A stretch of DNA of 64,000 nt from contig JBDHUY010000003.1 in the NCBI GenBank assembly GCA_039809385.1, positions 1-64,000 on the forward strand. Reading direction: 5' to 3'. The translations under genes were made by a program, and so were the position numbers. Position 1 is the first letter of the stretch; each line of letters starts with the position of its first letter. Positions 1 through 64,000 of the stretch are shown in pieces. The notes beneath the pieces are model-generated. The model had not been told where the DNA came from. It saw nothing but the letters and a program-made list of their open reading frames with translations, and ran no database searches. Source of the stretch: Candidatus Altimarinota bacterium. Lineage in GTDB: Bacteria; Patescibacteriota; Gracilibacteria; JBDHUY01.

Positions 1-80
1 ATCTACCCGGGCTGATTTTGGTGTGTTGTCGAAGGAAATAAAATATATTAAAAATCGACATTATATAATTTCCGTTTTGC

Positions 81-722
81 ATGTCTTTCTCTCTTCCCAG
101 GTTCAGGAAAATATCCTATGCTCCCTTGTCCGCACCGCTTGAGCCGCATGAAAGTTATGACCGTGTACTGCTGCGCGATCTGACGATCGACAAGGGCGAT
201 CTGAAGGAGATTGCTTGTACGGAAGCGAAAATAGATCGCAGTCGGTTTTTGTTTTGTACGTTATCCGGAGGGCATTTTCGCGATTGTATGTTTCAGCATG
301 CCGATTTTTCGAATTCTGTTTTTCAAAAGAGCCGATTGAAGAGCTGTTTGATCGACCGTTGTCGGATGACCGGTACACAGTTTCATGAAGCTTCTTTTCA
401 GAGTACCTTGTTTGAGGAAACGCATTTTTCATATGCGCAGTTTCGTTTTGCAAAATTGCACAAGACTCTTTTTAGACAGTGTCATCTGACCGATTCCGAT
501 TTTTATCATGGCGAGCTTGAGGAGGTGGTCTTTGATCACTGCGATTTGTCGGGCGCTGATTTCTCGCAAGCTGTCTTGAAAAATGTAGACTTGCGGGGAT
601 CGGTCTTGGAGGGCGCCAAAATCGAGATGCTTCAACTGAAAAATTGTATCATGGAGCCGCATCAGCTGACCGTATTGGCGGCTGCTATGGGGGTACGGTT
701 GAAATACTATGGCGAAGAGTAG
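81..722 (+). CDS. Pentapeptide repeat protein
   Basis: Tandem A(D/N)LxX-type pentapeptides (ADFSN, SDFYH, ADFSQ, VDLRG) over most of 213 aa. Confidence 0.9.
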   Translation: MSFSLPRFRKISYAPLSAPLEPHESYDRVLLRDLTIDKGDLKEIACTEAKIDRSRFLFCTLSGGHFRDCMFQHADFSNSVFQKSRLKSCLIDRCRMTGTQFHEASFQSTLFEETHFSYAQFRFAKLHKTLFRQCHLTDSDFYHGELEEVVFDHCDLSGADFSQAVLKNVDLRGSVLEGAKIEMLQLKNCIMEPHQLTVLAAAMGVRLKYYGEE

Positions 723-778
723 TATGATATTTCGTGCGAGCCACTCGCTCACGGGTGGCTTCGTCAAGATAAGGAGCG

Positions 779-1378
779 CTATGTCGGGTCATGCTCGTCC
801 GCAAGGTATTTTTTGACGATTTCAAAAACGCGTTTACTTTTAAGCATCCAGGGGTGAATCAGTACCGGGAGATCGATATTCACGGCTCCCGGTATTTTCG
901 AGCTGCTGCTGGGAAAGATCATCAGGTCGAACGGAGTCCTGAGCGAGATCCACGAAATTTCCGAGAGTATATCGATACCTTGTTCCATTTTTTGTAAAAA
1001 AGAGCTGCCGGGTCGCATCTGCCGGATAGCGGGCAGGTTTGAAAAATAGGCGGTCCAGGTGCCGCGGTGCGGGCCGGAGATCGAGATGAATCTTTTTACT
1101 CTTTTGTATCCTTCCAGGTATTGCAGATAGTATCGGCTGACAATCGTTCCCATGCTAAAGGCGACGATATCGAAGGTAACAGGTTGAGGAATATGCCTCT
1201 CGATGTAGTCAGCCAACTGTTCCGCCATTACCTCGATTGGGATCTCTCCGCCGTTGGGAATGAGACTGATCGCGTGTATTTCATACTGCGTTTGTCCCTC
1301 TTGCAGAAAATCGATCATACGATCAAAGGCGGATCGATCGTCATGGATGCCGTGGATGAAAAGAAGGCTGTGTTTCAT
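779..1378 (-). CDS. Alpha/beta-hydrolase, lipase class 2-like
   Basis: FIHG oxyanion motif, AFSMG nucleophile elbow, GPHRGT, C-terminal Asp (FDLMI) and His (IHPW). Confidence 0.85.
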   Translation of the reverse strand: MKHSLLFIHGIHDDRSAFDRMIDFLQEGQTQYEIHAISLIPNGGEIPIEVMAEQLADYIERHIPQPVTFDIVAFSMGTIVSRYYLQYLEGYKRVKRFISISGPHRGTWTAYFSNLPAIRQMRPGSSFLQKMEQGIDILSEISWISLRTPFDLMIFPSSSSKIPGAVNIDLPVLIHPWMLKSKRVFEIVKKYLADEHDPT

Positions 1379-1430
1379 GGCAATCAGGAGCTATGAACGG
1401 AGAATCATACAAATCATCGCTCTTTCGGTA

Positions 1431-2072
1431 TCAGTTGGTATCCTTTTCATTACCTCTCCACTGGGTAGTGTACTCTATAACCAGGCCTGTTTGATTCTCT
1501 AGAATTGTAACATCGAGGTGCGGCGGAATAATCTGAAGATACTTGATCGGACTAAATTGTTTGGTGCTTAAAGCCTTTGGACTTTCTTCACTCGTTACTG
1601 CTGCGCAGATACCCCCACCGTTCTGCAATATGCCTTGACAACTAACGGCCAGTATCGGATAGAACATGTCACTTTGAGACCAGGTTTCCAGTGTTAATCC
1701 GGATTGAGATAGTGTTTGTTCCAAGAGAGCTCTATCCAGGAGTATTCCTCGGCCTGTGAAGCTCGTTCTGCTGCTCCCTCGGGATGGAATACACATATAC
1801 TGAACATTCCGGAACGGACCTATCCTGTGACCATGCTCAAACTTTCGCAGGTTTAATTCCTCCAGTAGGAGGTCTATCACCTCTCTGAGTCTCAGATTGC
1901 GGATATTGTTCAATACTTGTTTCCACTTGGGATACCCCTGTTCTTGCGTATCGGCAATTGTCACATAATTATTCCTCCCAGAATCAGCTGATACAGACAA
2001 AACCGAATGGTTCACAGTCATGATCCGAAAACCGGATTTAATACTGAGCGGAATCTTTTCCACCGTCTCCAA
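1431..2072 (-). CDS. Hypothetical protein
   Basis: 213-aa ORF, TTG start, 12 nt after the upstream ORF; no recognisable motif. Confidence 0.5.
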   Translation of the reverse strand: METVEKIPLSIKSGFRIMTVNHSVLSVSADSGRNNYVTIADTQEQGYPKWKQVLNNIRNLRLREVIDLLLEELNLRKFEHGHRIGPFRNVQYMCIPSRGSSRTSFTGRGILLDRALLEQTLSQSGLTLETWSQSDMFYPILAVSCQGILQNGGGICAAVTSEESPKALSTKQFSPIKYLQIIPPHLDVTILENQTGLVIEYTTQWRGNEKDTN

Positions 2073-2084
2073 ACCCGCTGCGTC

Positions 2085-2411
2085 TCAGATTTCCAGAAAA
2101 GCCAGTTCCTGGACTAATAACTCGGCGAGAACTCTGATTTGATCCTCTTCTCTCAAAGTATCTTCCAATATAGTAATCTGTCTAGCCTTCTTTTCGTAGT
2201 CTTGATGCGATTCCGGAATCGGGTTCAATCGGAGAGATTGCATGGCTCGGTTCATGGCTTGTTCTATAGCTGTTCTTATCTGGTCGGGAGCGATCTTCAG
2301 TGCTTGTCCGAGTTGCTCGGGGGTAAATATCGATCCGCCAACTATTTCTTGTAGCCGTTGTTTGTGTTCGATTAACTTTTTATTTTCCGGAGAAGCAGGA
2401 GGTGTCAGCAT
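2085..2411 (-). CDS. Hypothetical helical protein
   Basis: 108-aa ORF with protein-like composition. Confidence 0.6.
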   Translation of the reverse strand: MLTPPASPENKKLIEHKQRLQEIVGGSIFTPEQLGQALKIAPDQIRTAIEQAMNRAMQSLRLNPIPESHQDYEKKARQITILEDTLREEDQIRVLAELLVQELAFLEI

Positions 2412-2553
2412 AAATGGCTTGTAAAAGGAAGAATAAAACAGAAGGTCTGATTATAAATATACGGTACTTTTTGTCAAAACATAGAACGTTTTTTCGACAA
2501 ATGTTCTCTCCGGGAGTATACTGCCCCGTAGGATTATTCTCTTATCCATTTTT

Positions 2554-4533
2554 ATGATCCACCGACGTTTGTCCGCTCTGGGGTTGTTCGCAGTAATGGT
2601 TTGTACCCTGCTCGCGGCTCCGCCTGTTTCGCTCAGGGCCGAAGAATCCGAATACGGCCCGCTCGTGGTCGATGCGGCCATCTCGTTTGCCGCCACGCTC
2701 AACAGCGACGGAACGGTCAATGCCAGCTGGACGATGTATAATCATGCCGAAGAGTTTATCTATTATAAACTCGTCCGTTCCCAGACCAATTCCGCGCCTA
2801 GCTATCCTGAGGACGGGTATGTTTTTTATACCGACAATCAAAATGTGCTGGCCTACCGCGACAGCGAAGTTCCGCCCGGAACCAGCTACTATCGGATCTG
2901 CCAGATCGCCCTTTCCAAACGGTATTGTTCCAAGACCGTCGTAACGATTAAAAAAGAAGGAAACACTCCTGCGACTCCTGCTCCGAGCGCTGTTTCCACC
3001 GCATCTTCCTCCTCAGGCGATTTTATTGATATCAAAGGCCACTGGGCCGAACAATATATTAAAGACCTCGTAGCGCATTGCCCTTCGATCCGCGGATTCG
3101 AGACCAAAAATGGCCGCGTTTTTCGCCCCGACGCTACCATCACCCGCGCCGAACTCGTTACGATGCTGGTCAAATGTCTGGCCGACAATGTTCCCGAAGA
3201 GAGTGCAAGCTTTAGCGATGTCAAAAAGACCGACTGGTTTTCGGCCTTTATCGCCTATGCCAGGAAAAAAGGTTTTGTGGGAGGATACCCCGACGGTACG
3301 TTTCGCCCCCTGCGCTTTGTGACCCGTCCCGAAGGCCTGAAGATGATTTTAACCGCCAAATATACTCTGGATGAGATTGTGGACGGCGACGTGCCGTTCA
3401 AAGACGTCCCCGCCGGCAGCTGGTTTCGGCGCTTCGTACGGTTCGCTTATCAAAAGGGGTATATCAGCGGGATCTCTGCTGACCGTTTCGGCGCCGACCG
3501 CTTCATGACGCGAGCTGAAGTCGCCAAGCTGGCGGTTCGAATCCTGTTCGGCCAGGAAGATACTCCCGCCAATACCAATGAAAATTCTCCCGCGCCTGCC
3601 AACATAAACCGTAATACAAACGCCCCGGCCAATCGGAATCAAAATACAGCCGCTCCCAACAGCAACAGTTCAGGGTCTGTCGGCAATGCCACGCTGCTCT
3701 CCGGCTGTCCGGTCTTTCCGGCCGACAATCCCTGGAATCAGGATGTTTCGGCGTTGCCGGTTCATCCCAATTCGGCTAATTATATTAACAGTATCGGATC
3801 TTCCACGAATCTGCACGCCGACTTTGGCGGGAATGGCGAATACGGTATCCCGTTCGTGGTCGTGCCCCAGAATCAGCCGATGGTAGGAATCAACTTTACT
3901 GCCTACGGCGACGAAAGCGATCCCGGCCCCTATCCGGTACCCGGAAATGCGCCTATCGAAGGGGGAGCGTCTTCGGATGGAGATCGACATGTCCTAGTCT
4001 TACAACAGGGAATCTGCAAGCTGTTCGAACTCTATCGCGCCTTTCCGCAACGCGACGGATCCTGGAATGCCGATTCGGGCGCGGTCTACGATCTTTTTTC
4101 CAATGCGCTGCGTCCCGATTACTGGACCAGTGCCGATGCGGCCGGCCTGCCTATTCTGCCGGGACTGGTACGCTACGACGAAGTGGCTGCCGGGGCGGTG
4201 ACGCATGCTTTGCGTTTTACCGTTTCGCGCAGTCAGAAAGGCTTCATTCATCCGGCTACCCATTATGCGTCCGGTTCTACCGACGCCAATTTGCCGCCCA
4301 TGGGACTGCGAGTTCGTTTAAAGGCAGACTTTGATGTTTCTCCGTATAACGGACAAACCCGCGTGATTTTGGAAGGACTCAAAAAATACGGCATGATCGT
4401 GGCCGACAATGGTTCTAACTGGTACATTACCGGAGCGAGCGATACGCGCTGGGACGACGAGGATCTCAATCAGCTCAAGCGGATTCCAGGCAATGCCTTT
4501 GAGGCGGTCGATACCGGCCCTGTTATACGATAA
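2554..4533 (+). CDS. Secreted SLH-domain protein with conserved uncharacterised C-terminal domain
   Basis: Signal peptide, Ig/FN3-like N-domain, three SLH repeats (FIDIKGHWA, GYPDGTFRP, TRAE), Asn-rich linker, C-domain FPADNPWN...GDRH...SADAAGLP...YGMIVADNG. Confidence 0.85.
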   Translation: MIHRRLSALGLFAVMVCTLLAAPPVSLRAEESEYGPLVVDAAISFAATLNSDGTVNASWTMYNHAEEFIYYKLVRSQTNSAPSYPEDGYVFYTDNQNVLAYRDSEVPPGTSYYRICQIALSKRYCSKTVVTIKKEGNTPATPAPSAVSTASSSSGDFIDIKGHWAEQYIKDLVAHCPSIRGFETKNGRVFRPDATITRAELVTMLVKCLADNVPEESASFSDVKKTDWFSAFIAYARKKGFVGGYPDGTFRPLRFVTRPEGLKMILTAKYTLDEIVDGDVPFKDVPAGSWFRRFVRFAYQKGYISGISADRFGADRFMTRAEVAKLAVRILFGQEDTPANTNENSPAPANINRNTNAPANRNQNTAAPNSNSSGSVGNATLLSGCPVFPADNPWNQDVSALPVHPNSANYINSIGSSTNLHADFGGNGEYGIPFVVVPQNQPMVGINFTAYGDESDPGPYPVPGNAPIEGGASSDGDRHVLVLQQGICKLFELYRAFPQRDGSWNADSGAVYDLFSNALRPDYWTSADAAGLPILPGLVRYDEVAAGAVTHALRFTVSRSQKGFIHPATHYASGSTDANLPPMGLRVRLKADFDVSPYNGQTRVILEGLKKYGMIVADNGSNWYITGASDTRWDDEDLNQLKRIPGNAFEAVDTGPVIR

Positions 4534-4808
4534 ATAGAGGATTTTGGGTATTAATGTGAATCACTCCATAATCTACTGGAGCAATTTCGCTGTTTCCAAA
4601 AGCCAGCTAATGATGCGGTTGGGTAAAGGATATTCTTTGTTTTATCAGGTAAGGTACTTTCATCGTAAAAATGTTGACAATTTATTGTTGACTTTTTAGA
4701 ATTACGCTACGATAAAAACAATGCATACTATATTGGAATGCGGTTCATTTTGTAATGCGATTGCTATAGATAAAACCTAATTGTACTTCTTATCATGATC
4801 CTAGTGCT

Positions 4809-7289
4809 ATGTATATGAAGCGAAATGTACGACAAACTCTTTTCATCTTGTTTGGGCTTCTATTATTCGCTGGTATATCTACGATGGATACAGCTCAAAT
4901 TGCTTATGCTGCACCTCTCACTGGTACTTATGATATTCCAGAAAATGGCAAATTTCAACTGACGAATGATTTGCTGGCTATTGTCCATAGCCATCTCCCA
5001 AATGAAACAAATCTAGAAACAATCAGAATACTTTCCGATACATTTGATAAAACCTATCCCCCCCTGGAATTGTATAGTTTTTATGCTATAGCAAATCGCT
5101 TTGTGATACACTATCTGGATCAAGGAGGAAAATCGTTGGATAGTTCAAATACAGCTTTTGATAATGTCGGGAGGGTATATCTTAGCAGTTCTTATATCGG
5201 TATTCACCGCTCTCATGAGGGGAAAGAATATTTTGTTGTCAATGGTGTAGAATATGGTCCGTTTGACTCTATCTCTTCGGATGGAAATGTTACCGTGTCG
5301 CCACATGGCTGGGGTTTTCAGTATTATAATGGAAGCAAGCGAGGTTGCATGGTGAATGGCCAGGATGTGAATCCCCAGTACGGATGCAAGAAGCTTGCAT
5401 TCTCATCCAATCAATGGGGCATTGTCTATGACAAGTTAGGTTCGCAGGACTATATAAAAGTCAATGGTCAGGAACAGGGGCCGTTTGACCCAATTCAAGC
5501 TAACAGTTTCTCTCTTGGCAATAACGGATTCAGCTTTCTGACAGGATACTCCGGGGCTTCCCAGACAGTCTTTGTAAATACACAGACAATCGGTACATTC
5601 CAGAGTCCGGTTAGTTATTTAACCACTATGGGGAATGTAACATTTTTTGTATATCAAAGGGAAGGCAAGGACTATATTCGGGTCAATGACAAGGAGTATG
5701 GCCCTTACGATTCTTATACAGTCCGGCCCAAAACAGATGGGAATATCTGGGGTTTTTCCTATGTCTTGGGGTCAAATGTCTATGTTAATATCGGAGATAC
5801 TGTCTATGGTCCGTATCAACAGCTTCAACAGCTGGGAACAATCGATGTACTCTCGATCAAAGAAGGTGGCTGGGGATTTCTATATAAACAAAATGATCAA
5901 TGGTTTTTGAATATCAGCGGACGCGTTATCCCAAATATTCCTCCAGTTGTTAACGAAGTTCTACTCGCAGGTCAAAATTATATGTATAGCTATAATGATT
6001 CCCAAGGAACAACAGTGCAAGTCAATGACAAAAGATTCGGTCCATATAAGAATACTGCTCATCCCAACAGTGCTTTTGGGCTTCAGGCGAGCAAAGATTA
6101 TTACGGTTTTATTTTTATAGAAGACAGTCAGAGACGGATTTCTGTAGGAAGTTTCCAAGATACACGGGGTACTATCGGCAATAATAATAACGAAAATTCT
6201 CATGCAAATGTGAACAGCGCGAATACCACTCCTTCTCCTGATAACGAGACTGCTTTTCCTCTGCATACAGTCAGTTTTATTTGCTCGGCGTCTGAAGTCA
6301 GTGCATGTCAAAACGCAACTTTGGTATTGAACGGGCAATCAGTACAACAGAAAGACCCGATAACTGGGTATCCTTATATATCTGTTCCTCAGGGGACTTA
6401 TACCCTCCTGGTGTCAAGTCCAGGATATATACCTTTTCAGGAAACATTTATAGTGAATGGTCCAACAGAAAAGGTTTTTACACTCATCCCAATCTCAAGC
6501 ACTGCCAATAATGGCAATATAAATAATAGTTCTCCCCAATACAAAATAGGCTTTCTTTGCTCGTCCCCTCAGGAAGCTGCCTGCCAAAAGGCAACTATTA
6601 TTTTCAACGGGCAGCAAATAACCCTGCAAGACCCGGACGGGTACTACTACGCAGTCATTCCGCAAGGCACGTATAAATTGTCTGTCTCAAGTCCAGGATA
6701 TATATCATTGGAAGAGACGGTTACGGTACAGGGAGTGATGAACAAAAGTTTCAGCTTGCTTCCGGCCCCATTCTTTGATGGCATACAACACTTTACAGAT
6801 ATTTCCCTCAATGATCCCCTCTACAATGCTACTGCATACCTCAAGAAGCATGGTTGGATACAAGGATACCCCAATGGAGCCTATGGCGGACAAAATTTAC
6901 TCAACCGGGCTGAATTTGCCAGAATCATAACAAATGGGATGACAAATACGCCCCAAGGTTCCCATTGTTTTAATGATGTTGCAGAAGAATGGTTTGCAAA
7001 TGCTGTCTGCCACCTGAAACAGAATGGAATCATCCGGGGATATCCCGGTAATATTTTCCTCCCGGCTAAAAATATTAATCTGGCGGAAGTTCTGAAAATG
7101 ACTCTCCTGGCCCGAAATATTCCTTTATTACCCAATAGTGGCACCTATTGGTATAATACATATTTGTCTACCGCATTAAAATATAGCTACTTAGATGGCA
7201 TTAACCCAGATCCGGCCCATTTTGTGACCCGTGCTGAGATGGCGCTTCTTTTGTATAATATAAGTCTCAACAGTGATTCTCTGGAATAA
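4809..7289 (+). CDS. Secreted SLH protein with VNGxxYGP repeats and two PEGA-like domains
   Basis: Signal peptide; repeated VNGxEYGPFD-like units; duplicated CxxxxxxAC..ATxxxNGQ..PQGTYxLxVSSPGYI module; C-terminal SLH (GYPNG, NRAE, TRAE). Confidence 0.8.
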   Translation: MYMKRNVRQTLFILFGLLLFAGISTMDTAQIAYAAPLTGTYDIPENGKFQLTNDLLAIVHSHLPNETNLETIRILSDTFDKTYPPLELYSFYAIANRFVIHYLDQGGKSLDSSNTAFDNVGRVYLSSSYIGIHRSHEGKEYFVVNGVEYGPFDSISSDGNVTVSPHGWGFQYYNGSKRGCMVNGQDVNPQYGCKKLAFSSNQWGIVYDKLGSQDYIKVNGQEQGPFDPIQANSFSLGNNGFSFLTGYSGASQTVFVNTQTIGTFQSPVSYLTTMGNVTFFVYQREGKDYIRVNDKEYGPYDSYTVRPKTDGNIWGFSYVLGSNVYVNIGDTVYGPYQQLQQLGTIDVLSIKEGGWGFLYKQNDQWFLNISGRVIPNIPPVVNEVLLAGQNYMYSYNDSQGTTVQVNDKRFGPYKNTAHPNSAFGLQASKDYYGFIFIEDSQRRISVGSFQDTRGTIGNNNNENSHANVNSANTTPSPDNETAFPLHTVSFICSASEVSACQNATLVLNGQSVQQKDPITGYPYISVPQGTYTLLVSSPGYIPFQETFIVNGPTEKVFTLIPISSTANNGNINNSSPQYKIGFLCSSPQEAACQKATIIFNGQQITLQDPDGYYYAVIPQGTYKLSVSSPGYISLEETVTVQGVMNKSFSLLPAPFFDGIQHFTDISLNDPLYNATAYLKKHGWIQGYPNGAYGGQNLLNRAEFARIITNGMTNTPQGSHCFNDVAEEWFANAVCHLKQNGIIRGYPGNIFLPAKNINLAEVLKMTLLARNIPLLPNSGTYWYNTYLSTALKYSYLDGINPDPAHFVTRAEMALLLYNISLNSDSLE

Positions 7290-7483
7290 ACTGACTAGCC
7301 AACATTATTGATTCTGGGGCTTTGGGCAGGATACATCTGAATCTGCCATATTTCATAAATATTAGGATAACAGCCGGAAAATTATTGTATTCCGAGAACA
7401 AGATGTTTTTTAGAAAATATTTTTGTGTTATTATAGTACGATAAGTGATTTTCTTTATTTTTATTTTGTTATATCACATTACT

Positions 7484-8881
7484 ATGCCTCCTGCATCTTT
7501 GTATGTTACAAAACGGATTGCATTGCTTTCTCTTGCCTTTGTCACCATAATTACTGGCTGTGGTACAAGTACAAAAGACACTACCAGCGCTGATGTTCTT
7601 CACAAATCAGCGCCGATTACCACAAATGCCCGTGAAATAAATTCTACCAAGAGTGACATTACAAAGAATAAAAATGATAATAAGAATCAGAACCCCAATA
7701 ACGATGAGCAGCAGAATAGAAGCGTAAATACAGTTGGTGGAACACTATTGACAGTGTCGGCCAGTCCCGCCACTCCATCGGAAGGGTATATTCCTCCCAA
7801 TGCGAATGAGGCTCCCATTTTCCGTATGCGATTGCAGTCCAATTCTTCAGCCCCTATTCGTATTGATGACCTCTATCTGGTAGTCATTGATGCTGAAAAC
7901 CAGAGGCCCCGCACAGACATTGATACGCTGGTAAGTCATTTCGCACTCGACGGTGCCGGAGCTACGCAGAGAGTGACACCCAATAAGGGCGTTTTGCGCT
8001 TCTCATTTCCGCAGGGAAATAGTAACCTGAATAGTTCTCCTTTTGTTCTCCAACCTAATAGTAATGCTGAGCTTACTATCAAAGTTGCAAGTGGATCCAT
8101 TACTACCGAAAAACAGACAGGTAAAGGATTTCGACTCTCGACCATATCACCACCGCATGATCTTGCCACACCCCAATATGGTAATAGTCCGATCAATGGA
8201 GTGGTCGCATACAATCTCTCGAACAATAAGCAATTGACCGAAAGGCAGCTTTCAGTTAACGCAGTTTCCCAGCCACACGCGATCGTCAAAACTATCTTTC
8301 GCATGGAAAATGTCTCTCCGAGTAGTACGCAATTGTCTCCAGATGGGACGATACTACAGGAGATATTTCGCTTCACGATTACCAATAACGGTCCTGGTGA
8401 TTTCGATGTGGGCAAGGTATCTCTGGAAGTGAGTGGGAATAGAGTCAATATTAGCGATATGCAGATCTTCTCAGCGAATAATTTGACTACTCCCCTGAAT
8501 ACAAAGCAGAAACCGGCGCTCAATGCTTCAGCAGGGCAGGTTTCACAAGTCACTCCATTGATGCTTGATAGCAGCTCTCCCGCGAGCGGGTTCATGATTC
8601 CGCGTGGTACTACTCAGGCATTTGTCTTGAAGGCGCTCGTATCAACTGGTGTCGAAACAGGTTTTGGTGTCCATAGTGTTGGTGTGAGGCTGGTGGATGA
8701 AGTCTGTAAACAGAGTGTCACTACCTTTTCCGGCCTGCAGCGACAGAGCTGTGCGTATGCCTGGTCGGATATATCTGCCCGCTCTCATGGATTAACCAAC
8801 CCTTCCAGCGCTGACTGGATGCCAATGAGTTATGTGCCTGAGCTACCAACGTTGTTTGTCAATCGTTCTTTGACGAACTAG
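7484..8881 (+). CDS. Putative surface lipoprotein
   Basis: Lipobox ITGC, Asn-rich linker, two beta-rich Ig-like modules; ATG 7484 preferred to GTG 7445. Confidence 0.65.
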   Translation: MPPASLYVTKRIALLSLAFVTIITGCGTSTKDTTSADVLHKSAPITTNAREINSTKSDITKNKNDNKNQNPNNDEQQNRSVNTVGGTLLTVSASPATPSEGYIPPNANEAPIFRMRLQSNSSAPIRIDDLYLVVIDAENQRPRTDIDTLVSHFALDGAGATQRVTPNKGVLRFSFPQGNSNLNSSPFVLQPNSNAELTIKVASGSITTEKQTGKGFRLSTISPPHDLATPQYGNSPINGVVAYNLSNNKQLTERQLSVNAVSQPHAIVKTIFRMENVSPSSTQLSPDGTILQEIFRFTITNNGPGDFDVGKVSLEVSGNRVNISDMQIFSANNLTTPLNTKQKPALNASAGQVSQVTPLMLDSSSPASGFMIPRGTTQAFVLKALVSTGVETGFGVHSVGVRLVDEVCKQSVTTFSGLQRQSCAYAWSDISARSHGLTNPSSADWMPMSYVPELPTLFVNRSLTN

Positions 8882-9090
8882 TAGTGAAATCCTTTATCGC
8901 AAGCTTTGCGAACAGAGGAGCAAAAATAAATTTTATAGCCACCTGAGTCGAGAGAAAATTCCTATAGTACCTTTGTTTTCTACGGTATTACTCAGGTGGT
9001 ATATTTGTTTTTCTACTCCTATGACAACATTTTGTTGTTGACTTATTTAGCATATGTCGTACAATGACTCACCCTTCCTCATTTCATTTT

Positions 9091-9997
9091 TATAGCAAGA
9101 CCAATATAACTCGTCATAGATTGGGACATAAAAAAAGTTCATGGGGAGAACAACGGAGTTTTCGTCGTGTAGCCTTGGCCTGAGCCCATTTTTTCTCAAT
9201 TGGATTGAGGTCTGGGCTGTAGGGAGGTAGAAACTCGACGGTATGACCTTGGCGTTCAATGATTGTATGGATGTCAATTCGCTTATGGAAAGGAGCGCCG
9301 TCCAAGACAATGACCGACCGGCTGGGCGTTGCCGGAAGCAAGGCTGTTTGTACCCATGTGAGAAAAACGTTTGCATCAATGTTACAGCTCCAGAGCTGTA
9401 CTGCAACGAGTTTAAAAGCGAGAAGTGCTCCAATGGCATTTACTCTTCCTTTGGCATGCCAGTCTCTTTGTCCATAACAGCGGCTTGGTTTATGAGAATA
9501 CCCATACGTTCTTGGTGCATCCAGCGCAAAACCACTTTCATCAAGGTATATGATGGAACGGGCTTCAATTTTTTCATGCCATTGCATTCTTGTTTGGAAT
9601 TGAATACGGCGTATTGCATCAGCCTTTGGGTGCAACAGAGTTTTTTTTATAGCTGATTCCAAGTCGCTTTAAGGCAAACCAGATTGCTCCCTGAGTAACT
9701 CCGAATTTTGCCGCCCGTTCATACTGATACAGATCCGGATATGCTTCAATATCCTTTCGTAAAGCCTCCATGTTAATTTTTGTTGCTGGTTTGTTTCGTT
9801 TTGTTTTTGGTTCTATGCGCTTTTTCCAGCGAAAGAGTGTACGTATTGGCACCTCGAAACGTTTACTGGTTTCAGAGAAACTTATACCATGCTTCTCCTT
9901 GACCATCAGTACACGTCTGCGAAAATCTAATGAGTATGTCATGTCTCTATTCTACCACTACTTTCCATATATGACAAACTATATTAGTTTTGCTATA
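9091..9997 (-). mobile_element. IS630-family insertion sequence
   Basis: Imperfect terminal IRs TAGCAAGACCAATATAACTCGTCATA / TATGACAAACTATATTAGTTTTGCTA, each flanked by TA; two-ORF transposase inside. Confidence 0.92.
9114..9942 (-). CDS. IS630 transposase: HTH orfA (9942-9619) plus DDE orfB (9662-9114), -1 frameshift at A8
   Basis: MTYSLDFRRRV HTH; DDE motifs YLDESGF, VLDGAPFH, PDLNPIE; slippery A8 run at 9641-9648. Confidence 0.9.
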
Positions 9998-10271
9998 CGA
10001 CCTGGTAAGTAAACTTTTGCCCATGATCACGCTGGCAGTCGCTTCCGATAGTACACTCCATAGCTCGATAGGCGATCTTTTCATGAACGGGAAAGCAACC
10101 ACTCGAGACTTTTGTATGCTGGTAGGTACCCCTCCATTCGATAAAGCAAAAAGTCAGCGGGTTGGAAAAATACTCTACGGAATAGCGAACCAGATGTTGG
10201 AGAAAATTGAGGTAGAGACATCTTCTGGCAAGCATGGATAGGTTCTGGTTCTCGCTCTTTTCTCTCCAGAA

Positions 10272-10316
10272 CAAAGAAACAGGACATTACGCATAGTAAG
10301 TTGTCCTGTTTCTTTG
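10272..10316. terminator. Probable bidirectional intrinsic terminator
   Basis: CAAAGAAACAGGACA...TGTCCTGTTTCTTTG hairpin between convergent ORFs. Confidence 0.65.
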
Positions 10317-10335
10317 AGAATCCTAAAGGTCCTTT

Positions 10336-10725
10336 CTACAATGCGCTCATAAACTGGTTGGCCAGTTCATCGCCGGCGCCGCATTTGGCTTTGGCTTTTT
10401 CGGCTACTTTCTTTTTGAAGGCGTCTTTGTCCGCAATGCCTTTATAGGCTTTTTCAGCTTCGTCTTCGTTGCCGAAAGAATCTTTCATCATCTTTTCCAT
10501 CTTCGTTTTTGCTTCTTCTCCTTTCTTCGTAATTTCTTCTATATTCAGATCTTTTCCATCGCCTTTCATGGCTTTTTCAGCCAAATCCGATGCTTCTTTG
10601 GCCAGACAGATCGATTCGGTAAAAATATTGGCCAGCTTGTCCTCGTTCGACGCGGCGCCTCCGCAGGCTGCCAGTGGTAGCAACATGACCATACCCAACA
10701 AACCGGAACGCAGTTTTCGGTTCAT
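10336..10725 (-). CDS. Small helical lipoprotein
   Basis: MNRKLRS...LPLAAC lipobox, Lys/Glu-rich body, Cys pair. Confidence 0.8.
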   Translation of the reverse strand: MNRKLRSGLLGMVMLLPLAACGGAASNEDKLANIFTESICLAKEASDLAEKAMKGDGKDLNIEEITKKGEEAKTKMEKMMKDSFGNEDEAEKAYKGIADKDAFKKKVAEKAKAKCGAGDELANQFMSAL

Positions 10726-10986
10726 AGGAAATAATAAAAAAAATAAAAAAACCAACTTTTATTCTAACGGCTGGTTTGTAAGATACAAGCTTTATTTTCA
10801 ATATATACGTATAGTACTGATTCCTGTTTTATCGCGATGACTATTCTTACGTTGCAATCGATGAATAGAAGATCCCTGTCAAGCTTCTTGTCCATGTATA
10901 TGACCTGGATAGCGCTTTGCTCGGGCATCTTTTTTTGCAATTGACCTGTCCTATCGGGGTATGTATGATAAGCTCTTTTCAACTTT

Positions 10987-12414
10987 ATGCAAAAACCATC
11001 TATGAAACTCTCAGACAAAGTTCTCGTAGTTCCGGACGCGAGTCTTGTGCCACAATTTCCGGTATCAAATCGAGTACAGTTCTCCCGTCGTGAGATAACA
11101 CAGATGCTTCTTACAGCCGGATTGGGATTCTTGATCAATGGATGTTCTTCTTCGGAAAATACGCACACTGCTCCTCAGGCGAAAGAGGCTCCGCCGTCGG
11201 CTATTGCCGAAAACCAGCCCATATTGTTAAGTCCGCTGGAGCAAAACGATATGGTGGGAATACCGTCCTATACGCTTACGAATACTCCTTCGGTTGTTCA
11301 AAAAATACCAGAAATTTCGCTGAATGAAAAAGAACTCGCGATCGCGGCGGCTCGGCTGGCCGAAGTAACCAGGCAGGGATTTGATACCCGCTATATCCCC
11401 AATGCACGCCAGTATCCAAACAATCTGGATCAAGTGGCTCTCGATTTTATGGACTTTCTTTTTACCAACTTTCGAAACATCCAAACTCCTTTGCCCATAC
11501 GAGAGGCGATCGGGAAATATCTTTCGAATCCGGGCTATAATCCAGCAAAACTGGTACCGCGGGCGGACTTTCTCAATCAATTCTTGATTCCAGGAGGATA
11601 TTATTTGGATGTTGGACCGGATTTTACCACCGGAAAGCCATTTGTAAACTTGTATACGATTACGCGGCACAGAACCGCCCGGGCTCAGCACAAAGATCTG
11701 CAAGTAACTGCGCCGATTTTTTATTTGGATCAACCCCATCTCCCGGAGGAAAAGGGAAAAAATCAGGGACCCGCAATAGCTTTGAGCGATTTGGAGCGAA
11801 AACGGATCTTGTACTATCCGTCCAGATTGGAGCGTGAAACGAGAAATATCATGATGGATCTGTCACAGTATCCTCGCTTCTCCCAACCGATCACAGACGA
11901 TCAGATTTGGGAATTCGGCGAAGAGTGCTTGGGGCATGAAATTGCGGGTCACTTTATTCTGGCCCGGCTCTTTCCAAAAGTCGCCGGTCATCTCGATCCC
12001 ACCAAGCTGTATCCGATTGAGACAAGGATACAGGTCGGCGAAAAAGCTCTGGATCTTCGTTATTCTTTGCCTAATATCGTGCTGCATGAACTGGCAAGTA
12101 TTGGTAAGCAGCTTGCAACAAACGGAGAATATCCCCTGGCGCACGGATTTTTTCTAACGCGTACTGCCAGTGTAGCGCAAGATCAGCTCACGCCCCTCCT
12201 GTTGTCTTTTGCTACGCTGCAAGCGGCTACAGATAGTCCGCTCAAAACAAATATTCTAAGAGAGATTGTAAAAACCGGACAGATCCGGATTCCAGAGGTG
12301 ATACGCTTAATGAGTACCGCACCTTTCACGATCAATGATACGCGACGGACCGGAGAAATTTTGTTTCGGTTCGCCTGTGAAAAACTCCGCCAGCTGGAAG
12401 AAAAAGCCCCGTAA
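10987..12414 (+). CDS. Exported hypothetical protein, possible zincin-like metalloprotease
   Basis: SRRE + hydrophobic stretch + INGC leader; GHEIAGH motif and downstream HE. Confidence 0.6.
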   Translation: MQKPSMKLSDKVLVVPDASLVPQFPVSNRVQFSRREITQMLLTAGLGFLINGCSSSENTHTAPQAKEAPPSAIAENQPILLSPLEQNDMVGIPSYTLTNTPSVVQKIPEISLNEKELAIAAARLAEVTRQGFDTRYIPNARQYPNNLDQVALDFMDFLFTNFRNIQTPLPIREAIGKYLSNPGYNPAKLVPRADFLNQFLIPGGYYLDVGPDFTTGKPFVNLYTITRHRTARAQHKDLQVTAPIFYLDQPHLPEEKGKNQGPAIALSDLERKRILYYPSRLERETRNIMMDLSQYPRFSQPITDDQIWEFGEECLGHEIAGHFILARLFPKVAGHLDPTKLYPIETRIQVGEKALDLRYSLPNIVLHELASIGKQLATNGEYPLAHGFFLTRTASVAQDQLTPLLLSFATLQAATDSPLKTNILREIVKTGQIRIPEVIRLMSTAPFTINDTRRTGEILFRFACEKLRQLEEKAP

Positions 12415-12526
12415 TTCTCTTTTTCGTACTGTCAACCTAAGGCGGATCTTTGATCTATATTACGGGGAAACAAAAAATGAGTCCCTCTATTCTACCGTCC
12501 CGAAAATCTGGTTTTCCGCAAAAATC

Positions 12527-13348
12527 TTATACTCCTTCCAAATTTACTAATTCCACCTGCCTAGGCGCTATCTGTTCTCCCAAAAAACGGCTTCCCAGAG
12601 CAGTGAATCGGGCTGGGTCGTCACTGGTGAAAAACTTGCTTTGTGCTTTTCGTTCCAGATTCTTTTCTACTTCGGGGTGGCGCGACAAATAATCGACCAG
12701 TTTCTCGGCCGTGGCCGTTGCGCTCGACACGATCCTGACCCGCTGTCCGATCTTGCGGTGAAATTCGCTTTCCAGAATCGGGTAGTGTGTGCAGCCTAAA
12801 ACGAGTGTGTCGATATGGCAGGATTTCAGTCGTAGCAGATATTTTTTCAGAATCATGCGCGTCTCCGGCTTTTTTTCCCAACCCTCTTCTATTAACGGCA
12901 CCAGCAGGGGACAGGCTTGCTGGTATACTTGCACTGTAGTATCCAGCTTTTTCAATTCCCGTTCGTACGCTCCCGATAACACGGTCGAACGGGTAGCCGC
13001 TACGCCGATGATGTTTGTTTTACTTGTTTCCAAGGCTTTCTCGACCGTCGGACGAATAACTCCCAGCACTTTCAAGGCGGGATATTTTTCGGGTAAATAC
13101 TCCTGTTGTATGCGTCGCAACGCTTCGGACGAAACCGTATTGCAGGCAAAAATGATCAGAGTGGCCCCTTGCCGCACTAAAAAATCGACGGCTTGGCGGG
13201 CATAGCGGTATAAGGTTTCTTGGGTTTTATTTCCGTAGGGCATCCGGGCGCTGTCTCCCAAATAGGCATATGTGTAATCTGGCAGTCGTTCCCGTATTTC
13301 ACGCAGTACGGTAAGGCCGCCGAAACCGGAATCAAAAAGTCCAATCAT
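12527..13348 (-). CDS. murI: Glutamate racemase
   Basis: FDSGFGGLTV, ACNT, LGCTHYP catalytic motifs. Confidence 0.97.
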   Translation of the reverse strand: MIGLFDSGFGGLTVLREIRERLPDYTYAYLGDSARMPYGNKTQETLYRYARQAVDFLVRQGATLIIFACNTVSSEALRRIQQEYLPEKYPALKVLGVIRPTVEKALETSKTNIIGVAATRSTVLSGAYERELKKLDTTVQVYQQACPLLVPLIEEGWEKKPETRMILKKYLLRLKSCHIDTLVLGCTHYPILESEFHRKIGQRVRIVSSATATAEKLVDYLSRHPEVEKNLERKAQSKFFTSDDPARFTALGSRFLGEQIAPRQVELVNLEGV

Positions 13349-13429
13349 AAGAAGGAAATTATGTGATGAGTGTACGATCTGCATAGAAAAATGCAAGGAT
13401 CTTGAATATCCTCACTCTGCAAGTAATTT

Positions 13430-13560
13430 CAAATGCCAAAATACAAATGCCAAAACAAATATCAAAGTACTAAATCCAAAAAGCCTTAGAATTTAAGAGC
13501 TATCTTTTGAGCTTTGGCATTTGAGATTCTTTTGATATTTGTTATGCGAACTTTGAGTTT
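13430..13560. repeat. Inverted heptad-repeat array (CAAAnnn arm / TTTG arm)
   Basis: CAAA at 13430, 13437, 13444, 13451; AAATGCCAAA pairs with TTTGGCATTT and CAAATATCAAA with TTTGATATTTG. Confidence 0.7.
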
Positions 13561-13670
13561 GTGCATATTAAGGACAGATTGTTAAATATATTTTACAAAT
13601 AAAAATGTTTTGCCATATCTGATTTTTTTGTAAAAAAGAAATAAAAATTTTTTATTGAGGATTTTTTGTG

Positions 13671-13718
13671 ATACTATATATTGTGTTCGGTTTCAGTATT
13701 TGTATCTAAATATTGTGT
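13671..13718 (+). promoter_or_regulatory. Tandem NrdR boxes overlapping an extended -10
   Basis: ATACTATATATTGTGT (13671) and TATCTAAATATTGTGT (13703), 32 bp apart, match acaCwAtATaTwGtgt; TGnTACTAT overlaps box 1. Confidence 0.8.
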
Positions 13719-13720
13719 TT

Positions 13721-15583
13721 ATGTCTGATGGCACTCCAACAGCTGTGGAGAGAGAAAACCGTGCGGTCACTCTATACGAAACGTCTGACCGTGCTTCCGA
13801 AATGTCTCCGGATCTGGAGCAGTCTATCGAAAAAGTCCGTCAGGATCTGGCCCGGGCTTTTTGGCAGGAAAAAACTCTCTCTGTCGATGAATACCGGAGT
13901 TATCTCAAACACCTGCATCGTCTGGATTCGGCTTTGCAGAGCGTATCCCTTTCTCCTGCGCAAAAGGCCAAGCGGGTTCAAACGTTGCACGAACTGTTGA
14001 CCGAAAATCTGTCGACCAACACTCAGCGTAAAGAACGCGAAAATCAGATGTTGCAATTGATCGATCAGAGCGGAGTTTTTACCACGCAGGAAAAAGAAGC
14101 ATGGATCAAGGGCGCTCGCGACGTCACCGAACGATACAATACGCGCAGTGTAAGAACCAAGCAGGAATGGACTCAATTGAAAAATGAATCAATGACCCAG
14201 CTGGACGAACTGCTGGCTTTTTTACCCGATTTCGTACGTAGCGGCGTCGAACAACTTGCGCGGTTTCAGGCTTTGGAAAGTACGACCCAGACGGCTGCTA
14301 TGGGAAATTTTTCCGTTCTCAAAAGGACTGATATTGTCTCTTCAACAGTCTTTTTATCCCAAGTTTACCCGTTACGGAAAGGCTATATGAAGGAGCTTGA
14401 AACCAAGCTGGGCGAAGAGTTTCAGGCCTTTCAGAAAAAATACACCGCTTTTTTGCCCCTTCCCGAACTGGAAAAGCGCTGGCAGGAAAAGGGCGAACTG
14501 CACGAGAAGTTTCAACTTCTGGCAACGTGGTACGCTCAGGCTGCGGATCAGCAACAACAGGAAACCGATAAGCAGGCTTTACTGCGAGAAAAAAAAGCCG
14601 CCATGGGAATCGCCTTGAAGGAGAGCCATCCGAGCAAAGTCCTCGAAATGTTGCAAACTCTAGAGCCCGGGGAATCTGTCGATCTCTCTCTCTCTCTCGA
14701 TTTTGAAGCTCTTCGCAAAGAGGCTTCTGCCCGTCTCAAAGAGCGTGGCGTCTTGATGGTACGTGCCGAACAGTCCGCCCAACAAAACAACTTGGAGATG
14801 TCCCGGACGTTGTACGAACAAGCCGGACAGATCGAAGCCGATGCCGGTATCGGCTTGATTATTCAGGGCATTGATGCCAAAAAAACTGCGTTGCAGCATT
14901 TCGAAACGTATCTGGGACATGTCGAAAAAGGTGATTCGCATTCGGCCCATATCTTTAAACAGAAAGCTCACGAACATCCCGAAATTGCCCGGGATCCTGT
15001 TCTGCTGGAACGTGAGCGTCAGGCTCTGGATAGAGCTCGCCATGCAGAGGCGGTTCATACGCTGACCGGATTCAGTAAAAGTCAGATCTGGCAAACTTTA
15101 GGAAAGGAAGAAGAGTTGCTCGCCGCAGTTGAAAAAGATATGAAAGAACATAGAGAGGATATCCGCTCTCACACAGATACCTCGGTCAAGGCGCGTCTTC
15201 TGGAAAAGGCCGCCGATGCATCGGCTGCCGATAAGACAGCTACGGAACGTCGCATCGAACAAAAGACCTCACACCTGAATGATGCCGAAAAACAGGAGAG
15301 CGATACGGTAGCGTTGACTATTGGCGATGAGCATAACCAACTCGAACATATTACCAAGACTGTCAAAGATTTCCATGAACATACCGATCGTGCCAATCGA
15401 AAAACAAAGCATGTGCGTTTCAAACAGAAAGACATCTCCGACGATTTGACGGTGGCGGAGGCACAACAAGTACTGGGACAGAAAAAGGTGCTTGCCTTTA
15501 CCCGCCAAAAACAAACGCTCGAACAACAAACCGGCACCGATCTGTCCGATGTTCACGTCCAAAAACTCGAACAGGCGGCTTAG
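13721..15583 (+). CDS. Large helical/coiled-coil hypothetical protein with TPR-like segments
   Basis: Long E/Q/K/L-rich ORF; ATG 13721 directly after the NrdR boxes. Confidence 0.8.
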   Translation: MSDGTPTAVERENRAVTLYETSDRASEMSPDLEQSIEKVRQDLARAFWQEKTLSVDEYRSYLKHLHRLDSALQSVSLSPAQKAKRVQTLHELLTENLSTNTQRKERENQMLQLIDQSGVFTTQEKEAWIKGARDVTERYNTRSVRTKQEWTQLKNESMTQLDELLAFLPDFVRSGVEQLARFQALESTTQTAAMGNFSVLKRTDIVSSTVFLSQVYPLRKGYMKELETKLGEEFQAFQKKYTAFLPLPELEKRWQEKGELHEKFQLLATWYAQAADQQQQETDKQALLREKKAAMGIALKESHPSKVLEMLQTLEPGESVDLSLSLDFEALRKEASARLKERGVLMVRAEQSAQQNNLEMSRTLYEQAGQIEADAGIGLIIQGIDAKKTALQHFETYLGHVEKGDSHSAHIFKQKAHEHPEIARDPVLLERERQALDRARHAEAVHTLTGFSKSQIWQTLGKEEELLAAVEKDMKEHREDIRSHTDTSVKARLLEKAADASAADKTATERRIEQKTSHLNDAEKQESDTVALTIGDEHNQLEHITKTVKDFHEHTDRANRKTKHVRFKQKDISDDLTVAEAQQVLGQKKVLAFTRQKQTLEQQTGTDLSDVHVQKLEQAA

Positions 15584-15664
15584 GAGTAGGGTAGTAATCA
15601 GCCCCCCAAGAAGCGTCAGTCAGAGGCAGATTCTCAAGCGACATGCGCAATAATACGTTGCCCC

Positions 15665-15696
15665 ATACCAAATACGTAATACCAGATACTTTATAC
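15665..15696 (+). repeat. Five ATAC heptads in the nrdJ leader
   Basis: ATAC at 15665, 15672, 15679, 15686, 15693. Confidence 0.75.
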
Positions 15697-15722
15697 TTTG
15701 TTTTCCTAACTCTCTGTCTCCT

Positions 15723-17969
15723 ATGACAACCACGCTCCAAATGATCCGCAAAAGGAATGGCGAAATGGCTCCGTTTGACCCTGATAAGATTACCGAAGCG
15801 GTCTGGAAAGCCGCCCAGGCGGTTGGCGGAACCGACAAATCTATCGCCGAAGAGCTGACCCGTATGATTGTGACCGTGCTGGAAGAAGCCTATCAGGGGG
15901 ACAACTACCCGAATGTCGAACAGATTCAGGATGTGGTTGAACGTATGCTCATCAAAACCGGTCACGCCAAAACCGCCAAAGCCTTCATCATCTACCGCAA
16001 CGAGCGTTCCAAGATGCGCGAGGAGGAAGGGGAAGTGCCGGAAAAAGTAAAACAGCTGGTCACTCAAAGTAAGCAGTATTTTCATAACGATCTGGCGGAA
16101 TTCGTCTACTATCGCACCTATTCCCGCTGGGTTGAAGCGGAGGATCGCCGTGAAACATGGATTGAAACCGTGGACCGGTATATGTCCTTTATGGCAGAAA
16201 ACCTCAAAGATAAATTGAGCGAGAAAGAATATACTGAGATCCGGAATTTTATACTGGAACACAAATCGGTACCGTCGATGCGTCTGTTGCAATTTGCCGG
16301 CAAAGCGGCCCGGACTACCAATGTATGCGCCTATAACTGCTCGTTTATAGCTCCCACCCTGCTGCAGGATTTCGGTGAGATCGCCTATATTTTGATGTGC
16401 GGTACGGGGGTTGGTTTCTCGGTCGAATACCAGACCGTCGAGACTTTGCCTCAAATCAAACGGCAGACCGGTACGATGCTGACGGATTATATTATTGAAG
16501 ACAGTAAGGAAGGCTGGGCTGATGCGATTGTTTATGGTATGCAGACTTGGTATGACGGCAAAGATGTGCGGTTTGATTATAGCAAAATCCGGCCGGCCGG
16601 GTCCCGCCTGAAGACCATGGGCGGCCGCGCTTCCGGTCCCGGACCGCTGCGGGATCTGATGGATTTTATGCGCAATCGTATTCTGGCCCGTCAGGGACGA
16701 CGTTTAAAAACAATCGACGTTCACGATGTTATCTGCAAGATCGGCGAGGTCGTGGTAGCCGGGGGAGTGCGCCGCAGCGCGCTCATTTCCCTTTCCGATC
16801 TGGACGATCAGGAGATGCGCAACAGCAAGATCGGTACGTTTTATTATCACAGTCCGCAGCGCAGCATGGCCAACAATTCGGCCATCTATAACAGCAAGCC
16901 GACGCCTGAGGAATTTATGGAAGAATGGCTCGCTCTGATGAAATCCGGTACCGGCGAACGCGGTATATTTAACCGCGGTTCTTTGCGCGACCAACTTCCG
17001 GCCCGCCGGGTCGAACTGGTCGACGAAGGTTTGAATATCATGGGGACCAATCCGTGCGGCGAAATTATCCTGCAATCCAAACAGTTCTGTAACTTGACCG
17101 AAGTGATCGCCCGGCCCGAGGATACCGAAGCTACGCTCATGGAAAAGATTCGTGTAGCCACGATTCTGGGAACCTACCAGGCGACCCTGACCAATTTTCC
17201 GTACCTGTCCAAAGACTGGCAGCAAAACTGCCGTACCGAACGGTTGCTCGGGGTTTCGATCACGGGCCAGTGGGACTGTCCGGCGGTCCGCGAATCGGCC
17301 ATGTTGCAAAAACTCAAAACCAAAGCTCAAGAGGTCAATCAGGAATATGCCAAGCGTTTCGGCATTAACCCTTCTACCTGTATCACCTGCGTCAAACCTT
17401 CCGGAAATACTTCCCAAACCACCGATTCTTCTTCGGGACTGCATCCCCGCTATTCCCCCTACTATCTGCGCCGCGTTCGTATTTCGGCGACCGATCCACT
17501 GTTTCACATGCTGAGGGACCAGAAAGTTCCCTATTATCCCGAAGTCGGCCAGACGATGGAAAATGCCACAACATTTGTCGTAGAATTTCCGATCAAATCG
17601 CCTGACGGAGCGATCTGCCGCAACGATATTACGGCGCTGGAACAGCTCGAATATTGGAAAAATGTCAAAGAGAGCTATACCGAACACAACCCTTCGGTGA
17701 CTGTCTATGTGGGTGAACAGGAATGGTTTGAGGTAGGTAACTGGGTCTATAAAAATTGGGATATCGTCGGCGGTATTTCGTTCCTGCCGCGCAGCAATCA
17801 TGCTTATGCCTTGGCTCCGTATCAGGAGATTACCAAAGAAGAATACGAGGCTGCCCGGGCCAATTTTCCGCAACTGGATTTCAGCGATCTGGTGCTCTAT
17901 GAAAAAAGCGACGAAACCGAAAATAAACGTGAAATCGCCTGTGCCGGCGGCGCCTGCGAATTGAACTAG
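15723..17969 (+). CDS. nrdJ: Class II (AdoCbl-dependent) ribonucleotide reductase with ATP cone
   Basis: ATP cone (IRKRNG..FDPDKI), AYNC, GGVRRSA, GTNPCGE, VKPSGN, C-terminal CAGGACE. Confidence 0.95.
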   Translation: MTTTLQMIRKRNGEMAPFDPDKITEAVWKAAQAVGGTDKSIAEELTRMIVTVLEEAYQGDNYPNVEQIQDVVERMLIKTGHAKTAKAFIIYRNERSKMREEEGEVPEKVKQLVTQSKQYFHNDLAEFVYYRTYSRWVEAEDRRETWIETVDRYMSFMAENLKDKLSEKEYTEIRNFILEHKSVPSMRLLQFAGKAARTTNVCAYNCSFIAPTLLQDFGEIAYILMCGTGVGFSVEYQTVETLPQIKRQTGTMLTDYIIEDSKEGWADAIVYGMQTWYDGKDVRFDYSKIRPAGSRLKTMGGRASGPGPLRDLMDFMRNRILARQGRRLKTIDVHDVICKIGEVVVAGGVRRSALISLSDLDDQEMRNSKIGTFYYHSPQRSMANNSAIYNSKPTPEEFMEEWLALMKSGTGERGIFNRGSLRDQLPARRVELVDEGLNIMGTNPCGEIILQSKQFCNLTEVIARPEDTEATLMEKIRVATILGTYQATLTNFPYLSKDWQQNCRTERLLGVSITGQWDCPAVRESAMLQKLKTKAQEVNQEYAKRFGINPSTCITCVKPSGNTSQTTDSSSGLHPRYSPYYLRRVRISATDPLFHMLRDQKVPYYPEVGQTMENATTFVVEFPIKSPDGAICRNDITALEQLEYWKNVKESYTEHNPSVTVYVGEQEWFEVGNWVYKNWDIVGGISFLPRSNHAYALAPYQEITKEEYEAARANFPQLDFSDLVLYEKSDETENKREIACAGGACELN

Positions 17970-17975
17970 TTCACG

Positions 17976-18003
17976 AAAGGGCCGCATCAGCGGCCCTTTT
18001 TTT
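17976..18003 (+). terminator. Intrinsic terminator of nrdJ
   Basis: AAAGGGCCGC-ATCA-GCGGCCCTTT followed by T run. Confidence 0.9.
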
Positions 18004-18027
18004 ATTTTCTTTATTGATTCGATTTTT

Positions 18028-18552
18028 ATGTCTAATGCTGTACTTGAACTGGAAAGAACATATCTATTGCGTTTTTTACCGAATGACCTGGATGGGGCCG
18101 AACGAAAAGAAATGCTCGATATTTATCTTCCTACGACATCCGTACATCCGCATCTGCGTATCCGTAAAAATGGTGACAAATATGAGATCACAAATAAACA
18201 ACCTGTTTCTCAAAACGATGTTTCAAAAATGATCGAGCAAACAGTTGTATTAACATCGGAAGAATTCCAGGAACTGTCTGTGGTTCCGGGAAAACGGGTA
18301 CATAAGTTGCGGTATTTGTACCCGTGGAATGGTCGTTTTGCCGAAGTAGATGTTTTTCTCGATGAGCTTGAAGGTTTGATTCTGATGGACTTTGAATTTC
18401 AAAACGAAGACGAGATGCGAAATTTTATCCCGCCCGAATATTGTTTATCTGAAGTTACCCAGGAAGAAGCTATTGCCGGAGGATGGCTTGCTGGAAAGAG
18501 TTTTTCAGATGTTGAGCCGATTCTGAAAAAATACGGATTTTCCATTCGATAA
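18028..18552 (+). CDS. CYTH-like domain protein
   Basis: ELERTYL N-motif, LRIRK, KLRY, EVDVF..LEGL..DFEF. Confidence 0.8.
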   Translation: MSNAVLELERTYLLRFLPNDLDGAERKEMLDIYLPTTSVHPHLRIRKNGDKYEITNKQPVSQNDVSKMIEQTVVLTSEEFQELSVVPGKRVHKLRYLYPWNGRFAEVDVFLDELEGLILMDFEFQNEDEMRNFIPPEYCLSEVTQEEAIAGGWLAGKSFSDVEPILKKYGFSIR

Positions 18553-18637
18553 ATCCTCTTATTTTTTCTTATAAAGCTCACTTGATCTTGTATTACATTG
18601 TATGTACAAGAAATATACAATATATTGAAATAGCTAT

Positions 18638-18715
18638 ATGAGCACAATTATTCAGGCGCGTGTTCCTCGTGACCGTAAAGAAAGCATCATCGCGAAGTTT
18701 ATAGGAAGTACATGA
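18638..18715 (+). pseudogene. Truncated RelB/DinJ-like antitoxin fragment
   Basis: MSTIIQARVPRDRKE then early stop; palindromic TTGTA..TACAA sites upstream. Confidence 0.35.
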
Positions 18716-18737
18716 TATTATTTGCTTTTCCCACACT

Positions 18738-19340
18738 ATGACCAAACGTACCAAATTCATCTTTTTTGGATTAACCATACTTTTCGTGGTGCTCCTGGGA
18801 GGCGTGTGGGTACTTTCGGGCAAATTGAATCCGATCGCGACGCAAGTAGTGTCGACCCATCAGACGGTTGCCCGAAAGCTCGAGAATATCGGTAATCTCG
18901 AACTGGTGCGTTTCAGTATGAAAGACGTGGTGGAAGAAAAAATTCAACGCGAAGCTTTTGGACAGGATTTCCTACTCCCCGACAGTAAGGTGCTGGTTAT
19001 TGTCAGCAGCGATGCGGTAGCGTGTGTAAATTTGAAAAAGCTGGTTCCGTCCGATATCGCCGAAGATGGTACGAATGTCCGTATTCGTCTTCCCGAACCG
19101 GAAATTTGTCAGGCCACGGTCGACCATACCGCTTCCAAAATTTATGATGTAAATCTTACGGCTCGCCTGCTCGATCCCGAACTGATCGAAGATGCGTATA
19201 AAAACGCGGAACAAAAAGTAAAAGAAAAGGCTTTGGACGAAAATATTTTACAAAAGGCGCGCACAAGTGCCACCCAACTCCTGGTGCCCTTATTGCAGGG
19301 CTTGACCGACAAAACGGTTCTGATAGAATTTGCGTCTTGA
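18738..19340 (+). CDS. DUF4230-like membrane-anchored protein
   Basis: N-terminal TM; IGNLELV, ACVNL, LPEPEI, A..NIL..A pattern. Confidence 0.75.
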   Translation: MTKRTKFIFFGLTILFVVLLGGVWVLSGKLNPIATQVVSTHQTVARKLENIGNLELVRFSMKDVVEEKIQREAFGQDFLLPDSKVLVIVSSDAVACVNLKKLVPSDIAEDGTNVRIRLPEPEICQATVDHTASKIYDVNLTARLLDPELIEDAYKNAEQKVKEKALDENILQKARTSATQLLVPLLQGLTDKTVLIEFAS

Positions 19341-19394
19341 AAAATTAATACTGGTTTGCAATTTGGTACGTCCGGCAGAATAGTAGTATAATAC

Positions 19395-19540
19395 CAAAGT
19401 TCAAAATCCAAATGACCAAAGAAGTTCAAAGCTCAAAAAACCAATGTCGAAGATGAGGATTATAATTTCTTACCACAATTTTTTTGAGTTTTGATATTTG
19501 GTATTCTTTTGTCATTTAGGCTTTGTCATTTGAACTTTTT
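19395..19540. repeat. Inverted heptad-repeat array
   Basis: CAAAGTT CAAAATC CAAATGA.. arm followed by TTTGAGT TTTGATA TTTGGTA.. arm. Confidence 0.7.
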
Positions 19541-19638
19541 CTCTTTGATGCAAATGGATTTTACTATTCCATAGACATGGAATTAGTACTCAGTAGTAAA
19601 AAAATAAGAGGTCTGTTTTTAAAAAATATCTGGCTATT

Positions 19639-20106
19639 ATGGAACGTCTTGCTGTCGATCCGCGCTTGCCGGTCTCCACATATCCTCCCGATGTTCGCGA
19701 GAAAGCAGTTTTCCTCGCCTCCGATATGTTGTCTGAAATGATTAGAGACCGTTTGAGCGTCGTGCTTATTCCTGCGCCTGATCCGAAGTTCGTGAATCAT
19801 AATATCCGTGCCTGCGAAGGCAGTAATCCGGAATGGTATTCCTATCTGTGGAATAAATACTCCTATGCTCCCACAGGGCGTTATCGTAAAAATCGTTCTT
19901 TGATTCAACGTTCACGGGTCCAATCGGCGCTTAACAGAATCGTACAGGGAAAAGACCATGCCTTTCAGAAACGCTATGGCGGTTATGATTTTGCTATTCG
20001 CGAGATTATCTTGAACCGTATTGAAGAGTTGGAAGCAACCATTCCCGGCTTTTTCGATACCCTTGGTATTTCTGAAGAAACAACTATGAGTGAGATTCCT
20101 TTTTAA
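19639..20106 (+). CDS. Hypothetical protein with acidic IPF C-terminus
   Basis: 155-aa ORF ending ISEETTMSEIPF. Confidence 0.7.
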   Translation: MERLAVDPRLPVSTYPPDVREKAVFLASDMLSEMIRDRLSVVLIPAPDPKFVNHNIRACEGSNPEWYSYLWNKYSYAPTGRYRKNRSLIQRSRVQSALNRIVQGKDHAFQKRYGGYDFAIREIILNRIEELEATIPGFFDTLGISEETTMSEIPF

Positions 20107-20332
20107 TTACTGGCAAGCTACAAGATAGGTTCTCATGTTCGCTCGCTCTTTTCTTCCTGGCCTGATTCCTGCATATCACGATGTCGTTCAAAAAGGTATC
20201 CTTGATTCTGCTTCCAACACAGCCCGCTGGGCTATTGTTTTCTTTATGGATGCCGGGCCTTTACCTGTAGCAAAGACCATTAATACGAACCACCGAACTA
20301 TCGACAAACTTTTACATTTTCAATAATTAGAC

Positions 20333-20809
20333 ATGCCTGAATCGATGCTCTTTATGGTCGGTCTCAAAGCGCTCATAGTCAATCCCAAAGGCGAAGTTCT
20401 GCTGGTGCGCCGCTCGGATGCGAATACCCAAAGTAATGCCTGGGATATTCCGGGAGGACGGATGGAGGTGGGGGAATCATTGACAGATGCGCTGACTCGC
20501 GAGATCCAGGAAGAAACCGGCATGCATCCATCGCATATCGGTCCTGTCGTCTCGATCAGTACATTTGAAGCAAAAAAGCTGAAGACCCAGATCGTGCGGC
20601 TCATTTTTTATGTACGGGTCGATACCGATAGCATCAGTTTAAGCGATGAGCATAAGGAATATATATGGCGTACTATGGACGAAATCGATGCATACCAATT
20701 TATGGACGAGCATTTGAAAGAGAGCTTTTTGAAACTTCGTGATATGCAGAAAAATAATCCCAGCGTGTTAGAGCAACGGTTTATTTTTAGCGATGAGGTG
20801 TGGAGCTAG
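20333..20809 (+). CDS. NUDIX hydrolase
   Basis: Nudix box GGRMEVGESLTDALTREIQEETG. Confidence 0.93.
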   Translation: MPESMLFMVGLKALIVNPKGEVLLVRRSDANTQSNAWDIPGGRMEVGESLTDALTREIQEETGMHPSHIGPVVSISTFEAKKLKTQIVRLIFYVRVDTDSISLSDEHKEYIWRTMDEIDAYQFMDEHLKESFLKLRDMQKNNPSVLEQRFIFSDEVWS

Positions 20810-20947
20810 ACAGTACTTAGTGCGAAGTACCGAATACATAGTTTTTCCACTAATAAAAATAGCGTATACTGTGTTTTTGTATCCAGCTGTATGCTGTCCG
20901 CCGACAGCCCCCACAGGGGCCCCTTTGATTGGGCCTATTCGCCGGTC

Positions 20948-21685
20948 TCATACCTCGTTATCCACATTCGCGAAATTCACGTTCAGTTTGAACTTTTTCT
21001 CAAGCAGTTTGCCCAGTTCCTGAACGCCGAATTTCTCGGTATTGTGATGCCAGGCATTGATGAAATTGATCTTGGCTTCCTTGCAGGTGGCCGGGACGAA
21101 CTCTTTAATATCGCCGCACAGAAACGCATCCACACCATACTGGATCGCTTTATCCAAGTATTTGCACGATCCGCCCGATAAGACTGCCACGGTTTTTATC
21201 ATCTTTTTCCCTGCGGCAATTTCGTACGAATCGGTCGAAAGGATCCGGTTGGTATGTTTCACGAAATCTTTGAACGGCACTTCGCGGTCAAAATATCCCA
21301 CAAACCCGACGTCGAAGGCCCGTTCCATTTTCATCCCCAATTTCCGCAAAATGGTCATGTTGTTGCCGACTACCGGGTGCGCGTCCAGCGGCAGATGATA
21401 GCAGACCAGATTGATATCGTGTTTGAGCAGGAGTTTCAGACGGTCTTTGTAAATACCTTTGAGCGAAAAGTAATCTTTGCCCCAAAACAGCCCGTGGTGC
21501 ACGATGATCATGTCGGCTTTCTGACGGATGGCTATCTGGATGAGGTCCTTATTCGCCGAGACACCGGTTACTATCTTTTTGATCTCTTTTTTCCCTTCCA
21601 CCTGCAATCCGTTGATACAGGAATCTTCAAAATTGCTGATATTGAGATAGTGGTTGCAAAATTGAAGAATTTTGTCTCGAACCAT
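20948..21685 (-). CDS. Nif3/YbgI-like dinuclear metal protein
   Basis: NGLQVEG, VHHG, YHLPLDAH, HHNTE motifs. Confidence 0.93.
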   Translation of the reverse strand: MVRDKILQFCNHYLNISNFEDSCINGLQVEGKKEIKKIVTGVSANKDLIQIAIRQKADMIIVHHGLFWGKDYFSLKGIYKDRLKLLLKHDINLVCYHLPLDAHPVVGNNMTILRKLGMKMERAFDVGFVGYFDREVPFKDFVKHTNRILSTDSYEIAAGKKMIKTVAVLSGGSCKYLDKAIQYGVDAFLCGDIKEFVPATCKEAKINFINAWHHNTEKFGVQELGKLLEKKFKLNVNFANVDNEV

Positions 21686-21893
21686 AGGTTGTATTGCGAA
21701 AAAATATCCTATTTGTAAAGTAGGGTAAACTTGTTATTTTGTCAAAGTCATGTAATCCGGGACGGTATTTTTCTGCGGGAAAGTTTTTGAGCCGATAAGA
21801 CCGCATACCTGCTTTGTTCCTTGAAAGTCTCCTTGGTGGCGTTGATCGACGTCGCAGCAGAACCAAAAAATCTTTCAAGCGCCAATATGGTTG

Positions 21894-22757
21894 TCAAAAA
21901 GCGGTATTGTGCAACTTCAGAGCCTGGCGGTCTTTGAACTGTTTCAATACATAGGAGCCCAGTAAGAACAGAAAGGGAACGGTCAGAAATACCAGATCGT
22001 GTTTAAAGATCCCGCTGCTCAGGAACAGGTTAAATATAAAATGGAGTAAAGTGCTCAAAAACAGCGACTCGATAAAGATGCCGAACAGAAAATGCCCTTT
22101 TTCGGAAGGTTTATGGGACAGGATATGCTGGTAAATTGTATGAAATGTCAGTATCTCGCGTACAAAATCCTTCAGGCTGTGAAAGAGCTTTTCAGACTTT
22201 TTGATCACGTGTTTTTGACTGTGCAGATCGATCACGCCGAAAGCGACAAAGTACCCGAGAAGCCCTGTAAATATAGTATGGGCAAAGGTCGTTCCCAGCG
22301 TTCTGAAAAGATATGTAACCAGAAAGTCCCAGCGCGACAGGAGCGGAAAAAGATCGATAAAGTAGATAACATTCTCAACGAAGGCAAAGCCCAGCGCTAC
22401 CGACATGCCCAGAATAATCCCGTCCAGGTATTGATTGACCGTTGCGCGGAAGCGGTAAATCAGCCAAAAGACGCACGCTCCTTTTATGCTTTCTTCCAGC
22501 AGCGCAAAAATAAAAACGATTCCGGTTTGCGATATGTCCCTGTTCTGGAGACTCTCGATGATGCTTAGTTCCGAATGGCGTACTATATACCATTGTAGTC
22601 CCAGCAGGATTGCCGCGCTGATCATGCCCCACAAAAAAGCCCGACTGAGCGTATTGAGTGGTTCGGGATCGCGGCGATCTTTGGAATAGTAAAATAGAAA
22701 CCACAACAACGTCGGGATAATGGTGATCAGAATCGATAAAGGCAGCGCGTTGGTCAT
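21894..22757 (-). CDS. PrsW-family intramembrane metalloprotease
   Basis: KDRRDPEP, EESIK, GFAFVEN, AHTIF, LHFIFN. Confidence 0.92.
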   Translation of the reverse strand: MTNALPLSILITIIPTLLWFLFYYSKDRRDPEPLNTLSRAFLWGMISAAILLGLQWYIVRHSELSIIESLQNRDISQTGIVFIFALLEESIKGACVFWLIYRFRATVNQYLDGIILGMSVALGFAFVENVIYFIDLFPLLSRWDFLVTYLFRTLGTTFAHTIFTGLLGYFVAFGVIDLHSQKHVIKKSEKLFHSLKDFVREILTFHTIYQHILSHKPSEKGHFLFGIFIESLFLSTLLHFIFNLFLSSGIFKHDLVFLTVPFLFLLGSYVLKQFKDRQALKLHNTAF

Positions 22758-22764
22758 AGGAGTC

Positions 22765-23280
22765 TTAGCGATCAGCTCTGGGGGGTCGCATCAACCACCA
22801 GAGCGGAAACCAAACGTAACGCGAGAATTTGCGATACAGTCCGTATCGTCGGGTCAGGGCGTGCAGGTTTTTTTCTAATATATCAATTCGCCGCGTTTCT
22901 TTGTTAAAATCAGATCTTATTATACTATATACTTTCCTGTTTGTAACGGATTTGTGTTTTTCGGCTACCGAAAGGAGAAAATCGATGTGTTCCCGGAGTC
23001 CTCTCTCTTTTGGTCGCAAACCCGGAGAATTTCCTTTTTGCAGTTGGCGACGGTAATTGCATATACGCTCGAATACCTGGTCGGGTTTAATGATATGCGG
23101 CTGCATGAGGGCGATCAGTAGCGGTATCCGGTCGATCTGGTCTTTCAGAGCTTCCTCGATCTTTGCCTTTTCCATACTCAACTCCTGCTCAAAGAAATGA
23201 TAGCTTGCCAAAAAAAACAGCCAGCTAAGCGTAAAAAAAAGGGTAACAACGATGAGAATCGTCCATATTGCCAGTTCCAT
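22765..23280 (-). CDS. LemA-like membrane protein
   Basis: N-terminal TM then IEEALKDQIDRIPLLI helical bundle. Confidence 0.5.
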   Translation of the reverse strand: MELAIWTILIVVTLFFTLSWLFFLASYHFFEQELSMEKAKIEEALKDQIDRIPLLIALMQPHIIKPDQVFERICNYRRQLQKGNSPGLRPKERGLREHIDFLLSVAEKHKSVTNRKVYSIIRSDFNKETRRIDILEKNLHALTRRYGLYRKFSRYVWFPLWWLMRPPRADR

Positions 23281-23463
23281 GGGGATACATAATCTGTCAT
23301 ATTCGGTTCCCGCCTTCTTATTGTAGCTGTATCCGGGGTTTGCGGGCAAGTGGCTGTACTTCCAAACAAACATTTTTGTCAAATTTGCTTTACTTTTCTC
23401 TTGCGCTTGCGAAAGCGTTTGCTAAAATTAAACAGATTTTATTTATTTTATTTTTTGACGCTT

Positions 23464-24462
23464 ATGTCAGAACAAACAACCTCGCTGAAACTGAGTAGGG
23501 CTACTATGGCTCTTACGCTCGTTTTGGCTTTGGGACTCACTGTCCTTTCCGGCTGTAACAATCAGCCAGGCAATACCACTACTACTACCCAAAGTAATAG
23601 TACTGCGACGGCGGATAAAATGACGCCCAAGATGATGATGGACGGTATGATGAAGATGTCCGCTGCTGATCAGAAAAGCATGATGGAGATGATGATGAAA
23701 GATTCTAAAATGATGGGTATGATGAAGGATATGATGGGGAAAGATATGATGATGGGGGATAATATGATGGAAATGGGGACTATGATGAAAGATGGCAAAA
23801 TGATGATGATGATGAGCGATGGTTCGCTCAAGCCTATGACCAAGGAGATGATGATGAAGGATGGTTCCAAGGTTATGATGGACGGTAAAGTGATGATGAA
23901 GGATGGTAAAGAGATGATGATGGATAATGGTGATATGATGATGATGGATGGTTCTATGATGGAAAAGATGGACCCTTCCATGATGATGGACGATGAAACT
24001 TCCGACGTTATGGTAGGCGGTGCTGCTATGAAGTCTTCATTGAAGATTCCCGAGAATGCTTCCAAAGCTCCGAATCTGACCACGTTGGTTGCAGCTGTTA
24101 AAGCTGCCGGCTTGGTCGAGACTTTGATGGGTGACGGTCCTTTTACCGTTTTTGCTCCGACCAATGCTGCTTTCGACAAACTGCCTAAGGGTACGGTCGA
24201 GACATTGGTAAAGCCAGAAAACAAGGCTACTTTGACAAGTATTCTGACCTACCACGTCGTAGCTGGAAAACTCAAAGCTGCCGATCTGAAGGACGGTATG
24301 AAACTCAAGACCGTTCAGGGTGAAGAGTTGACTGTTATGCTGAATGGTTCCGAAGTCTGGATTGTCGATGCCAAGGGTGGTAAAGCCAAGGTTGAGACTG
24401 CAAATGTATTTCAGGCCAATGGGGTGGTTCATGTCATCGATGCTGTTTTGATGCCGAAATAG
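23464..24462 (+). CDS. Met-rich fasciclin (FAS1) lipoprotein
   Basis: Lipobox LSGC; about 52 Met in about 124 aa; FAS1 motifs [29 protein letters not shown]. Confidence 0.92.
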
Positions 24463-24499
24463 GTCTTTTCAAAACAGAGGTTTTCGAAATGATTCATCT

Positions 24500-24532
24500 A
24501 AAAGGAGTTCGCGGTAGCGAACTCCTTTTTTT
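24500..24532 (+). terminator. Intrinsic terminator
   Basis: AAAAGGAGTTCGC-GGTA-GCGAACTCCTTTT plus T run. Confidence 0.88.
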
Positions 24533-24937
24533 GTGGCCATTTGCTCGCTTCAAACCTAAATCGTCATTGCGAGAAGGCTCGGTACAAAGGGTAATAGTAA
24601 GATATATTCTCGATGAAGCACAGTCTCTCTCCTAAAGCAGGTTTATAGCCTGCTCTTTTCATTTTCCGTAATCTACTTTTTATGTACTTGAGCGTGCTGT
24701 TTCAGATAATGCTTGGCTAGAGTGAGAAAAAACAACCAGAATTTAAAAACAATAATGATTAGTAACATATGAAAGTTACTTCATATGTATGTGCTAGTCA
24801 CCCGCCTACGGGTGACTAGCACGAATCCCTATAGTTTAAGAAAAAGAGGAAGTGGTTTTGTACCTACTTCCTCTTTGATACTGCTTCATTCAGAGCGCAC
24901 ACCATTTCCTCTTCATATTTGAAAGGGAAATGGATTC

Positions 24938-25543
24938 TTATATAGGATCCGGAATAAACTTCAAACCGGCACCATTAATACAGAAGCGTTTGCCCGTGGG
25001 CTCGGGACCATCATCAAATACGTGGCCCAGGTGACTTTTGCATTTCTTGGAAATGACTTCGGTCCGCTCGCCGTCGGGATCGGGGCGAAATTCCACTGCA
25101 TCCGGATTGATCGGAGCCCAGAAACTGGGCCAGCCCGTACCGGAATGAAACTTCTGTTCGGAGGAAAAGACCGGTTCGCCGCAATCGGCTGTAACATACG
25201 TTCCCTTAGCTTCGCTATCGACAAATTCGCTGGTATTCGGATTTTCTGTAGCGGCTTCGCGTAAGATCAGGTACTGTTTTTTGGTTAGCACCTTTTTCCA
25301 TTCCGCATTCGTGCGATTGATCAATTCGGCGGACACATCATAACTCACTTTCGTAAAATCGGGCATCATCATTGCTTCCGTATTCTTCGTATTCATGGTT
25401 TCACTCTCAATTGCAGCATTTGGATTCGCGCTGTTGGCGGGAGAAGGAGACGTGTTCGTATTATTGCGATTTCCCGGTGCGGTACATGCCGACAAGAGAG
25501 ATATGCCGATTAGCAGAGACAGCAGAAGCTTGTTTTTTTTCAT
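24938..25543 (-). CDS. msrB: Peptide-methionine (R)-S-oxide reductase, lipoprotein
   Basis: Lipobox LSAC; KFHSGTGWPSF, HLGHVFDDGP, RFCIN. Confidence 0.95.
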   Translation of the reverse strand: MKKNKLLLSLLIGISLLSACTAPGNRNNTNTSPSPANSANPNAAIESETMNTKNTEAMMMPDFTKVSYDVSAELINRTNAEWKKVLTKKQYLILREAATENPNTSEFVDSEAKGTYVTADCGEPVFSSEQKFHSGTGWPSFWAPINPDAVEFRPDPDGERTEVISKKCKSHLGHVFDDGPEPTGKRFCINGAGLKFIPDPI

Positions 25544-25920
25544 AAACAAAAACGATTACATAATGTAAGGTATGTTTTACACAAGCATTCTACGCACCTT
25601 CGTTTGAGAAAGCAAGACCAGTGAAGTGTCGTTCAACATGAAAAGTGTATAAACTGGCGAATCGAGAATGGTATAATCTGGAATCAGGGAAAGTTCTGAA
25701 ATTTGATAGAAGTTTATTCTTACTTGCATGTATTTTCTACTTTTCGAGATTTTTTGAACGAAATGGTGTAGCTCTTTTTTGCACTTCCCATGATTCTTAC
25801 TTCGTGATTCTTTTTTTCTGGTTTTTGACCACTTCCCGTAATATTGTTTGAACTTAGCGTGCGGGTTACTATAATAATCAGGGCAGCAAGTTGTGCTCTT
25901 TTTGTTCTTCAGATACTCTC

Positions 25921-27015
25921 ATGAAAATTCTGATCATGGCCGGCGGCGGCGGAACCAGATTGTGGCCGCTGAGCCGCAAAGACAGTCCCAAGCAATTCCA
26001 CCGTTTGCTGGGCGACCAGTCGCTGCTCCAGATGACCTTCGACCGTTTTCTCAATATGACCAATGTCGCGCGGGACGATATTTATATTTCCACCAACAGA
26101 AAATTTGCGTCCGAGGTACACGACCAGGTAGATTTGCCCGGCGATCATCTCATCTTTGAGCCGGCCAAGCGCGACAATTCGGCTGCCTTAGGCTTATCGC
26201 TTGTCTCTATTTTGCACCAGACTAAAGATCCTTCCCAGGTCGTAGGGATGTTTGCTTCGGATCATATCATTCTCAATCCGAGTTTGTTTGAAAAAGTTGT
26301 CTACTTCTCTGAAAAAGTCGCTACTAATACAAAACAGATCGTGGTTCTGGGCGTTAGACCTACCTATCCAGAAACCGGACTGGGGTATATAGAAATGGGT
26401 CCCGAGCGAGTTCTGGACGATCCTGCTTTGGGTCTGGAAGCGGTGAAAGTTTTGCAATTCAAAGAAAAACCTGACGCCGCGACGGCTCGCGAATTCGTCG
26501 AAAGCTTCCGCTTTTTATGGAATCTTTGTATGTTTGTCTGCCGTATCGACGTGATGCTGGATTTATACAAAAAACATATGCCCGAACTCTATGCCGGATT
26601 GATGGAAATAAGCGCTGCCTTGGGAACCGAACGCGCCGAGGAAGTGATCGAGCGAGTATATCCTGCCCTTCAGGCTATTTCGATCGATTATGGTATCATG
26701 GAAAAGACCAAAGACGTGGTGGTTATTCCGATCGACAAACTGGGCTGGAGCGATGTGGGTAACTTCTTGTCTCTGTGGGACAGCCTTCCTAAAGATTCGG
26801 AGGGAAACGTCGTTCAGGGGGAGAATGTCATGCTCCACAATACGAAAGATTCTATTATCTACACTGGAAAACGTCAGGTAATATCCCTCGGAGTAACGGA
26901 TATGGTGATCGTGGATAACGGCGACGTGCTGCTTGTAGCTTCCAAAAAGGAAAGTCAGCGGATGAAAGAAGTTATCGCCAAGCTCGAACAACAAAACCTA
27001 CAACATTTACTCTAA
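25921..27015 (+). CDS. manC: Mannose-1-phosphate guanylyltransferase
   Basis: MAGGGGTRLWPLSR..PKQF, EPAKRD, FKEKP, SIDYGIMEK, GWSDVG. Confidence 0.93.
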   Translation: MKILIMAGGGGTRLWPLSRKDSPKQFHRLLGDQSLLQMTFDRFLNMTNVARDDIYISTNRKFASEVHDQVDLPGDHLIFEPAKRDNSAALGLSLVSILHQTKDPSQVVGMFASDHIILNPSLFEKVVYFSEKVATNTKQIVVLGVRPTYPETGLGYIEMGPERVLDDPALGLEAVKVLQFKEKPDAATAREFVESFRFLWNLCMFVCRIDVMLDLYKKHMPELYAGLMEISAALGTERAEEVIERVYPALQAISIDYGIMEKTKDVVVIPIDKLGWSDVGNFLSLWDSLPKDSEGNVVQGENVMLHNTKDSIIYTGKRQVISLGVTDMVIVDNGDVLLVASKKESQRMKEVIAKLEQQNLQHLL

Positions 27016-27178
27016 TACTCCTTCGCAATACAAAGTTAGCTTGGGCCGTTCCACCCAAACTTGAAATTGAGCTTATTGAAAGATTTTGATTCGTATCCCT
27101 TGACGTGGTTCGCGGCAGGCGGCTATGTTTTTCAATGCAAATTAAAGAATTGCTTTTAAAGTTTTTTACCAATTACGA

Positions 27179-27207
27179 TTGAGCCGGTTCCCTTTTCGTC
27201 CTATAAT
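27179..27207 (+). promoter_or_regulatory. Sigma70-type promoter of the minor pilin genes
   Basis: TTGAGC-17 nt-TATAAT. Confidence 0.6.
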
Positions 27208-27301
27208 ATAAAGTACAACTTTTCCATTCCCTATTTCTCCTGTTACGAGTCTATATCTCTTTTCGTGAGGTATAAGCTCTAGCGCCTTTCAATTGTTCCC
27301 C

Positions 27302-27871
27302 ATGTATCCTTTTGCTTCGAAACGCGGTTTCACGCTGGTCGAGTTGATTATTGCCATTACCGTTTTGGTGATCGGCGTCGTAGCGGTATTCGGTTTGTCG
27401 TTTTTTGCCATTCAGCTCAACCGCAGCAATGTGGAGCGCCTGCAAGCTTTGGAACTCGCGCGGGAAGGTATGGAAATGGTGCGTAATATCCGCGACAGCA
27501 ATTGGAAGAACAATTACCCGTTTGCCGGCGGTGCTCCTCTGTGGGGGGAAGACCTGGGGCCGCAGAAATATGTAAAAATCTCGCCGCGTCTAGGGGATGA
27601 AGTTCCGTTCGCGGTGGTTACCGTCGATCCGCAGCAGAGGTCCGAATATCGTTTGAATACAGTCGACGTGTCGGGCGTACCGGTTTTTACCCACGAACAG
27701 GGCACGCCTTCTCCGTTTTACCGTCTTCTTCAGATCGAACCCTATCCGCTTGAGGGTGAAGCTGCCGACGGAGGAGCGATCAAAGTAACTTCTCAGGTGT
27801 CATGGCTTAATGGTGATAAAGAACATACTGTTTCGGTTAGCGAGATTCTGACCGATTGGCGGAAGGTATAG
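27302..27871 (+). CDS. Type IV minor pilin (PilV-like)
   Basis: KRG/FTLVE class III signal; LAREGMEMVRNIRDSNW. Confidence 0.88.
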   Translation: MYPFASKRGFTLVELIIAITVLVIGVVAVFGLSFFAIQLNRSNVERLQALELAREGMEMVRNIRDSNWKNNYPFAGGAPLWGEDLGPQKYVKISPRLGDEVPFAVVTVDPQQRSEYRLNTVDVSGVPVFTHEQGTPSPFYRLLQIEPYPLEGEAADGGAIKVTSQVSWLNGDKEHTVSVSEILTDWRKV

Positions 27872-27872
27872 C

Positions 27873-28040
27873 AGCTTAGAGCTCACAGCTTACAGCTTAC
27901 AGTCTACAGCCTAATACATACTACTTTATACTTCTTACTGGAACCTTTAGAAATTCGTGGAAATTTATAGAAATTGCCAGAAATCTATTGTTCTACTGAC
28001 TGTCCCTACTGATTGCTGATCGCTAGTTGCTAATCGCTTT
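27873..28040. repeat. Patchwork of 7-nt and 10-nt period tandem repeats
   Basis: Six AG(C/T) heptads plus four TAC heptads in register (27873-27942), four GAAAT 10-mers, then CTGA/CTAG/CTAA heptads. Confidence 0.75.
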
Positions 28041-28050
28041 CCTACTTTCT

Positions 28051-28638
28051 ATGAGATCGTGTTCTTCCCGCAAAGCTTTTACTTTGGTCGAACTTCTTAT
28101 CGCTTTGACGATCTTTACTTTACTGGTAACCGTAGGGGTTTTGAGTTATTTGAACCTCTCGCTGGCTCTTAAGCGCGAAAATATTCATCGGAAGTTGTAT
28201 ACTGAAGTGCAAACCGTGCTCGATGATATGCAGCAATTGGGAAAATTTTATGCAATCGACTACGATTGGTATGTGCGTAATTCGATTCCGATAGAACCCG
28301 GTACCGGCAATACCGAACTGGTTCTGATCAGTCGCGACAAGCAATCGCGTATCCGATTCGGATTCATGGACCAAAACCAAGCGTTGGGAACGTATCGCGA
28401 AAAATCCGTCGAGGGAAGTTTTGAACCCGAATCCGGTTTCCTGGCAGATACGCTCAAACCTCTTACCTCCAGAGAGATTCGTATTTCGGGTTTGCGCTTT
28501 TTTCTGTTTCCTGACCAGGCCGAAGATCCGTTTCAGCAGAAAATTACTGTCGCTCTTACCGCGCAGATTGACAATCCGCTGATTGACGATCAGGAGGAAT
28601 TCAGTATTCAGACCACGTTTTCTTCGAGGCTGTATTAA
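28051..28638 (+). CDS. Type IV minor pilin (PilW/GspJ-like)
   Basis: RKA/FTLVELLIAL signal; C-terminal IQTTFSSR. Confidence 0.88.
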   Translation: MRSCSSRKAFTLVELLIALTIFTLLVTVGVLSYLNLSLALKRENIHRKLYTEVQTVLDDMQQLGKFYAIDYDWYVRNSIPIEPGTGNTELVLISRDKQSRIRFGFMDQNQALGTYREKSVEGSFEPESGFLADTLKPLTSREIRISGLRFFLFPDQAEDPFQQKITVALTAQIDNPLIDDQEEFSIQTTFSSRLY

Positions 28639-28699
28639 CGGTTCATTCTAAAGAAGGTTTACGTTTCTTTAAACGTCAAAAGCTTATGCAAAGCGGAGC

Positions 28700-28840
28700 G
28701 AATGCCTCAAATCACAAAATCCAAATGCCAAAAGAAGTCCCGATATCAAAGTTCAAACGGATACGCAACTACTATGGTAGACATTTGAGTTTTGGTATTT
28801 GAACTTGATTTGTCAGTTGGATTTTGTGATTTGGTATTTT
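28700..28840. repeat. Inverted heptad-repeat array
   Basis: CAAATCA CAAAATC CAAATGC CAAAAG arm pairs with TTGGATTTTGTGATTTG arm. Confidence 0.7.
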
Positions 28841-28857
28841 TCGTATAAAGCACTCCT

Positions 28858-29703
28858 ATGCAAGAAACATATATGTACACAATGTTTTTTAAAAAACGTC
28901 CCGCAAACGCGCTACTTTTAAGTATTATTCTGGTTGCGCTTTTTTTGTTTCTGGCATTCGGAGTGACGAACCTGATCATTCAGAGCAGCCTGAGGCTCAC
29001 CTCGGTCGATGCGTCGCAACGCTCTTTTTATGCTGCCGAAAGCGGGGTCGAGTTGGCCTTATTCTCTTTGAAAATCCATTTGCCCGGGTATGAAGAGGAG
29101 GGTACCGAAGAACTTGATCCGCGCACCGGCTTTTCCTATAGTATCAAAGCCCGGGTTCAGACAATTGAAGCGGCAGTCCTTCCCAATCAAACCGTTACGC
29201 TCGCCTTGTTTAAAGATATCGGTCCCCGTAGCACTGTAACGGTTCAGGACATGAGTTCCGCTGACAGCTTTGTCTTTCGTCCGCTTCCATCTGAAGGCAG
29301 TACTGCTTGCTTTCGCTGGGCCATCCTTGGTTTTGCCGAAAAAGAAGGACAGCTTGTCACCGAAAGTATGGGGGATTATGCCTGCCCCTTCGCAAGTACG
29401 GAAATAAACAGTTTGGTTACTACCGGCAAATTTAAGGACACAGAAGGGACGTTTACCGAAAGTTACACTATTCGCGATTTTCTGACCAATCATCATCAAA
29501 GTTATCTGACTGTTACCAATCTGTCCCCGCAAAATAACAACCTCCCCTTTAGCGTAACCTTTCAGGGAGAAGCACTTGCCGACCAGCAATTTACTATCAA
29601 TTCTTCCGGAAAATTTCAAAATTTTACCCAGACCGAGCGAGTGAGCGTCCCGCAGAGCCAACTTCTTCCTATTTTCTATTTTGCCATTTTCTCTTCCCGT
29701 TAA
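28858..29703 (+). CDS. PilX-like minor pilin
   Basis: NALLLSII TM and SFYAAESGVELAL PilX N-terminal motif. Confidence 0.8.
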   Translation: MQETYMYTMFFKKRPANALLLSIILVALFLFLAFGVTNLIIQSSLRLTSVDASQRSFYAAESGVELALFSLKIHLPGYEEEGTEELDPRTGFSYSIKARVQTIEAAVLPNQTVTLALFKDIGPRSTVTVQDMSSADSFVFRPLPSEGSTACFRWAILGFAEKEGQLVTESMGDYACPFASTEINSLVTTGKFKDTEGTFTESYTIRDFLTNHHQSYLTVTNLSPQNNNLPFSVTFQGEALADQQFTINSSGKFQNFTQTERVSVPQSQLLPIFYFAIFSSR

Positions 29704-29733
29704 CCGGTATCTTTTATCATTATCCTTTTTTTC

Positions 29734-31248
29734 ATGTCGAAACAGAAGTTCTATGCTACCACGGCGATTGCGTATCCCAATGCCAAACCGCATCTCGGCC
29801 ATTTTCTGGAATTCATCCAGGCTGATACGCTGACCCGCTTTAAAAAGATGAAAGGCATCGACGCCTTTTTGCTGACCGGCACCGACGAACATGGCCAAAA
29901 AATGGTTGAAAAAGCGCGCGCGTCGGGCTTGGAAGTAGAACAGCTGGTCGAGCAAAACCGGAAGTATTTTACCGATTTGAAAGAGACGATCGACATGGAC
30001 TATTCCGACTTCATTGCTACAACCCAGGAGCGTCATATCAAAACCGCTCAGGATGTCTGGACCAAGATTTACAACAAGGGCGACCTCTACAAAAAAGAAT
30101 ACGAAGGGCTCTACTGCGTGGGCTGCGAATCGTTCAAAACCGAAAAAGATCTGATGAACGGCAAATGCCCGGAGCACGACAAAGCGCCGATTCTGTTGCG
30201 CGAAGAGAATTATTTTTTCCGCCTGTCCAAATACCAAGATGCTCTGATCGAAAAACTCGAATCGCGCGAGTTACAGATTATTCCGGAATTCCGTACCAGC
30301 GAAATCGTCAATGTGGCCCGTTCCGGATTGATGGATGTGAGTTTCTCGCGGCCCAAAGAAAGTCTGGAGTGGGGAATTGAAGTACCCAACAACAGTAAAC
30401 ATGTCATGTATGTGTGGTGCGATGCCCTGACCAATTACTTGTCCGGAGCCGGCTACAGCGACGATCCGGCGCGTTTTGAAAAATACTGGCCGTGTGACGT
30501 GCATATGATCGGCAAGGATATCTCGCGTTTCCACGCGCTGATCTGGCCGGCCATGCTGCTTTCGGCTGAAATTCCATTACCAAAAGCTATTTTTATTCAC
30601 GAATTTGTTACTTCCAAGGGCAAAAAAATGAGTAAGACGATCGGGAATGTGATCGATCCGTACGAAGTGGTAAATCGGTATGGTTCCGAAGCACTACGTT
30701 TCTTTTTGCTCAAAGAAGGTGTCAAAGGAGCAGATATCGACTTTACCTGGGCCCGCTTTCACAATATCTACGAAGCCGAGCTTCTCAACGGACTAGGTAA
30801 TTTGGTAAATCGGGTTCTGGTCATTGCCCAAAAGTATACCGGCGGGCGTGTGCCTAAAATTTCGCGGAACGAAGATATCGAGAGTATGATCCGGCTGGCT
30901 TGGCGGGAGTATGATCAGTTTCTCGATCAGATGGATTTCAAAGCCGCTTTGGAAAGTTGTCTGAATCTCGTCTATTTTTCCAATCGTTTTATCAACGAAC
31001 AAGAACCCTGGAAACTTTTTAAAGAAGATAAAGAACGCTTTTTCCACGTTCTGTTTGTCCTGCTCGAATTGCTGGCCAATATCGCGCTGATGCTCGAACC
31101 GTTCATTCCCCGCACGGCCCGGAGAGTCCAAAAAGTTCTGGGAGTCAACAGCGATAAAATTTCGATCATGTACGGCAAGGTACGTGAGGGATTCCGGATC
31201 GAACCGCTTACGATTTTGTTTCCCAAGATCGATCCGCCAAGGGGATAG
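29734..31248 (+). CDS. metG: Methionine--tRNA ligase (short form)
   Basis: HLGH, GTDEHGQK, YVWCDAL, KMSKT. Confidence 0.97.
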   Translation: MSKQKFYATTAIAYPNAKPHLGHFLEFIQADTLTRFKKMKGIDAFLLTGTDEHGQKMVEKARASGLEVEQLVEQNRKYFTDLKETIDMDYSDFIATTQERHIKTAQDVWTKIYNKGDLYKKEYEGLYCVGCESFKTEKDLMNGKCPEHDKAPILLREENYFFRLSKYQDALIEKLESRELQIIPEFRTSEIVNVARSGLMDVSFSRPKESLEWGIEVPNNSKHVMYVWCDALTNYLSGAGYSDDPARFEKYWPCDVHMIGKDISRFHALIWPAMLLSAEIPLPKAIFIHEFVTSKGKKMSKTIGNVIDPYEVVNRYGSEALRFFLLKEGVKGADIDFTWARFHNIYEAELLNGLGNLVNRVLVIAQKYTGGRVPKISRNEDIESMIRLAWREYDQFLDQMDFKAALESCLNLVYFSNRFINEQEPWKLFKEDKERFFHVLFVLLELLANIALMLEPFIPRTARRVQKVLGVNSDKISIMYGKVREGFRIEPLTILFPKIDPPRG

Positions 31249-31536
31249 GCACGAGCAGCGGTCAGCTCAACGGAGCCCCTTCGGGGCGATCAGTAACAAT
31301 AATGAATTTTAAACAATTTGTATCAATTTCCGGGAGTTTCTATCTATTTTAATTTTGGTATAAAGTATTACGTATTATGTATGGGCTGTCGGATGAATCC
31401 TATCAGCTGCCCGTTCAGTCACTCTGAGCGAAGCGAAGAGTCTGTCCCCCTTCCCCGATTCCTGACTGTCTGAACTTCCGTTGATCAGTGTGCCGCCTCA
31501 GAGTAGAATCGAAACGGTCTTCCTATCTATGTTCTT

Positions 31537-32508
31537 ATGACCTCCTTTCAATACCTTATTACGACTGCCGAAGGGAAACATCTGTCGGGGATCATCTCGG
31601 CGGATAGTCCCGAACGGGCCAAAGAAAGTTTGCACAAATTGGGGTATGTCATTATTTCTCTCGAAGAAACAACTGAACCGCTTGGCAAAACCGACCGACC
31701 GACGTTTGCTTTCGAAGCAACCGATTCTAACGGCAAAAAAGTCATCGGTACGGTCGTGGCCAACAGTGCGCTTGTAGCGACCGAGAAGCTTGAGAAAGAA
31801 TATAATCTGACTATCCTCAAGCTTGAACCTCAAATTGGGAGCGTTCAGCCCGATACCCATGCCACGGTTTCCGACGAGCATTTGGTGATCGAGGAAGCCA
31901 AGCTGGTGATTGAAAAAGCGGGCAGGTTGCTTGATAAAATTACGCCATTCGATCTTGACTATAATACGTTATTTGACCGTCGGGACGAATTAAGAACGTT
32001 GCTCGATCAGGGCAATACTGAGTTATTGCGCGGCAAAATCCGGGAGATCCTGGATATTTTGCAGGAACGCGAAAAGACCGATATAATTTTTGAAAAAGAG
32101 CAAGTGCTCGATCAGATTCTGGTAGACAGCAAACAGCAACGGGCAGCCGTGAAAACCGAGGCCGAGGAGTTGGCCCAGCATACGTTCAATCATTTTTTCA
32201 ACCTGACATTGACGGAAGTTCAGATTCTGTCGCGTTGGCTGATCTTGTTTTATGCTCTGTTTCTGGTAATAGCCCACGTGGCAGTCAGCAAAAGTCTTGT
32301 TTTTTTCGGGATGGATTTTTTCGGAAAGACGATTGCCGATCCCTTGTTATACCGGATTGCATTGGTCGTCCTGCTGGTTCAACTAGTCGCTTCGTTCAAA
32401 CTCGCTTTCTTTAAGGCCGCGGCATGGCCGGGTATTTTGATGGGGATTCTGACGGTTGTGATTGCTTTATGGGTCTTTCTGATCGGTCCGGGGATGATTG
32501 TCGCGTAA
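31537..32508 (+). CDS. Membrane protein with two PilC N-terminal-like domains
   Basis: Two FxY/FxxxxxxGK..G.I/V.A.S modules, coiled region, three C-terminal TMs. Confidence 0.7.
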   Translation: MTSFQYLITTAEGKHLSGIISADSPERAKESLHKLGYVIISLEETTEPLGKTDRPTFAFEATDSNGKKVIGTVVANSALVATEKLEKEYNLTILKLEPQIGSVQPDTHATVSDEHLVIEEAKLVIEKAGRLLDKITPFDLDYNTLFDRRDELRTLLDQGNTELLRGKIREILDILQEREKTDIIFEKEQVLDQILVDSKQQRAAVKTEAEELAQHTFNHFFNLTLTEVQILSRWLILFYALFLVIAHVAVSKSLVFFGMDFFGKTIADPLLYRIALVVLLVQLVASFKLAFFKAAAWPGILMGILTVVIALWVFLIGPGMIVA

Positions 32509-32596
32509 TATCTTTCCAGAGGTTACACTCTTTTCCCCCTTAGCCTTGTCGATTTTGCTATTTTGAGGATAATAACAACATCAGAAGTATCATAAC

Positions 32597-32681
32597 GCCG
32601 GGATGGTGAAATTGGTAGACACGCAGGACTTAGAATCCTGTGGAGCAATCCGTGGGAGTTCAAGTCTCCCTCCCGGCACCA
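32597..32681 (+). tRNA. tRNA-Leu(TAG)
   Basis: GCCGGGA/TCCCGGC acceptor stem, CTTAGAA loop, long variable arm, GTTCAAG, CCA. Confidence 0.97.
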
Positions 32682-32735
32682 GCAGGTTGAAAAAGATATC
32701 GCTACATTTTGACAATCTTCTTACGATATATATTT

Positions 32736-33233
32736 ATGCAACGCGTTTTTTCTCAGACATTCGGTGTAGTCGGAGCCATTTTGGAAAAAGATGGAAAAAT
32801 TTTGCTAGTGCGCGAATCGCAAGCGTTTGCTTCCGGTCCCGGCCCCGACCATGGTAAATGGAGCCATCCGGCCGGGTGGATCGACGTCGGCGAAGATCCG
32901 GTCGAAGCTGTCAAGCGTGAAGTTTTGGAAGAGTCCGGCTTTGTATTTACCCCGCAACATATTCTGGGGATATACTCGCTGGTACGTCGGGATATCGAAA
33001 AGAAGCTTGAGGCTACTCCTCATGCCCTGAAGATTATATTTAGCGGGACAATTCCGGATCACTCCCAAAAATCCCTGGCCGATGACGTCAGCGAAATCGG
33101 ATGGTTTTCTCCGGAAGAGATTTATGCTATGGACGCGGAAACTCTGCGCGATGTCGATATTAAACAAATCGTGCGAGACTATACGAACGGCAAAAAATAT
33201 CCACTGGATGTTTTACGGCATACTGTAGCATAA
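32736..33233 (+). CDS. NUDIX hydrolase (NudJ-like)
   Basis: PAGWIDVGEDPVEAVKREVLEESG. Confidence 0.9.
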   Translation: MQRVFSQTFGVVGAILEKDGKILLVRESQAFASGPGPDHGKWSHPAGWIDVGEDPVEAVKREVLEESGFVFTPQHILGIYSLVRRDIEKKLEATPHALKIIFSGTIPDHSQKSLADDVSEIGWFSPEEIYAMDAETLRDVDIKQIVRDYTNGKKYPLDVLRHTVA

Positions 33234-33261
33234 ATCTCTTTGAAATCTTTCAAAATAACCG

Positions 33262-35673
33262 CTAGGGCGTTCGTTTCACATATCCGCCCAGTTCCAGGAG
33301 AGCCGATTCCGATCTTCGGGTATTGAAATGAAACGGCGCAATTTCCGGAGGAATGCTTGCTGTTTTTTCATCGAGAGCTTCGAAATAGAGCATGATTCTT
33401 TCGGTCGTTTCGACCGGCGGGGTCACGCTCAATCGAACCGTGTCGTTCCATATCCCTGAATTCAAGATTCCGATAAAATAGTAATTGCTTTTTCTCAGGC
33501 GCGGGAGCATATCACGTATATAATCATCTTTTTGTTGTTCTGAAAGTCCCAGCCGCTCCAGTAGGTCATTACGTAAAAAAGTATTGAGTCCTTCATACTC
33601 TATAACATATCCGTTCCGCGGACGTGTGAAATCTTTTCCGGTATCCAATGTAAATTCATAAAAAAGGTGTCGAATGTTCTGAAATATATCTGGTACAAAA
33701 GGTACTGAGATTCTGCCGGATGCGTCAGCTGTGATATCCCACCGAATCCGCTCATTAGTCTCAGCGGAATATGCTGCTGGTGACGTAAAACGAATCTGTC
33801 CGGCCATGTTTTCTAAAAAAACGGTATACAAAGATGCTTGTCTCGAATACAAGTAGATAAGAGGTGATTGAGGTGTCATAAATGTCAGTTCTACATGTTC
33901 TCCGGTACAATCCAGAACGCACTGGTGAGTTGACTGCGCAGCGTAAGTATTGGCTAACTGTACTACGCCCGGGGCGGCGAACAAGTCTTCGACGCTGACC
34001 GGAGTTGTATTACTGAAATCGTTACAGAAGCTTGCTCGATTCTGTGCGTAGGTCTCTTCATATAAACGAGTGGCATCAAGGAGTAGCGGCAATGTGTCTA
34101 CTATATATGCAATAGTAGGATATCGGATGCCAAAATCATCCGGTAGATGTTTTGTACACACTTTCTGAGCCTTGATTTCGTCAAACCGTAACGAGAGTTT
34201 CTCCTGGTTCTCTCCCGTGTTGCTGTCATTGTAATTTTTACCTGCTTCGAATCCGTCTTCACAACGAGCAAAGAGCCAATCCAGAGCGCCAACAACAGAC
34301 TGAATCGATTCATCGCTGTTTTTCTGACACCAGTACTGAATTATTTTACTGCGTATAGCTGTTTTTTTGCGCTCAATGTCACTGCGGATACTGTCGGTCG
34401 GTACAACCACGACCGAAAGGCTTCGTCCTTTTTTGGGTACAGTACTTCTGGTTGTTGGTTCAGTGCTGCAGGCGCCGTTTGACATTACGGCGTAGAACGA
34501 ATCGTCGAACTCGCCAGATTGTCCTTGAACGCCGCTCAAACTTCTACGATCTCCGCAAAAGTGAGTATAAATACCCCGATATGCCGGGTTACAGGTCCCT
34601 TGCAATGCTTGTCCCGACTGACACATTGTGTTCTCAGGCTGACGTTGGTTTAAGTTTGAATTTTGCTGTACCGGTGGAGATGGGCGTGTTTGATTCGTAT
34701 TCCGATTGATACGAGGATCATTATTACTCTGGGGAGGAGTAAGTGCTTCGTTTTTATTTACGTTGTCCTTAGGAATATCGGCTATAGGGTTACCGCAGCT
34801 GCTCAGATCGAGTTGTTGTCCTCTATTCCAGAATACCATACTTGTTTTATCCTCGAACGCTTGTTCCAGATCGGCGACTCCGATCTTTTGACCCATTCGA
34901 CCAAAATACCCTCGTAATCGATATACTCCAGGTGCAAATTCTCCCAGGGTGTATGTTGCCCGGCCTTGTTTATCGAGGACAATGGTTTCATCTCGGATAA
35001 TCTCTCCGCGGCTTTCATCTTCAAGGATCATGAGTACGGTATGTCCCGGAAGTCCCCGTACATTATAAGTCACGCTTTCTCCTCTACACAAATCTCCCAT
35101 TTCGATACGATTCAAAATAGCCCAGCCGTATTCTACGAAAAAATACGGACTTTGTTTGTCGGACATAATCCGCAAACTTTCGTTTTCTCTGGGCACACTA
35201 TCAATCGGATAACGTGCCGAGAGCTGGTAGCGGAGATAGTCTTGTCCCATTAGGCCGTTTTTATTCGACAAGAGATCTTGGCCTTCTTGTGTTACAGAGC
35301 CGTTTTCAAATAACGTTATGCGCATATGTTCTTCCCGGGGAGCAATATACTTTTTTTCGATTAACGTTTTTGGAATATCTCCTTCGGTGATTCCTAGAAT
35401 ATTCATAGAAACTTCTTTCCCTGCCGGAGCAATAAAGTCTAGCAAAACTTCTCCTCCGTTATCCTCACAGGAGAAAGGGGTGTTGTTGCTGGCGACTTGT
35501 TCGTTTTTCAGAAAACATTCTCTCAGTTTTTCTCCCTGAAAGAGATAGTGGGTTTCAGGCGCTGGTCTCAGAATGGTCGCTGGCAATTCCTGGGCGCGTG
35601 CGATTTGCGTTCCCGGTATCAGCAGAATACTGATTGCAAACAGGCTGGTATACCAGGGAGAAAAGTTGTTCAT
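33262..35673 (-). CDS. Large secreted protein, paralog 1, with PxIYLY C-terminal domain
   Basis: Signal peptide, Cys pairs, Asn/Gln linker, SPLIYLY..HLFYE..LGL..LELGG. Confidence 0.8.
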   Translation of the reverse strand: MNNFSPWYTSLFAISILLIPGTQIARAQELPATILRPAPETHYLFQGEKLRECFLKNEQVASNNTPFSCEDNGGEVLLDFIAPAGKEVSMNILGITEGDIPKTLIEKKYIAPREEHMRITLFENGSVTQEGQDLLSNKNGLMGQDYLRYQLSARYPIDSVPRENESLRIMSDKQSPYFFVEYGWAILNRIEMGDLCRGESVTYNVRGLPGHTVLMILEDESRGEIIRDETIVLDKQGRATYTLGEFAPGVYRLRGYFGRMGQKIGVADLEQAFEDKTSMVFWNRGQQLDLSSCGNPIADIPKDNVNKNEALTPPQSNNDPRINRNTNQTRPSPPVQQNSNLNQRQPENTMCQSGQALQGTCNPAYRGIYTHFCGDRRSLSGVQGQSGEFDDSFYAVMSNGACSTEPTTRSTVPKKGRSLSVVVVPTDSIRSDIERKKTAIRSKIIQYWCQKNSDESIQSVVGALDWLFARCEDGFEAGKNYNDSNTGENQEKLSLRFDEIKAQKVCTKHLPDDFGIRYPTIAYIVDTLPLLLDATRLYEETYAQNRASFCNDFSNTTPVSVEDLFAAPGVVQLANTYAAQSTHQCVLDCTGEHVELTFMTPQSPLIYLYSRQASLYTVFLENMAGQIRFTSPAAYSAETNERIRWDITADASGRISVPFVPDIFQNIRHLFYEFTLDTGKDFTRPRNGYVIEYEGLNTFLRNDLLERLGLSEQQKDDYIRDMLPRLRKSNYYFIGILNSGIWNDTVRLSVTPPVETTERIMLYFEALDEKTASIPPEIAPFHFNTRRSESALLELGGYVKRTP

Positions 35674-35684
35674 GATTGGCTTTT

Positions 35685-37994
35685 TTATGAGTTGAATAAG
35701 GCGCCGATTTCTACCAGCGTCGAATCCTGTTTTTGAGGATCTGCCTGCCAGGGTGACAGGTCTGGCGCTTGGATCTCGTATTTTTTATTATGCCCGGGCA
35801 TTTTTTCGATATACAACATAACCCGATTGATCCGTCCGGGGAGCGGAGAAACTTGTAACGGAAGTAATGTATCTACTTCCCGAGCGGGGATCAATCCGAT
35901 AAAATAGTCGCTATCTTGTTCAAATTGCGGAGCTATCTCGTTCCAAAATTTATCGGTATGCCGTGGGTTAAATCCAAACTGTGGCAGCAGTTTCGCTTTC
36001 AGGAACTTTTCTACCTCGCTGCTGTTCTTCATAAATCCCTGTTCAGGTTTCCTAAACGTCGCCTGATTCAGGAAGGTGAAATGATAGGTCAGAGCATTAT
36101 AACTCGAAGACAACCAGTCGAGCTGGCTGTCGTGCGATGCTAAAGTCTTGGAAAGCAGGTTTGCCAGATCGGAATATTGGTTTTTCCTGACTCCGCCTTC
36201 CGGTGTTCCCCGTATTGTCCACTCCATGCGATTCGTGGTTTTCATATCTGCGGACGGAAAATCGTGCGAGAGTATGCCTCCTTTATTGGCAATTCCGATG
36301 GTATAGGATGTATCTGTCGTATCGTAAACTCCGATTACCGGGTCCGAAGCCGTTATCTGGTTGAGCTGGATCACAACACCGCCGTCGCATACCAGATCTT
36401 GGCCCTGACTCGTCCAGGCATTGCGGGTATTGAGCCAGAAAAGCATCTCGGAACTGGGCGCGCTGATTCCTTCGAATTGCCGGCAGAAGCTGGCACGATC
36501 ACTGCCAAATTCTCCTTCCAGCCAGTTGACCTGAGCGATTTGTAAAATTCCCTGAAATCCTGCATTGGCACCTTCGGTCGAGAAGTAAAATTCCACATCG
36601 CCGTTGATATTCAGGTTAGCGTTAAAATCGTCGCCCGGTTTGACCCGGCATTTCATACCGGCTCTTATATCTTTGTAGGCCAGATTCCCGGAAGCTCCGT
36701 CGCATGATTCGAATTGGTGCGTGAGGTTGCTGACCGAATCGCGGATATTTCCTGCAGGATTTTCCAGACTGTTACACCAGTAGAGACCGGTCGTGCTCCA
36801 GACAATCCGCATGATGTTGAAGTCCGAAAAAGCCTGATTTCCGCCGATCACAACCTGGTTGATCCGGTTCAGGTTTGGTCTAAAGGGATTATTTGGGTCG
36901 CGACCTCGATTATTATTATTGTTGTTGACGTTGCCATTCCCATTGGAATTGCACTGTCCCGATACGAACTGCGAATTGTTGTTGCCTACGGGTTGTAAAT
37001 TGCACAATTGTACGTTTTGATTGCCATTCCGGCTTTGACAATTGAGACTCTGCCCGGGCTGAATCACCGCGCAGGCTCCGATGGTGACCGTGATTCCGGG
37101 ATTTTTTTCTACCAGGCTTTGGGGATTGTTCAACAGGTTCTCGATATCGCCGGGACCGATCCGGCTTCCCTCGTGGCCGAAAAAAGCCACTGCCCGGTAA
37201 TTACCCGGTGCCGGGTTCAGGTCCGAAAAAGAGAATGCGGCTTTGCCCTGCTCGTCGCTCAGTGTGACACTCGACGTTGCGACGACTTCGTTTCCCCCTT
37301 CCCGTAATAAAGCTACTACGACAGGTAAATTCTTTCCGGGAACTTGTACGCTGAGGTTGAGCGGATCAACCTGGTTGTTGACACAGGTTAATTGCTGATT
37401 GCCCGATATGGTTCCCCAGCCCGGGGGTACCAGAAATTCGGGAGCGGCGGTTTGCGGGGAAGTAATGATCAGAGAATTTCCTTCGGTTTCGGCGCTGGCA
37501 ATCGGACAAGTGGCAGTCAGCCGATAACGTTCAAAGGTTGTATCGATCATGCCCTGGGGGCCCGTAAAGTAGCTTTCCAGATTGGCCGTGTTCAATTGTC
37601 CGTTTTCCACGAAAGGGATCTTGATATGGTCGGGAGAACCAGGTTGAAACGGCATTTCCATGCTTTGCACAAGTTGCGGCGCTTCGCCTTCGCGCAGTCC
37701 TTCGATTTTTAGTGTTAACGTATGGTCGGTGCATCCGACGGGTTTCAGGATATCGAATTCCAGCTGGGTTGCGGTGCGGCAGTTTCTTTCTACCGAAAAA
37801 TCGAGGTGATCATTCCGGTTGCTTTGAAACGAGCATTGTTTCAGCATCCCTTGTTCGAACAGGTAGACGCTGTTCCACTCGGGCTGGAAGATGCGGGCAT
37901 ATTTTATCTGCTCGTCCGCTTCGGCCTTTCCGCTTGCGACCGCCAGCAGTCCCAAAACTATGAGAGGAACCAAAAGTAATTTTTGTTTTGGCAT
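35685..37994 (-). CDS. Large secreted protein, paralog 2
   Basis: Colinear with paralog 1 (YLF..LxxC, F.ENG, RYxL, PGxYR, RASFC, terminal EIG). Confidence 0.8.
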   Translation of the reverse strand: MPKQKLLLVPLIVLGLLAVASGKAEADEQIKYARIFQPEWNSVYLFEQGMLKQCSFQSNRNDHLDFSVERNCRTATQLEFDILKPVGCTDHTLTLKIEGLREGEAPQLVQSMEMPFQPGSPDHIKIPFVENGQLNTANLESYFTGPQGMIDTTFERYRLTATCPIASAETEGNSLIITSPQTAAPEFLVPPGWGTISGNQQLTCVNNQVDPLNLSVQVPGKNLPVVVALLREGGNEVVATSSVTLSDEQGKAAFSFSDLNPAPGNYRAVAFFGHEGSRIGPGDIENLLNNPQSLVEKNPGITVTIGACAVIQPGQSLNCQSRNGNQNVQLCNLQPVGNNNSQFVSGQCNSNGNGNVNNNNNNRGRDPNNPFRPNLNRINQVVIGGNQAFSDFNIMRIVWSTTGLYWCNSLENPAGNIRDSVSNLTHQFESCDGASGNLAYKDIRAGMKCRVKPGDDFNANLNINGDVEFYFSTEGANAGFQGILQIAQVNWLEGEFGSDRASFCRQFEGISAPSSEMLFWLNTRNAWTSQGQDLVCDGGVVIQLNQITASDPVIGVYDTTDTSYTIGIANKGGILSHDFPSADMKTTNRMEWTIRGTPEGGVRKNQYSDLANLLSKTLASHDSQLDWLSSSYNALTYHFTFLNQATFRKPEQGFMKNSSEVEKFLKAKLLPQFGFNPRHTDKFWNEIAPQFEQDSDYFIGLIPAREVDTLLPLQVSPLPGRINRVMLYIEKMPGHNKKYEIQAPDLSPWQADPQKQDSTLVEIGALFNS

Positions 37995-37998
37995 ATGT

Positions 37999-38727
37999 TC
38001 AGATTTTTGAAATAGTATATTTTTTAAGAAATGGAATGGCCAGAAGACGTAATACGCCGTACCCAATGAGAATGTTGATAAAAAAATGTAATATGGCCGT
38101 TTTCTGTGATCTGCTTTCTATCGTTGTCATAGGCTCCGCTGATACACAATCGCAAGCCAATACTATTCCCCTTACATAAGGCGTCGCTCCTTTATATAAA
38201 AAGGGTAAGGGATATCCTACATAATTATCGAAATTTGTCATTCCGCTGCAATTACAGGAAAAACCGGACTCAATATTACGCGGCATAATCATTGCTATGG
38301 AGAGTATTATGACAGCACTGACTCCCATGAACCAATAGGTTACAGTGGTTTGATTACGTTTGTGATCACGCATTATCCACGGACCGATCAGCAGTAATGT
38401 GATGACCAGATAAAAGTGTGACATTGATAGTCCTTCCACTAGCATGATACTGGCATATATAAGCACAAGGCTTACTACGACTGAAAGGATAAAAATAATA
38501 AAATGTGCCGTTGGTCCAAGTTTTTCTTTTTTTCTGGTATAAATATGTTGTATCCATACATCCAAGATCCCTGACATAAGCAGTACCAACAATCCTGCAA
38601 ATCCCCAAAAAATGATCGGTACAATGAACAGCTGTATTTCTATGGGAGTGAACGTTACTATTCCCCAGGTGGACAACAGGAGAATCAGTATCAGAACATA
38701 GATCACGCGGTTGATTGAGTTTATCAT
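37999..38727 (-). CDS. Multi-pass membrane protein
   Basis: About six TM segments; loop with CNC, GYPLPF, CDC. Confidence 0.75.
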   Translation of the reverse strand: MINSINRVIYVLILILLLSTWGIVTFTPIEIQLFIVPIIFWGFAGLLVLLMSGILDVWIQHIYTRKKEKLGPTAHFIIFILSVVVSLVLIYASIMLVEGLSMSHFYLVITLLLIGPWIMRDHKRNQTTVTYWFMGVSAVIILSIAMIMPRNIESGFSCNCSGMTNFDNYVGYPLPFLYKGATPYVRGIVLACDCVSAEPMTTIESRSQKTAILHFFINILIGYGVLRLLAIPFLKKYTISKI

Positions 38728-38764
38728 AGTGGAATTTCGGCTGTTTTTAGATATTGGTCTTCTT

Positions 38765-40540
38765 TCATGGAGCTTCTTTCATCGCATTCACCGCCACGAT
38801 ATAGTTGACCAGGTAGCCGCTCTCCAGCTTGGTCTCTCCGCGGAACAGATAGGCGGGCGTCAGATACTCCTGGGAGAAAAACAGCGGTTTGTAGATATAG
38901 GCCAGAAAGACATCGTCTACCCGCACCGTAGTAGCCGTAGCTTTGTTGGCCGGAAAAATCTGCTCCTGGGTGATTGAGGCGGGTGTGTCGGGACTTGGCA
39001 ATACGAAACCCAAAATTCCTTTGCCGCTGTTCAGATCTTTGAGTGCTTCGTCGGCTTTTTTCAGTGGCACGGCGGGCAAGGTACTCTTCACGCGACGATG
39101 GTTATATTCTACTCCAATCAGTTTGCCCTTCTGGCTGATCTCGGCAGTAATCGTATTGAAGTCATTGGGACGGCTGTATCCGTCTGTGTTATCGCTAGTA
39201 TTGACGATGCTTGGATCTTGTAACAAATTCTCACTCGACGGCGCTTCGGACGGATCGCCCGCGATCGAACCGATATTGTTCAGGATCTGCAGACCGTTCA
39301 GTTTGGGAGGCATGCCCGTATTGGGGTCGCCGGTATGGATTTCCACAAACAGGCTGGGACGTCCCTGCTTCTGATACGTTTCGGGTTTCAGATACGCTCC
39401 TTCCAGCAGTTTATTTTTTTTCAGGAACGAGAGCGTCGTATCGATCGCCTTACTTGTATCGACCTGCGCTGTTCTTACTTTTTCCGATGACCCGCCCGCG
39501 CCGGGTTGCGACATCAGCCAGTAATCGGTATCGTAGTATTTGAACGATCCCGAAAGTTTTTTGACTTCCAGAACCTTACCGCTTTTATCCTCGATCACAT
39601 AGGTTTCGGGGTCTCGTTTGCGTGCTCGTTCTTTCATTTCGAATGCTTTTCCCAATTCTTCCACATCCGCATAGCTGAGGTTTGCATAGTACCGGTACAG
39701 AGGAACGGTCGAAGAAGGCGGAGTCGGCAGATCATTAGTGAACAGCTGATAGCCGACAAAATCGATTGCAGGACTTTGGAGTGCAGCGGTGGCTGGTTGG
39801 GGTTCAGTGGTGACTGGATCCTGTCCGGCCAGATCGCGTGAAGCGTTCTTAATGACCGTAGCAGTATCGGGCGGGGGAGTCAGCTGGTTTTCTTTTTTGA
39901 GCGCGGCGGCTTTTTCCCCTGCCAGCACGAGCAGGTCTTTGCAACCCGTCTCGTTTTTTTGCGACAAAACTTTTTTGTGTAAAACAAGATCCTGACGTTT
40001 CTTCAGGTCAGTCACATAGTCCGGACTGGCCAGATTGGCTATCTCGTTTTCATATTGCCAGGGCGTTTTTTTAACCTCCTCGGCAGTGGCGCCGTTAAAC
40101 AAATCGCCTGCCAGCTGGTCGCACGTTTTTGTCTGAAAGGCTTTTTCCATGTTGTCTGCTTGCGAGGCGTATGCCGTCAATTCGTTTACAATGGTCAAAG
40201 CGGTCTGGTCACCCTGAGCGGCTTTCTGCTCGATGAAACGTCGTACCGAACGGAGCTTGTCGGCCTTTTGCGTATCTGAAAGGTAGCTTGCATACGTAAA
40301 TTCGTATAAAGCTTGTTCTTTGGTGGCGGGATTGCTAAAGAGAGTACGCATTTCATCCAGCGTGCCAGAGGAAAAAGACCCGCCTGTGTCGGTTTTAGTA
40401 TCTGTCTTAGGATTACTCCCGTTTCCGGTAGTGTTACTACCCGGATTTCCTCTCATTGCGACTGCTATGACAAGGGCGATCAGGATAAGAACCGCGACGG
40501 TAATGCCGCCGATTATAAACACCTTTTTATCTGGTTTCAT
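38765..40540 (-). CDS. Membrane-anchored extracytoplasmic protein
   Basis: N-terminal TM, helical domain, beta-rich C-domain ending YLTPAYLFRG. Confidence 0.8.
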   Translation of the reverse strand: MKPDKKVFIIGGITVAVLILIALVIAVAMRGNPGSNTTGNGSNPKTDTKTDTGGSFSSGTLDEMRTLFSNPATKEQALYEFTYASYLSDTQKADKLRSVRRFIEQKAAQGDQTALTIVNELTAYASQADNMEKAFQTKTCDQLAGDLFNGATAEEVKKTPWQYENEIANLASPDYVTDLKKRQDLVLHKKVLSQKNETGCKDLLVLAGEKAAALKKENQLTPPPDTATVIKNASRDLAGQDPVTTEPQPATAALQSPAIDFVGYQLFTNDLPTPPSSTVPLYRYYANLSYADVEELGKAFEMKERARKRDPETYVIEDKSGKVLEVKKLSGSFKYYDTDYWLMSQPGAGGSSEKVRTAQVDTSKAIDTTLSFLKKNKLLEGAYLKPETYQKQGRPSLFVEIHTGDPNTGMPPKLNGLQILNNIGSIAGDPSEAPSSENLLQDPSIVNTSDNTDGYSRPNDFNTITAEISQKGKLIGVEYNHRRVKSTLPAVPLKKADEALKDLNSGKGILGFVLPSPDTPASITQEQIFPANKATATTVRVDDVFLAYIYKPLFFSQEYLTPAYLFRGETKLESGYLVNYIVAVNAMKEAP

Positions 40541-40747
40541 AACGTTCCGACTGGTTAGAAAGTAAGTCCCGTCTTTCTCCTTTGATGGCGGGCTTCAGAT
40601 AAGTATAGCACTGCTACCTTGATTTGAGCAAAAAAACCAATTTTACGTTAATTCTTTATAAATAGTAGATAGTGTCAATAAAAATAGTTGACATTATTAA
40701 AGTTGGATATAGAACATAGCCTTTTATTCATTAAATTATTTTTCACT

Positions 40748-41491
40748 ATGAAAAATAGTATAGGTGGTACTTTGCGGAATCTTACACTTGCAGCCACGCT
40801 TGCTGCGGTTACTCATCATGTTTCGGCTGCGCCAGCAGCAGCAACAGATGGCTCGATTAGGGAGAGCCGGACTGATGTTGCAAGAGTTCTGAATCAGAAT
40901 CCATCAAACCAGCCTGCAGTTCGAAAAGATTCTCTTGAAAGTTCGAAAAATCAAAAAGAAATATTGCTAAACCCTCAACAGTTATCTTCTGAGCTAGATA
41001 AGAATCCACAGTGGATTCGTAACCTTGATATGAAAAATGTCCTTTCAGATGAAAAGTTTGTTAAAAAGTTCCTGTTAACCTATATCGACTACTCAGGACC
41101 GAATGAGTCTATAATAAAAGATTGGGTAGGGCGTATCATTCATGATATTGCATGGGCCAAATCTGGAGAAAAAAATGGGGTAATGTATCATCTAAATGTT
41201 GAAGGAGACGAGTTTTTCAAATCATTGCTGGCAAGAACGAATAAACATACAGATTCTTTTGTAATAAGCCAGATGTTGAGTTGCATTCATCATGACAATG
41301 CTTTCCGGGAAGCTCTTATCATCAATCTGGTTGAGAAAGGTGGGAGAGACATTGGTCTTGATGAAGCTGTTGCGCATTTCTTGCCTACTCAAAAATATAA
41401 AACTTTGTTGAACAGGTGGAGTAAAGATCCAAAAGTAGGAGATTTCATCAGGGGTATTTGTGAAAGAAAATTAAAGGGCGAACAATTTTAG
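40748..41491 (+). CDS. Secreted hypothetical protein
   Basis: Signal-like N-terminus; hairpin terminator at 41522-41556. Confidence 0.7.
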   Translation: MKNSIGGTLRNLTLAATLAAVTHHVSAAPAAATDGSIRESRTDVARVLNQNPSNQPAVRKDSLESSKNQKEILLNPQQLSSELDKNPQWIRNLDMKNVLSDEKFVKKFLLTYIDYSGPNESIIKDWVGRIIHDIAWAKSGEKNGVMYHLNVEGDEFFKSLLARTNKHTDSFVISQMLSCIHHDNAFREALIINLVEKGGRDIGLDEAVAHFLPTQKYKTLLNRWSKDPKVGDFIRGICERKLKGEQF

Positions 41492-41686
41492 GAGTTCTGA
41501 AAGTATTGGTAATGTTATCAGAAAGAGAGACCCATCTAAATGGCGTCTCTCTTTTTAAAACATATATCTTTTTTGTTCTTGTTTTACATTATCCCCTTGT
41601 CTCTTCCTGCCAAAATGACAAAAGGCTATTGAAGAAAAAAAGAGACTTGTGCTATAATCAAACGAAGATATTACTTTTCTGTGTTT

Positions 41687-42490
41687 ATGACGAGCGAACA
41701 GATTCGCATTGTTATCCCATCCGATCTTCGGTTTTCCAACACTATTCGTAATTTCGTAGGAGACCTTCTCAAAGTTCTCGATGTTCAGGAATTGTGGGTA
41801 AATCGCATGATCCTGGTGATGGATGAACTCTTTATGAATGCCGTCAAATACGGCTCGAGCGGTATTCAGGATAATGTGTATGTAACGGTCGACCTGCTGG
41901 AAAACGAGGTCGTTTTTTATATAGAAGACATGGGAACAGGTATCAAAAAAGTAGACCCCGAAGACTTACACCAGATTATCGGCGTCAATCGCGACGATCC
42001 GTCGTTGGCTAAAACTTCGGGTCGGGGGTTGTCGATGATCGTTTCCAACTGGACCAATGGCTATAATATCGAAAAAAGTGAAAAAGGTGGGATAAAGATA
42101 ACTGTACGCAAGCAGCTGGAGGATATCGTCGAAAAACCCAAGAGCATGGAACAGGTCACGCTCGAATCGATGCCGGACGTAGCGGTAGTCAATTTCTCCG
42201 AGAAATTCGACGTTCACGATTCGGAGCGCGAAAAAACTTTGATCAGAGACGTTGAGGAATCGGACAAGGCCATGTTTATCTTTGATCTGCATCATCTGGA
42301 TTATGTCAATAGCGTTTTTATCGGACTATTAGCCAAATTGTTTAATATCATCTCCAAAAAGCAAGGCCGGGTTGTGATTATCAATATTTCTGATACGATC
42401 AAAGATGCATTGAAGTTAGTAGGGCTCACTGATATAATACCCGTCGTACAAAATCTGGAAGAGGCGCGTCACGCGCTAAGCGGCGTTTAG
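41687..42490 (+). CDS. RsbW/SpoIIAB-like kinase fused to a STAS domain
   Basis: N-box ELFMNAVKYG, DMGTG, SGRGLSMI; C-terminal LDYVNSVFIG..LKLVGL. Confidence 0.88.
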   Translation: MTSEQIRIVIPSDLRFSNTIRNFVGDLLKVLDVQELWVNRMILVMDELFMNAVKYGSSGIQDNVYVTVDLLENEVVFYIEDMGTGIKKVDPEDLHQIIGVNRDDPSLAKTSGRGLSMIVSNWTNGYNIEKSEKGGIKITVRKQLEDIVEKPKSMEQVTLESMPDVAVVNFSEKFDVHDSEREKTLIRDVEESDKAMFIFDLHHLDYVNSVFIGLLAKLFNIISKKQGRVVIINISDTIKDALKLVGLTDIIPVVQNLEEARHALSGV

Positions 42491-42528
42491 CAAACTTACT
42501 AATACTTTTGTTTCTTATCTTTGTTCTT

Positions 42529-42939
42529 ATGGCAACCGTTGTCACCACCGAAGTTTTTGGTATTGAAAATTACCCTTCCGTCAAAGTCGTGGTCTTTCGC
42601 GGCCAGATCGACGAGTCCAATCTGCCCGAAGTCTCCAAAGTACTGGACGCCTTTGTGATCGATCCTGCCACCAAGCAGATCAATCAGGAGACCAAATATA
42701 TCGTTCTGAACTTCAACGAGTTGTCGTTTATCAACAGTAAAGTTATCGGATATCTGGCCTCGCTGTATTCGACTGCTTCCGAGCACGGTAAAAAATTGCT
42801 GATTATTGTCGATCCGAAAGAGAACGAGACGATCACCGATATCCTGTCTCTGGTCGGACTGACTACGATTATCGATCATTATCCGAATCTGGAGGAAGCG
42901 ATCGAAGTCGTCAAAACCGATATCGAACAGGATAAATAA
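42529..42939 (+). CDS. STAS-domain anti-sigma factor antagonist
   Basis: GQIDESN, LSFINSKVIG, ILSLVGL. Confidence 0.88.
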   Translation: MATVVTTEVFGIENYPSVKVVVFRGQIDESNLPEVSKVLDAFVIDPATKQINQETKYIVLNFNELSFINSKVIGYLASLYSTASEHGKKLLIIVDPKENETITDILSLVGLTTIIDHYPNLEEAIEVVKTDIEQDK

Positions 42940-42954
42940 TATATTTTGTCCGAT

Positions 42955-43941
42955 CTACCGGTATTCCTCGAGCAGTTTTTCCAGCTCGTCTGTATTTTTC
43001 AGAGCTTTTTTTTCGATCTGTTCTTCTCCCAGTAAAACGTAGCAGCGATGGAGTTGGTATTGAATATTGTCTTTGAGCCAGGCTTTATAGGCCGGTCGGA
43101 CCGAAATGGTGAGATGCAATTTTTCTTTAACCATTTTTTGCAAAAAATGCCGCGCATCACCCCGTTCGAGCTTGCCGCCCGGCAGGCCGTTTTCGTACAA
43201 TATCAATCGATCTTGCCAGTGAATTTCCGCCAGTGGATAGCGATACTCATAGGCAGCTTTGGATAAACGTTTAGTTGCGACTGCCAGATGGGGCTGTGCG
43301 TTTTTGTAGAAATCGCAGATCTCCTGTAACGGACAGAAATGACACAGGGGGCGAGTGGTAACGCACGTGGAAGAGGCCAAGTCCATCATAGCCTGATTTA
43401 CTTTGGCCGATGAAGTTTTTTTATAACCTTCCTGTATCGCTTTCAGCAGCCGTTTTCCTGCTTCCCCGGTTTCATCCAGCTTCGTGACACCCAAGAAGAC
43501 GCGGCCCGTGATGCGTTTGATATTCGTGTCCAGCGGGATAGTTGGTTGCCCATAGGCAAAAGAAAGAATGGCATTGGCGGTATACTCTCCCACACCGGGC
43601 AAAGCGCGCAGATCGCTATAAGTTTTCGGGAATTCCCCGCCGTATTTTTCCATCAGTATTTTGGCCGCTTTGAGCATATTCCGACCCCGGTTGTAGTACC
43701 CCAGTCCCTGAAAGTAAGGCAGAAATTCCTCCCACGAGGCCCGCGCCAGCGAGGCAATATCCGGAAACCTCTCGATAAAACGGCTATAGTACGCTACCCC
43801 GCGACTCATCTGCGTTTGCTGCAGCAAGACTTCCGACACCCACACCTTATATGGATCTTTCACGTCGCGGAAAGGCAGGGAACGGCGGTTTTTCTGGTAC
43901 CAGTCGAGCAGCTTCTGGAAAAACAACGAGATTTTAGACAT
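42955..43941 (-). CDS. mutY: A/G-specific adenine glycosylase
   Basis: WVSEVLLQQT, GLGYY, LPGVGEYTA HhH, C-x6-C-x2-C-x5-C cluster. Confidence 0.95.
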   Translation of the reverse strand: MSKISLFFQKLLDWYQKNRRSLPFRDVKDPYKVWVSEVLLQQTQMSRGVAYYSRFIERFPDIASLARASWEEFLPYFQGLGYYNRGRNMLKAAKILMEKYGGEFPKTYSDLRALPGVGEYTANAILSFAYGQPTIPLDTNIKRITGRVFLGVTKLDETGEAGKRLLKAIQEGYKKTSSAKVNQAMMDLASSTCVTTRPLCHFCPLQEICDFYKNAQPHLAVATKRLSKAAYEYRYPLAEIHWQDRLILYENGLPGGKLERGDARHFLQKMVKEKLHLTISVRPAYKAWLKDNIQYQLHRCYVLLGEEQIEKKALKNTDELEKLLEEYR

Positions 43942-43973
43942 TTTTAATGTGGAAAGGCGTAGAGTGGGGGACG

Positions 43974-44008
43974 GTATAAAGTATTATGTATTACGTATAA
44001 TGTATCAG
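43974..44008 (+). repeat. Five GTATnnn heptads (left arm of four-helix-bundle gene)
   Basis: GTAT at 43974, 43981, 43988, 43995, 44002. Confidence 0.85.
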
Positions 44009-44383
44009 ACAAAGGGGCAAAAGATATACGCATTTACCGATTTACATGCTTGGCAAGAAGCCCACAAGCTTGCGATTCTGGTGTATCAGGTAACCAAAAC
44101 TTTTCCCAAGGAAGAATTGTTTTGCCTTACCAGTCAGATGAGATGCGCTGCTATATCGATCATATCTAATATCGCAGAAGGCTTTAGTCGAAAGTCTCTC
44201 AGAGAAAAGATTCAATTCTATGCGATTGCTCAAGGTTCCAATACCGAACTTCAAAGCCAATTACTTATCGCATGCGATGTCGGATTGATATCTAAATCTA
44301 CTCTCTCGCAAATCACGACACAATCTCTGATTGTTCACAAACTGATTAACGGTCTTATTAAACATTGCCAAAAGTACACATAA
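44000..44383 (+). CDS. Four helix bundle protein (23S rRNA IVP/Avd-like)
   Basis: FTDLHAWQEAH, FPKEE..LTSQMR.AA.SI.SNIAEG, A.GS..EL.SQL. Confidence 0.93.
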   Translation: MYQTKGQKIYAFTDLHAWQEAHKLAILVYQVTKTFPKEELFCLTSQMRCAAISIISNIAEGFSRKSLREKIQFYAIAQGSNTELQSQLLIACDVGLISKSTLSQITTQSLIVHKLINGLIKHCQKYT

Positions 44384-44388
44384 ATTAT

Positions 44389-44423
44389 CCCATACATTAT
44401 ACATCATACTTTATACCTAATAC
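44389..44423 (+). repeat. Five nnnATAC heptads (right arm, inverted)
   Basis: ATAC at 44392, 44399, 44406, 44413, 44420. Confidence 0.85.
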
Positions 44424-44433
44424 TTCTTTCCCC

Positions 44434-44985
44434 CTAGTACTCGATCCCCTCCCGACTCGGGACGTGTTTTTCGAAATAGTGGCGGCGGGGTACCATTTCG
44501 GTAATGAGGTCAGCTTGTTCGACGAGTTCGGGGGGCGGGTTTCGGCCGGTGCATACGAGTTCGCCGCGGTGATTCCAGATAGTGACGAGGGCCAAAAAAG
44601 CATTCTTATCGACAACACCCAAGTCGATTGAAGAATTTATTTCATCGAGAATGATCAAGTCGTAGTTTTCGGTGAGCAGTTGTCGAAAGATCGCCAGTCC
44701 CCGCTCTCCTTCTTTTCTGTCTTCGTCGTTGACGCCGAAGCGGAATTTGCCGATCTTGTTTTTCTCGTTCGGTCGTTCCAGGACACGGTCGGCGCCGGTC
44801 ACGAAGAAAGGAATCTCGAGTTTTTCGAGCGATGCGCGTTCCCCGCTTTCCGAACCCTTGTCAAAGAACAGAACCGCGACTTTCTTCCCGCGTCCTTTGG
44901 CTCTGACTGCCAGTCCGATGGCAGCGGTGGTTTTTCCTTTGCCAGTGCCGATGTAGAGTTGGAGGTACCCGGGGGGAGGAGTCAT
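44434..44985 (-). CDS. cobO: ATP:corrinoid adenosyltransferase (CobO/BtuR family)
   Basis: YIGTGKGKTTAAIG, ILDEIN, TGRN, ADLITEM, REGIEY. Confidence 0.93.
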   Translation of the reverse strand: MTPPPGYLQLYIGTGKGKTTAAIGLAVRAKGRGKKVAVLFFDKGSESGERASLEKLEIPFFVTGADRVLERPNEKNKIGKFRFGVNDEDRKEGERGLAIFRQLLTENYDLIILDEINSSIDLGVVDKNAFLALVTIWNHRGELVCTGRNPPPELVEQADLITEMVPRRHYFEKHVPSREGIEY

Positions 44986-45239
44986 GGGAAAGTTTGTTAG
45001 GATTGCAAAAAAATGGTCTTCGCGGAAAGATCAGTTGTATAAAGTATAATGTAGAAAGTATTAAGTATAACGCAGTTCGAGATCCAGTACTTACTGCTTT
45101 ATAACTTTATAAACTTTAGGGACTTTTAACTTTTTTCTCTCCTGTTACGTCCTATTCGAAGCGTCTACGAAAGTTGCGAGATAAAGAGCATGGGCCCTTC
45201 TTTGCTAAAGCTACGAAGGGCATCCCGCCCATGGCGGGA

Positions 45240-45314
45240 TGGTGGGTCGGCTGGGGCTCGAACCCAGAACCATCAGCTTAAAAGGCTGTTGCTCTACCAT
45301 TGAGCTACCGACCC
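45240..45314 (-). tRNA. tRNA-Lys(TTT)
   Basis: GGGTCGG acceptor, CAGC-CTTTTAA-GCTG anticodon arm, GTTCGAG, CCA. Confidence 0.97.
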
Positions 45315-45426
45315 GCAAATCTTGAACCGTTTTTTACTCTAATCATTCCTTTTTCCTTGTCAATCGTCAGATGTCTGAAGTTGCTTCTCTTTTTGAGTTT
45401 TGGTCTTTTAGATTTGACCTGGTATC

Positions 45427-45503
45427 TGGTGTTCCCGGCGGGACTTGAACCCACAACCTCAGCCTTCGCAGGGCTGCGCTCTATCCAATTAAGCTACGGG
45501 AAC
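45427..45503 (-). tRNA. tRNA-Arg(GCG)
   Basis: GTTCCCG acceptor, CAGCC-CTGCGAA-GGCTG anticodon arm, GTTCAAG, CCA. Confidence 0.96.
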
Positions 45504-45704
45504 GGAAGATAAATTCTAAATCCGAATGTCGAGATTCGAAACAAATTACAAATCCTAAACTTTGTGAATTTCAAATTTAAACTTTTGCCGTCCTACTCTA
45601 CCAGACAGACAAAAATTTGCAAGTCGTCCGCTTTGTTTGTAGACTGGGAAGGTAAACTTTGACAATTGGCTGTTGACTTTTAACCTTTGATATACGTTTA
45701 TCCT

Positions 45705-47186
45705 ATGGCCCAGGAAAAAAACATTACCAAACGTGACGACGATTTTTCCCAATGGTACCTGGATGTAGTAGAAGCCGCCGATATGGCGGAGCATTCGCCG
45801 GTACGCGGTTGTATGGTCATCAAACCCTACGGCTATGCGATCTGGGAAAATATCCGCGACATTCTGGATAGGATGATTAAGGCAACCGGGCATGTCAATG
45901 CCTACTTTCCGCTCTTTATCCCCAAGTCTTTTTTGAGCAAGGAGGCGAGTCACGTGGAAGGTTTTGCCAAAGAATGTGCCGTGGTGACGCACTACCGTCT
46001 CAAAAACGACCCAGACGGCAAAGGTGTTGTCGTCGATCCCGAAGCAAAGCTCGAAGAAGAGCTGATTGTTCGTCCCACTTCCGAGACGATCATGTACTCG
46101 ATGTATGCCAAATGGATCCAGTCCTGGCGGGATCTGCCCGTCCTGATCAACCAGTGGGCCAACGTCGTACGCTGGGAGATGCGTACCCGGCTGTTTTTGC
46201 GTACCGCCGAGTTTTTGTGGCAAGAGGGGCATACCGCCCATGCCACCCATGACGAAGCCGAAACCGAAACCTTGAAAATGCTGGACGTGTATAAAGATTT
46301 GGCTGAAAATTATCTGGCATTGAGCCTCGTTCCAGGACAGAAATCCGAATCCGAGAAATTTGCCGGAGCGCTTCGAACGTATACGATCGAAGCGATGATG
46401 CAAGACGGCAAAGCCCTGCAGGCCGGAACCTCACATAATCTGGGCCAGAACTTTGCCAAGGCGTTCGAGGTCATGTTTGCCGACAAAGACGGCGAAAGGA
46501 AGCACGTATGGCAGACCAGTTGGGGGCTCAGCACGCGCATCATGGGAGGTCTCATCATGACGCACAGCGACGATAAAGGCTTAGTGCTGCCGCCCAAAAT
46601 CGCTCCCACCCAGGTTGTCATCGTTCCGATTTATAAAACACCGGAAGAACAGGCAAGCGTTTTATCAGTGGCACAGGAGATTGAACAAGGTCTCAAAGCC
46701 AAGCAAATTCTGGCAAAAACCGACAATCGCGATTTCCTTACTCCGGGAGCTAAATTCAACGAATGGGAAAAGAAGGGCGTACCGGTACGGATCGAGATCG
46801 GACCAAAAGATATTGCTTCGGGCAAGGCGGTATTTGTGCGACGCGACACCGGCACCAAACAGGCTATTGAGATTAGCCCCCTGGCGGAGGTAATCGAAAA
46901 ACAACTCCAGCAAATGCAAATCGATCTCTTTGAAAAAGCCAAAGCCTATCGCAAAGCCAAGACGTTTCATATCGATTCGTACGAGGAATTTAAAAAAGTG
47001 ATCGAGGAGACGCCCGGCTTTATTTACAGCTACTGGTGCGGTTCCGAAAAGTGCGAGGCCGAGATTGCCGAGGAGACCAAAGCCTCGACTCGCTGTATCC
47101 CGTTCGATCAAACAGAAGGTTCCGGAAAATGTATCAAGTGTGGCAGAGCAGCGGAAAAAAAGATTATCTTTGCCAAAGCCTATTAA
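45705..47186 (+). CDS. proS: Proline--tRNA ligase (archaeal/eukaryotic-type)
   Basis: [35 protein letters not shown], terminal AKAY. Confidence 0.97.
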
Positions 47187-47194
47187 TCGTTTTT

Positions 47195-47473
47195 ATGATG
47201 AAAGATTTCTCGTTGGCAGAGATACAAAAAGAGATTGAACAGATTAAGTACCGCAACCTTCGCGTGGAATCGGATAAAGCCTGGGAAGGGAGCTGGGTGA
47301 GAATCGCCTTTATCATGCTCCTCACCTATGTTGCGGTCGTGATCTTTCTATTTCTAACCGGTAGCCAAAATATCTGGCTGAGCGCACTAGTGCCGCCGGT
47401 TGGCTTTTTCTTGTCAACTCTATCCTTGCCGTTTGTCAAGAAACGCTGGCTCTACAGGCATCGACAACCATAA
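47195..47473 (+). CDS. Small two-TM conserved hypothetical protein
   Basis: RNLRVESDKAWE followed by two TM helices. Confidence 0.75.
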   Translation: MMKDFSLAEIQKEIEQIKYRNLRVESDKAWEGSWVRIAFIMLLTYVAVVIFLFLTGSQNIWLSALVPPVGFFLSTLSLPFVKKRWLYRHRQP

Positions 47474-47479
47474 TACAGC

Positions 47480-48055
47480 ATGTCTGTTATCGTCTGGATC
47501 CTTATTGCTATTCTCATTCTTGATTGGTTGGGATCGCACTCGCATACCACGCGCTGAAAAAAGATATTCCAGCCAGTCAAAAAGAATTTCTGGTGAAAAA
47601 GAAACGAAATATTCTATTGGAAAAAGCATATTCCCTTCTCACAAAAAGCGAGGCGATGTTTTTGTATCTGCCGTTAAGAACCTTATAAAATGAGTATGAA
47701 GGACTCATTGTCTTTTCAAAGGTACGCCTCATTGACGTGATTAAAGTTTCGATGAGACAATATCCAACCGGGAACTCCGATGTGTTTTCGAACGACCAGT
47801 GCCTTAACTCAAAAGCATGTCGATTTCGTGATCTGTGATAAAAACCACTGCGAGCCAGTTTTGGCGATAAAACTCAATGATATAACGCACGAAGCATATG
47901 ATCGATGGGAGCGGGATATCAAAGTATCCGATATGTTTCACCAAGCCCAATTCCCTCTTTTGTTTATTCAATTCAAAGACCAGTATGATACCGAACTTCT
48001 TACCAGAAAATTAGAACAATATCTCAAACGATATCGTAAGCAGATAGTCTTATAA
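47480..48055 (+). pseudogene. Degraded DUF2726-family gene
   Basis: TM start, LLTKSE, in-frame TAA, KVRLIDVI, frameshift, then KHVDFVIC..AIKLND..RD. Confidence 0.75.
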
Positions 48056-48154
48056 CCGTAAGATAAAAACGAGATAAACTTTTTTGTCTTACATTGCTTT
48101 GTCTACCGCCGCGGGAATAGTATATCTTTAATACTTCCGTGATCTATCTTTATT

Positions 48155-49042
48155 ATGAGCAGAGATAGTCTATCGCATCCTGCCAAAGATAATCATGATA
48201 TCTTGCCGGCACACTCATTGCGAGAAGCAGTTCAAGGTGTTCGAACCCTTTTTCTGGCGCTCGGATTGACCGTCGGTATTGGATATGCGGCATCCCAACC
48301 TGTACACGCCCAAAACCTGCAACAGGCTATTCGTAGTGCCGTTCAAGATACAGTACACCCGCAACAGGCGCAGGAGCAGAGTTATTTGAAGCAGAGCGGG
48401 CAAACTCCTGATCACGCTGCTGCCGATAATACGCCCCAACCTGAGGAGGACCAAGTCAAGAAAACGAAAAAAGCTCCTCCCTTCCTCAGCGGAGTGGCCA
48501 TTTCCGAAACCGAACCCGAGAATAACCTGACCGGCGTTTCAACCGCTCTTTTTTTCAATACCCCTAAAGTAAAAACATTTGTCTATGGTTTTGCTAATTC
48601 CGGGGGCGTCAATGCCGGATTTTATGCCGGACCTCAAATTGCGGTTCCCGGTCACGGCAACGCTTTTGTCGGGGTAGGCAGGCGTTTCTTTGCGAACGAG
48701 TCGGTCACTTATGCCGGAGCGGTTTACTTCGGCAGCGAAAAAATTCCTGCCACGGAACAATCGCTCAACCTATACGGACTTGTCGAATATCAAAATCTTC
48801 CTTCGCCTTTACCTCATTGGTTTAAACGCGGCGAAGTTCTTTGGTCCAATCAGACCGGGCGGGCGAGTTTTGTTACCGGAGCCGGAGTGCATTACGCCGA
48901 TTTTCGCGGGTTCGGTCCGACAGTTGTGGTTAAAGCTCCTTTTCTTCCCAATCTTCCGGGAGTAAAGAGTGCGACGGTGCAGTATATTCAATTTTTCGGG
49001 CAAAATGGTACGGGACGGATCGTGGTACAAATCGGATTTTGA
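48155..49042 (+). CDS. Secreted protein with beta-barrel-like C-domain
   Basis: Signal-like segment, Gln-rich linker, amphipathic strands, terminal Phe. Confidence 0.65.
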   Translation: MSRDSLSHPAKDNHDILPAHSLREAVQGVRTLFLALGLTVGIGYAASQPVHAQNLQQAIRSAVQDTVHPQQAQEQSYLKQSGQTPDHAAADNTPQPEEDQVKKTKKAPPFLSGVAISETEPENNLTGVSTALFFNTPKVKTFVYGFANSGGVNAGFYAGPQIAVPGHGNAFVGVGRRFFANESVTYAGAVYFGSEKIPATEQSLNLYGLVEYQNLPSPLPHWFKRGEVLWSNQTGRASFVTGAGVHYADFRGFGPTVVVKAPFLPNLPGVKSATVQYIQFFGQNGTGRIVVQIGF

Positions 49043-49065
49043 TGTCCCTACTCCTCAGTCGTAGC

Positions 49066-50442
49066 TTATTCTCGCGGATCGAAAATCGATGGAGCCAATT
49101 TCCCGCGCTGTATAAACCGGGCGATACGGTTTCCGCCGTAGATGGAAGGCAGTATGCCGACCCCGTTACAACCCAGGTTATAAAGAAGGTTGCGGTTACG
49201 AGGTTCGGGACCGATCAGACGCACTCCCGTATTCGTGTATCCCATCAACCCGTGCCATTGAAAGGCGTATCCGTCACGGGGTGGATATCTGTAACTTGCC
49301 TGTAAAAACTCGTCGATTGCGGTGAGCGCTTTTTCCGGAAAGTCGCGTGTTTTGTCATAATGGTCTTTTTCGGGTAGCTCTTTCTCGGGACCGCCGATAC
49401 AGATTAAGCTGTGATGTTTGTTCTTTTCCAGTTCGTACATCCGACGGGTTAGATAAAAGTAGGGTTCCTTCCCCGAAGCCTCAGGAGCGGTCAAATAACT
49501 GATTGCAGTTGGTGGGTGCTCCAGCGGTTCCAGATACCCCGCCATATAACCGATAACGCCCTGTACGCGTTCGTGAAAGAGTCGGTCAATATCAGTACCA
49601 GCAGTATTAATCAGTTCCAATGTTTCAAACCCGTTCGTACATAATACAACCTTTTTTGCCGTTATCTTTTTACGGTTCTCGCTTTCCAGAGAGACTTGGT
49701 CGGCTGCCAGAATCACCCGGTTGATCGGTGTATGTTCAAAGAGGGTAAATCGTGTCGGGTAGTTTTTTTGCAAACTGGTAACCAGTTCTTCGCAAAATGC
49801 GGCGCTATTGAGACACCCTTTACGCGACGGCAGAGCCGCGATATAGCGCTCGTCCTTACTTTCCAGGAGGTTCAGAATATACGATTTTGGCACGACAGTG
49901 TACACTTTTTCATACTCCTTGGGAAGTTGTCGAATATCGGTATAATCGTCCGCAATCAGCGCCCGGTTTCCGACGAAACCGGCATGAGCGCGCATATATT
50001 TATTCTGCAAATGGAGCAAGAGCTGCTCGAAGTTCATGCATCCGGCATAGCCGGTGAATTGATGGAGCGGTATTTGGATATGTTGCTCGGTATACATCTC
50101 TTCCAGCAGATCCCAGGCTTGATTGATCTCTTCCTGCGCTTTCGTGGCCAGATCCAGACCATAATGCATGGCCAGCTGGGTAAAAGGGCGTTCGAAGTAG
50201 CTTACTACTTGTCCCGCGTTGTGACCGGTAGCGCCGTGTGCTACCTTATAGCCCTCCACCAGGCATACTTTTTGGTCGGTCTGCTTGAGCAAGAAATAGG
50301 CAGTACTGATGCCGGCTATACCGCCGCCCACGATGACGAGATCGGTATCGACATGACTTTTTACCTGTTCGGTTGAGCGGGCAGGGTGCAGATGTTTGAC
50401 TTGATGAAGCCAGGGAGAATGATTTTTGGTGTTTAATGTCAT
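49066..50442 (-). CDS. FAD-dependent oxidoreductase (DAO/PuuB-like)
   Basis: IVGGGIAG, GATGHNAG, LCTNG, W.GLMGYT, GCNGVG. Confidence 0.9.
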   Translation of the reverse strand: MTLNTKNHSPWLHQVKHLHPARSTEQVKSHVDTDLVIVGGGIAGISTAYFLLKQTDQKVCLVEGYKVAHGATGHNAGQVVSYFERPFTQLAMHYGLDLATKAQEEINQAWDLLEEMYTEQHIQIPLHQFTGYAGCMNFEQLLLHLQNKYMRAHAGFVGNRALIADDYTDIRQLPKEYEKVYTVVPKSYILNLLESKDERYIAALPSRKGCLNSAAFCEELVTSLQKNYPTRFTLFEHTPINRVILAADQVSLESENRKKITAKKVVLCTNGFETLELINTAGTDIDRLFHERVQGVIGYMAGYLEPLEHPPTAISYLTAPEASGKEPYFYLTRRMYELEKNKHHSLICIGGPEKELPEKDHYDKTRDFPEKALTAIDEFLQASYRYPPRDGYAFQWHGLMGYTNTGVRLIGPEPRNRNLLYNLGCNGVGILPSIYGGNRIARFIQRGKLAPSIFDPRE

Positions 50443-50678
50443 TTTCGAGAAGCTTATTCGAAATAAACATTCCTTTTAGTATATCATATCATGCCCCGAT
50501 TGCCTGATTTTTACAGAGTGTGCTACAATAGAAATATAGATGTTTTCCCTTTCAAGTGGAGAGTTTGGATCGGGGAAAAGCCTCAACGGTCCTTACGCTT
50601 TTCCAATCCTTTCGCCAATCTTGCCCCTGTTGCTCCTTCGCGCTTCTTCCCGATTCTCCTCTTATTTGCTTTTGTCTT

Positions 50679-51227
50679 ATGAAAAAGTCCGTTTCTCCTT
50701 TCGAGTCTAATAATCGCAGTGTTTCTTTTGCGATATTGGTATTTGGTATAACCGTGTTGATCGCGGTATTCTTTGGTATCAGTGTTTATTTGAAAGAACA
50801 AAATATTCGTGCCTTAGAGGAACAAACTACAACCTTCACAGCTCAAACCGATTCGTTACTTTCGCAGTCTTTGCGGGAAATCGAACGTTCGCAGCGGGTG
50901 GTGTCCGAAGTAAGCCAGAAACGTTTATTATGGTCTGAAATATTGCGCGATCTGTTTGCGACCTTGCCGCAAGGAATCGGGATCACTTCCTTGAACGCCG
51001 ATGGTAACGGACGCCTGAGCGCTTCGCTGGTCGCCGACGATTTTCAAAAGGTGTCCCGGACGGTCGAATTGCTCTCGGTCTCGCAACGTTTCAAAGATAC
51101 CTTTATCCCGTCGCTGTCGGCCGGAGCGTCGGTCGATCAGACTTCGCTGAAGGTCAATTTTCCTCTGGTGATCGAGATCGGTAAGCAGAATCAGAATGCC
51201 AATAACAGTAATCAGAACGCTTCCTGA
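50679..51227 (+). CDS. pilN: PilN-like T4P assembly protein
   Basis: TM, coiled coil, WSEILRDL..TLPQGI; directly upstream of pilO. Confidence 0.75.
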   Translation: MKKSVSPFESNNRSVSFAILVFGITVLIAVFFGISVYLKEQNIRALEEQTTTFTAQTDSLLSQSLREIERSQRVVSEVSQKRLLWSEILRDLFATLPQGIGITSLNADGNGRLSASLVADDFQKVSRTVELLSVSQRFKDTFIPSLSAGASVDQTSLKVNFPLVIEIGKQNQNANNSNQNAS

Positions 51228-51245
51228 TCGTAACCTTTTTCCAAT

Positions 51246-51764
51246 ATGAAAAAAGATACATTTTTGGCTTCGCTCTTTCTGCTCTTCTCCTTAGTGTTGA
51301 CGTTGCTGTATATCAAACCCACCGTCGACGCCGATGCCGAACTGGAAGCTGCGTTACGGGAAAAAGAAGTCGCGTTTGCCACGAGCGAGAGCGAATTTAA
51401 TGAGCTTAGAAGCCAGAAAGAACAGTTCGATAAACTGACCGAGGCCGAAAAAGAAAAAGCCATCAAGCGTGTTCCGCGCGAAATCAACCAGCAGACCCTG
51501 ATCGACGAACTGACCGCCCTGGCCCAAAAAAATGCGCTGACCCTCACCTCGGTCACATTTTCCAAAGCGGCTGGCGGGAACGACTATCGCAAAATTACGC
51601 TCGTGGCCAGTTTTTCCAACCTTACCGGACAGGATAAAACCTTGCCGTTTCTGGAAAGTCTCGAGACGACTGACCGCCTCATGACCGTACGCTCTCTGTC
51701 GCTTTTGTACGGACAGAATCGCAGCGACTATACCGTGACACTGGAAGTTTACTATCGTGGATAA
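51246..51764 (+). CDS. pilO: PilO-like T4P assembly protein
   Basis: TM, coiled coil, VP..LIDEL..LA, FLESLE..RLM. Confidence 0.78.
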   Translation: MKKDTFLASLFLLFSLVLTLLYIKPTVDADAELEAALREKEVAFATSESEFNELRSQKEQFDKLTEAEKEKAIKRVPREINQQTLIDELTALAQKNALTLTSVTFSKAAGGNDYRKITLVASFSNLTGQDKTLPFLESLETTDRLMTVRSLSLLYGQNRSDYTVTLEVYYRG

Positions 51765-51816
51765 CGGTTAAAATTTCCATACCCCTGCTTGTTTTTCTTT
51801 TTTGTCGTTTTCTGCC

Positions 51817-52947
51817 ATGGCAGCTCATACCCCTATCAAAAAACATTCTCGCGTCACCGTTTCTGACGGAGCTCTTAATCGTCTTAACCGTTTTGCCCTG
51901 GGCCGCCGCCGGGTAAGCGTTAAAGACAAAGCCTATTTTTACGAACTGTTTGCCGTCATGATCGAAGCGGGTATTCCTTTGTTAAAAGCTCTTTCGATCC
52001 TGGCGGAGAAAACCACGAATTTGCGATTGCGCGAAGTAGTTTTAATGATTCTGAATTTTATAGAAGAAGGTGACAATCTTTCTTCCGCTATGGCCAAATT
52101 TCCGCTGATCTTCAGCGAAGTCGAGGTCGGTATCATCCAGTCGGGCGAACTGACGGGCAGTCTCAATACGGTTATGCTGCGGCTGGCCGAAGATATGAAT
52201 AAGCGTCTGGAACTGACCATGAAGATCCGTCAGGCTCTGACCTACCCGGTTACCATTATCGCGGTATTGCTGTTGTCGGTGTTCGTGATTTTGGGGGTGG
52301 TGATCCCTCCGCTGAAAAATCTGTTCGAATCGCTCAACAGCGAAATTCCGGAAGGGCTTTCTTTTCTGATCGATACGAGTCTTTTCTTACAACAAAATGC
52401 GGCGCTGGTGGTTATATTCCTGCTTCTGCTGATTTCATTCGTAGTAACGTATGTCCGGACCGACCGGGGGAGATCACAGTGGGACCGGATAAAATTGGGA
52501 ACGCCGTATTTGAGCGATCTCGTCAAAAAGATCGTGTTGATCCGGTTTGTGCGCAGCCTCAGTATTTTGCTCGACAGCGGTTTGCCGCTGGTCAAAACGC
52601 TCAAAATTACCGCGGTGGCGGTCGGCAACGAAGTCTATCGGCGTGCCGTGGAACAGATTTTAATGGGCGTTCAGCAGGGACAGCGTATTTCCGAGGCCAT
52701 GGAAGAATTGCCACACTTGTTCCCTCCCGATCTGACCCAGATCGTCGCAGTGGGCGAAACGACCGCCACGATTTCGACCTCGACGCAGAAAATCGCCGCT
52801 CAGTACGAGCGCGAAATCGATCATAGTCTGAAAAATCTGACCAACATTGTCGAGCCTATCGCGATTTTGGGTGTAGGATTGGTGGTCGGCTGGTTTGCCT
52901 TTGTCGTTCTCGGATCGATCTTTTCGATTACCGAACAGCTGGGATAG
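51817..52947 (+). CDS. pilC: T2SS/T4P platform protein (GspF/PilC)
   Basis: MIEAGIPL..AL, GELTGSL, ALTYP, LDSGLPL, VGE, IVEP. Confidence 0.93.
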   Translation: MAAHTPIKKHSRVTVSDGALNRLNRFALGRRRVSVKDKAYFYELFAVMIEAGIPLLKALSILAEKTTNLRLREVVLMILNFIEEGDNLSSAMAKFPLIFSEVEVGIIQSGELTGSLNTVMLRLAEDMNKRLELTMKIRQALTYPVTIIAVLLLSVFVILGVVIPPLKNLFESLNSEIPEGLSFLIDTSLFLQQNAALVVIFLLLLISFVVTYVRTDRGRSQWDRIKLGTPYLSDLVKKIVLIRFVRSLSILLDSGLPLVKTLKITAVAVGNEVYRRAVEQILMGVQQGQRISEAMEELPHLFPPDLTQIVAVGETTATISTSTQKIAAQYEREIDHSLKNLTNIVEPIAILGVGLVVGWFAFVVLGSIFSITEQLG

Positions 52948-52967
52948 AAGCCTCAATTTGTTATACG

Positions 52968-53137
52968 GTCATGCTGGCTCCGCCCAGCATCCGGAAACGC
53001 ACGGAATGCATGGAAGGTACTTCGTGGTGAGTAGCTTGATCAAAACAATCCCTTCCTCGGTCAGTGAGTAAAGCGTACACCCTTCTCATTCACCATCGTT
53101 ATAACAGTCCCCGGACTCCGGGCAAGCCGGAGTGACA
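52968..53137. repeat. REP-like GTCA...TGAC element, copy 1
   Basis: Begins GTCATGCTGG, ends TCCCCGGACTCCGGGCAAGCCGGAGTGACA. Confidence 0.6.
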
Positions 53138-53389
53138 AGCAGAAATCGCCGGATTATTATTTACCTTGCAATTCCCTGCGCTCTCTGCCGCAGGGTGCTT
53201 CATCGACCTTGTGTTTTGAACTTTGGTTTTCTTTTGTCATTTGCCTGCCTGTCGGCAGCCAGGGATTTTGATATTTTAACTTTCTCCCTGCTTGTATCGC
53301 ACTCTTTTATCTGTTTTAGCAACAGTTTACTTGTAAATAGGAATCCAGATATATATAATTTCTATATATTTTTTCAATATACTTTATAT

Positions 53390-53695
53390 ATGACAACAAC
53401 CATTAACCTCGATCCAAAAATTCGTCTCAAAGCCAGCAAAAGAGCCAAGAAGGATAATATGTCCCTCTCGGGCGTCATCCGGCTTCTTTTGAACGATTAC
53501 GCCGAGGGAAAACTAAGGGTCGGGATTGTGCTTTCCGATGAATCAGAATTTGAGGTTCTCTCTGTGGATTCGGATACGCAAAAAACTATGGATTCGATCG
53601 GGCAAACTTGGTCTTCTATTTCATCTCCCCATGCAACTCGTCCTGGCCAAAAGCATCGCAAAACGAGAGTTTCCAAAAGGACTCTCTCGGTCTGA
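53390..53695 (+). CDS. Ribbon-helix-helix protein (putative antitoxin)
   Basis: MTTTINLD...AKKDNMSLSGVIRLLL. Confidence 0.7.
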   Translation: MTTTINLDPKIRLKASKRAKKDNMSLSGVIRLLLNDYAEGKLRVGIVLSDESEFEVLSVDSDTQKTMDSIGQTWSSISSPHATRPGQKHRKTRVSKRTLSV

Positions 53696-53999
53696 GCTCG
53701 CTCTCATACGAAAAAGTATTCTCAAGCATCTCGCTACGTTTATAAAAGGCGACGCCCTGCCACCTTTCACCCGCCTGGCCAAATATTATATCACTTCGCC
53801 AAATGGCGCTCAGCGGATGGTGTGTTTGGTACATATGCAAAAAAACGATTATTTCCTCTTATTTTATCGGGATAAAAAAGATAAACTGGGAACGAATATT
53901 TCGTTTCAAAATTTGGAATTTCGTGTGTCACTGAAAAAATATTTTGTTCTGTTACAGGAGGATCTTATTCGGATGAATTTCCAGACCTATGAGTTATAA
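53631..53999 (+). CDS. Small basic protein, putative RelE-fold toxin
   Basis: 122 aa, overlaps the RHH gene; LAKYYI..GAQRMV..LLFYRDK. Confidence 0.55.
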   Translation: MQLVLAKSIAKREFPKGLSRSELALIRKSILKHLATFIKGDALPPFTRLAKYYITSPNGAQRMVCLVHMQKNDYFLLFYRDKKDKLGTNISFQNLEFRVSLKKYFVLLQEDLIRMNFQTYEL

Positions 54000-54006
54000 A
54001 TCTACT

Positions 54007-54627
54007 ATGATTAAAAGTTTCTTCCACACTTCTAAAAAAGCCTTTACGCTGATTGAACTTCTCATCGTGATTACGATCGTAGCCTTGATCGTCGCGCTGA
54101 CGCTTCCCAGCTACGAGCTGCTGCAGGCCCGGGCCGCTTTGCAGCAGGGCGTTGACCTGGTGACCGAAACGATCCGTCAGGCCAGGACTTTTTCCACGGC
54201 AGGGTATGAAATCAAGGAGGGCGAAGGGGCTAGCGTAATGGGAGTACGAGTCAAGCAGGGGAGCAATCTGCTGGATATCGTGGCATTCGAAGCGGATCGC
54301 ACCGATCCCGCAAATCCGACACTAAGAAATGAGCGAAATGTTCGGAGCGTGGATCTGGGAGGTAATGTGATTCACGAGATTACCGCTGACCAGTCGCAAT
54401 CCTTACCCGAAGCGCTGATTCTCTTTGATCCGCCTTTCGGTGTGGCACGTTCGGTGTCTTCTCCGTCTTCCGCGCAGTCTTTTCAGCGTGTCGGGATCCG
54501 CATCGGTCCTCGCGGTCAAAAGGCTGAAGCAGTTAATCGCACGGTCGACTTTTTTACGCTGACGGCCCGGATCGAGTATGACTATGATAAGAGATCTTTG
54601 AACTCGAAGCTTTCCGAGGGCTTCTAA
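54007..54627 (+). CDS. FimT/GspH-like prepilin
   Basis: KKA/FTLIELLIVI signal; IRQART helix. Confidence 0.88.
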   Translation: MIKSFFHTSKKAFTLIELLIVITIVALIVALTLPSYELLQARAALQQGVDLVTETIRQARTFSTAGYEIKEGEGASVMGVRVKQGSNLLDIVAFEADRTDPANPTLRNERNVRSVDLGGNVIHEITADQSQSLPEALILFDPPFGVARSVSSPSSAQSFQRVGIRIGPRGQKAEAVNRTVDFFTLTARIEYDYDKRSLNSKLSEGF

Positions 54628-54649
54628 AAAAGACTTCAAAACATGATTC

Positions 54650-54875
54650 TGTCATTCCGGTCCCGCCCTAAAGGGCCCCTTTGGACCTTATCCCCGATCA
54701 GTAGATACATAGGACCTGTTAAGTGTGCTCAGTAACTGGATAACCACTCAAGCCGACGTGAGTTTTGAGAACTACGTGTCTTTTCTCTCCATTTCCTAAA
54801 CCCGAACATCCCCGGACTCCGGCAAGCCGGAGTGACATTAAAGAGTAGTCATGCCCCGCCCCGGCGGGGCATCCG
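54650..54875. repeat. REP-like GTCA...TGAC element, copy 2, plus start of a third
   Basis: TGTCATTCCGG...CCGGAGTGACA; 54809-54837 differs from 53108-53137 by one G. Confidence 0.65.
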
Positions 54876-54997
54876 TAAAGACACATAGCTTGTTCACGAC
54901 ACTTAGTGAAACTGTAATAAAAATTCAAGCCTGAGCATTCTTCATCGCGGGTTGCCCTTTCGTTCGGGTTGGAGATGGGGCAATAAGTATCAAAAGA

Positions 54998-55027
54998 TTG
55001 ACTTTTAGCCTGGCTGCACCGTATAAT
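54998..55027 (+). promoter_or_regulatory. Sigma70 promoter of rplJL
   Basis: TTGACT-18 nt-TATAAT. Confidence 0.75.
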
Positions 55028-55034
55028 TGTTTTT

Positions 55035-55175
55035 GTCGTAGATAGCAGGTGTTTTGCCCTTGTTCCGGGGCGACTATAAATCCTGCCGAGACAAGAAATA
55101 CAGGCTTTTCACGGGGTAGCTTACCCTATAGCGTAAAGTCTCTTGTCGTATTGCGATAGGGGATCTTTTTATTTT
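55035..55175 (+). ncRNA. L10 ribosomal protein leader
   Basis: GTCGTAGATAGCAGG...TAAATCCTGCCGAGAC core, then hairpin and T run upstream of rplJ. Confidence 0.82.
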
Positions 55176-55201
55176 CTTTACTACAAGAAGGAGGTGACAC
55201 T

Positions 55202-55726
55202 ATGGCTATTACCCGGTCTCAAAAAGAATCGATTCTATCGGAACTGAAAGACGGCTTTAAAAAGTCCGCTTCGCTGGTATTCGTCAAAAACAACGGCGTT
55301 GACGTCAACAGTCTCAACAGACTCAAAAAAGAACTAAAGAAAGGCTCTGTCGATCTGAAGGTCGCCAAAAAAACGCTGATCGCGTTGGCGCTCAAGGATC
55401 AGGGAATCGAAGATTTTCCCGAAACGATCATGGACGGTCCGATCATGGTTGCGATGAGCTTCGAGGATCAGATTGCCGCTGCCAAAGCCTTGAAGGCTTT
55501 TATGAAGGGCAACGAGAAACTCGAATTCACGGGCGGTGTTTTCGGCACGACCGTTTACGACAAACAACAGGTGACCCAACTGGCGAGTCTGCCTTCCAAA
55601 GAGGAATTGCTCTCTACATTGCTTTCCCGCCTGCAGGGACCTTTGTACGGGCTTCACAACGCGCTTCAATATCATTTGCGCGGCCTCGTGCAAGTTTTGT
55701 CGCAGATCCAAAAGCAGAAAGCGTAA
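55202..55726 (+). CDS. rplJ: 50S ribosomal protein L10
   Basis: KVAKKTLI, LASLPSKEELL; strong SD AAGGAGGTG. Confidence 0.97.
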   Translation: MAITRSQKESILSELKDGFKKSASLVFVKNNGVDVNSLNRLKKELKKGSVDLKVAKKTLIALALKDQGIEDFPETIMDGPIMVAMSFEDQIAAAKALKAFMKGNEKLEFTGGVFGTTVYDKQQVTQLASLPSKEELLSTLLSRLQGPLYGLHNALQYHLRGLVQVLSQIQKQKA

Positions 55727-55843
55727 AAAATCCCAATATCAATCCGCCACGGCGGATGAACTTGGGTTTTTGAGCTTTGAAACTCCACTGGAATTCCCGT
55801 TGTACGTTATAAATATTTTTTATCCTACTAATTTTCCCTTTTT

Positions 55844-56233
55844 ATGTCCGATTCCAACATGCAAAAAATTCTTGAAATGATCGAAAAGTTGACGGTCATG
55901 GAACTCGCCGAGCTGGTCAAGGCTCTGGAAGAGAAGTTCGGTGTTTCCGCTGCCGCTCCGATGATGATGGCTGCCATGCCGGCTGCCGGTGGTGCTGCCG
56001 GTGCCGAACCTGCCGAGGAAAAGACCTCTTTTGACGTCGAGTTGACTAATGCCGGCGCCAACAAGATCAACGTTATCAAAGCTGTTCGCGAACTGACAGG
56101 TCTGGGGCTGCAGGAATCCAAAGCCCTGGTAGACGGAGCTCCCAAGATGGTAAAAGAAGGCGTCAACAAGGAGGAAGCCGAAAAGATGAAGAAGGCTCTG
56201 GAAGAGGCCGGCGCTACGGTTACTCTGAAATAA
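55844..56233 (+). CDS. rplL: 50S ribosomal protein L7/L12
   Basis: [41 protein letters not shown]. Confidence 0.98.
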
Positions 56234-56267
56234 GGGGAATCATCTTGGCGCATTTACTGCGTTTCCT

Positions 56268-56306
56268 AGAAATATCCGCCATAGTTGCTATGGCGGATAT
56301 TTTTTT
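56268..56306 (+). terminator. Intrinsic terminator of rplJL
   Basis: AAATATCCGCCATAG-TTG-CTATGGCGGATATTT plus T run. Confidence 0.88.
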
Positions 56307-56364
56307 CTGCGAGTTCTGAACTTTGAAAAAATTTCTCACACCAAGTCCATTTCAAATCAAGACT

Positions 56365-56620
56365 ACACTAACTTGAATTACGAAATCTATTGTAGTCCTA
56401 GAATATGAGTAAACCTCGTCATTGCGAGGAAGCTTGTAGTATGCTTTGAGAGCAAGCTATGAACCAGACGAAGCAATCTTTGTCCTCTACCAGGTAGTAT
56501 GTGAGTGAGATTGCTTCGTCTAGAAAGAACTGTCGAGATACTGTTTTTCAAAGCTTCCTCGCGATGACGCTTTAAAAGGTCATTGTAACGATATATCTAT
56601 TTCGTGATTCAGGTTACACT
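56365..56620. mobile_element. Putative MITE with nested palindrome
   Basis: IRs AACTTGAATTACGAAAT / ATTTCGTGATTCAGGTT flanked by ACACT direct repeats; inner CGTCATTGCGAGGAAGCTT / AAGCTTCCTCGCGATGACG. Confidence 0.65.
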
Positions 56621-56807
56621 ATATCAAAGTAGATTTTGTAAAATGCGAAAAGCAGGTCAGGAGACCATGCTCTTGCGATAGAGGTTTTTCTTACTCACTA
56701 TCAAATAGTAGTAATCACCCCGGACCTCTATCGTATTCGCCATTGTTTTAGATCGCAATTCGTATTACAATAATGAGGCTATTTCCCTTTCTCTTTACTT
56801 TCCAACT

Positions 56808-56885
56808 ATGAATAAACCTCGCAAAGTTGCTGCCAGAAAACATCGTAAAAAGAGCGGCAAGACGGTCTCTTTACGGCATCGATAG
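56808..56885 (+). CDS. 25-aa basic peptide MNKPRKVAARKHRKKSGKTVSLRHR
   Basis: ATG after a pyrimidine-rich leader as in neighbouring genes; strongly biased K/R/H composition; below ORF-track cutoff. Confidence 0.45.
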   Translation: MNKPRKVAARKHRKKSGKTVSLRHR

Positions 56886-56992
56886 AATTTTCTACCATTT
56901 TTTCTCACTAGAAATTATAAAAAGGTTAGGTGGCCTCGTCTTTTTCAGATAAATTTCTCTATAATAAGAGCTAGAGTATTTTCTTTCGTTAC

Positions 56993-58831
56993 ATGAATTC
57001 TAAAGCTTTGCAGCAGGTATATCCTGATATTTATAGACACCTTTTTTCTCAATGCCCTCTCGTGCTTTCGGCACCATTGGGCTTTTATTGGGTGGAACAT
57101 CCTACCGCCCATTATAATGGTGTGATGCTCAGGCAAAAACTCCCTACCAAAGTATTTTTAGGGATAGAATTTACTCAAAAGTCCACTATTGAATTTGGTT
57201 CGTTACAATATTTCTCAAATAGCCGTCAAACTTTTTCATTTGAAAATATCAATAATTATTGGCCAAATCGGATAGAGTTCTTCGACTATCTTACAAAAAG
57301 GTTCAAAAAAGTTGTGTTGGAAAAAAAAGGAATTTGCTTTCATATTCTTGTAGAAGATAATCTTTATAGTTATCCAATTGGAGTCCAGGGCGTTATATCT
57401 GCCTTGATCGCTTCTGCTTTATTGCTTTTGTCGAATGAACTCAATATAAATCAAATACATAGGTGGAGTAGTGTATCACCGAAGCTTTTACTAAAAGATG
57501 AACAGTTAGGATTTTCTCTCGCGTTCAATCTAACACGCACTATAAATTCTATTACGAAGAAAGCTTATACCTGGAATACTGGTGTTTTTGCTGCTCTGGT
57601 ACCGACACCTTATACAGTTATTGCTTTTCCAGGTAGTCAGGTAAGAATGCTAGATTACGAATTCCATAAGAACTCTGATTTTAATTCGGTAGCAACTGTC
57701 CCTTTCTGGGGTTATGATCTCAGTGATTTATACCCAGATTTACCAAAAGAGTCACCTGTTTGGCCTATCGATTTTGGATCTATATTCTCGGGAAAGGCGG
57801 TATTAGCAGGACATACTAGTTTAAAAGGCACAAAAACGAATTATGATACAACGTCACTTCAGGCTTTTATTCGCCAGAAGTTTGCTTCTGATGTCTCTTC
57901 TTCTCATATTCTTCCTGATTTTTACGAAAGCTTCGGCCCGGGTGGCAGTAGAGTTAATCATTATGATACTGACCTGTTAAGTACGATTTCCATAAGACTC
58001 ATCGACCAGCTTTACAGACTTCTTGCTCATGGTTATAGCGAGAATGAAATAAATAACTTTATAAATCTCCTGCAAGCAAGACATTCTGCTGTCATGGCTA
58101 TTGATGATGTTTCCGATCATATGCGAAAAGTACTTCAATCTCTTAATTCTGCTCTGTTTAAATATAACCCCTCCGGCAACTTTGCTCTTTTTGCCATGTA
58201 TGATGTAACGCTGGGCGGAAGTATCGGGTTTGTGGGTCCGGTGAATATGTATCGGGATTGTTTGGAAGAGGCTGTCAAAGAATTACAAAAAGATTATCCA
58301 GATATTTCTGCCGATTATCTCAGCTGGCGTGATGGCTATTCTTCGGATGGTCTTATTGTCGAACAATACCTCAATGAAGGAATAATTTCCAATTATGTGA
58401 ACCGTAGTTCGGTAAAAATTACTGAATACCGTTTTGACCGTATCTCAGAAAAAATACATCTGCTTGAGGCTGTTGATATGCAAAGATATAAAAATGATAT
58501 TCTTGTGAATATAGTTGATCATACTTTATGTATTGGCGATGATCCCGTTAGTAGCAAAGAATTGCATTCTCAAATAGCCACAGTTCACTTGCTCAGTAAT
58601 ATCTTACAGGCTCCAGAATATCGGGTTGCTAGCAAAGAGTTGCCCCGATCTGCTTATACGATCAGCAAGAATGAAATGCAGGGAAAAATAATCGGACCTC
58701 TCTGCTGGCTTGTGGAAAAACGTTTGGGTAAGAAACTCGATATTAGATTAAGCGGAACGAATACAGAATTTTCAGTAGTGCTTCGACTATCATCCGAGAT
58801 TTCGATTATTCTGCTTCAATCTCTTTTTTAA
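56993..58831 (+). CDS. Degenerate GHMP-kinase-like protein with C-terminal wHTH-like domain, paralog A
   Basis: SAPLGFYWVEH..YNG resembles GHMP motif I (APGK..GEH..YG); motif II eroded; LGG motif III; C-domain SKELHSQ..LPRSAY..SKNEMQGKI. Confidence 0.6.
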   Translation: MNSKALQQVYPDIYRHLFSQCPLVLSAPLGFYWVEHPTAHYNGVMLRQKLPTKVFLGIEFTQKSTIEFGSLQYFSNSRQTFSFENINNYWPNRIEFFDYLTKRFKKVVLEKKGICFHILVEDNLYSYPIGVQGVISALIASALLLLSNELNINQIHRWSSVSPKLLLKDEQLGFSLAFNLTRTINSITKKAYTWNTGVFAALVPTPYTVIAFPGSQVRMLDYEFHKNSDFNSVATVPFWGYDLSDLYPDLPKESPVWPIDFGSIFSGKAVLAGHTSLKGTKTNYDTTSLQAFIRQKFASDVSSSHILPDFYESFGPGGSRVNHYDTDLLSTISIRLIDQLYRLLAHGYSENEINNFINLLQARHSAVMAIDDVSDHMRKVLQSLNSALFKYNPSGNFALFAMYDVTLGGSIGFVGPVNMYRDCLEEAVKELQKDYPDISADYLSWRDGYSSDGLIVEQYLNEGIISNYVNRSSVKITEYRFDRISEKIHLLEAVDMQRYKNDILVNIVDHTLCIGDDPVSSKELHSQIATVHLLSNILQAPEYRVASKELPRSAYTISKNEMQGKIIGPLCWLVEKRLGKKLDIRLSGTNTEFSVVLRLSSEISIILLQSLF

Positions 58832-58916
58832 ATCCCCATGGTGTCCCTTGAAACAACCGTATCTTTGGCGTATGCTTGTTGGTAATAGTGTAAATTCTTT
58901 GTTACCTCATGAATGT

Positions 58917-59807
58917 ATGGCCGATTCTTCTATTCAGGACGAGCGTGAGTTTCGGGAGATGATGGCGGAGGTTGATCCGAGTATCAGCAGCCGGTTACTG
59001 GTGGCTTTGGATTTTGCCAAGGGTGCGCATGCGGGTCAAACGCGCAAATCGGGCGAGCCGTTTATTTTGCATCCGATCGCGGTGGGATATGGTTTGTGGA
59101 AAAAATATGAGGATCCTGAGCTGGCGGCGGCGGGTTTTTTGCATGATACGATCGAGGATTGCGAGGATGTTTCTCGCGGGAAAATCTATGAGGTATTTGG
59201 GGATACGGTCGGTTTTCTGGTAGATGCGGCTACTAAAAATTTGTATGATTTTCACTTGCGGCCGGAGGTTGTTTTCGAGGACAAGATCGAGCGGCTTCTA
59301 TGGGCGGGGATGCAGGATATGCGGGTGTTGCTTCTCAAGATCGCCGATCGCGAGCATAATATTTCCACGCTTGCTCATTTGAAAAATAATCGCCAGGTGC
59401 GCATGGCTTTTGAGACTCAGGCTATTTTTCAGCCGCTGAGAAATATTTTGAGAATTGATACGAAAATGACGCTGCCTGAATCTACTAAAAATCTGTATGA
59501 TTTTTTAGAAAAAAATAATCTCAAGTCACCTAAGGATTTGAAGGAGTTTTTGTACCAGCAATGTTATCAGAACTTTAATGATGATGTCTACAAACTCGTT
59601 TATGAAGATTCCGATAAGATTATATGGGAAATCGAGGATATGACTATCTATGAAAATCTTTGTAATTTATCGGATTTCCAGTCCTATATCGACGTAATAT
59701 CCATGTGGACTAATGGAAGACAGTTTAAAGTTTTACTATCCTTTAAAAAAGGTTACGTAATCGACGAACCTAACATAAGCTTGAAAATTTCATCTTTTAA
59801 AAATTAA
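58917..59807 (+). CDS. RelA/SpoT-type HD hydrolase with C-terminal extension
   Basis: AHAGQTRKSGEPFILHP, LHDTIED, KIADREHN; no synthetase motifs. Confidence 0.88.
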   Translation: MADSSIQDEREFREMMAEVDPSISSRLLVALDFAKGAHAGQTRKSGEPFILHPIAVGYGLWKKYEDPELAAAGFLHDTIEDCEDVSRGKIYEVFGDTVGFLVDAATKNLYDFHLRPEVVFEDKIERLLWAGMQDMRVLLLKIADREHNISTLAHLKNNRQVRMAFETQAIFQPLRNILRIDTKMTLPESTKNLYDFLEKNNLKSPKDLKEFLYQQCYQNFNDDVYKLVYEDSDKIIWEIEDMTIYENLCNLSDFQSYIDVISMWTNGRQFKVLLSFKKGYVIDEPNISLKISSFKN

Positions 59808-59811
59808 TAAC

Positions 59812-60792
59812 ATGCTAATTCCTATTCATTCTTTCATTTCCGATTTACGTTTGGAACAAGATCTTTTGCGTGGAATAAAAGTTAGAAGAATTGAACAAAA
59901 ACATCGTTATACCGAAAAAGGAGCTCAAAAATTTTATGAAAGCTATATATCTAATCCTAACACTGAATCGTACTTTGGATCTAGTTTGGCATGGAATGAT
60001 TATTTGAATTTCTTTAAGAGATATATTACCTATGCTGATAAGTTGCAAAAGCTTGCATTTGTATTGTTGGGATGCGGGAAAGTATTGGAGAGAGATTTAA
60101 TAAAGACGCTACATGATGAAGGTCATAATTTGCATTTCATTGGCGTCGACTCATCACATGCCATGCTTGAGTTGGCAAATGAAAATCTGAAGGATTACGA
60201 TTTTGATAAAATGCTTATATGTGCTGATTTCACCGAAGACAATTTTACAACTGAAATTAATCGTGTAATTGGCAGTTTTGATAAGAGATTATTTGCTTTT
60301 CTAGGTGGTACTTTTAGTGTTTTCATTCCTACTGATATTGTTGACACACTGGCTAATATTGTTACAGATAATGATATGTTATGGGTAGAGGTACTACTTC
60401 GTGAAGATATGACTGAAAGAAATAATTTAATGCTATTTAAACATTTTGCTAAACGACTGGAAAGAAGTACAAGAATTCGTAATGATGCATATCCCATCGA
60501 AAAAATGGGAATTCCATTTGAGAACGGAGAAATGACGTTGGAAACTATTAAAGAGCCTGCTGTTGGAGCGATCAATTTTAAGTATGTGTTTCTTATGAAG
60601 AAAAAAACAAGAATACATTTTCGTAATGAGATGATTACCTTACTGCCGGATGAAAAAATTGAGCTTCTAAATATTCGAGCCTATGATTCCGAGAAGCTCG
60701 TTAACTTTTTTGAAGAGCACGGGTTTAAATTTATTAGCTCGGAAAGAAAAAAGAATCGCGGTCAATTCTTATTTCAATTAAAAGAAAAATAG
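59812..60792 (+). CDS. EgtD-like SAM-dependent methyltransferase
   Basis: KHRYTEKGAQKF, LGCG, DSSHAML, CADF, FLGGTF, NDMLWV match the Methyltransf_33 layout. Confidence 0.75.
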   Translation: MLIPIHSFISDLRLEQDLLRGIKVRRIEQKHRYTEKGAQKFYESYISNPNTESYFGSSLAWNDYLNFFKRYITYADKLQKLAFVLLGCGKVLERDLIKTLHDEGHNLHFIGVDSSHAMLELANENLKDYDFDKMLICADFTEDNFTTEINRVIGSFDKRLFAFLGGTFSVFIPTDIVDTLANIVTDNDMLWVEVLLREDMTERNNLMLFKHFAKRLERSTRIRNDAYPIEKMGIPFENGEMTLETIKEPAVGAINFKYVFLMKKKTRIHFRNEMITLLPDEKIELLNIRAYDSEKLVNFFEEHGFKFISSERKKNRGQFLFQLKEK

Positions 60793-60840
60793 TAGTATTG
60801 AATTTGTGATTAAACTTTTAAAGACTCTAAGAACTTTTCG

Positions 60841-62691
60841 ATGAACTCTTCTACGTTGCAGCAAAACTATCCTGAAATATATCGGAAGCTTTTTTCGAAG
60901 TGTCCGATAGTTTTATCCGTTCCTCTGACTTTCTATTGGACTGAGCATCCTTCACACTATAGCGGTGTCATGCTACGTCAAAAGATTCCTTTGAGAGTGT
61001 TCTTAGGAGTTGAGTTTACAGATCAAAGCGGGATTCACTTTTCTAGCCTTACTTTCTTTTCAGTTCTCAAAAATACCTTCTTAGAAGAAAGTTTAAAAGA
61101 TTTTTTCCCAAACGTTCCAGAACTTACCACATTTTTGGAAAAACAGCTTCGCGAATGTCTTTTAGAAAAAGCTAGAGGACTTAAATTCCACGTTTTTGTT
61201 GAAGATACTGTCTATGGTTATCCAAATGGTATACGTTCCAGTATCTGTGCTTTGCTAGCGAGTATAATTCGTTTATTGTCCGATAATCTAAGCGTAGAGC
61301 AAATCCAACGTTGGCGCGATATCTCGGTTAAATCGTTGCTTCACGATAGAAAGTATGGTTTTCATGAGACCTTCCAATTAGCTCGTACCATTAATCTGAT
61401 TGATTCGTACAGTCATTCTTGGACAACAGTTTGTTTCTCGGCCATGGTACCAACAGCCTATCCAATAATTTCTTTTCCCGCTCAAACTATACGAACTCTC
61501 GATTATCTGCATCACAAAAAGTCAAAATTTGATACACTTCATGAAATCCCATTTTGGGGATATGACTTACGCGATATATACCCCGATCTAATAAGCATGA
61601 TTGATAATCCGCTCGTATGGCCGATTGATCTGGCTGTAATATATTCGGGTAAGAGCATTCTTAAGGGGTATGGTAAATTAAAAACCGCATCTACTGACTT
61701 TACAATAAAGAACGTACAACAATTTATCAAAAATAACTTTGCCAATGATATTGAGGCTCTTACCGTACCCCCAGATTTTTATCAGAAATTTTATATTGAT
61801 CAACCTACAGTAGACCATTTCACCACAGATCTTTTTAGTGTTATATCAATCCGTCTCATCCAACAGCTCTATAAACTTTTATCGGAAGGGTATAATGATG
61901 ATGTAGTAGATGATTTTATTAATTTAATCCATTCTCGTCACGCTGCACTTGTAGGCGCTGATCCTATGTCTAACTACATGCGGCGTCTATTTTACAGTTT
62001 CAACTCTGCTCTTTTTCAAGGCAATCCTTCAGCCAATTTTGCGCTTTTTGCCATGTACGATGTCGCACTTGGGGGAAATATTGGTTTTGTTAGTCCTATT
62101 GGTACACACCGAGATATACTGGAATCTGCGGTAAAAGAATTACAACAACAATATCCCGACGTTTCCATAGAATATATGAGCTGGCGCGATGGATATTGTT
62201 CCGACGGAGTCATCGTTGAACAATACTTAGACCAATCCATAATCTCCCACCACCTGGGGAAAGATCTCGTGAAAGTCGTACAATATACAAAACGTGGACA
62301 CCGCGACGAACTTGTTTCAGCGCAGGATATACGCAGATTTCATGAAACTTCGGATGTGATTCTGGATTTGATCGAAAAAGATATGACGATTGGCAATCAG
62401 ACCATTTCCAGCAAAGAGATCCATTCGCGGACAGCTACCATCCAACTCCTTACGACGCTTCTGCAAAGTCCCAACGGACAAATCCAGAACCAGGACTTAC
62501 CCCGCTCCGCCTATTCTCTCAGTAAAAACGAAATGCAGGGAAAAATTACCGGTCCGTTGTCTCGTCTGGTGAGCAAAAGGACCGGAAAAAAACTTGAAAT
62601 CGTTCTAAAAGGAACGAACACTGAATTCAGTATCGCTCTCAAATTCCCCGAGGACTTCAACCTTACGACCATTCAGAAACTTTTCAATTAA
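60841..62691 (+). CDS. Degenerate GHMP-kinase-like/wHTH protein, paralog B
   Basis: Colinear with paralog A (WPID, NFALFAMYDV, SWRDG, VEQYL, SKNEMQGKI, GTNTEFS). Confidence 0.6.
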   Translation: MNSSTLQQNYPEIYRKLFSKCPIVLSVPLTFYWTEHPSHYSGVMLRQKIPLRVFLGVEFTDQSGIHFSSLTFFSVLKNTFLEESLKDFFPNVPELTTFLEKQLRECLLEKARGLKFHVFVEDTVYGYPNGIRSSICALLASIIRLLSDNLSVEQIQRWRDISVKSLLHDRKYGFHETFQLARTINLIDSYSHSWTTVCFSAMVPTAYPIISFPAQTIRTLDYLHHKKSKFDTLHEIPFWGYDLRDIYPDLISMIDNPLVWPIDLAVIYSGKSILKGYGKLKTASTDFTIKNVQQFIKNNFANDIEALTVPPDFYQKFYIDQPTVDHFTTDLFSVISIRLIQQLYKLLSEGYNDDVVDDFINLIHSRHAALVGADPMSNYMRRLFYSFNSALFQGNPSANFALFAMYDVALGGNIGFVSPIGTHRDILESAVKELQQQYPDVSIEYMSWRDGYCSDGVIVEQYLDQSIISHHLGKDLVKVVQYTKRGHRDELVSAQDIRRFHETSDVILDLIEKDMTIGNQTISSKEIHSRTATIQLLTTLLQSPNGQIQNQDLPRSAYSLSKNEMQGKITGPLSRLVSKRTGKKLEIVLKGTNTEFSIALKFPEDFNLTTIQKLFN

Positions 62692-62708
62692 TCCTTCTCC
62701 ACGCTCCC

Positions 62709-63197
62709 ATGCTCCTCGACGTCCGTACCATTCTGGTACTATTCCATCCCGACAATAAACAGATTCTTTTGCTCAAACGCAGCCCGCACAAGAAACTTTT
62801 TCCCAACCTCGTCACCGGCATTGGCGGAAAAGTCGAACTCGAGCAAGGGGAGGGGGAGGATATACAACAAGCCGCATTGCGGGAACTGGAAGAAGAAACC
62901 CGTATTCGTTCCCAGGATCTCGTAGAAATGCGTTTGCGCCTATCCACCCTTTTGACGCGGCAAGACCAGCAAGTACTACTATTCTGGTTTACTGCATACC
63001 TTCGCGACATCCCGATTGATCTTTACTGCAATGAAGGCACGCTGGATTTTTATGACATCGAACAACTCCCGCTGACCTACATGGTGCCGACCGCCCGGGC
63101 TGCGATCCCGTTTCTGCTAACCCTCTCGCCTGACGATCCGACCGTCTACAATGGCATCTTTGATCCCGAGACCATGCGCTTGAGTACTAACCGTTAG
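62709..63197 (+). CDS. NUDIX hydrolase (MutT/MutX-like)
   Basis: GIGGKVE...AALRELEEET, CNEGTL. Confidence 0.88.
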   Translation: MLLDVRTILVLFHPDNKQILLLKRSPHKKLFPNLVTGIGGKVELEQGEGEDIQQAALRELEEETRIRSQDLVEMRLRLSTLLTRQDQQVLLFWFTAYLRDIPIDLYCNEGTLDFYDIEQLPLTYMVPTARAAIPFLLTLSPDDPTVYNGIFDPETMRLSTNR

Positions 63198-63285
63198 ATG
63201 TATCTTTATCGTCGTGAAGATTTTCATAAAAACAACCCACCAAAAATACGATGGGACCTTTCGAATACTTCTTCATCGAAAAGAC

Positions 63286-64000
63286 TTACGATAAAAACAT
63301 CCCGTACCAGCGAATAACCTCGTTTCCCAACACCATGGCCAACAGCATCCCAATCGCCAAAAACGGCCCGAACGGCACCTGCGAATTCATTTTCTTTTTT
63401 GCGCCCGCCAGCAATCCGATACTGATAATCGCCCCGATCGGATACGCGAACACGAAAATCGCCACAATCGTCTTGGCCAATCCCAGCACCAATCCCATAA
63501 AAATCCCGATAAATACATCGCCCATCCCCATCCAGGTTTCGTGCGAAATCCATACTTGCAGTCCGAAAAAAGCGCCTCCCAGGGCAGCGCCGGCCAATGC
63601 ATCCGGAATCGCCACTCCGGGAAGTTGTAAAACCGAAACCAGGATCGCTACGACCGCGGCTACCCCAATACCGAGGAAAATAAGGATATCGGGTATTTCC
63701 AGATAGTAGAGATCGTACACAGAGATCGCCACCAGCAGAAAAACATAAAAAAGCCAAAGCGGTAGCATCCAGAGCGAAAGATTATTCCACAAAAATCCGA
63801 AGGCGGTTACTCCGAATACCGCTCCCGTTAGGCTTTCCACCGCCGGATACTTCCACGAAATAGCATGCGCGCAAAAACGACATTTCCCGCGCAATAGCAA
63901 AAAACTCACGATCGGGATCAGATCATACGGCTTAATCGTTTTTTTACAATGCGGACAAAACGACCGGCCGGTCAGTATCCCTTTTTCGCCTCCATGTAAA
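63286..64000 (-). CDS. pilD: Prepilin peptidase (5' end outside window)
   Basis: RSFCPHC..DLIP.VS..LRGKCRFC, YD..IPD, MGMGD, VPFGPFL. Confidence 0.95.
   Translation of the reverse strand, partial: LHGGEKGILTGRSFCPHCKKTIKPYDLIPIVSFLLLRGKCRFCAHAISWKYPAVESLTGAVFGVTAFGFLWNNLSLWMLPLWLFYVFLLVAISVYDLYYLEIPDILIFLGIGVAAVVAILVSVLQLPGVAIPDALAGAALGGAFFGLQVWISHETWMGMGDVFIGIFMGLVLGLAKTIVAIFVFAYPIGAIISIGLLAGAKKKMNSQVPFGPFLAIGMLLAMVLGNEVIRWYGMFLS

Follow-up and report, generated by a model that had tools for sequence, protein, structure and literature searches.

Introduction

The PF05635 proteins, also named 23S rRNA IVS proteins, S23 ribosomal proteins or four helix bundle proteins, are numerous and often encoded in several copies per genome; two crystal structures of the family are available and, to our knowledge, no function outside DGRs has been described for it. 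An ORF of this family reportedly lies in the intervening sequences (IVSs) of Leptospira 23S rRNA, as Ralph and McClelland are said to have described in 1993. Dispersed heptamer repeats, such as the STRR of Calothrix, have been reported repeatedly since 1990, and we know of no partner protein for them. Two other systems are relevant for comparison. REPIN-RAYT systems, reportedly described by Nunvar in 2010 and by Bertels and Rainey in 2011, are composed of REP sequences and REP-associated tyrosine transposases. TRAP is an 11-subunit ring protein that reads evenly spaced RNA triplets.

The rRNA IVS of Coxiella burnetii contains three to four heptamers GACAGAT before its ORF, within a 28-bp stem that RNase III cleaves in vitro, and the authors considered the S23p protein as probably not expressed and the RNA part as mattering more (PMC4990558). 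Concerning heptamer repeats, TAACTGA has been described in Beggiatoaceae, Cyanobacteria and Bacteroidetes, with a location immediately before start codons (PMC4679880), TTTTGAA in Nostoc 7120 (bioRxiv 10.1101/2022.06.06.494920), and GGGAATC in Xanthomonas and GGGGA(T/C)T in Nostoc, with arrays of up to 14–26 units (PMC4692102); in their available text, these three sources state that the binding partner is unknown. A link to PF05635 is absent from the heptamer papers to the extent that the terms ‘23S’, ‘S23’ and ‘helix bundle’ occur zero times in the available text of PMC4679880, and ‘S23’ zero times in that of PMC4692102. The literature search found no paper tying PF05635 to heptamer repeats in general. 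As to the DGR protein Avd, it is described in the accessible parts of two sources as a positively charged pentameric barrel, and the DGR ribonucleoprotein as having an Avd-binding RNA element (PMC6182149; bioRxiv 10.1101/2023.10.23.563531).

Here we analyze a PF05635 gene located in a 64,000-nucleotide stretch of DNA from a Candidatus Altimarinota bacterium (the window). On its two sides it has inverted copies of a repeat that occurs at many other intergenic sites of the same genome, and the repeat core differs from one PF05635 paralogue or homologue to another.

Results

Anatomy of the locus

Period-7 repeats, read directly from the letters, occur as inverted arms on both sides of the PF05635 gene. 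The features of the locus, and three solo arrays of the window, are the following (coordinates, strand, description):

42955–43941, minus: mutY-like glycosylase gene (HhH-GPD), left neighbour (ORF and Pfam)
43966–43971, plus: outer G-run GGGGGA, left end (read directly)
43974–44008, plus: left array GTATAAA GTATTAT GTATTAC GTATAAT GTATCAG, i.e., (GTATnnn)x5 (read directly, TRF)
44000–44383, plus: PF05635/TIGR02436 gene, 127 aa, four-helix bundle (ATG at 44000, stop TAA at 44381–44383)
44389–44423, minus: right array, on the plus strand CCCATAC ATTATAC ATCATAC TTTATAC CTAATAC, i.e., (nnnATAC)x5 (read directly)
44429–44434, plus: outer C-run TCCCCC, right end; the final C also serves as first base of the cobO stop (44434–44436) on the other strand
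44434–44985, minus: cobO (ATP:corrinoid adenosyltransferase) gene, right neighbour (ORF and Pfam)
44450–44462, plus: weak terminator-like hairpin with T-rich tail, just past the right end, a possible 3′ end of a cassette transcript
45037–45071, plus: solo GTAT five-heptad array with one GTAG unit, located on the non-coding strand of cobO, 51 nt upstream of the gene
15662–15696, minus: solo five-heptad array of GTAT units; a 748-aa ORF starts 26 nt further on
31358–31392, plus: solo GTAT array with four exact units and 18 of 20 core matches

The initial annotation had described the two sets of five units and the outer GGGGGA/TCCCCC pair, and the letters confirmed both. For the units, TRF gave period 7 on the two sides, and the four-unit GTAT pattern had nine matches in the window versus 0 in 100 shuffles. 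The gene is, as had also been said, antisense between the codirectional cobO and mutY, because both neighbours are on the minus strand. The proposed beginning of the element was misplaced, since position 43960 precedes the G-run and the ORF starts at 44000, inside heptads 4–5, and not at the GTG of position 43949. The left array spans the start codon and, in its minus-strand reading, is a (nnnATAC)x5 array 32 nt upstream of mutY. The right array begins 6 nt past the stop codon and has the minus-strand letters GTATTAG GTATAAA GTATGAT GTATAAT GTATGGG.

Besides mutY and cobO, the wider surroundings contain STAS proteins, ProRS and tRNAs. The Rfam search over positions 43000–46000 gave two tRNAs only, the arrays being covered by no family. 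Terminator-like sites were not significantly enriched in the 1.5-kb region (4 versus 2.1 expected), and the promoter scan of the locus gave nothing above chance. An odd ribosome-binding site behind the TCCCC tract was considered and rejected, as the 16S rRNA has an ordinary CCTCC at its 3′ end. The cobO gene was found in five of the 40 class relatives, and the 3.5-kb loci around those five gave no mutY or PF05635 match.

Compared to a 23S rRNA IVS, the cassette contains the same protein family, heptamers before the ORF and terminal inverted repeats, it lacks a transposase, and it is of like size (~430–480 nt, the IVS stem being ~28 bp). On the other hand, it is located in a spacer between protein genes, antisense to its neighbours, instead of in helix 45 or 25, and its repeat is also present at 64 other sites of the genome, a dispersal unreported for rRNA IVSs. 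With the published heptamers it shares tandem, intergenic 7-nt units near start codons, as singles or convergent pairs, but its units are degenerate (four fixed plus three free positions) and its arrays are limited to about five units.

The PF05635 protein

The protein matched PF05635 over profile positions 2–106 of 106 (E 1.2e-33; 116 bits versus a cut-off of 33.8) and TIGR02436 with 111.5 bits (cut-off 24). The ORF is intact, and the conserved residues of the family are present. The only other Pfam match was to bAvd (PF22296; 27.5 bits versus a cut-off of 40), with no Y1/HUH transposase match; the Avd equivalog NF033474 gave 18.8 bits versus a cut-off of 80, and the PADLOC defence-protein models gave 0 families at E ≤ 0.01. 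The AF2 model of the 127-aa protein (pLDDT 95.3) shows helices at residues 16–32, 37–63, 67–93 and 99–125. In Foldseek, the best PDB matches were chains A–E of 2GSC (TM 0.82–0.87) and chains A–E of 2RLD (TM 0.74–0.77), and the Avd chains gave TM 0.74–0.79, all query-normalised.

The fold and superfamily are those of DGR Avd (PDB 4DWL, 8UB7), which is pentameric, basic and RNA-contacting, but the reverse transcriptase, template repeat and variable repeat of a DGR are absent near the window gene. The relationship to pentamers claimed in the initial annotation finds support in the five chains (A–E) of each of the solved relatives 2GSC and 2RLD, and by analogy with them the window protein would be a pentamer.

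Dispersed heptad arrays in the genome

The 1.87-Mb genome contains 353 heptad arrays of all cores, versus 3 in shuffles, and 81% of them are intergenic. The GTAT five-heptad arrays number 65, and 57 of these have no inverted partner within 450 nt, so the arms are not peculiar to the insert. Five units is the commonest length, both for GTAT (50 of 65 arrays) and for all cores (174 of 353), and seed-free GTAT runs of 3, 4, 5, 6 and 7 units amount to 13, 20, 53, 11 and 2, respectively, with a sharp peak at five. A G-rich flank like GGGGGA precedes 37 of the 50 five-unit GTAT arrays. Doublets of arrays without an ORF, which resemble cassette ends, also occur. Among the largest classes in this 95%-complete assembly are CAAA (~53 arrays) and CTCC (~35–40 arrays), which have no clear cognate PF05635 gene.

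According to a crude ORF map, the nearest boundary is a gene start for 40 of the 65 GTAT arrays (median distance ~12 nt) and a stop codon for 23; the outer G-run side of the array is 6–17 nt from the gene boundary, start or stop alike. This map replaced a simpler test, the presence of an ORF start beside the array, which was uninformative as 47% of random windows passed it. The left arm holds a start-proximal spot before mutY, as those 40 arrays do before other genes, and in this respect too is not specific to the insert.

These positions bring in the view that the association is a coincidence, the GTAT arrays belonging to the promoters or leaders of host genes, mutY in this case, and being recognised by an unrelated reader, with the PF05635 gene merely placed between two of them. 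Such a role would agree with the frequency of start-facing arrays, with the array found upstream of a tRNA gene, and with the heptamers upstream of start codons mentioned above for PMC4679880. A weak sigma-70-like match inside the left array, directed towards mutY and not above chance, would go in the same direction. Nevertheless, 23 of the 65 arrays face a stop codon, and GTAT arrays sit at only ~2% of gene boundaries, yet the PF05635 gene has them on both sides, inverted and abutting start and stop.

Flanks of paralogues and homologues

The genome contains ten PF05635 copies. By a strict rule, a period-7 array is present on at least one flank in eight of them and on both flanks in five. The cores differ among paralogues (GTAT, AGC-type, ACAGC, ACTT, TTAAT, TGAA and AAnTnC), and all five two-armed paralogues display inverted core matches of 4–5.

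Homologues from other phyla were represented by 99 fetched loci, 89 of them complete and 70 with unique proteins. A flanking array of period 7 or 8 was found on at least one side in 57 of the 70 unique loci and on both sides in 27, the other 13 having no array by the strict rule. Periods of 7 (90 arrays) and 8 (17 arrays) occurred, those of 6 and 9 being absent, and the number of units was 4–8. The initial interpretation is supported in part: homologues without arms, an outcome that it had itself named as refuting, were not the rule, while arms specific to the insert are not supported. As for the proposed match of five repeats to five subunits, five is the commonest number in this genome and not a general one, given the 4–8 units beside homologues and the 14–26 units published, in the available text, for Xanthomonas and Nostoc.

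Arrays occupied 39 of 60 boundaries of PF05635 genes, versus 24 of 172 boundaries of other ORFs in the same loci and 1 of 890 shuffled flanks. The first two counts argue against coincidence, and so does the recurrence of the same layout, with other cores, in paralogues and in homologues of other phyla; we consider that explanation very improbable. The inverted core was shared at four or more positions by 24 of 30 cognate pairs of arms and by 7.8% of 870 non-cognate pairs; the same cognate arms, when compared in direct orientation, gave 2 of 30.

On the protein tree, homologues with the same repeat period (7 or 8) group together, with 5 changes versus 10.3 in shuffles and 0 of 500 shuffles as low. 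The grouping of GTAT-core proteins as one clade was not supported (6 changes for 7 rows, with two of the seven labels assigned by eye; as few changes in 377 of 500 shuffles). The resolution of this tree is poor, and it intermingles GTAT and GAAT labels. Some link between protein and core is to be expected simply from the co-inheritance of a gene and its flanks.

Core-matched dispersal across genomes

Genomes whose PF05635 copy has a given core contain tens of dispersed arrays of that core, while other genomes contain none or almost none. The four-unit GTAT pattern gave 51, 47, 8, 9 and 1 matches in five genomes with GTAT-type arms, two of them classed as GTAT only by eye, versus 0–1 in five genomes with other-core copies and 0–1 with reversed-pattern controls. 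The five-unit GTAT pattern gave 35 matches in the genome of the window; of the 40 class relatives, 39 gave 0 and the remaining one a single perfect tandem. TTCGA gave 60 matches in its own genome versus 0–1 elsewhere, and CCTA 69 versus 0–8.

Four Xanthomonadales genomes have one PF05635 gene each, between accB and accC, with an upstream array that is GGGAATC-type (GATTC-type in G053) and, in three of the four, an inverted ATTCCC array downstream. The pattern GGAATC x3 occurs 113, 94, 52 and 11 times genome-wide in them, versus 0 for the control. Dispersal is not obligatory, as in one genome (G048) the repeat is confined to the surroundings of the PF05635 gene. In two genomes (G041 and G042), the nine GTAT places fetched are inverted doublets that fold as hairpins of −26 to −44 kcal/mol.

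This picture is like that of REPIN-RAYT systems, in that inverted repeat copies flank the gene and are dispersed intergenically as singles or hairpin doublets, and in that each gene lineage has its own repeat type. The differences are that the protein is a 127-aa four-helix bundle without the HUH/Y1 nuclease motif of a RAYT, and that 7-nt units with a 4–5-nt core, arranged in arrays, take the place of the single palindrome.

A similar picture might be produced by a mobile cassette with MITE-like derivatives, in which the arrays would be terminal inverted repeats for a recombination or retro-homing machinery. PF05635 may then be an accessory factor, as Avd is for the reverse transcriptase, and the solo arrays and doublets would be non-autonomous or decayed copies devoid of a host role. 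The distribution of the gene has some features of this kind: the closest homologues, with 55–64% identity, have a scattered occurrence in several candidate phyla and in Bdellovibrionales, some of them sharing the GTAT core; the gene is patchy, being present in 24 of the 40 class relatives with 0–11 copies per genome; and copies on Nostoc plasmids lie directly behind an ISL3 transposase gene. The ORF-less doublets mimic cassette ends, and the constant distance of the outer G-run from starts and stops is what would be expected for the edge of an inserted segment. However, no transposase, integrase or reverse transcriptase was present beside the window copy or its nine paralogues, and the phage collection gave no match. 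No decayed PF05635 was found beside solo arrays in a whole-genome six-frame hmmsearch with a custom profile, which recovered, at E ≤ 10, nothing but the 11 known pieces. In the DNA contigs of four runs, one of which covers positions 42996–45600 with one difference, no empty site across the cassette and no array indel or length variant was listed; the low-depth contigs of those runs end near the left array. Moreover, the accB-accC placement is fixed over four Xanthomonadales genera or species and looks vertical and stable. Altogether, we regard this explanation as quite unlikely.

Pairing of the arms

The arms are complementary over 39 nt at 77% and over 26 nt at 88%, which qualifies as an IVS-type stem. 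In the RNA of the cobO-to-mutY strand they pair in both the MFE and the centroid structures (z −2.65), so the claim that they can do so holds. In 27 two-armed loci, the mean energy of the arm-arm duplex was −29.1 kcal/mol versus −10.3 kcal/mol for full shuffles; 26 of the 27 beat 95% of the full shuffles, and 2 of the 27 beat column shuffles. The fixed positions are 4–5 of the 7 in each unit. At the variable positions, complementarity between arms was at chance (mean 0.61, versus 0.59 for shuffled arms), and p ≤ 0.05 was reached by 0 of 27 loci.

Since the arms are able to pair, an RNase III-type processing like that of rRNA IVSs is possible, and the strength of the pairing, together with the hairpin doublets of G041 and G042, means that a purely RNA- or DNA-structural role may apply. 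In its RNA version, which takes up the main idea of the initial annotation, this would be an intervening element whose arms exist to pair, whose stem is cut by RNase III and whose protein is a dispensable or decaying cargo; the insert may then be harmless to the host transcript or may process it. The Coxiella IVS, with its heptamers in a cleavable stem and its seemingly unexpressed ORF, is the described precedent (PMC4990558), and the initial annotation had likewise placed the family in rRNA IVSs. It also agrees with this that six of the ten copies in the genome, and the Xanthomonadales accB-accC copy, are placed in line between co-directional genes. But a stem requires neither a 4+3 periodicity, nor a peak at five units, nor a period that tracks protein clades. 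The lack of any pairing contribution from the variable positions, the large number of singleton GTAT arrays and the preservation of the ORF with its family residues are also difficult to reconcile with arms that exist only to pair. We regard a purely RNA-level element as rather unlikely.

Discussion

The reading that best joins these results is that of an IVS-type cassette located outside rRNA, which is the protein-coding member of a family of GTAT arrays, is organised in a RAYT-REPIN-like manner, and encodes a putative pentameric array reader. We consider this joint reading mildly probable.

Concerning the mechanism, the pentamer probably reads one heptad per subunit. It would recognise the array as a single strand, either RNA or DNA, each subunit taking one 7-nt unit. 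TRAP works in a similar way, as a homo-oligomeric ring that binds one short motif per subunit with free spacer bases between motifs, although its fold is unrelated and the presumed number for PF05635 is five subunits reading heptads. The location of the start codon within the last heptads means that binding of the protein there would be autoregulatory; in TRAP, too, binding over a start region gives autoregulation or regulation. The dispersed arrays next to starts and stops of other genes may be further targets of the same protein, or may be maintained by it. When both arms are on one transcript, they could pair into a stem like that of rRNA IVSs, which is a substrate of RNase III.

The recurrence of the gene-repeat pairing across phyla points to the PF05635 family as the long-sought partner of bacterial heptamer repeats. 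A more general statement would be that PF05635 proteins are sequence-specific pentameric readers of heptad or octad arrays, which recognise a 4–5-nt core at a 7-nt pitch in single-stranded RNA or DNA, with a core preference that evolves with the protein. We advance this tentatively, as a possibility that falls somewhat short of being probable.

The cognate relation between gene and repeat joins two loose ends, the function of PF05635 and the partner of the heptamers, and makes of the rRNA IVSs with an ORF a single habitat among those of a far broader family of cassettes. In this organism, it accounts for a large share of the intergenic DNA of a small genome. If the interpretation is correct, each PF05635 gene would define its own repeat ‘regulon’ or replicator population, the missing heptamer partner would be named for Xanthomonas, Nostoc/Calothrix, Beggiatoaceae, Bacteroidota and candidate phyla, and the ORFs of rRNA IVSs would be explained. 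The family would then constitute a natural, re-targetable module for nucleic-acid recognition and, provided that the sequence of a protein reveals which core it prefers, a compact, programmable nucleic-acid reader.

The PF05635 gene and its two arrays

Direct reading of the sequence bore out the five plus five inverted heptads with outer GGGGGA/TCCCCC described in the initial annotation. The outer runs, the arrays and the PF05635 ORF so read are listed here with the neighbouring genes and the solo array of cobO (positions in the window).

42955-43941, minus strand: mutY
43966-43971: outer G-run, GGGGGA
43974-44008: left array, five GTATnnn heptads
44000 (ATG) to 44381-44383 (TAA): PF05635 ORF
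44389-44423: right array, five nnnATAC heptads
44429-44434: outer C-run, TCCCCC
44434-44985, minus strand: cobO
45037-45071: solo GTAT array belonging to cobO

The inverted-repeat search recovered the arms as 39 nt at 77% and 26 nt at 88% complementarity, TRF found period 7 at the left and right of the ORF, and the four-unit GTAT pattern gave nine matches in the window versus none in 100 shuffles. Profile matches identified the product as a PF05635/TIGR02436 protein. AF2 models it as a four-helix bundle (pLDDT 95.3), with 2GSC and 2RLD (chains A-E of each) as top structural matches and the Avd of DGRs next. Two tRNA genes (45243-45314 and 45430-45503, minus strand) lie upstream of the cobO array, and a HATPase_c_2 and STAS fusion plus a separate STAS protein, of the anti-sigma-factor/antagonist type, are found past the mutY 3′ end (41681-42939).

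Concerning the rest of the genome, a profile search gave 11 PF05635 matches corresponding to ten genes, two of them damaged. Only the window copy is antisense to both neighbours; six of the ten are co-directional with both. The genes are flanked by inverted heptad arrays whose core differs from gene to gene, the further cores being AGCG/CGCT, CACT, ACAGC/GCTGT, AGTC/GACT, TTAAT and TGAA/TTCA, besides AAATTC at two copies, one degenerate. Under an automatic rule that strictly asked for four units in a row and at least four invariant columns, five genes had both arms, three had one and two had none; the flank window clipped some arrays extending into the ORF 3′ end. No in-frame TGA occurs in these copies. 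The PF05635 matches of four class relatives (G029, G034, G012, G014) contain 1-5, so the class seems to hold lineages that decode TGA as a residue.

Arrays beside homologues in other organisms

With the window protein as query, genome and metagenome collections yielded 99 loci (31 + 68), of which 89 were complete and 70 had unique proteins. Arms around homologues, on which the initial annotation had made its proposal depend, were indeed present: at least one array flanked the gene at 57 of the 70 unique loci and both at 27, leaving 13 with none. The period was 7 in 90 arrays and 8 in 17, with no array of period 6 or 9. Arrays adjoined 39/60 boundaries of PF05635 genes versus 24/172 boundaries of other ORFs at the same loci, and 1/890 shuffled flanks. 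Cognate arms shared the inverted core at four or more positions in 24/30 cases, as compared to 7.8% of 870 non-cognate pairs and to 2/30 for cognate arms in direct orientation. Gene and inverted arrays together constitute a single unit, and coincidence of ordinary cis-elements is hardly credible as an explanation.

The unit recurs in various phyla, with cores specific to each unit. The hosts include several candidate phyla, Bacteroidota, Ignavibacteria, Alpha- and Betaproteobacteria, Phycisphaerales and Bdellovibrionales. Close homologues resemble the window copy in having their ATG inside the last GTAT unit. An 'S23 ribosomal protein' gene of a Calothrix plasmid is flanked by AGGGTGT x4 and ACACCCT x4, and inverted arrays with other cores accompany four of the six Moorena copies displayed, with none at locus L337. 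On plasmids gamma and alpha of Nostoc sp. PCC 7120 (L192, L193), identical four-helix-bundle genes stand right behind an ISL3 transposase gene, with heptads that are direct and not inverted (ACTT-type upstream; ACTT- and then CTGCC-type downstream). A mobile cassette with no role for the host seems improbable; no empty site was seen in the DNA contigs of four runs.

Dispersed arrays in the genome of the window

The genome comprises 1.87 Mb in 26 contigs (95% complete), the window belonging to contig C3; genomes are small throughout the class. It contains 65 GTAT arrays (five in-phase cores scored, at least 18/20 core matches). The exact five-unit pattern had 35 matches versus none for the reversed control; of 40 relatives in the class, 39 lacked it and one had a single perfect GTATTAA tandem. 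A core-blind scan for five units found 115 arrays of period 7, versus 0-8 for periods 5, 6 and 8-11 and none in shuffles; with four units, it found 353 versus three in shuffles, chiefly of the classes ATAC/GTAT, CAAA, CTCC and CAGC. On a crude self-made map of 1,684 ORFs, 285 of the 353 are intergenic, versus 12% of random positions.

The same cores that flank the genes recur through host intergenic regions, with a polarity fixed relative to gene boundaries. The G-rich outer side of GTAT arrays is a few nt (mostly 6-17) from a boundary, which is the start of a divergent gene for 40 arrays and the stop of a co-directional gene for 23, two arrays being inside ORFs; on the opposite side, the next gene is usually 60-300 nt away. 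The left arm of the cassette thus occupies the same start-proximal spot before mutY. The initial annotation matched five repeats to five presumed subunits. Five is the commonest unit number in this genome (50/65 GTAT arrays; seed-free GTAT runs of 3/4/5/6/7 units, 13/20/53/11/2; all cores, 125 arrays of four units, 174 of five and 31 of six), but the number varies beside homologues.

Several other features of the arrays were observed. Throughout the genome, intergenic spacers are end-to-end mosaics of arrays with differing cores (for example C1:53307-53393, C17:34381-34442, C2:147665-147741; C-numbers are contigs of this genome), typically a GCTGT/CAGC array, then a CTCC array, then ATG. At C1:119487-119706 a GTAT array precedes a tRNA gene by about 60 nt and a GCTGT array closely follows it, so RNA genes are bracketed too. 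Five places at least (C1:21572, C13:46142, C3:149637, C5:71566, C6:22266) share a CAAA-type array of some 55 nt (AATCTCAAAGCTCAAAATCCAAATGCCAAAATAAACTCAAATATCC...) together with near-identical flanks, which looks like a bigger dispersed repeat with heptads inside. Long near-perfect tandems, of about 19 AGTCCAA units, about 21 CAGCRAT units and (AGTCAAA)n, occur at C11:17350-17488, C8:31045-31191, C10:50520-50591 and C4:38319-38381, and at contig ends at C10:72930-72987, C14:1-66 and C22 (downstream of 68). Since several reach contig ends, heptad arrays probably break the assembly, and the array counts are lower bounds.

Correspondence between flanking and dispersed cores

Matches to a core in genomes with this core beside their PF05635 copy, and in other genomes
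GTAT x4: 51, 47, 8, 9 and 1 in five genomes, two of them (those of loci L096 and L098) assigned GTAT by eye only; 0-1 in five others
TTCGA x4: 60; 0-1 in others tested
CCTA x4: 69; 0-8 in others tested
GTGCTT x3: 2, both adjoining the gene itself; 0 in others tested

About 186 GGGAATC arrays, 70 of them convergent pairs, are described in Xanthomonas as of unknown function in the available part of PMC4692102, and a PF05635 protein from Xanthomonas has a solved structure, 2GSC. The resulting prediction of a matching PF05635 gene was tested in genomes picked by a GGGAATC pattern scan: Xanthomonas euroxanthea, X. arboricola, Rhodanobacter thiooxydans and Luteimonas sp. R10 (L331-L334). Each has exactly one PF05635 gene, in line with accB on one side and accC on the other. 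As accB and accC usually make up a single operon, the cassette splits a conserved operon in different genera. A GGGAATC-type x4 array (GATTC-type in Luteimonas) lies upstream, and three of the genomes also have an ATTCCC-type x4 array downstream, whereas in Luteimonas only the upstream array is present. GGAATC x3 had 113, 94, 52 and 11 matches in these genomes, versus 0 for the control.

In the available parts of PMC4679880, bioRxiv 10.1101/2022.06.06.494920 and PMC4692102, the partner of heptamer repeats is explicitly called unknown. The available part of one IVS paper mentions heptamers before the S23p ORF for one species (PMC4990558), and in the literature searched PF05635 is named in the DGR context only (PMC10053308). 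Neither general bracketing of PF05635 genes by inverted heptamer arrays nor a match of dispersed heptamers to the flanking cores was found in the accessible portions of this literature.

Stem or protein-binding site

The arms can pair, as the initial annotation claimed: folding of the cobO-to-mutY strand predicts them to be base-paired (z -2.65), and the mean energy of the duplex between arms at 27 loci is -29.1 kcal/mol, versus -10.3 in full shuffles. All nine dispersed GTAT places fetched from genomes G041 and G042 are inverted doublets with 15-25-nt spacers, which have folding energies of -26 to -44 kcal/mol and occupy the gap from stop to next start. In the Coxiella rRNA IVS, according to the part available of PMC4990558, three to four GACAGAT heptamers ahead of the S23p start sit in a 28-bp stem cut by RNase III in vitro. 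A purely structural RNA element is nevertheless a rather doubtful reading. Several features favour a periodic reader. Only 4-5 of 7 positions per heptad are conserved; complementarity at variable positions was 0.61 versus 0.59 in column shuffles (0/27 loci at p<=0.05), and these positions give no gain in duplex energy (2/27 loci). Most arrays in the genome are singletons (an inverted partner lies no more than 450 nt away for only 8/65 GTAT arrays), and array length peaks at five units. Moreover, proteins whose arrays have the same period (7 or 8) group together on the tree (5 changes versus 10.3 in shuffles, 0/500 as low). On this weakly resolved tree similar cores tend to go with related proteins (AGCG, AGTG and ACAGC in three paralogues; a GATTTA clade), with GTAT and GAAT labels interleaved.

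On balance, we lean towards the interpretation that the PF05635 protein binds its own heptad arrays. Against it stand the CAAA class of about 53 arrays and the CTCC class of about 35-40, for which the assembly has no clear cognate PF05635 gene, the loci devoid of arrays and the varying unit number. It overlaps with the structural and mobile interpretations, as these do with each other. Avd, the relative that has been characterised, is a basic pentameric barrel contacting the Avd-binding RNA element (accessible parts of PMC6182149 and bioRxiv 10.1101/2023.10.23.563531), and 7 nt of single strand per subunit around an Avd-like barrel would be a reasonable geometric fit. On this interpretation a pentamer would bind the five heptads of one strand. 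As the start codon lies within heptads 4-5, protein bound at that place would regulate its own gene. Where both arms are co-transcribed, RNase III may recognise them, much as it does in rRNA. The dispersed arrays may be targets at gene boundaries, where regulation or processing would take place, or copies that the protein keeps in REPIN-like fashion.
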